Assembly: GCA_051942245.1 (NCBI GenBank)
Contig: JAVECL010000024.1
Location: 62,001 to 94,397 of the forward strand
Origin: Trypethelium eluteriae
Lineage: Eukaryota
Direction: 5' to 3'
DNA length: 32,397 nt
Part shown: positions 1-32,397 of the stretch, one piece after another
Layout of the letters: every line of letters starts with the position of its first letter
Position numbering within the stretch: position 1 is the stretch's first letter
The notes under the pieces: generated by a model
Databases searched by the model: none
What the model saw: the letters and a program-made list of their open reading frames with translations, nothing else
Told to the model about the DNA's origin: nothing
Made by a program: the position numbers and the translations under genes

Positions 1-112
1 TAAAAAGCTCGTTTATTGGTAAGAGGAGATGCAGATCTGAGGCTGAGGCAGGGTTCTAGACATTGAGCAAAGGTCGAGCCGTGGAAAGGTTGCTCAGCTA
101 TAACGCCCTACA

Positions 113-256
113 TGACCGTTGCCTGAAAGCCTATCTCGCAAAAACGTGGATAGAGTATTGCGTCCTAATTTTGGCACCTTAGTGACCGTTGCCCGAAAGT
201 CCACTTCCAAGAACATGAACATTATGCTTTCAGTATTCTAGTTCTAGCACCTTGGT
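113..256. repeat. Degenerate ~70-73 nt tandem duplication
   Basis: TGACCGTTGCCTGAAAG 113-129 vs TGACCGTTGCCCGAAAG 183-199; CTAATTTTGGCACCTTAGT ~165-183 vs CTAGTTCTAGCACCTTGGT ~238-256. Confidence 0.7.
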
Positions 257-647
257 AGAGAAGCTGCCTGATGGGATTTCATTCTTGCACGAGTACGGAT
301 CAGATGATAGAGTAATGAGGAATTTTAAAGGATTGAAGGAGACGTTCGGTGTGTTGCAGTGAGTCGTGCAGAATGGTCCACTTCTGACCGGAGTTTGCTA
401 ACTGCATAAGGTATCGTGAGGTAATTTTCATTCGCTGGTCCATCGAGGAATCGGTGGACCCCTGAATATTGAGCGGCCACTGCGCCCACGAACGTGTCGC
501 GTGAGAAGACATTGTTTAGTGCTGCATTCAAATGAGCATTCGCCTTTGAAGCCGACGTTCCATTGCTCTGCCGTTCGTTGCGCAAATCTGCCAAAATCAG
601 ATGTCTCCATTCGTACCCCCTCCGCTTGGCTGTACACGGTTGTTGAC

Positions 648-1976
648 ATGGAGGTCCCAAAACACTGGCTGCTTAGGTTTGGACCATGGCAGTCTTTAAT
701 ATTTGTCGGATGCCCGATCTACCTATCTGTCGTCCAAATTCTACGTTTCCAGCGGGCCAGGGAGCTGCCAAGAAGATTCAACATGACAACTCGGGAGTCC
801 TTCAAGAATATGACGGTCGAGCAGGCACAGTCCATTCTCAAAGAGTTGACTGAATTAGAGTCCCCTAAATTCATGGCCTTCTCAATCGTCTTTGCACTTT
901 TCAAGGTAGCTCGATGAGACGAGGCATAGTACAAAGTACGCCTCTTACTAATCCAACTATAGACGTACGGCATACCTACCGTGTCATCTCTATTGGTTTC
1001 TACAGGGGAACTGTCTAGTCAAGAAGCTGCTTCGAAGCGAATAGCAGATACTGGTGTACTTCTCCTTGAGTTTGCATTCAACAAGCCTTCATCTCCGCGA
1101 GCTTCCCAAGCCATAGCAAGAATGAACTTTCTCCATGCCCGATATCAGAGGGCCGGAAAGATCCTCAATTCCGACATGCTCTACACACTAGGCGTCTTTG
1201 CCCTGGAACCAGGCCGGTGGATCAATCAGTACGAATGGCGCAAACTGACAGACTTCGAAAGATGTGCAAGCGGCACTTTCTGGAAAGCCACGGGCGACGC
1301 AATGGAAATTGACATGTCAGTCTTGCCCTCCCATGCTTCGGGCTGGCGAGATGGTCTACACTGGCTCGAAGAAGTGGAAGCGTGGACTCTCGAATACGAA
1401 GAACACCACATGGTGCCAGATGAGGAGAATGCTAAGTTGGCAAATACTCACTTGGACGTGATCTTCTTCAATCTACCGAGGTCGCTGAGAGCCGTGGCAA
1501 GAAGTTACGTATCCATAATTGTTGGTGAACGACTTCGCAAGGCAATGCTATTGCCACAGCCCAGTGTCTTGCAATGCAAAGTGTTTAGGGCCGTCTTGCT
1601 TATCCGCCGTTTTTTCCTACGTCACGCCTCGCTGCCGCGCCCGGAATTTCTTCGTAAAGATTACATTGCTCACCAACCCGAAGGTGGTACTGACCGCTAT
1701 AACCTCAAAGAATATCTGTCTTTTCCATGGTATGTCAAACCGACGTTGGAAAGGCGATGGGGTCCAAGGGCTTGGCTTCTACGACTGATAGGACGCAAGC
1801 TTCCAGGTGACGACAACGACATGTATGCTCCAGAAGGCTATCTGATTGAGGAGGTAGGGCCAGCTTCGCAAAGAGGGAAAGGGGTTGACCATATGGAAAA
1901 CACAAAACTTCGGCTCCGCGGCAGAGGTGACTGCCCTTTTCTAACAGATCGAGAATCTTGGGCTGGGGTAATGTGA
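648..1976 (+). CDS. ER-bound oxygenase MpaB/MpaB'-like (rubber oxygenase/DUF2236-type) protein; exons 648-905, 963-1976
   Basis: Intron 906-962 (GTAGCT...TACTAAT...TAG) joins FALFK to TYGIPTVSSLL. Motifs KRIADT, AIARMNFLHARY, DMLYTL and PWYVKPT are typical of fungal MpaB-like proteins. Hydrophobic N-terminal segment. Confidence 0.8.
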
Positions 1977-2595
1977 TTCGACCGCATGTGTAAAAATCTC
2001 GACGTTTGATCTGGACTCAACCTTCATACAGACATACTAAAGGACTGTGCGTCTATAGGCAATTGCCGAAGGTCTACTGCGCTGAAATGTTCGCACCTCA
2101 TAGGTCTTCCTTCGATTGTGCAAGGATGCGTGTAATAGTGGGGCAGCGCGCATGTCTACCTTGCCAGAGTGCCAAAATTCTATACCACGGATGCAACAAA
2201 GGCTGGTGCCTTCCAGCACTACTTAGGGAGGACCTAGGTGGGCAATGCGAGGACCAAGGCAAAGCCTCGAATCTAATCCGGTCGAAGTAGGCTTTTGCAC
2301 TTCTGAGCTACTACTTTGGGTGCATTGCAGCGCCGTTCTTCCGCCCAGGTCTTGCACAGCCACCCCGGTCCTCCCTAGGCTGTCCCAGTGCCTCCTTGTT
2401 TTTGGACAGAGGCTGCCTATGAGCACTGTGTGTTAGGTAGGTATGTAAGGCAGTCACTCTCATCTGCTCTCCGCAGATCTAGACAGCTATACCACTACGA
2501 TACTAGGAGAAAAGTGTTTAGGCCCCCAACAATTTTCCGGCACAAGAGTGCAGACATTCTTTTCGCATGACTTTACACTGCATCACTATTTAGCC

Positions 2596-4607
2596 ATGTG
2601 TTATCAGGTTGTCGAGCGTTACTCAGTCTGTCGATGTTTATACTATAAACATGCGATTGATCGATGCACGGCATTTGGCCAAAAGAGTCATGCTGTTCCA
2701 GAAAGAACAATTTTTGTCGGTTATAACTGCGCCAATCATTCCAAGCGGAGTAGTTCTCCCCCCAGGAGAGTCAAATCTTGGGAAGGACTTCCGATTCCGT
2801 CTCTCAGTCAGACTGTCCTCCAGAGAGTTGGGCCGCATGCCGGCAGCCAGACTGTCCAAGATCTGTTGAACGACGAATTCCCTCAACGAGACAATGGATC
2901 TGATGGACCGTCTAGTCAAGAGGACAGCGCTTCTCCTTGCGACAGTACGTTCTCCTCTTGCTCAGCTTCTGTCTCTTCAGTCTCAGAGCCTCCCGAAAGG
3001 TTCATGATTGATCTCGACCACATTGTGGACGTCATACTTCAAGAAGACTGCTTAGTGGAGAACTGGCGTATTATGTCAGAGACTCAAAACGAAAAATCAG
3101 CGCGACGTGCAAGTGCCAGGTTACTGGAACGATTTTCGAATGATCTTCTTGCAGAGGCGTCGAGTTTACATGAAAGAAAGGTATCCCGATTTCTTCGGCG
3201 CAACAGGCAGCTGGTAGCGGAGAAGATACTCCATCAGGTTGAAGAAATAACGTCACCCGCATTTCCTCGTCATGAATCATCAAACCGTAGTAGAGATATC
3301 GGGGAGGAAGAGCTTGGGCCGGTTAGTTCGGAGACGGAATCGAGCGATGGAGATGGTTACGCGGCAACAGAGACAAAAGCTCAAGAAACAGAGCATTTTG
3401 TGCTGTCAAGCGAGGCGTTCAAGCTGTTCAAAGCTAATCTCACCAATCATATTGCACCGGAACCCACCACGCAGGGCTCCGTATCTTTGGTATTACAGCA
3501 CCCCAAAAAGTTGGTCAAACTGATATTAAGCGAGCCCAAAGTTGCACCTGGAATGTCGCGTGTGAGATGGACCTGTGTATGATGCCCTACGAATCTCTTC
3601 CCGCGCTTCCAATACGCTTACTCTTTGCAGCATTGTGGTCGAGAGATGTTTGACGACTATATCGAAACGCGACCGGGAGGACTTAAAACTCTTGAGAAGA
3701 TGCTCAATCGAAATCATATGCTGAGCTCGGCGAACCCTGACCTAAGCAACCCCAACTCAGGTCGGACTGCAGGCTATGGACTTTTCGAATGGGTCAAAGG
3801 ACTTATGTCCTTCCAGTACCGCTCTAAGCAGCCTGCCCTGCCGCAGCATCGAGACAATACGCCGAATCGGCAACAACCCACTCCACTAATGAGAGATACA
3901 AGAGTAGGAGATCTGGAATTTCTGTTGTTATGCGTTCCGCATCGCCGACATGGAACAAAAATGATCAACGTTGACGTCGTTGATATATCTTCTGACGTTG
4001 ACTTTTTCCTCCTTTTGCGGCGACAATACCATAGTCGCCGAGGCCGCTTTGAAAAGTTTCTTTCTTTAAGAACCCTTGTCAGTATGAGGTTTGTCGAGGT
4101 GAGCCTTCTTTATCGAAAGGCAGAAAACAAAGTTCATGCTGACTATTCCATTAGTTTGAAGCATACGTAAATAACCTGGCAGATATTCATAAGCTTGATA
4201 GTATCCCATCAGAGTCAATGCGTGACGAGTGCACATACTATCCAATGCCGGCTGAACACATCCCTCCAATAGGTCCAAACATGCTGAAGCATCTCTATGA
4301 TCATCCAGAAGAGGCCAAGGCAATAAATTTCTGCTTTCGGAAGGTCCCAAAAAAGCGAAAAGAGAAATTAGTGGCATGTCCCATCCGAGGCAGCAGAACG
4401 GGCTGGGGCATTCAGTATATCGAAGGAATACACTGGCTGAAGGCTTTGATCTGCGGACTACTAGCTATATCTCTCAGCACGGTGACCGGCATTGGTTGGT
4501 CAGTCCTACGCGATGACGTACAAGGAGGTTTTACTATTGCCAGTTTCATGCTAACTGCGCTGACCTGTCTCATGGGACTCATCCAGAGTTATTTGGAGGC
4601 GCTTTAA
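2596..4607 (+). CDS. Uncharacterised fungal protein: N-terminal Cys/His module, acidic Ser-rich linker, C-terminal two-TM domain; exons 2596-3576, 3631-4098, 4155-4607
   Basis: Introns 3577-3630 (GTATGA..CAG) and 4099-4154 (GTGAGC..GCTGAC..TAG) join three ORFs in frame (RVRWTC|HCGREMFDDY; FVE|FEAY). Two hydrophobic helices and a DVQGGF motif lie near the C-terminus. Confidence 0.75.
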
Positions 4608-5246
4608 CCTGTGGAAGCTCCCAGCTGAATTCTGAGTGGTTGTTCGCATGAGTGGCTGGAATCGAGGATTGATGTCTTCCTATTTACAGGTTCACTACTA
4701 CCGTAATGAAATAAAGCCATAGGCTAACGGATCTAGCTCTGATTTATGATGTCAACCGGCCCAAGTGATGATCGTGATGCCTCTTTCGTCTCACGAAGCT
4801 CCTTATTCATATTCCGTACCCGTGGCTAGGTCAGCATAGAGAATTTTGTCCACAGACCTAGGCTGCGCCTTGCACATACTCTTGGTCTTAGGTTGCCCGA
4901 GTCCGACCCAAGACAGAGGTGTCTGGATATGGATGCATCTATTCTCAAGCATGTCATGCTAATCGCTTCCCGCTGTCCTCCATCTTCCAGCTCATCGCTT
5001 CTGATCAGTGCTCACCGACTTAAAAATCATGCAGACTCAATCAATACTTTATTGGAGTGCAACGCCCAACTAACGCAGGCAGAAGTTATGAATACACTTT
5101 ATTCCTCCGAAAGCCGGATCATCATATACCAAGCTCAAATTCGAGCCACGCTCAGAGCTGAAGAAGCTCCCCCCAACAGAACACCGGAAGCCCCAAGAGA
5201 AATGCGAAAATGCGTGTGGGATAGTGAAAATGCTTCCTTGCCCTTA

Positions 5247-7086
5247 CTATCCGTCAGCGTCACCTCGCCCAGGACAACACTTCTGCCCATCTCCACAGTC
5301 GTCATCGCAGTCCAAGAAGCACGCATTCGCATTCTCGCAAAGACTGCCCGCTAAACTTGCTTGTTTGCTCCCCACCTTCGCCTTGCTAGTTCCGTCCAAC
5401 GTACCCTGCCCGTCATTCGAATCCGATACTTCCTCCGCACTCCCCGCTTCGTGATCATGCTCGGGGTACGGGCAGAACTCAGGCTGGATCGTGCTGTTGT
5501 GTATGTTATACCTATGCAGACATTTCTTTACAGCCTTTACGAGACGCATATACCGCTTACTCCCCTCGCCCTTGGAGTTGAACTCAATCTGCACGTGTAC
5601 CGAGGCGATGAGCGTGGTGTCACTGAGCTGCCAGACGTGTAGGTGATGACAGCTAACGATGCCGGGTATCTTTTTGATGTCGTTCTGGATGGCGTCGATG
5701 CTCACGTGCTCAGGAACGGCTTGCAGCAGAATACGGCTTGCGGCTTGGCAGAGGGGGATGGCGGAGAAAAGGATGATGACGGTAATGATAAGGGAGATAG
5801 CTGGATCGGAATAGAAGCGCCAGCTAAAGGAGCTGAGCCAGATGAAAAGGGCGGAGGCAATAACCCCGAGGTTACCGAGGGCGTCGCCCAGGACGTGGAG
5901 GAAGACACCACGCATGTTCAGGTCGCCATGGGAGTGGCCGCCGCTTGGACTTGTAGGTTTGTGTTTCGCATGCTTCTGGCCTTCGCGAAAGCCTTCGTCT
6001 GGGCGGCCAGAGCCTCCGTGGGGGGAGCCGTTGCTCTTATCTCGGCTCAGAAGGCCTTCTGCCTCGTCATTCTCGATTGTATCATCTGTAACAGCATCTT
6101 CATCAGTATTTTCATTACTAGATTCGGGAGAATCCTCCGCAAGGCGACCGGCTGAGATAATTTCTTTACGAAAAGAGGCAGGATAACCAGATGGCTCACG
6201 GAGAGAAGAATAAGCTCGGCTTCCTGAGCTCCGCCTCCGAGATCCGCTCACATTTGCCCGTGAGGATGGAGAAAGAGGAGTATTCTCGTCGGCCAACGTA
6301 TGACGGCGGTGGCCTGTTGACACATCCTTGGTGGGAGCGTTGTTGATTTTCTGAGGCGACCTTCGTGTTTGAGGCCAATTCCCTATTCTACTTTCTGGAA
6401 GAACGTCCGCCACATTTCCGCCCTCGTCTGCAACATTCTCTATTGTCTCTTGCAGTCCTTCACTTAACCCTTGCTCAGCTAATGTAAGATTCCCTTCTTC
6501 ATTGTGTGTATGACCGTGCTTCCCAGCCTCATGCTTATGACCATGTGCGTGCCCGCCAGATCCGTGGCTGTGTTCGTGGAATAGGAAAAGGCCGAGAACG
6601 TTTGAGGCAAGACCACAGCATCCAACGATCAAAACAAACATGGGATGTGAAACCTCCTGTGGCTCAATGAAGCGTTGTATGGCCTCTAGGAATATCGATA
6701 GACAAAGGGCGACAAGGAAGACTCCATTGATAAGCGCACCAAGTGTTTCTGCGCGCTGCCAGCCATACGTGTACTTCTTCGAATTTGTATTTTGGTTGGC
6801 CACTCTAACGGCCCAAAGTCCGACACACAGTGAGAGGACATCATTGAGCTAGAAGATAAGCATGGAGAAGCAAACTTTGTGTAAAGGGAACACATACCAT
6901 GTGAAACGAGTCAGCTACTAGTGCTAAAGAATGGACCGCATAGCCTAGACAACGTGGTGTATTAGTTTAACGTTTGCGATAGAAGTATCCGTGCAGCATT
7001 CACTGACCAACAATGAGCTCAAGTAAGAAGAATGCTGAATCTATTCCCAGGAGAATGCATATTCGCGTCGATTTAGAGAGACCCAT
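5247..7086 (-). CDS. ZRC1: Cation diffusion facilitator vacuolar zinc/cobalt transporter (ZRC1/COT1-like); exons 7086-7008, 6944-6898, 6848-5247
   Basis: Spliced N-terminus MGLSKSTRICILLGIDSAFFLLELIV|GYAVHSLALVADSFHM|LNDVLSL. Motifs TYGWQRAETLGA and NMRGVFLHVLGDALGN, a His-rich loop and HHLHVWQL. Confidence 0.93.
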
Positions 7087-7585
7087 TGCGCGGGTGCGGT
7101 GTTGGATGTCGCGCTACAGGTGGGTGGTACACGACCCAAACGGGTGCGAGCCTGCGCAGTTCTGGAGAGAAAGATGCGGTCAGGCTAGGCAACTGGCATT
7201 CTCGATCCCTAAAAGGTTGAAACAAAAAATGTCTTGTGGATTGGTCCTTCACAGCATGACGAGGATTAGAAATTGGCCGCTCGAAAAGTGTCTTTCTCAG
7301 CAAAGGTCCGAGACGGATCCGAAGTTCTAGCAGGCGCGATTGACGATGACGCCACACGCGCAGTTCGCGCCGCTACCCGAACTTCGTTTTTAGAGAAACG
7401 GCAGTGACGGCGCCGATCGGGAAAGCAAGGGGTGGAGCGGAGTGCTTTCCTCCGCTAAGATCGAGGGGTTACTGCTAATCTACGGAGTAGAGGTACAGAT
7501 TACACAGTTTGGGCAGCCTCGATACTATCCTTCATTTCGTCACGTACTCGGCAGAAATCATGCTGGCTATGAACATACGATCCGG

Positions 7586-8367
7586 ATGCTGCCTCAGGAA
7601 ATGGAGGAGCCAGGAATTCTCACGTCAACACCACCAGCAGCTCAAAATATCGATGCTCGTCATATGACTGAAGTTGAAGATGACACGCGAGAAGCACAAG
7701 AGCTGCAGCCAATGAACAGCAATGCAACTACTTTGACCGCCTCGGACAGGAGAACCGCGAGAAATTATGCGGAGAGCTCCTCGAGGCAATCGCGAAACAG
7801 TAACCGATCCCCCAAATTCTACGACGGGATAGAGCGATGGTGGAGAAGGCATATTGCTGCTTCCGTGCCTCATGTCTCCTGTAGAGACCATTTAGGTTGC
7901 AGAGTCTCGATCTTGCAGATATGGCCGATGCTGATGGGAAGGTTCTAGCAAATGAGCGGACCTTCCTGAGCTATCTACGCACTTCTCTCTCTTTCGCCAT
8001 GCTAGGCATCATTGTTGCACAACTGTTCCGTCTTCAGCATAGCCTTGACCCTTCAAGGACCTTCGGATACTTTGTCTTGGGCAAGCCCCTGGCTGCCATT
8101 CTGGAATGTGTGGCAATGATCACGGCACTTATCGGGGCACATCGATTTTGGAGGCAGCAAACGGCGATGCGGAGGGGTACATGCTGGGCTGGTGGATGGG
8201 AGATTGTAGCTCTTGGTGTTGGGGCAGCCGTGGTACGTCTGCTATCTGATTACGTGCCTCGTTACTCCAGACCTTTCATCCATGTAGTCGCATGCTAAAT
8301 GAGGATTCAGGTATGTGTGGGTTTGCTTGCACTGTTAGTTGGCGTAGATGTGAGCAAAGAGCTGTGA
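7586..8367 (+). CDS. DUF202 (YidH/VTC-like) membrane protein; exons 7586-7895, 7949-8232, 8311-8367 (start could be 7601)
   Basis: Intron 7896-7948 restores the signature RDHLANERTFLSYLRTS. Three hydrophobic segments. Intron 8233-8310 is GTACGT..CAG. Confidence 0.85.
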
Positions 8368-8451
8368 TCACTAGGTAGTGGCTCGTGTGGTACAGACAGA
8401 AATTCCTCTCAACTAACACATGGCATAGCACAAAGAATAAACTCCACACTT

Positions 8452-9394
8452 CTAGGGGTATAACTGCGTATGGTAGCCGGATGGCAAAGTAGTTGTCGTA
8501 CTCTCGAACCAGGCTTGGAACTTGCCCCATGTCGTCTGAGGTTTTGCCCAAAGCAGGTTTTGTTTTCTCATCTCCACCGCCAGCTGGAAAATGTAATCCA
8601 AGCTTTCACAGAGTGTCTTTGCTTTCACCACATTATCCCCCCAGACATAAATGCCATGCCTCCGCACAAGAACCGCGTATGCATCTGGGTACTTCTTGAT
8701 CGCTCCCTCCAAGGTATCTTTGAGGTCCTCCTCATGCGCCGTATTCTCGATGATAGGTATCCTCAAACGGTCATAATATCCTAGATTGCCTTGCTTGCCT
8801 TTGCCTTTTGGCACGCCTTTGATCTGTTCGATGCATTCAATTTCGAAACAAGCATCCTTCCCCAGATCTCGCTCCACGAGTAGAGTGACAAGGACTGCCC
8901 ACTGAGAATGGGTGTGAATACAGCATCCAGCACCTTGATCGTAGGCTGCGAGAAAGAGTGGTGTGCAGGCCGAGGGTTTCAGGCTCTATAAAGCAGATGT
9001 CAGCTTCCAAGCTCAATGCGGGAACTGGAGGTGTGGATTGAGGTCTGTCCTACAGGTGGTCTTCTGAGATAGTTTCGGGTGTGAAAGTCCATCACGAATA
9101 TGTCTCTAGGCTGCATCATCTCCTTCTGAACTCCAGAAGGAGCAATGAATATATGGTCACCATGGCGAATGCTCGTACCGCCTCCAGTACCGGTGACCTA
9201 TGTAGAGAAGTATCAGAGGATCGGACTCGCCCTTGCTCTGGAGATTGGACTCCTACCCAGCCCCAATTATAAAATTTCCGGCATAGCTCGCAGATTAGGT
9301 TTGCTGGGTGTTGAGCGCTGTCGGAAATTACGAGTTCGTCTTCCTTGGCGGCGACACTGCTGCTTGCGTCTTCCTCGAAGCTCTCCGCTGCCAT
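8452..9394 (-). CDS. MDE1: Methylthioribulose-1-phosphate dehydratase (methionine salvage, class II aldolase family); exons 9394-9257, 9197-9054, 8985-8452
   Basis: [37 protein letters not shown]..|[43 protein letters not shown], with canonical introns. Confidence 0.95.
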
Positions 9395-10003
9395 GGCAGA
9401 GATTATGCTGTAGTCTGGAGCAGCCTGTGTTGATTAGATATCCAAGCAGCTACTTACTAGGCGGGGAGCTCTAAAAAATTTTGGTGGGGCCAAATTCGCG
9501 GGGTCAAAAGACCCCCGTGGGGATGATGTCACGTTTGGTAGAGTTTGCCGTCCCACGGTGGTCCCATAATCCAAACACTTCAATGTGAGACGTGAGACGA
9601 TTCTCGGCTCTGGCTAGAGAACGGCAGACACTTTAGCAGTCATTTCAAGACGTCAATCGTATTCATTGTCGTTTCAAACTGCTTTCTATTATTACTGTAA
9701 AGCTAAAGAGACGAGGATAGACACTCTTTCCAGTTGAAGAAATATTCAAGTCAACAAGGTTCGAGTTCCTAGATAACTTACAATTGGAAGAGGAATCTCA
9801 TCGAGAACGGCTATGTAGCCGTGATCGGGTGAGAATCGACAATGCTAAATTGGATTAAGTATTTCCGTACTTCTTTTTCAATTTTCATCCCGTCTAGAAT
9901 ATCCCATCTGACATTCCTCAATACAGCCTCAGAGCTACCCGTGATGATATTCGCATTCTGTTTTACACGTCGTAATCCCACAATGCTACTTCAAATGCAC
10001 GAA

Positions 10004-13000
10004 TCAGATGCTTGTCAACCGTCTCTCCTCGAATCTATCAATCAGAAGCCATTGCAAAACCTTGGGATGATCTCTTGCCACTGCCACTGCACTCAAGATA
10101 CGCGATTTCTTCTGGTAAGCGACGTCAGCACCAGCATTGACGAGCAATCGAACGGCTTCTAGTCGCCCTGCCCCTGCAGCACACATGAGTGCAGTGCCCT
10201 CCGGTCCTCCTTCCGCGTCAACATTTGCTCCTGCATCCAGAAGAGCCTGGAGGACCGAAATCTGGTTTCTCGCCGTGGCTAAATATAACAGAGATACGTC
10301 ATATGTTGGTTTGTGGTTGATGATTTGTAGAGCTCCGCAAGCCTTGAGCTTTCGTAGTACTGCCTTAAGCAGCGGCAAGCAGAGCTCAGGCCCTCTCAGA
10401 AATTCATGGAGGACGTTTCCATGGATAGGAGAACAGCAGGAGATATCAGTACCACAATTGAGAAGAAATGTTCGTATTGCAGGCTCTCGAGATGCGAAAC
10501 CTAACAAGCAAACGTCGTTACCTTTGCTGTCTACGGTGTCAAGGGCTAACCCACACCACCATAGATATGCAGCGACTTGTGCGTGGCCACCTGTGGCAGC
10601 TATATGTGATGCTTGTTGCCCATATGTGTCATATAGTCTCAAATTCGCGCCGCAATTTGCAAGCAATTCCACGTGGTCGTAGTATCCGAGCGAGGCAGCC
10701 ACCATAACTGACGTCCACATCCAATGGTCTTGTGCGTTGATAAATGCACCCCTTGACACTCGTTGTGTGGTGGCGGCGAGCTTCCCACCACGAACAGCAG
10801 AATGTAATGGAGTACTTCCCTCATAATCGGTATTGTTCACGCGAGCGCCATGTTCAAGCAGGATTATTGCCGCTCTCGCATTGCCGGCATGACTTACAAG
10901 ATGCAGGGCTGTCGCTCCCCTTCCTGCCCCACGAGAAGGCACGCTGTGTGATCTAAAAAGACCTCTTTCTGTTCGAATGTCAACAGGGTAGGGCTCGACC
11001 ATGGCAATCGATCCGGTGAGCAAGACATTCAAAATTTCAAACTGGCTATGCAAGGCTGTAACATGAAGGAGGGGTATCGGGTGGCCATAGTCTAGCGCAG
11101 TAGGCTCTTGCCTGATTATTTGATTGAACAGTTCCAGCTTTCCGTGGCAGACACAGTAGTGCAGTGCTGACCACCCGGGGTTACTCAACGATTCGCAACT
11201 TTTTCCCCCAGCGCTCCCGCCGTTCTCTAGCAAGATTGAAGCAATGTCCCACTGTCTGCAGGCCAAGGCAAAGAGCACTGGACTACACCCGAAACAGTCT
11301 GTAAATCCCTGGGTGAGATCCATGTCCTTGGATAATTTTCGGCACCAGTCGAGTTCTCCTAACTTGATGGCTTTTTGTAAAACGGTTCGCAGGTGCTCTT
11401 GAGTTTTTTGACCTACCCCGAATCGTCAGTAGCCTGGTCTATGTCAGGTAGTATCGCTTCACCTGTCTCTCCAAGATGAGCCTTCAGTATCTCAACAATC
11501 TCAGTCTTCTCATGACTTCTGGCAACTTGGATCGCGTTAATAGCCGAATCGAGGAGATTATTCAACGCGACTCCGCTCTGTAGGAACAGCTGCACCACCT
11601 CAGTGTAACCTCCTCGCGCCGCTAATTGAAGAGCAGTCCATTGACCAGTCTCATCCAAGACCGTCATGTTCACGTCTGCGCCTGATCGGATCAACTGAGA
11701 CACAGCTTCTGCATTGCCACAGTTGGCTGCAACATGTAGAGGCGTACGGCCTCTGCTAGAGAGACTATCAATCTCACAGTGCGGTCTAGTCTCCAGAAGG
11801 TAGGCCAGGCAATCCTGGTTACCAAGGCCGACTGCTACATGCCATATTGTTGCCTCATCGGAATGATTAGATGATTTGAAGAAGGTTGCTCTTGCAGTCC
11901 AGTTAACGTGTGAGTCCTCAAGAAACCTCAAGATTGCGACGTGATTGCAACTACAGGCATAGTAAGCAGCGTTGCAGCCGCTGATATCTACCGAACTGGT
12001 GTCGGCTCCCTTTTCGATGAGAAACTTGACACAGTCTAGTTGTCCTTTAGCTGAGCCTATCAGCAGGGGAGTTCTGTGCTTGACATCTTGGGCGTTGATG
12101 TCAGCACCTTCATCAAGAAGTACCCTGCATACGTCGATGTGACCGTTAGCGACAGCGCTCATCAGGGGAGTCTCCATTGAGGCATTTCTAAGACCATGAG
12201 TTATTTTCAACCCAGCTCTTTTTCTGAAAAGCCGTTGGACGACATCGACCCTACCCCATCGACACGCACTGTGGAGTAGCGTTTCACCTGAAGGATACAC
12301 CCTCAGTTCCTGAGCCTCCAACACAGAAAAAGCATATATTGAAGCGATATTGCTGTCTCTCAAGAACTCATCTTGACCTATGTCGTCGCAGATTATATCC
12401 AGAACCTCGAACCAATGCTCCTTGTCATGATCAGGTTCTAGCGTTCGCGAGAGAAGCTCTACCAGCTTTGGAAAGTGAGATTGCCTGCATGAATCATCTT
12501 TGATCATATGGAGAACTACACTCCACGCGGGTCGTGATAGACCAAGAACTTCCGAAAGGGGGCTCGAACCGTCAATATCTTGTTCAGCTGGACTGTGCCC
12601 GCGATCCATCAGCATTCGTACTGTTTCTACAAAGCTGCCGAATATATACTGAGATTCGTTCTGGAAGATTCCGTCAACCGCATAGTGGAGAACACTGCGT
12701 CCACGATTGTCATAATTGTGCGTGTTACTGGAGAGAGTGAGAAGATAATCGAGTGCCATATGTTGCCCTCCCTCAGCAGCTGAGTGAAGAGGTAGCATTC
12801 CGCCTCTTGACCGACACTGTGTCAGCTGCTCTAGACCCTTGGGACGTGTGGTGAGGAACTGAATTAGATCGAGATATCCTTCCGCTGCTGCAATGTGAAA
12901 TACGGTCAAGCCCCATATATCCTCACGACGGAGATCGCCACCGGCATTCAGAAGTCGTATAAGACATTCCTTGGCACCATGTAGGCTACTAACATGGAGG

Positions 13001-16000
13001 GCGGACATATGATTAGAAGGATCGACTTGGTTAGGATCAGCACCCTTGTCCAGAAGCACTTGAACAACATCGACGTGATTTAAAGAAGCTGCTACGAACA
13101 ACAGTGGTCTCTCTTGGCCATCTCTAACGAGATCTAGGTCGGATTTTGAGACTTGATTTAGAAGTCCGCGGAGGATATCAGCCTGACCATGCCTTACCAC
13201 GGATATCAAGGTTCGATGAAAGCTCGCAGTGTCGTGAGTAGTATCTGGAGAACGGGGCTTGTTTCGAGCATGGCTATGCGTTGCTACTAATTGACTGAGG
13301 GCTTTTTTGCCAGGACTATCCAGCTTTTCCTTGTCGATAGCTCGAATGAACTGCGTGATCAAATTACGCGGCTCCGAGCCAAGAGTCCATAGACCTGGGA
13401 ATTCTGCGGGTGCATCCATGATTGATTGAAGATCTCCAGTAGACGGGCGTGCACCTGCTCGACAGACATCAGGTAGTAATACTGGTGCCAGCCGCATACA
13501 TAATTGTATGACCGTCCAGGGAATATGCTTATTAAGAAAAGACCGCCACTGTCGATTGGGGTCTGCACCAGCGGCTAGCAATACTCGTGCAGCACGATAG
13601 TGGTTTTGCGAAATGCAATTGGCTTTTTCCTTCCATTTTGAGGGGACGCAAAATACGAGATCTCCGAGGATGGCGCAATGTAGAGGTGTTCCGAGGCTAC
13701 TCAAATGATTCGGATCAGAGTTTTCCGAAATCAGTACCGAACACCCAGCCGAATCGCCTCTTTGTGCAGCGAAGTGTAGAGGATGGGTCGTTATTATGTT
13801 TTGGGTCCATGTTCTCAAGTCGTTGTTCGAGAGCTTTAGCTGCTCAAACCTGCCAATCTGCATTACGCAATACTCTTGAGCCCAAGCCAAAAACGTCATT
13901 GGTCGCGCCTTATCGAGCAGTGTACGCATTCCAGCTGCCACTGAATCATGTTCTTCCGTACTTCTATACTTTAACAGGCTGTTGTCTGTCATTATTCGAC
14001 CGCGGAGGGGATATTTACTGTACTTCCTCTTCAATTCGTCCCAACTGTCCGCTAAAGGGCCATTAAAGTCTTCTAAGCAGAGATATCGAAGTAAACTTCG
14101 TTGGATAGACACTGCATTTTCGCTTAAGTCAAGCCGATAAGCCGCAAAATGAGGATGCTTAACAGGATCGATTTGCGTAAGAAACTCCTAAGGGCCAGCA
14201 TTAGCAAAAGTTATAATACGAAACGCTGAATTAGATAGTGGATAGAGGGCATCTAAAAGCTCTATCGAATACAGGGACGATTTGTGCATGCAATCACCAC
14301 ATGGGTAAGCAGGGAATATCCTTCTGATCAAGACGGGTGAGCATTGAAGATGAATTGAGTATATTGTGGGTACGTGTGCAGCGAGGAAACGTTGAGTGCT
14401 TGGTGCAATGTGAAAGAGCATTTTGACTGTACCGCGAGCAATTGCGGCCCAAAACACGTGAAGTCATCAAGACAACTAGACATTAAGAATGCTCATCTTT
14501 GAAATAAGCTTTGACGGCATTGTCATCACTTGAACTGTGTTAAGGAGACTCTAGAAAATTCAATGAATTGTCATGCGTAAGTGAACACAACACCAAATAC
14601 AGCTACTCGAAACGCAAACAGTCGTGGTGATAGACCGGAGTGTGCGTATTCTGGAAAGTTCGTACCTGAACAGTGAAGTGAGTAGATTCTATAAAATCAT
14701 TACTTGGATTTTGCCGGAGCAGGCTGCTGCATAGGCACAATATTTCTTCTTCATCAGGTACTGACCCTGGATCGATCCGCTTAGTATCGTCGTCGAAGGA
14801 AATAGCCTCACATAGCGCTTTGGTGGGGAGTGGATCAATTCCAGGCCAAGCGAAAGTCCAACGGAGAGCTTTCTGAACGATCCTTTGACTGTAGATATTT
14901 TTTCTATTTATTCTTTCAAGAATGCGCTCATAGGTCTCAAACAGAGTCGGAGGCAAAGACTGTAGCGCGGTACGGCGACTTGCATCGGTAGGGAGCTCAC
15001 AGAGGAAGTCCATCTGACAAGCTACCCAGCGAAACATACCCTGTGCCCCATGCATAAGCTTTTGAGCGATGACTTCTTTTAGAGACGCGTCCCTCAATCG
15101 TAGCTTCTTGTTTGCGATTCGTTGCTCGAGCTCCGCAGCGACGTATAGCCGAATATCGCTACTTCTGGCCGCAATAGACATTTTTCCAAAATCAATCACT
15201 CGCTGGCGAATTTCTAGCTCGTCACGACTGAGGAGTAGTACTTTGACGACCGAGGAGCTTTCTCGAAGCTGACGTAGCATCTGAACGACCAAGCTCTGAT
15301 TGTCGCCGCACTCATCAGCTCCATCGACAATGACCAAGCAACTAGCGAAGAACCGGCTAGCTTGAACGAAAAGATCTTCAAGCTCATGCACGCCGGGGAG
15401 AAACCATTGCCTTCCACGAGACGTACTGTCTCGAAAATGCTTCTCGATCACTTGGAAACTCGACTCATTTTGCAGTACCAGTTGGCGCAATAGAGAAGCT
15501 AGGACATTGGCGGGGACCTGCGAGTCGAGGGTCTTATAGTCACAGAAAAAGTAGACGACTGCATTCTCCGAGGATTCAGTAGCAGCTTGAGTAATTGCGT
15601 ACTCGATGGCAGATGCGGCGAGAATACTCTTGCCTACACCAGGCTGGCCATATAACCATAATCCCGTGTTTGGTGAAGTGACCCATGTTTGGAACTCTTC
15701 GCTCTCGGTAAGCCAGATACCCGTACCAGGATGTCTCAGCCTCAAATTCGTTTCATAATTCGCTCTGGGTACGATCTGGCTGAAGTGGTTGAGTATTTTT
15801 TCTCGGTCCTTGTCAATGACTATCCTTGTCTCTGCCTCAAATTGGTGCTTAAGGTGGCCCAGAATCTTGCTCACTCCGTCTTGCACGGCATGGATTCTAC
15901 CTTGCACAGTGCCCAATCCTCCTATTGCAGCTAGTATCGCTTTCGTATTATTTGCTGCCAAGGCAACACTCAAAGTCGTCTTTTGTCGTTCAACAGCCTG

Positions 16001-16342
16001 TACAAGCTCCTTGGTGTCAGCAGACGATAGAGGCCATTTCCAGCGAGAGGCCGGCGTTGCGTATTTGTCGAGTTCAGCCTTGATCTTTTCCAGAACTTTA
16101 TGAGAAGCATGGAGGTAAGGGAGTCGTATGGGTTGGAATCCAGGTTCATGGGCTAGTTCTTCGGCAACAAGCTTAAAACTTTGTAGTAGACCGTAAAACG
16201 TTGAGGTCTCTACGATGAGCCTATTGACCTCTTCTCGAGCACCTCGAACACCGTCGGCGTATTTATATAGCCTTCGTACAACAGCGTCAGCGAGGCCGAT
16301 TAAGCCTGCAACACTTGCTACGAGCGATAGACCATCAGCCAT
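10004..16342 (-). CDS. Fungal NLR-like STAND protein: HeLo-like/SesA-type N-terminus, NACHT, winged helix, long ankyrin array; exons 16342-14666, 14187-11463, 11412-10004 (~1936 aa)
   Basis: N-terminus MADGLSLVASVAGLIGLA, Walker A GQPGVGKS, Walker B VIVDGADEC, GMFRWVACQ, LPPTLFETYERIL. Intron 14665-14188 gives HFTVQ|EFL. The 50-nt intron 11462-11413 (GTGAAG..TACTGAC..TAG) puts the last ankyrin ORF in frame. Many TPLHxA/GADxN repeats. Confidence 0.85.
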
Positions 16343-17186
16343 AAGAGCCAACACGGTAGGGTGGTCGGATTGGAAACGCTGAAAATGCGGAGATCAAATA
16401 GGTTCGTACTCAGGCGCCCACGACCTTTAGGCTCTAACCACACACCTGGATTCTGCACCTCGAATGTATGTTGGAGCTTGATTATGCACTATAGCATGCA
16501 CGTACGTGCGGCAAGGCAGAACAATTTCCATATTTTGATGGACAATCGGTCGGTTGGTAAATGAGGCCAGGCTGAAATATGCACCTAAATACCCGGCCTT
16601 GCTTTCAACCCTGTAGGTCACATGTTGCTGTACAGCTTGTCCAGAGTATCCTAATGTGCCTCTTCGAGAGATTGTACAGTCCCTCGAGCGCCGCAGCAAG
16701 AAGACGTTCCTATGAATGGCAGAATCAGCACGAGTCCCGGAAGGAACAGCCTTTTGCCTTCAAGGAGAGAATGTTAAGGGTCGATCAGACACCAGAGTCA
16801 TAAGCACCGACAGCGAGGCATTTGACGATACCAAGATGTCACTAATACGGCTCTTCCTATGTAAAGATTAAAGTGGTGGAGACATCTCATCATGTGTTCT
16901 GGAATGTAAGCATCGGGACGAATTGAAAAGCAGACACACCTATACTTGACAGGCACGGTTCTCTGAGACCTCGATGGTCTTGCCAGAGTTGTTGGACCAC
17001 ACGAAGAGATCATATTTTTTGAAAGCCTGAGAAGCTGATTTTCCGGTTTGGTGAACGGTTGCGCCTCCGATTACCATGGAAGTTGTTAGAGTAGCTCGTC
17101 GGCTTGTGGCAGAACTTTGTACCGAGTAGAGCACCAAGTACGGACGGAATCAACTCAAAGCTACACGCGTCAATGCCTCATTCTTC

Positions 17187-18060
17187 ATGAATGCACATAG
17201 GTGGAGACTTCAGGCATTACTGCCTCAAGCCTCTCCGCTCGTTTCGAGATGGTGTTCTCGCTATGAAGGCTGTCGAGTGGCCGCGCTGAGACCTTCTACA
17301 CAACTTCAATGGCAGACACGGAGCTTCAAAGTGTATCCGAGTCTGAACAAGAAACGCGATAAAGCTACTCGGGAAGAGGGCCGACCTAAGGGCGAGATTG
17401 CTGGTACCGAAGACCCGTATGATTTTGCTGTTCTGAATAGAGGCATTGAGGAATCGATGTCACAGTTGACTGCAGATCTCGACAAGCTGCGCCCTGGAGG
17501 ACGGTTTAATCCAGAAATCCTTGAAGCGGTGACCGTGGCACTGGGCAAAGGCAACAGCGGACATAAGCAGAAACTGGGCAGTCTCGCGCAAATAGTGCCT
17601 AAAGGGAGGACTTTGACGGTTTTTGTGGAGGACCAAGATGTGCGTCGTTTAAAGGCAGAGCCCGCCTTGGACAGCCAATATACTTTGCACTTGCTGACTT
17701 GAATCTATGTAGCATGTGAAATCAATAACCTCCGCTATTCTTGCGTCGAACCTCAATCTCACACCGCAGCCTGCATCCGACAATCCGAGCAACCTTATCA
17801 TCAACCTCCCGCCTACAACGAAAGAATCACGAGACCAAGCTGTCGCAACGGCACAGAAAGCGGCAGATGTGGCTAATAATAAGATAAGGAATGCGAGGCA
17901 AGCGCAACACAAAAAGCTCCGGCAAATGCAGTTGGATAAGAAGGCCAGACCGGATGACCTGAAGAAAGCTGGAGACAAGATGGAGAAAGCTGTTGCGGAG
18001 GCAACCTCAAAGGTCAAGACGGAGGTGGACAAGAAGAAGAAAGTGCTGTCTAGCGCTTGA
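17187..18060 (+). CDS. RRF1: Mitochondrial ribosome recycling factor; exons 17187-17639, 17713-18060
   Basis: Arg-rich presequence-like N-terminus, LRPGGRFNP, LGSLAQIVPKGR, SNLNLTPQ, LPPTTKESR, IRNAR. Intron 17640-17712 is GTGCGT..GCTGAC..TAG. Confidence 0.88.
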
Positions 18061-18178
18061 AAAGTTTGAAAAGAAAGTCGTTCATCCCAAATGATCTAGC
18101 GCTCCAGCTACGACATAAGCCTGGCGCAGGCGGCGTCTTCGTGTACTGAAGTCAAAGTCTGGATGAATCCAAGGATAG

Positions 18179-19025
18179 TCATGAGACATTCTTCTCCAAC
18201 CAATCCTCCCACTGTTCCTTTGTAAAGCTGCTCGAAATGCTGTTTTCGACAAGGCCCTATGATTCAATCAGCTCGAGCACTGGCAAGATCGGGCGTCTTT
18301 CGAAACTCACATTAAACAATACAGTTGGCGTCACATGGATCCCCACTAGGCGGTTCGCCTACAACTCTTGTCAGTACGATTCTTCGATTCACCAACTCCT
18401 AGTTCGGGCCTTCCGAGGCGTTCGGCTCCACTCACCTTAACGATAGGCTTCAAATCATTCGTCACCCCATTCCCACTATTCAGCGATCCATCCTCCCCTG
18501 GCTTATCACTGATCTTCAACAGCTCAAATATCTTTCCTTCATCTACTCCTTGGACGCTCCCTGCCAGCTTCGCTAAACGCTCATATATTTTGTTCCTGGT
18601 CTCATTCACAACGCTGACATCGAAATAATCCTTCTGGTGCTCAAATAGCTTCTCGCTAAACGCCCAGAATGATCCAGGTGCAACTTTTTGCACGGCGAGC
18701 GCGGCTTCGTGAACAAGTGTAGAAGATGGGTGCCAGGGTTGAATTTGTGGGCGAAAGATGATGGTCAAGTTAGGAGAGACACGTTTGTACGTGGTGGTGG
18801 GAAGGACGGTAGTGTAGAGCGTTTTGAACATCTTGGCGGAGAATGGACAGACGTAGTCAAGGACTGGAAGGCAAACCAATCAGCCATTGTCTCCTAAGGT
18901 CTGGGTTGGTGGAACCAGCGCGATGAAGGTAACCAAAATGACATACAAAATTCCAGTGTATGGACAGTCTGTTTGGAGCCTTCGGGACCCAGCCTGAGTC
19001 CAGCATATTTGGGAGCGAGTGCCAT
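18179..19025 (-). CDS. Thioredoxin/DsbA-like fold protein with single-Cys CPFS motif; exons 19025-18947, 18863-18436, 18358-18311, 18256-18179
   Basis: MALAPKYAG..HTLEF|FLDYVCPFSAK..QIQPWHPSS..GNGVTNDLK..|ANRLVGIHVTPTVLFN|GLVENSISSSFTKEQWEDWL, with three canonical introns. Confidence 0.87.
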
Positions 19026-19171
19026 GATTTGTTGATTGACTGAAACTGATTGAAAATTCTTAGGAGAGGAAGATATGTGGCGTCCGCGCGAAGCTCGAAT
19101 ATATGGAGGGGTTGGCAAAGCTTTGGAGAAAGCAGATTGGCGAAGTATTATGACGTCCGGTGGGGTACTAA

Positions 19172-19590
19172 TTAGAGTACCTTGCCATGCTTACCACGCC
19201 GTGCAGGCTTACCACGCTTCCTCTTCCATGATTTTGCAACCACCACACTAGGTACTGTACTATACTCCTTACTTCCACTTTGTCAGCCTTATCAATCAAA
19301 TGTGTGTTATGCACGCACTGCTTGCCCTGCCACTTGCGCTTTATGATCCTTGGAAGACTTTCTCTCATCTCATACTTGTCGTCCCTGAAAAATAAAAGGG
19401 CCGCCTTCCATACTTCCTTTAAACAGTGCCCGATACCACGAAGTAGGATTGTCAAGAGCTTTCCTTTAGGGGTTCTCCATGCCAGAGTCCAAAATCCTTC
19501 AAAGCGTCTTGGTTGTTCCGGGTGTCCTGGAAGTTCCCACCCTTCTGATTCTTCCGACCCTTCTGGATGCTCTGAATTCTCTGACGACAT
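19172..19590 (-). CDS. Putative small orphan protein; possible intron from 19318 to 19272 or 19260 (unspliced ORF ends at 19168)
   Basis: ATG at 19590, tripeptide-periodic acidic N-terminus, donor GTGCGT and branch GCTGAC. Splicing yields a basic tail. No recognisable family. Confidence 0.4.
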
Positions 19591-20042
19591 TGGGACAAAA
19601 TCGGTCGCTGATCCATAATATAAGGCATACTACCGAACAGATCCAAAACCATGCTTTGATAGCATTTGCGGTGAAGAATTGTCTAGTAAAACATGATCTG
19701 TGGCGCTGAAAAGATGTATGGTTCAAACAAGATGCACCTGCCCTACTATCTCAAACTGCCTCCGTGGTTTGGTTTGCGAACTGAAGGAGCTAGGCGACTG
19801 TCAGCAAAAACTGCAATTGCGTTGGAGCGACACGGAAGGAAAACGGCAGCGCTACTTCCCCAAACAATGTAAACAGAGATCGTGCATAAGGATCCTCTCA
19901 TTCAAAGCTTACTCTTCCTCTTCCTTCTCCTTCTCCTTCATTTCCTTCTCATCAATCACTATTCCTTCAAGTCCTTGTTAACTCTCTACACTCCTTACGA
20001 GACTATTCTATTGACTGCTACGACCCCACCCTCAATCCTGAA

Positions 20043-20883
20043 ATGCATTTTCTCAACATGAAATTCCACCGTCTTTCCGTCCTCTCTGCTCTCACTGCTC
20101 TCACTCCTCTCACCTTTACCAATGCCGAGCCACGTCCACAAGGTCCTGTACCGTTTGGTAGCACGCCTTCATCCTACAACCAGACTGGCCCTGGGAACAG
20201 CACCTCCAATTCTACATATCTCCAGATCCCGGCTGTGGTCACTGACTCAGACGGCAACTCGCAATTTCAGTGCTGGCAGCTCAACAGCCCTTTTACGTCT
20301 ACACCATTCGGCAGCAATGGATCTCAGCTCGGCTTTGGAGATGTCTCCGGGGCGTCGATTACGGTACAGCCGCCTGACAGCAATACGGGCGTGCATACGA
20401 CCTCAATGCCTGCGTACGTCTCTTCCAGGCTTTCCTTCTTCCATCTATCCTTGTCTTCGTCGCTTCTTAGCTCTTTCATATCGTATCTTCGCTCCTCCCG
20501 CACTCCCAATCTCATGCCTCAGAACTCTCCTCCTCTCCCTCGTCTCCAAACCCCCAACTTTCAACCTCTACTTCTTTACAAATTCCCACCTCATTGCACA
20601 TCAGCTAACGTTATCACTATATAGACTACTCCATGTCCTCTCAGGCCTCCTCAGTATCACTCTTCCTAACAACTCCACTTCCACCGCCTGGGTACTCGGC
20701 GGCGTCTCCGGCTCGCTGATTTTAGCCGACACGACCGGCTCAGGCCATAACACTTCGCATCCAAGCGATGAGAGTACAGTCATCATCACGATGCCGTTTG
20801 CAGGTGCTGTTATTCCGGCACATACAATCGTCGGATACGATGTGTGCAGCACGAATCTAGGGGCATTAGGGCAGGCCACGTGA
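20043..20883 (+). CDS. Small secreted protein with probable cupin-like fold; exons 20043-20413, 20625-20883 (start could be 20058)
   Basis: Signal-peptide-like MKFHRLSVLSALTALTPLTFTNA, SQFQCWQL, GVHTT, LSGLLSITLP, GGVSGSLILADTTGSGH, several NxS/T sequons. Intron is GTACGT..GCTAAC..TAG. Confidence 0.75.
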
Positions 20884-21153
20884 AAGGGGAACAGAGTAGG
20901 TATGCGAGTAAGGCAATGAGCTGGTAGGGTACCGGTGAAATAGAACCCTACGGAAATGGGTTTTTCGAGGGGTCACTCCTGTATCTGAGTATGCTAGGCT
21001 AAGCAATGTCTTCTATTGATCCATGCATACGTGTCCAGCTAGGCTCATAGCGATCCCGAGACCCGAGTTCTCCTTAACTGTACAATGAACCCGCTCGTTC
21101 TCAGCAACTAAGTTGTCCGGATATCATTGCATAAATAGCAACAGATGCAGCTC

Positions 21154-23866
21154 TCAGTGCAGTGCAACAGCAGAATCACTTTCGACTGACGAGGTAGGAA
21201 CGGTGACAACATGTGACCCTAGAGCTCTCCGCAGCGACTCTTGGAGCATGGCAACATTTACTCTCTGCCCACCCCGGCGAAGCAACGTCTCGATTCGGCA
21301 ACACCATGCATGAAGTCGGTCATCTGGAATGCTCTCCATGAGCACGTTTTGTGGGTCCACATCTGTGGGAGGGAAAGTCCAGGGCAATCTATCATACGTA
21401 TCACCGTGGCGTAGCCAGCGTAGCCGCTCAGGCGTAATCACGGCCGCCACATTTCTCCTCAAAGAAAGATTTTGCGTTCGTGCATCATCAGGAACACGCT
21501 CGAGCGCGAGCTGCGAAGCCCTAGTGCAATGGATTGCACGCGGTGCGATGTCCATGGCGTTTGGATCGTGAAGCCGATCGTCCAGGTATGGACTCGATGG
21601 TATCTCTGCTTGCTGCACTTGTGATGGCCGATTGGCTTCGTTGGGGATTTCCTGAAGAGCAGAGCTACACTGGCTAATCTGCCGCTGAGTCCCTTGACTT
21701 CCGCACATTGTACTCATATGAGAGTGCTCGATCGGAGTAACATTGTCGATGTCCATGAGTGGCGAGGATGACGTACGACGATCGCCTCGCGGTACCATAT
21801 ACTCTTCGATACGTTTATTTTTAGCAGGTCCTTCCAGTATCATAGCTTCATCTCCTTTCGGTACTAGGACTTTAGCCGCATCCTGTATCTGCTGATGCCA
21901 GTTTCTACCAGATTTTGGTGAACCAGCCTGTTGAGTCGATGCTCTGTTGGAGACTCGTTTGCTTCGATCGACATTGAATGAGACTGGAGAGACAAATGGT
22001 TTATTGATATTCGCTGGAGGTGCGTTTTGACGACGGGGCCTTCGCTGAGAGGGTAGGGTGATGTCGGGAATCATGCCAAGAGGAGTACCCTCCGGACACT
22101 GTGGAGGAGTATAGTTGACTGGCTGGGGTCCTCGGGTAGGTTGCGGCGAAATACGTTCGGCTTCGTCCGTTGCTGGTCGCATGGAAGAGTAAGGAAAGAT
22201 TCCCATTTGTTCCAAAGACGGTTCCGAGCCAGACGTCCTTGGAGGTGACGAAGATGCTTGTGGAGTTGGCAGGTACGGAATCTTGTCGAATGGATTTGTC
22301 GCCCTAACAGGAGCTCTGGACCTTGGCTGCGTTGATCCCGGCTGCAAGCTTCTCACATCGCTTTCGAGAGTCACGCTCTTGTTATTGGGTGTCGTTGCAT
22401 CGACTGGTTTACGGAGGGGTGCATTCATTTTCGCGATTACCCACGGGTTCGATATGGTAACATCTTGAGATTCCTGATCTTGCTCTTCATCTATTCGAGT
22501 TCCGTTTTGGTCCTGCAGTCTGCTTGCAGGAAAGTGTGGTTCATCTTCGTCATCTAGCTCAATGTCGCTATACATATTCGATCGAACACTGTCGCGTCGT
22601 CTATACGTAGGCTGAGTGTCTTCGTCAATGAGATCTTCGGGCACCATCTCCAATTCATCTGATGATATAGCTTTCATAGCTTCGGCTAAATGGTACTCCT
22701 CAGGGTTTTCTCCAGTCTTCATCTTATATGCTTCTTCGATCAATCCGGTCCAACCCTCCACCAATACTGTCTTATCCACGAACACGACGTCGTCTTTTCC
22801 AGGCTCAACATTCACGTCGTAGCTTCCAAGCGGACATGTCAAATTCAACAGCAGCACTGGGTTCTTTCCTCCCTCAACGCCCACCTTCTTCATCCTCTCT
22901 TTCCACAATCCCACCATCTTTCTCGCCGTTCCCCTCTTCTCGTTCAAAATCCTGCCATCCACGCTTACAAACTGTCCCACACCACTTATTTTCTCCCGAT
23001 CGGCATCCGCCTTTGGCAACAATGCCTTGAAGCAGTACCCTTCGTGCTCCTTCGAAAACCATTCACATATTCCCAGACATGCTCTCCCGACTACCTTCCT
23101 AGCCGCCTGCTCGACTCCATCTCCCGCTCTCGGAGCATAAACCCAATCTCCCTTCACATCGCCACTCTTCGCACCCACGCCTTTCACCTTCATCGCAAAC
23201 CTCACCTCCGGCCTCGCCAAAGCATATCCCTCCACCAACCTCCTCACCTCCCCAACCCACCTCCCTGCCTCCCTCTCCAACCCCTTCCTTCTCACCGGCC
23301 ACCCAACAAACAACCCCGAAACCAGCACACTCGTCCCCACCGGCGCACTCATCCTCTCCAGCTCGCCTATACCCCCTCCCCTCATCAACCGCATGCCCAC
23401 CGCCGTAGCTTCCCCTTCCACCCTCGTCACCACGCGCACCTCGTCCGCGACTTCAGCGATGGCCGCGAGCGCCTCGCCTCGGAACCCGAGACTCTGTCCG
23501 CCGAGAAGGCGCAGCTCGTCGAAGGAGGCGAGTTTCGAGGTGTGTGAGCGTCGGCCGAGGAGCGGGCGGGAGGAGGGCGGGATGCCGGTGCCGTTGTCGC
23601 GGAGGGTGAGGAATGGTGGACTGGAGCTCAGTATGGACGACGGTGGTGACCGGGAGGATGAGGGCGAGGAAGAAGGGAGTATAGACGAGGAAGAGGAAGT
23701 GGGAGCGGAAAGGAGCGAAGAAGGACAGAGGATGATGAGAGATGGAGGTTGCGCGGGCGTCGAGGGCGTTGTCGAGGATTTCTTTGGCGACGGCTAGCGG
23801 AGAGGAGATGAGAGTTGTCGCAAGGAGAGGGGAGGCTGTTGAAGGTGGGAGGGCGCGGATTGACAT
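21154..23866 (-). CDS. MutL-family mismatch repair protein (MLH2/PMS1-like) with a frame disruption near 23740
   Basis: GHKL motifs KEILDNALDA, RDNGTGI, HTSK, LGFRGEAL, GTSV, and DVNVEPGKDDV. No DQHA(X)2E endonuclease motif seen in the C-terminus. The first ~42 codons are in a different frame from the rest. Confidence 0.8.
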
Positions 23867-24445
23867 CTTAAGCAGCCTGCTTGAAATTCTGTGGTCGGCC
23901 CAAATGAGCTGGTCAAGGAGAGGTGCGTATGAGACGCGAACAAGTCGAAGACAAAAAGTCGTACGTAGGTAAAAAAAAAAGTGAACCGAACGCGAAGTTT
24001 TGAACGAGGAAAGAGCGCATTACCTTTTCGCGAATTCGTCGCCAAGGCACGTGAACACCATATCAGGTCCCGTCGGCTTGATTTTAGTCTCAAATACTGT
24101 CATTGTGTTGCACAAAGCTACATACACAGAAAGAGGAAAATATCGGTGGAGTTGTGAGTCGCTGACTGAAATGGTAAAACCGTATGACGAAGACCGTCAT
24201 TAAAGGAGAACCGCCATGCATTCGTGGCATCGTCCTAAGACAAGAGGCCAATTAGGAAACCCACTCATTGCTCCATCAACCCAGAGAGAGAAAAGAGGAA
24301 AAAGAAAGCCAACTCTATACATTCTCCACCCAAATTGAAGTCCATTCTCCGATGACGAACAACACCACGTTCAGTTGTCCGTGAAAGCACCATCAACTTT
24401 TTCATAACTCACCCCAGCAGCCGATCACATTCTCCATTGCTGATA

Positions 24446-27400
24446 TCATCCTTCAGCCATTTCCGTGTCATCGCCAGAGGTCAAGTTGGCATCAGCTTTC
24501 CACTGGCGGTACTCCTCATTGTACCCATCCACCTGCTCCTTGCTGAGTCCTTTCATCCACGCATTGTTCATAATGAGCTTCTCCTTCACATCCTCCACCG
24601 CCTTCTCCGCGTCGCCAGTCTCGCCATCGCCATCCTCTCCCTCGGCACGTCCTGCACCGTCAATGTCCCCGGACATGCCCTTGTTCCCACTGTTGACACC
24701 GTCAGTCTCGGTAGTAGGATGAATGACAGGCCGCCGAGCGAAGGCGTGAGGGTGATACAGCATGTCTTCAGAGTTTGGCGCGAAGAGTGGCGTGTAAGTG
24801 CGAGTGCAGATGCGCATTTCCAACTTCTCCTTGGATTTGATGTTGGTGAAGCGCTGAGAAGCCTCGGCTTGTGCAACAGTCGCTGCATTAGGGCTCTTGT
24901 CGGCGTCTTCTATCATGTTCTCACCATTGATCATGTTCGTATCAACACCATCAGAGGCATCGGGCAAATTCTTGCGTAAGACAGCGGTGTGCGTGAGGTG
25001 CACTGGCACACCTTCAGTGGGCTCGATGTTCGTGTAAGAGGAGATATAGTATGTCCAGCGGTTGGCAGCAGACATGGTGTCGATGTTGAATGTCGCGTCG
25101 TCCTTCTTGAAGATTTGTATCTGTGTACGCATCTCTACCTGGTCCTGTACGAAATCAACGTCAGCAGCGGTTCTGTGATACGAATCTTCTTCGTGCCACA
25201 ATAGATTCATGCACAGCATCGTCAGTCTCACTAGTGCGCACAGCACACAATGATTAGGACAAAATGGGTTCGGTCTGGGGGATGCGGTTGGATGATGGAA
25301 GGACAAGGTGCAGTGGTGCGGGAGAGAATAATGAAATCCAACTTACAAACTTGAATCGGTAAATGTCACCCTCCTTGCAGTACTTCTCCACTTGTTTGCG
25401 ATAGTTCAGCTCATCTTGATGAGTTGTTTGTTCATGTACACGATCCTTCTTGAAAAGTTGGATAATGTCCCAGCTCTTGTCCTTTCCATCGTTTGCCATG
25501 ATCGAGATTGCGAATCTGGTCAAAGAACTAAGGAGCTTCTCCAGCTGATGGAGCAGGTATCCGCACTGTAGATAGTAACGGCGAAGGGTTTCCTCAACTT
25601 GACTTGGTTCGATCTCTTGCTGGACTTGCTCACTCATCATGCGTAACATTTGGCTGTAGTAGTTGCAAGTAGGACCGACTTCGTAGAAGAAATTCGTGGG
25701 CAGTTTATCGATCATATTAAGATCTATCGCAGCCTTGGGTCCCATTGCGAGGTCCACTGTATGGTGAACTGCTTGCTCACTGTCTTTGAGTCGCTTTAGA
25801 CGCTCGTAAAGGGTGAAAAACATCCGGAAGAAGCATAAAATGGAGAGGTTGGCATAGAGGTGATAATTGTCGCGCTTATACGGTTCTTCAGGTCTGAGAT
25901 TCTGCATGTTGAAGTTGTTTCCGTCAACTGGATGTTCCACCCATTTCTCTGGAGCCAAGTCCTCGACGGGTTCGGTCTTTGGTGCTGGGATGTCCGGAGC
26001 ACCCGCTGGATCATCATCGGCAGCAGATACGGCTTCAGGGCTGCTGCCCCTGCTTGAAGCAGCGATACTATCTTCCTTGTCACGCCGCGCTGGTCGACCG
26101 CTGCGTCCACGTTCCAATAGGCCGCGTCTCAAGTCTTCCTTCTTTCTGTTCGTCTTACGGGATCGCGCAAGGACATCATCTGAAACAGACTGGTCTTCGT
26201 CAAGATTATCATCCGCGGCCAAAGACTCGAAACGACCTTGGATGCTTTGCTGGAATTTGCCTTGGTCGAAGCCGAAATACAGGGGCAAGAGTTCCTTGAT
26301 GAATGAAACGAGGCGGGGAACTTCGGTGGAGTGGTTGTATTCGGCGTAAGTGAGAAGAAGGCTGGAAGTGTCCAGAATGACATCGATATCATTGTGTGTA
26401 AACTCGAGTTGGAAGCTGGGAACGTTGCTGTATAGCATTTGGCGGGCACGCTGCTGTTCCTCCCACTTGACAGAGATCTCCTGCTGAAGAGTCTTCATTT
26501 GGAATTGTCGCTTATCGCCCTGTCGAGCAGCGAACCACTGATGGTCAAGACTCCTGTAGAACGACTTGCTCGTCTGTTCGCGCCAGATCTTATCCCATTC
26601 GCGCTGGATCGGATGTCAGTGGAGAGGTCAGGAAAAGATGTGGACGAAAGTGCATACCTGAGCGGCCTTCCACTCTTCAAGCTTTGCCTGGAGTCGATTG
26701 AAGAGAAGAGGTACAACTTCGCTTGGCTCCTCAGCAAGGCCACGGCAAACGACTTCTCCCTTCTCGCGGCCGTACATTTTCTTGATGACTCTCTTGTGGA
26801 TGGTCCTGCTCTGACCGCCAAGACCCTCGGGTAGTCGCATGTTCTTACGTTCTTGTTCCGTCATATTCCTAAGTTGCTGTGCGTACGGCGTAAGAAGCTG
26901 GACTGTGCGGGACAGTGCCTCGATGTTGAAGTCGTAGTCGTGTCGTTCTTCTTCGATGCGGTGAAGTGTTTCTTCGTACTGATTCTTGCGATGTGCAACA
27001 AAGCCGGAATCTTCGGAGGCCCAAGTAGGATGAGAAGCCCATTCGTCGTTAAGCACGGCATGACAGAGCTCGTCTCGTCCGCTGCAAACTTTCATCTTCT
27101 CCTGTAAGATATCCAAAAGTCTTCGGTCAGCCTTCCATACGAACTGTGGTGCATGCAGAGAACGAAATATTGGTTCAGGGCTTTCAAAACAGAATCCATC
27201 AGACGTAACGCCAATGCATCTGTCGTAAGAAGGAGACATGCGATTGGGGCGGAGAGGGTATAGAGTGGGGCGTCTTTTTTTCCGACGATCCTTCGGCTTC
27301 TCCGTAGGGACTCTCGCGATGGGGGTCTCCATGATGAGTTCTGCCCATTGTGCACTATCAAGTGCTTCGAAGCTCGCCTTTTTGACTTGTGGGAAGATGG

Positions 27401-30400
27401 CGTCAGGTTGACAACCACGCACGTTGGATTCTACAACTTTGCGTTCTTCCTCGGCGATCTCTTCAAGGCTTGATTGCAGCCTTTTGCGGGCTTCCTCATT
27501 CATGGGCGAGAGAGCGCGTTTGCGCTTTTGTCTCCCCGACACAGGCAGTTTTGCCGCAAGGACCTGAATGGATTCTGCTACCGGAGCTTTGCTCCTGGTG
27601 CTAACCATTTTGGATGACAAGTTGGAAAACTTGAGGGATGATGGAGATGGTGCAAATTTGGGGAACGATCGGAATGATGAGGCAAGGTTTTTAGAGGGAA
27701 AAGTCCATGAAGGAGGGCACCATGAGATTTTGTACTTTGGCAACTCCAAAATGACAATAGGAAGCTAGCAAACAGCAACTGAAGAGGCTGGGACAATGCG
27801 GCAGAAAAAGACAACAATAACATGAATAGAGAAATGATGCAGGACTCACCCTCTTCGGTAACAGCCTGTAACTAGGGGTCAGGCCCCTGCAGTTCGGGAG
27901 GCTGGGACGGTCGAGCATCACACGAGGCCTATTTTCCACGACAGTATCTTTATCGTCATATTTCAAGAAAGCCTTGAAGCCGTCCATGAGATCATCACTG
28001 CTCCCGATGTAGGCGTAGGCGCGATATACGAGTTCCCCCTTGGATAAAAGGTCTTGAGAGAAGAGGTTGCAGAGCTTGAGGAATTCCGACATGGTGTTTT
28101 TATTACCAATGTGCTTCTTCACTCTATCAAAAAGGCCTAATTCGTCCTGTGTTGCAGCATAAGACGTTCCTGGAGCCATTGGCTCTGGCAGAGCGGGGAC
28201 AAGTGTGGGCGAAACGTTATGCAATTCACGTTGATCGAGAAGTTTTGCGCCGTGTTGATATTTGGTACGCTTTGTAAACATCAAGTCAGCATATTTCTCA
28301 TATAACAGAGGTCTTGGCATTCCAGGAAGCAGTCCGTGATCACTACGGTAGCGAAAAAAGCGTAGTGATCGACCGGCTTAAATCAAAGAAGGCGAGAATG
28401 CGACCCACTGCCAAACTAGCGAGGAGGTTGGTAGGGAGATTGGAGTGACGCAATTCACAGCACATGTGAGTTGCGAACCCTCCAAATCACAATCGTCCGT
28501 GCCCTATGTGTCTCACCCCGATGGATCATACAGAAACTGACAATAGGACTAAAGGCGGTGAGCCTGGTTGAAACGAACGTACCTTATTGACACTGCTGGC
28601 TGCTCCCGTACCACCTCGAGCTGCAGCTGAAGGACCAGGCTCAGTTGCTACGGCCAGAGCAGAACTGCTCGCGGCAGGCGGTTGCCGCTCAGCCCCGCGC
28701 TTGCGTTTGTTGTCCTTATTCGCACTAGGTGTCGGAGCGAAGTTGCCCATCGGTGGCAATTTTGTCTGTTCCACTCGTGGTGTTTGATGCATTTGCGGGG
28801 TCTGACTCGTTCCATATATTGGTTCACGCAAGTTGCTCAGCATCGTGACATCTTCAGGCATTACACCTCCAGCGGCTTGTCGAGCTGCTTGCGCACGCGC
28901 GTGAGCAGCAGATTCAGGGAGAAATTGTTTGAAGTCTTCGAGAAGGTCGGGTGCAGAATTGAAAAGATGAGTCACTTGCGCGTAAACGTCCTGGATTGGT
29001 TTGGACTCGCGCTGGTAAGTTTGTAAAATTTCAAGGAATTGCTTGTAGATATCAGGTTGAGAAGCAAAGCGAGTCTAGGTTGCGGTAATTAGTCTAAAAT
29101 TACGATCACACATGGAAAACACAGGACGTACCTTGATCTTGTTCACGTAGCTAATCGCATGGTTGAACTCCACAGGCCCACGCTTTTCAAGCCCTGCACC
29201 TGGTGGACCATCAGGTCCAACACCATTGATATTATGAGGTTGAGGTGTCACGGCCCGTCCAGATGGAGAAAGATGTTGAACTCCTGGCCCGCCCATCGAG
29301 GCACCAGCAGCGACCGTAACAGCATTCTGCAGTTGCGATACCCCACGTTGCTCTTGCTGGTGCGCGAGGGTAGCAGAATTGGCTGCTATCTGCTGCTCAC
29401 GAGTATCTACAGGAGAGGTCTGATTCTGAGTGTGTGGCATAAACAGAGGGCCCATCATGCGACCATTTGGACTCATGCTTATTCCGCCGGGACCAGCTTC
29501 GTTCTGCTGCTGCGGCCAGCCGCCACTAGCGCCTCGGGCTCCGGCATCGTATTGTACGTCTCCTGTAACGGAGCTGGACGGAGGTACGGCTCGTGGCGAA
29601 AGCGGTCGCGGCGCCGGTAACGATGATACAGTTGTGCCCATCGGAGTAGTGACTCGAATGGAGTTCGGATCGTCGCCCATACCGCATTCAATGCGATATC
29701 CAGGAGGTAAAAAGGTATTAAACCCTTGGATCAGATTCGGATTACCGGCAAAGAGGGTCGAGACGCGTTCAATCACTCCCGGCGTATCAATTGCTCCGCT
29801 CTTGAAATCCTTCATAATGTCCAGAAACCGATTGTAGACATCCGGGCTATCTACAAACTGGACCTTGACCTGATCTAGGTAGCTAAGGGCATCATTAAGA
29901 ATTGGTTGCTGCCCTTGACCCACGCTTGCAGCCCCGGACTGGGCACCTGGGCCGGCGGCAAATGGCATGAGAGCTTGTTGTTGACTTTGCGTCATCTGCA
30001 TACGCTGTGGACCGTCCGTCTGCTGTACCGGGCCACCAGCAAAGATATTACTAGGACCGCTAGGAGCACCGAGGTTTGACGAAGTCTGAGGCACTGGCCC
30101 TGGTCCTGGACCCGGACCCGGTGCCGATCCCGGACCTGGTCCAACACTTGCGAGTAGACCATTAGGACCGTGTATGGCTGAGCGAATCTGCGGCGCGACT
30201 GCGTGGGGCTGATGCAGAGGTATCGAGCCCGCGTGAGTTTGATGCTGGGGCCCAGCCTCTTGCGGCTGTCGATCACGGGCCTCACGCTCTCGCTGTTCAT
30301 GCTCGCGTTCATCTTGATACGTCCGATCCCACTCTCGTCGTTGTTCTCTGATTTCCCGCTCGCGCTCAAACTCAGACTGTCCTTGCGAACGACCTTGTAC

Positions 30401-30922
30401 CGCCTCATTGATGTTCGGCAACACATATCCAGGACCTTGTCCTCCTTGTTGTTGCTGAGCAGAATTCTGCGGCCCTGTTGGGCCTTCGGAGGTCGGTGGA
30501 GGTGGGCGGCTAGGTATGACAGGTGATGGCTGCGTCAAGCCTTGAAGCGTGGGCAGGTTATGGCCAGATTGCTGGCCACCGGAAGAGAACATGGGAGCTG
30601 TTGTGGCTAAGTCAGCGATGCATAGACGCAGCACGCTATCCAAATGAACGTACCTGAAGGTGGTGGAAGCACTGGTCCTGGTCCTGACTGGGGTTGAGGT
30701 TGAGTACTCTGACCTGGCGGTGCCGATCTGAGCAGGTGGCAGTCGTTAGCATCGCGCAGCACCAGCAACAAAATAACGAGTAAAAATATATCTTTTGGAG
30801 TTAAGAGGGTAGTGACCAACTTACCCAAAGGATGGCATCGGCCTGGGAGCGGCCCCAGGAGGTTGCTCGGGAGTTTGATGAACTCCAGGAGGCTGCGGAG
30901 GTGGCCAACCCTCGCGGCTCAT
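24446..30922 (-). CDS. SIN3: Sin3 paired-amphipathic-helix HDAC corepressor scaffold; exons 30922-30825, 30727-30654, 30606-29132, 29074-28583, 28269-27850, 27101-26658, 26603-25347, 25144-24446 (~1652 aa)
   Basis: PAH1 [25 protein letters not shown]2 [25 protein letters not shown]3 [63 protein letters not shown]. All junctions are phase-compatible and the summed exons are 4959 nt. Confidence 0.95.
27102..27608 (-). CDS. Putative alternative first coding exon of SIN3 nested in intron 5 (169 codons, in frame with exon 6)
   Basis: The frame is stop-free from 27764 into exon 6. ATG context CCAAAATGG follows a CT-rich leader. Protein-like sequence with basic patches. Confidence 0.6.
28328..28491. 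repeat. Two inverted repeats (hairpins) in SIN3 intron 4
   Basis: GATCACTACG 28338-28347 pairs with CGTAGTGATC 28361-28370. CGCAATTCACA 28449-28459 pairs with TGTGAGTTGCG 28465-28475, plus TTGGAG 28440-28445 with CTCCAA 28480-28485. Confidence 0.8.
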
Positions 30923-31972
30923 TGTCAAGGAGAGCTGATCAAGGACCAAATATCTAGACGAGAGTACAAAGGTTTGTAAACGGTTCCTGACGCGCGAGCT
31001 TGTGTGCGTTCAACATTCGAGAAGAAGGTTGGCGAAAGGTAAGTGCTTAGTCCCAGGGCAAAGGCGATTGGTGCGCGCCAAGCTATCGCGTGGTGCAGGC
31101 GGGGATGGTCACAAGTCCGCAGCAAAGGTCGTCACGGCAGACGAAGACGAGAGTCTGCCTCATCCACAGAGTCAGCGCAGTCACGAATAGTCGGCTCTGC
31201 AGTTCGCAGGTGGGTAAGTTGTAGGTGAAGAAGCACTGAACAGGAGAGTGGTCTCCGGACCTGAAAGATCGTCTCCACAGCAGGTACGTAAGTGGTATGA
31301 TAATCCGCCCTTGTCCCGGGATGGCTAGTGTGAGCCAAGCTGCCGACCAAGGCAAACACAGGCACCACCGCGCCGGCACGCAAGGAGCCCTGCATCGGCG
31401 CCGGGACACCGGCGGTCAGATCACAATTGATTTGATTGGACAATCTTAGATAGCTATGTAAGCGAAATCTGCCAAAATCCACATGATTAAGGTACATTAG
31501 GTAGGTATCAGATGACAACAACATCGGAAAGTCAATTGGCTATCTCTGCGAGACAGAAACAAAACGCGTAATTTACAACTTCGTCTGAAGCGCGTCAAGC
31601 AACATTAGAGCCGAATAATGTTAGGATGCTAACTTAGTCACACAATTCATCGCTGAGTTTGCGCAACACGGAGCGTCTGTAGCTCACATCAGAGGTATGT
31701 TTTCCAAACACTTCAAGTGACTCATTACATGTGAATCGCGGCCGCATCCTCGTGTATGGTATGATACAATGCTTTCCCAATGGTGACAGGTAAAGTCATT
31801 CCTAAATGACATTGTGATCTAGCTACTTAGGTCCCAGGATAGAGTCTATGGTATCATCGCTTCAAACTCATGACAAATACACTCACATATCATCATGCTC
31901 ACGTATCCTCCCGTGCTTTGCATAGCACCCAATATCGCTATCTCGTTTACGAGATGCATTGCATGAAACATC

Positions 31973-32395
31973 TCAGCCCGCAGCATCCAGATCAATCAAG
32001 CCATCCCCGTCAACTCCATCAACCCCATTCGCATGCACATCCCATCCCACCGGCCCTCCATACATCATCCCCACCCCTCTGAAGCCATCAAAGAGTCTCT
32101 TCTCAAAGTTCGAATAATCCCCCATCCGTCCTTGTCCCGTCCACCTCACAACCTCCTCCCAGTTCTTCTCCACCTCCCTCTGAATTTCCTCCACGAACCC
32201 CCAATACTCCAACTGTGCTCCACTCTCGTCCTCTCTCTCTCCATCCTCCCTCCGCTGCTCCTCCTCCTCCCCATCCCCACCACTCTCTCCCTCCAATCTC
32301 AATCTCGTCGCCACCTCCTCATACCTCGCCTGCCTCTCCTCCTCCATCACCGCCACATCCCCCGGCCTTACCATCTGCCCGGGCAACTGCCCCAT
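31973..32395 (-). CDS. 3' end of an unidentified gene truncated by the window edge
   Basis: Open frame running off the window, G-ending codon bias, acidic protein-like sequence. Confidence 0.55.
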   Translation of the reverse strand: MGQLPGQMVRPGDVAVMEEERQARYEEVATRLRLEGESGGDGEEEEQRREDGEREDESGAQLEYWGFVEEIQREVEKNWEEVVRWTGQGRMGDYSNFEKRLFDGFRGVGMMYGGPVGWDVHANGVDGVDGDGLIDLDAAG

Positions 32396-32397
32396 CA

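Follow-up and report, generated by a model that had tools for sequence, protein, structure and literature searches.

Intron 5 of the SIN3 gene of the lichen fungus Trypethelium eluteriae, which encodes the Sin3 co-repressor, contains an ATG-led open reading frame (ORF) that continues without a break into the following exon. The recurrence of an intronic start codon and open frame in several fungal lineages suggests that a shorter Sin3, without its recruiting domains, is probably made. The more specific reading, that the intron holds an alternative first coding exon giving a PAH-less Sin3 of ~968 aa, appears to us to have a somewhat better than even chance of being correct. Sin3 is the central scaffold of Rpd3/HDAC1 co-repressor complexes, and its PAH domains link the complex to transcription factors and partner subunits, with which it is assembled and by which it is recruited. 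If a Sin3 without any of these domains that still binds the deacetylase exists, the cell would have an inherent means of releasing deacetylase activity or directing it elsewhere.

Intron 5 and its open reading frame

The gene lies on the minus strand of the window, i.e. the whole 32,397-nt stretch of DNA analysed here, and all features described below are on that strand. Exon 5 (27850..28269), onto which the deposited models map exactly, encodes PAH3 and a linker; its translation contains a PAH repeat (PF02671, Pfam E=9.6e-11), a family that is also among the precomputed families of the deposited 1870-aa model, as is the C-terminal Sin3a_C (PF16879). The exon ends with CCG AAG AGG (LLPKR) at 27850. 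Exon 6 (26658..27101) opens with GAG AAG ATG AAA (EKMK) at 27101, contains the start of the HDAC-interaction domain (HID; PF08295, Sin3_corepress, positions 16-98, E=1e-35) and aligns without gaps to residues 610-754 of S. pombe Pst1. Sin3 chains in the PDB match the host protein with an E-value of 2e-199.

Between these exons, intron 5 (27102..27849) splits the Sin3 sequence at LLPKR|EKMKV. Its 748 nt run from GTGAGT at 27849 through GGCTGAC (27132-27126) to a TTACAG that ends at 27102, and they are removed whole in the 1649-aa model of Viridothelium virens. A preliminary description of this DNA had correctly noted a GT..AG intron of this length dividing conserved Sin3 sequence. The same description put it at about ten times the usual size, which is only partly correct: it holds against introns of 54-97 nt, but two others in the gene measure 202 and 313 nt. 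All seven introns of the window SIN3 carry a CTRAY branch motif 12-30 nt before the AG.

The last 663 nt of the intron (27764-27102, 221 codons) are free of stops in the frame of exon 6 and form part of a stop-to-stop ORF at 26628-27764, while the other two frames across the same span close after 24 and 327 nt. An ATG at 27608 (context CCAAAATGG / tcatccaaaATGG) is followed by 169 codons leading straight into exon 6, and on the basis of the ORF, its codon usage and its relatives we regard 27102..27608 as a candidate alternative first coding exon. The 221 codons, the ATG, the peptide starting with MVSTRSKAP and the two further peptides named earlier are present in the sequence just as previously described. 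The frame is not 'hidden', as had been claimed, since the deposited NCBI model already translates all 221 codons, and a supposed echo of the end of exon 5 in one of the peptides is not significant.

The predicted peptide contains an NLS-like basic cluster, KRKR (residues 28-31; 27516..27527), which aligns with EKRKR in Bathelium and may act as an NLS, and a second cluster, KDRRKKRR (residues 106-113; 27270..27293), aligned with DRVKRQR in the same model. A charged helix is predicted at residues 38-63 (27420..27497), with AlphaFold2 pLDDT values of 85-88 in those blocks and below 50 across the rest of the ORF part. The final codons (27102..27132), judged by the sequence itself and the intron analysis, are at the same time the branch site and 3' splice site of intron 5, a clear case of such signals doubling as codons of a candidate ORF. 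Similarly, the corresponding inserts of Bathelium and Bogoriella end in ..SADNWCLSHYQ and ..QDANRISQ, and back-translation suggests that these are compatible with GCTGAC or GCTAAC plus CAG.

A Pfam search assigned no family to the 221 aa or to three other intron ORFs, a search of Rfam with an E-value limit of 1 gave no match, and database homologues of the ORF were found only within Sin3 loci. An intron-encoded mobile ORF, an intein and an intron-hosted RNA gene are not supported, no endonuclease, intein or RNA family being recognisable. A translatable retained intron (exitron) was rejected as well: 748 is not a multiple of three, and the frame of exon 5 stops after 52 codons, at 27693-27691.

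The stretch preceding the ATG (27609..27764) is pyrimidine-rich and resembles non-coding DNA that is open by chance: codon log-odds are about zero in every frame, and the GC fraction at first codon positions is 0.31, compared with 0.62 for the exons. It is a candidate core promoter or 5' leader. An A-rich CTCTAAAAAC occupies 27696-27687, and from there to 27608 no further ATG occurs. Motif counts also revealed three sense-strand YATTGTY motifs within 27753..27819 (27819-27813, 27798-27792 and 27759-27753), the last of them in the form CTATTGT at 27760-27754.

The same intron site in other fungi

Long introns at this junction were compared in 15 distinct cases, the window and 14 metagenome loci. 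Nine are open into exon 6, in its frame, for at least 375 nt (375-744 nt), as against 0/15 and 1/15 in the shifted frames; in the six loci for which stops were counted, those frames are interrupted 1-8 times. The ATG is present in all nine ORF-bearing loci and is the first in-frame ATG in eight (L059 has an earlier one). A C/T-rich leader precedes it throughout, and position -3 is an A in 7/9, the contexts having been read by eye. Between donor and ATG, motifs of the CTATTGT type occur on the sense strand in each of the nine loci, which together contain 16 copies of CTATTGT where 0.33 are expected, and 23 sense and two antisense copies of YATTGTY where 0.39 are expected. CTATTGT is absent from L073, L052 and L057, in which the ORF has fully decayed.

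Deposited models of other genera carry inserts at the same junction, namely of 159 aa in Bathelium, 152 aa in Bogoriella and 235 aa in Rachicladosporium; 109 of the 115 scorable Sin3 models have no residue inserted there. The Rachicladosporium insert starts with MVSTRKK and the window ORF with MVSTRSK. The Bathelium insert aligns with the window ORF at a Smith-Waterman score of 68, compared with 30.8 +/- 5.1 for shuffled sequences, none of 2000 shuffles reaching that value. The Bathelium and Bogoriella models have no Met before the basic cluster. Homology among the three ORF groups was not significant by pairwise tests or by profile comparison (E 0.05-0.5), which leaves room for independent origins.

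Codon usage over the 169 ORF codons yields log-odds of +26.0 bits for frame 0, whereas the two alternative frames score -29.8 and -56.3. Relative to stop-free random nulls this score has a z of 2.6-3.1 and is reached by 1/5000 and 27/5000 sequences; the open frame of the window exceeds chance. Upstream of the ATG, the 52 open codons lack such a coding signature (-1.4, -6.9 and +1.4 bits). In the metagenome ORFs, frame 0 has a positive score and is the best of the three in 8/8 cases. Estimates of omega, which rest on saturated, protein-guided alignments, are 0.24-0.44 in frame for the four of five pairs whose fit converged (LRT p-values from 0.034 down to 4e-7) and 1.1-2.4 in shifted frames, and third codon positions are the least conserved in 6/6 frame-blind nucleotide alignments. 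The six remaining long introns have lost the frame; L070, for example, carries a frameshift, and in L080 a stop lies eight codons ahead of exon 6. The intronic element is thus dispensable in some lineages.

In all six pairs the ORF has a lower ungapped DNA identity (0.46-0.59) than the non-coding stretch leading up to the ATG (0.54-0.71), and fourfold sites of exon 6 (0.52-0.75) likewise exceed the ORF DNA. With blastn the exons align and the ORF does not, and in the introns of L005 and L006 the non-coding 5' part is alignable up to the ATG. Since the ORF is less conserved than both the upstream part and the fourfold sites, amino-acid constraint on it is weak, and the sequence evolves very fast.

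Origin and fate of the intronic frame

An internal start leading to a Sin3 of ~968 aa without PAH domains had already been proposed in the preliminary description, and the comparative evidence upholds this proposal in part. It appears to be the best supported reading because of the conserved ATG-led ORF, the shared MVSTR[SK]K N-terminus, the upstream element and the lack of a usable join to exon 5 (see below). We infer the promoter, transcription start, translation and function of the short form as follows. Transcription would begin inside intron 5, downstream of the CTATTGT-type cluster and within or after the pyrimidine-rich leader. As such an RNA would possess no upstream 5' splice site, the branch site and CAG acceptor would be read as codons. 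With ATG 27608 as the start, the ribosome would pass through the 169 intron codons into exon 6 and the remainder of the gene, whereas the main promoter would give rise to canonical Sin3 with all 748 nt removed.

The predicted product would combine a fast-evolving, mostly disordered basic N-terminus, bearing the two NLS-like clusters and the helix, with the complete HID, which contacts the HDAC, and with the HCR at the C-terminus; PAH1-3 would be absent. Binding of Rpd3 and Ume1-type partners should be retained, but not the PAH surfaces that serve recruitment. The residues of S. pombe Pst1 that PMC10115800 describes as contacting Clr6 (R615, L618, I622, L623, D625 and E657) are kept, at residues 9-51 of exon 6. 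The invariant segment NCRGLxPSYRLLP counts against the internal start, as it is encoded by exon 5 and hence missing from the short isoform. That the short Sin3 is dominant-negative or differently targeted is speculation. More tentatively still, and with a chance that we place somewhat below even, several classes of filamentous ascomycetes could share an old promoter-plus-first-exon module in the intron at the PAH3/HID boundary. This module would comprise CTATTGT repeats and a pyrimidine-rich leader, followed by an ATG and a disordered basic peptide in which the terminal codons also serve as branch site and acceptor. It would give rise to a Sin3 with HID and HCR alone, a catalytic HDAC 'lobe' freed from PAH-based recruitment. 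Annotations of every genome would have overlooked the module or wrongly treated it as an insertion, and it would repeatedly have disappeared along with the intron. If a PAH-less Sin3 is real, lichen-forming and mould lineages would have conserved it.

Alternatively, the conserved 5' part with its CTATTGT repeats could govern how the main gene is transcribed, or how it is spliced or its intron retained, the open frame being a by-product without a working protein. The strand bias of the motif is likewise compatible with a splicing element acting in the RNA instead of a promoter, and such a role would agree with the higher conservation of the 5' part, its alignability between L005 and L006, ORF evolution at or above the fourfold-site rate and the frame losses. 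We nevertheless consider it unlikely, as it leaves unexplained why 375-744 nt are open solely in the exon 6 frame in nine lineages, with frame-specific codon usage, an omega below one only in frame and a shared N-terminus. Moreover, the motif tends to vanish where the ORF has fully decayed.

A further possibility is that an alternative 3' splice site joins the ORF to exon 5, so that full-length Sin3 (1870 aa or somewhat shorter) acquires a disordered loop between PAH3 and HID, the distal acceptor yielding the canonical form. Public records give two incompatible annotations of the locus. The NCBI model Q9157_000971 (Trypethelium eluteriae MAG, 1870 aa), which maps letter for letter to the window, reads the 221 codons as an insertion by means of an 85-nt intron (27765..27849; acceptor TAG 27767-27765), and the models of Bathelium, Bogoriella and Rachicladosporium are built in the same way. 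The V. virens model EV356DRAFT_500937 (1649 aa), which differs from the window at two residues in the aligned part, removes the entire intron; neither proposes a separate short isoform. The 85-nt intron keeps the phase, and an insertion equally needs an open frame into exon 6. These models are, however, ab initio, and the 85-nt intron, which the preliminary description had offered as its own alternative, is probably not real: CTRAY, found in 7/7 introns of the gene, occurs nowhere between donor and ATG in the window, which thus offers no in-phase acceptor with a branch site. In all nine ORF-bearing loci the exon 5 frame ends before the ATG, at a stop reached after 9-65 intron codons. In three of them no in-phase AG lies between the opening of the frame and the ATG, and in none does an in-phase acceptor candidate before the ATG have a CTRAY branch, the sole candidate with one lying 12 nt after the ATG of L005. 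An in-frame link to exon 5 is therefore impossible or without a branch site in most loci. Given also the non-coding character of the 52 codons before the ATG, the unexplained conservation of ATG and MVSTR[SK]K, and the 109 models lacking any inserted residue, we regard this option as quite unlikely; full-length Sin3 probably does not contain the 152-235-aa 'insertions' shown by at least four deposited fungal models. A 39-nt in-frame mini-intron, also suggested earlier, is implausible: 4 nt (27134-27131) would separate the end of its donor from the branch motif, and no intron of the gene is shorter than 54 nt.

The frame could also be a chance product or decaying relic with no present function in T. 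eluteriae, as its fast evolution, its loss in related lineages and the lack of Pfam or database homologues outside Sin3 loci might indicate, but an intact frame over 221 codons, coding-like codon usage and a homologous Bathelium insert make this very unlikely. Translation from intron-retaining main-promoter transcripts by reinitiation or leaky scanning, with one mRNA encoding a PAH1-3-only and an HID/HCR-only protein, would suit the ORF and its ATG equally well and the invariable stop of the exon 5 frame before that ATG, but it is highly improbable, since an ORF exceeding 850 codons is not expected to allow reinitiation downstream of it, the mRNA would be a target of NMD, and the pyrimidine-rich leader with its motif cluster looks more like a promoter region than a linker.

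Comparison with known systems

The closest parallel to the internal-start reading may be delta-133 p53, an isoform that arises from an internal promoter in intron 4 of TP53 and lacks the N-terminal half of the protein. Both share an intron-embedded start, an in-frame ATG, the retention of C-terminal domains and a proposed role as modifier of the full-length protein. They differ in gene and kingdom; in addition, the SIN3 intron contributes ~90-235 new codons, its 3' splice signals would be translated, and the SIN3 short form is a prediction from sequence comparison. Among Sin3 proteins, the short form of mammalian SIN3B and Drosophila SIN3 187/220 either keep PAH domains with the HID lost or differ at the C-terminus. 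Literature searches retrieved no Sin3 form with HID and HCR but without PAH domains.

In fungi, regulated internal transcription start sites that give N-terminally shortened proteins are described in the available portions of PMC9604717 and PMC11302930, in which the word 'Sin3' does not occur. The SIN3 proposal shares this general mechanism, with evidence that is here comparative. Like SIN3B short form, SIN3 187/220 and S. pombe Pst1/Pst2/Pst3, it would represent a diversification of Sin3 scaffolds for different HDAC assemblies. According to PMC10115800, however, S. pombe achieves this diversification by separate genes for Pst1, Pst2 and Pst3, whereas the case proposed here would be an isoform within one gene.

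The long intron of SIN3 and its open frame

Exact mapping of two public models resolves SIN3 in the window into eight exons on the minus strand. GTGAGT at 27849 adjoins the end of exon 5 (28269-27850), exon 6 (27101-26658) is preceded by GGCTGAC (27132-27126) and TTACAG (27107-27102), and intron 5 between them spans 27849-27102 (748 nt) when the sequence is read directly. The preliminary description considered this intron ten times the usual size, which holds against the remaining introns of 54-97 nt but not against two others of 202 and 313 nt. No long frame runs through either of these (25145-25346 and 28270-28582, minus strand, respectively); the 313-nt intron carries one sense-strand TATTGTC at 28545-28539. 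Since exon 6 matches positions 16-98 of the Pfam profile Sin3_corepress, intron 5 interrupts that domain.

As described from the sequence, the frame of exon 6 lacks stops through the final 663 nt of the intron (221 codons, 27764-27102); the ATG at 27608 is present in the context tcatccaaaATGG, and all peptides quoted earlier for this open reading frame (ORF) are present. The SIN3 exons, together with a neighbouring gene, served as training set for codon-usage log-odds; that gene is an open frame of 879 codons (21154-23793, minus strand) encoding a DNA mismatch repair domain of MutL/PMS1 type (PF01119, E=4.8e-7). On this scale the ORF from its ATG onward (169 codons) reaches +26.0 bits in frame, against -29.8 and -56.3 bits in the two shifted frames; genuine exon windows give 46 +/- 9, -43 and -76. 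When random sequences without stops were generated with matching composition, 1 of 5000 reached +26 under a mononucleotide null and 27 of 5000 under a first-order null. Upstream of the ATG, the 52 codons have scores near 0 whichever frame is read, and the sliding-window score becomes positive near 27600.

No Pfam family was detected in the 221 residues, nor was there any Rfam match, and a near-length word search with the ORF alone, covering protein lengths other than 297-662 aa, yielded no match. With phmmer, none of 1.84 billion representatives was hit; this blank is uninformative because the 1870-aa model of the window itself was also missed. AlphaFold2 assigns the ORF part a pLDDT below 50, save for a helix at residues 38-63 (pLDDT 85-88). 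The proposed 'echo' of the end of exon 5 (NCRGLxPSYRLLP) within the ORF had to be abandoned: a position-specific matrix from 33 unique canonical segments found no significant match in 12 ORF peptides, the best being equalled by 49 of 1000 shuffles.

Public models and recurrence of the frame

Searching with the intron part identified a single NCBI protein of 1870 aa, 'MAG: hypothetical protein Q9157_000971 [Trypethelium eluteriae]', which is 100% identical and maps to the window letter for letter. A near-identical model from Viridothelium virens has 1649 aa, i.e. 1870 minus 221, with all 748 nt spliced out; the available excerpts of the Dothideomycetes paper that describes the V. virens genome (PMC7082219) are silent on transcript support for it. 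One locus is represented by two incompatible public models, of 1870 aa and 1649 aa.

Junction spacing could be scored in 115 of the best 120 Sin3 proteins and was canonical in 109. The other six carry extra residues: 221 in the model of the window, 159 in Bathelium mastoideum, 152 in Bogoriella megaspora, 235 in Rachicladosporium sp., and two short additions (16 and 33). The first three represent every Trypetheliales species among these best 120 proteins. The inserts of the window and Bathelium are, on their alignment, homologous (Smith-Waterman score 68 against 30.8 +/- 5.1 for shuffles, none of 2000 as high), while the pairwise test for Bogoriella was not significant. All three inserts end in Q, and back-translation of the preceding residues allows a branch site, GCTGAC or GCTAAC, at its usual spacing, which suggests that the distal 3' splice site has been retained in all three. 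The Rachicladosporium insert starts with MVSTRKK and the window ORF with MVSTRSK, an end-anchored match that, by a rough estimate from residue frequencies, lies far beyond chance. 'Insertions' of 152-235 aa at this junction occur in at least four of the deposited fungal Sin3 models (Trypethelium, Bathelium, Bogoriella and Rachicladosporium) and probably represent the intron ORF read through. The 33-residue insertion of Thelocarpon superellum, at the same junction, has a W...GAD tail and a QGNY motif resembling the QNY motif of the metagenome loci L068, L069, L075, L074 and L059; this suggests that the Thelocarpon lichen lineage also possesses a long intron, of which the gene model reads only part through.

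Scanning metagenome contigs with the ORF and exon 6 produced 80 fungal SIN3 loci, found via exon-6 patterns, of which 71 had both flanking motifs. The junction intron is absent from 36 of these, measures 55-89 nt in 13 and 174 nt in one, and exceeds 200 nt in 21, which reduce to 14 distinct sequences and, with the window, give 15 long introns. At least 375 nt are open into exon 6 in 9 of the 15 in the frame of exon 6, against 0 and 1 of 15 in the shifted frames (median open length 411 nt versus 12 and 30 nt). All nine ORF-bearing loci have an ATG after a C/T-rich stretch, which is the first in-frame ATG in eight (L059 has an earlier one) and, judged by eye from printed contexts, has A at -3 in seven. 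Frame 0 alone yields positive codon log-odds in all eight metagenome ORFs, both other frames being negative, and the stretch upstream of the ATG is mostly negative. Among the six long introns that have lost the frame are recognisable wrecks. For example, L070 (621-nt intron) has a frameshift in the basic region, with a +1 shift needed within a lysine-rich stretch, and L080 (488-nt intron) keeps the whole frame with a single stop 8 codons short of exon 6, which would yield a small, separate basic peptide. Either case could be real loss or assembly error. The ESM Atlas, searched with the ORF and exon 6 of L074, returned nothing beyond generic Sin3 clusters; it contains the 242-aa read-through of this intron ORF and exon 6 (L074:2743-3468) letter for letter, an entry that stems from prokaryote-style gene calling on metagenome data and is not evidence of expression.

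Shuffle tests (Smith-Waterman, 500 shuffles each) sort the ORF peptides into three groups: L005, L006, L009 and Rachicladosporium (z 5.6 to 39); L068, L069, L075, L074 and L059 (z 3.4 to 18, a chain of links); and the window with Bathelium. Between groups neither pairwise alignment (mostly z <2) nor profile comparison with hhalign (E 0.05, 0.5 and 0.2) revealed significant homology. In the HID-HCR tree, built on the HDAC-interaction domain and C-terminal region, the first group adjoins Rachicladosporium and the second falls in a clade outside Dothideomycetes, intermingled with loci lacking the frame or the intron. All three groups have in common their site and frame, the ATG, basic clusters of KRK type, an upstream DNA motif and a tail in which the branch site is encoded.

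Pairwise codon models gave omega values below one in four of five pairs (0.24-0.44; likelihood-ratio p 0.034 to 4e-7), but these estimates are soft, resting on protein-guided alignments at saturated divergence (t 2-3.4 per codon), and the fit of the fifth pair (L068-L075) ran to the boundary. Omega was 1.1-2.4 for ORF alignments in shifted frames and 0.02-0.05 for exon 6. In frame-blind nucleotide alignments the third codon position is the least conserved in all six pairs. In all six pairs the ORF has lower ungapped identity (MAFFT pairwise, 0.46-0.59) than the non-coding part upstream of its ATG (0.54-0.71); its identity is also below that of exon-6 fourfold sites (0.52-0.75), and both comparisons count against strong constraint. 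With blastn the exons align, as does the L005-L006 intron up to the ATG, and the ORF never does. Taken together, selection seems to act on the frame, the start and a few short motifs, while the disordered peptide around them evolves fast, a picture with which the AlphaFold2 prediction agrees.

Splicing routes and the upstream element

The insertion of 221 aa into full-length Sin3, raised as an alternative in the preliminary description, is exactly what the NCBI model reads, by removing an 85-nt intron (27849-27765) ahead of the 221 codons. A CTRAY branch motif occurs 12-30 nt upstream of the AG in all seven SIN3 introns, the 3' end of the 748-nt one among them, and is missing from this 85-nt intron; the distal acceptor is thus good and the NCBI acceptor doubtful. 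Counted from the donor of the 748-nt intron, the ATG stands at offset 241 and CTRAY occurs only beyond it, at 443, 647 and 719. An in-frame link from exon 5 to the ORF requires an acceptor that precedes the ATG or follows it closely. An in-phase AG is missing there in three of the nine ORF-bearing loci, and wherever in-phase candidates precede the ATG they lack a branch motif; the sole candidate with one lies in L005, 12 nt past its ATG. Read-through by plain intron retention is impossible, as in all nine loci the frame of exon 5 meets a stop 9-65 codons into the intron, and the 748 nt of the window's intron are not divisible by 3. The possible 39-nt in-frame mini-intron (27140-27102) was dismissed, geometry being the only ground. 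An internal start is thus left as the simplest model that accounts for the conserved ATG, leader, upstream element and frame.

Between donor and ATG, sense-strand CTATTGT is present in all nine ORF-bearing loci, in 16 copies where the remainder of each locus predicts 0.33, a fold-enrichment that is overstated because this background is mostly coding DNA; the recurrence across three groups is unaffected by that bias. The relaxed motif YATTGTY occurs there 23 times in sense and twice in antisense (0.39 expected). A motif scan located three copies within 67 nt at 27819-27753, sense to SIN3, and no second such cluster in the 32-kb window. Among six decayed loci CTATTGT is kept in L070, L080 and L063 and gone from L073, L057 and L052. 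The element may act as a promoter element in DNA or as a splicing element in RNA; its ACAAT core presumably resembles HMG-box sites. The open-access papers and preprints searched gave no account of it in this context. In L068, L069 and L075 a conserved TATTTAA box, which looks like a TATA element, lies about 85 nt before the ATG and is followed by a C/T-rich stretch without ATG; these loci are close kin (exon-6 fourfold K 0.56-0.77), and conservation of the box alone proves little.

A candidate short Sin3 compared with Pst1

Translation from the internal ATG into exon 6 would give a candidate product of 169 + 799 = 968 aa, whose promoter, transcript and protein we infer from sequence features. 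No PAH-less Sin3 isoform was described in the open-access papers and preprints searched. The short form would lack the recruiting domains PAH1-3 and the invariant NCRGLxPSYRLLP segment, and would retain the HCR, which binds the Ume1/Prw1-type subunit. Nuclear import, otherwise a role of the missing N-terminal half, could be provided by the ORF's own basic clusters. Exon 6 aligns without gaps to residues 610-754 of Pst1 from S. pombe, and the Pst1 residues reported to hold Clr6 (R615, L618, I622, L623, D625 and E657; PMC10115800) correspond to exon-6 residues 9-51, so that the short form would retain these contact positions.
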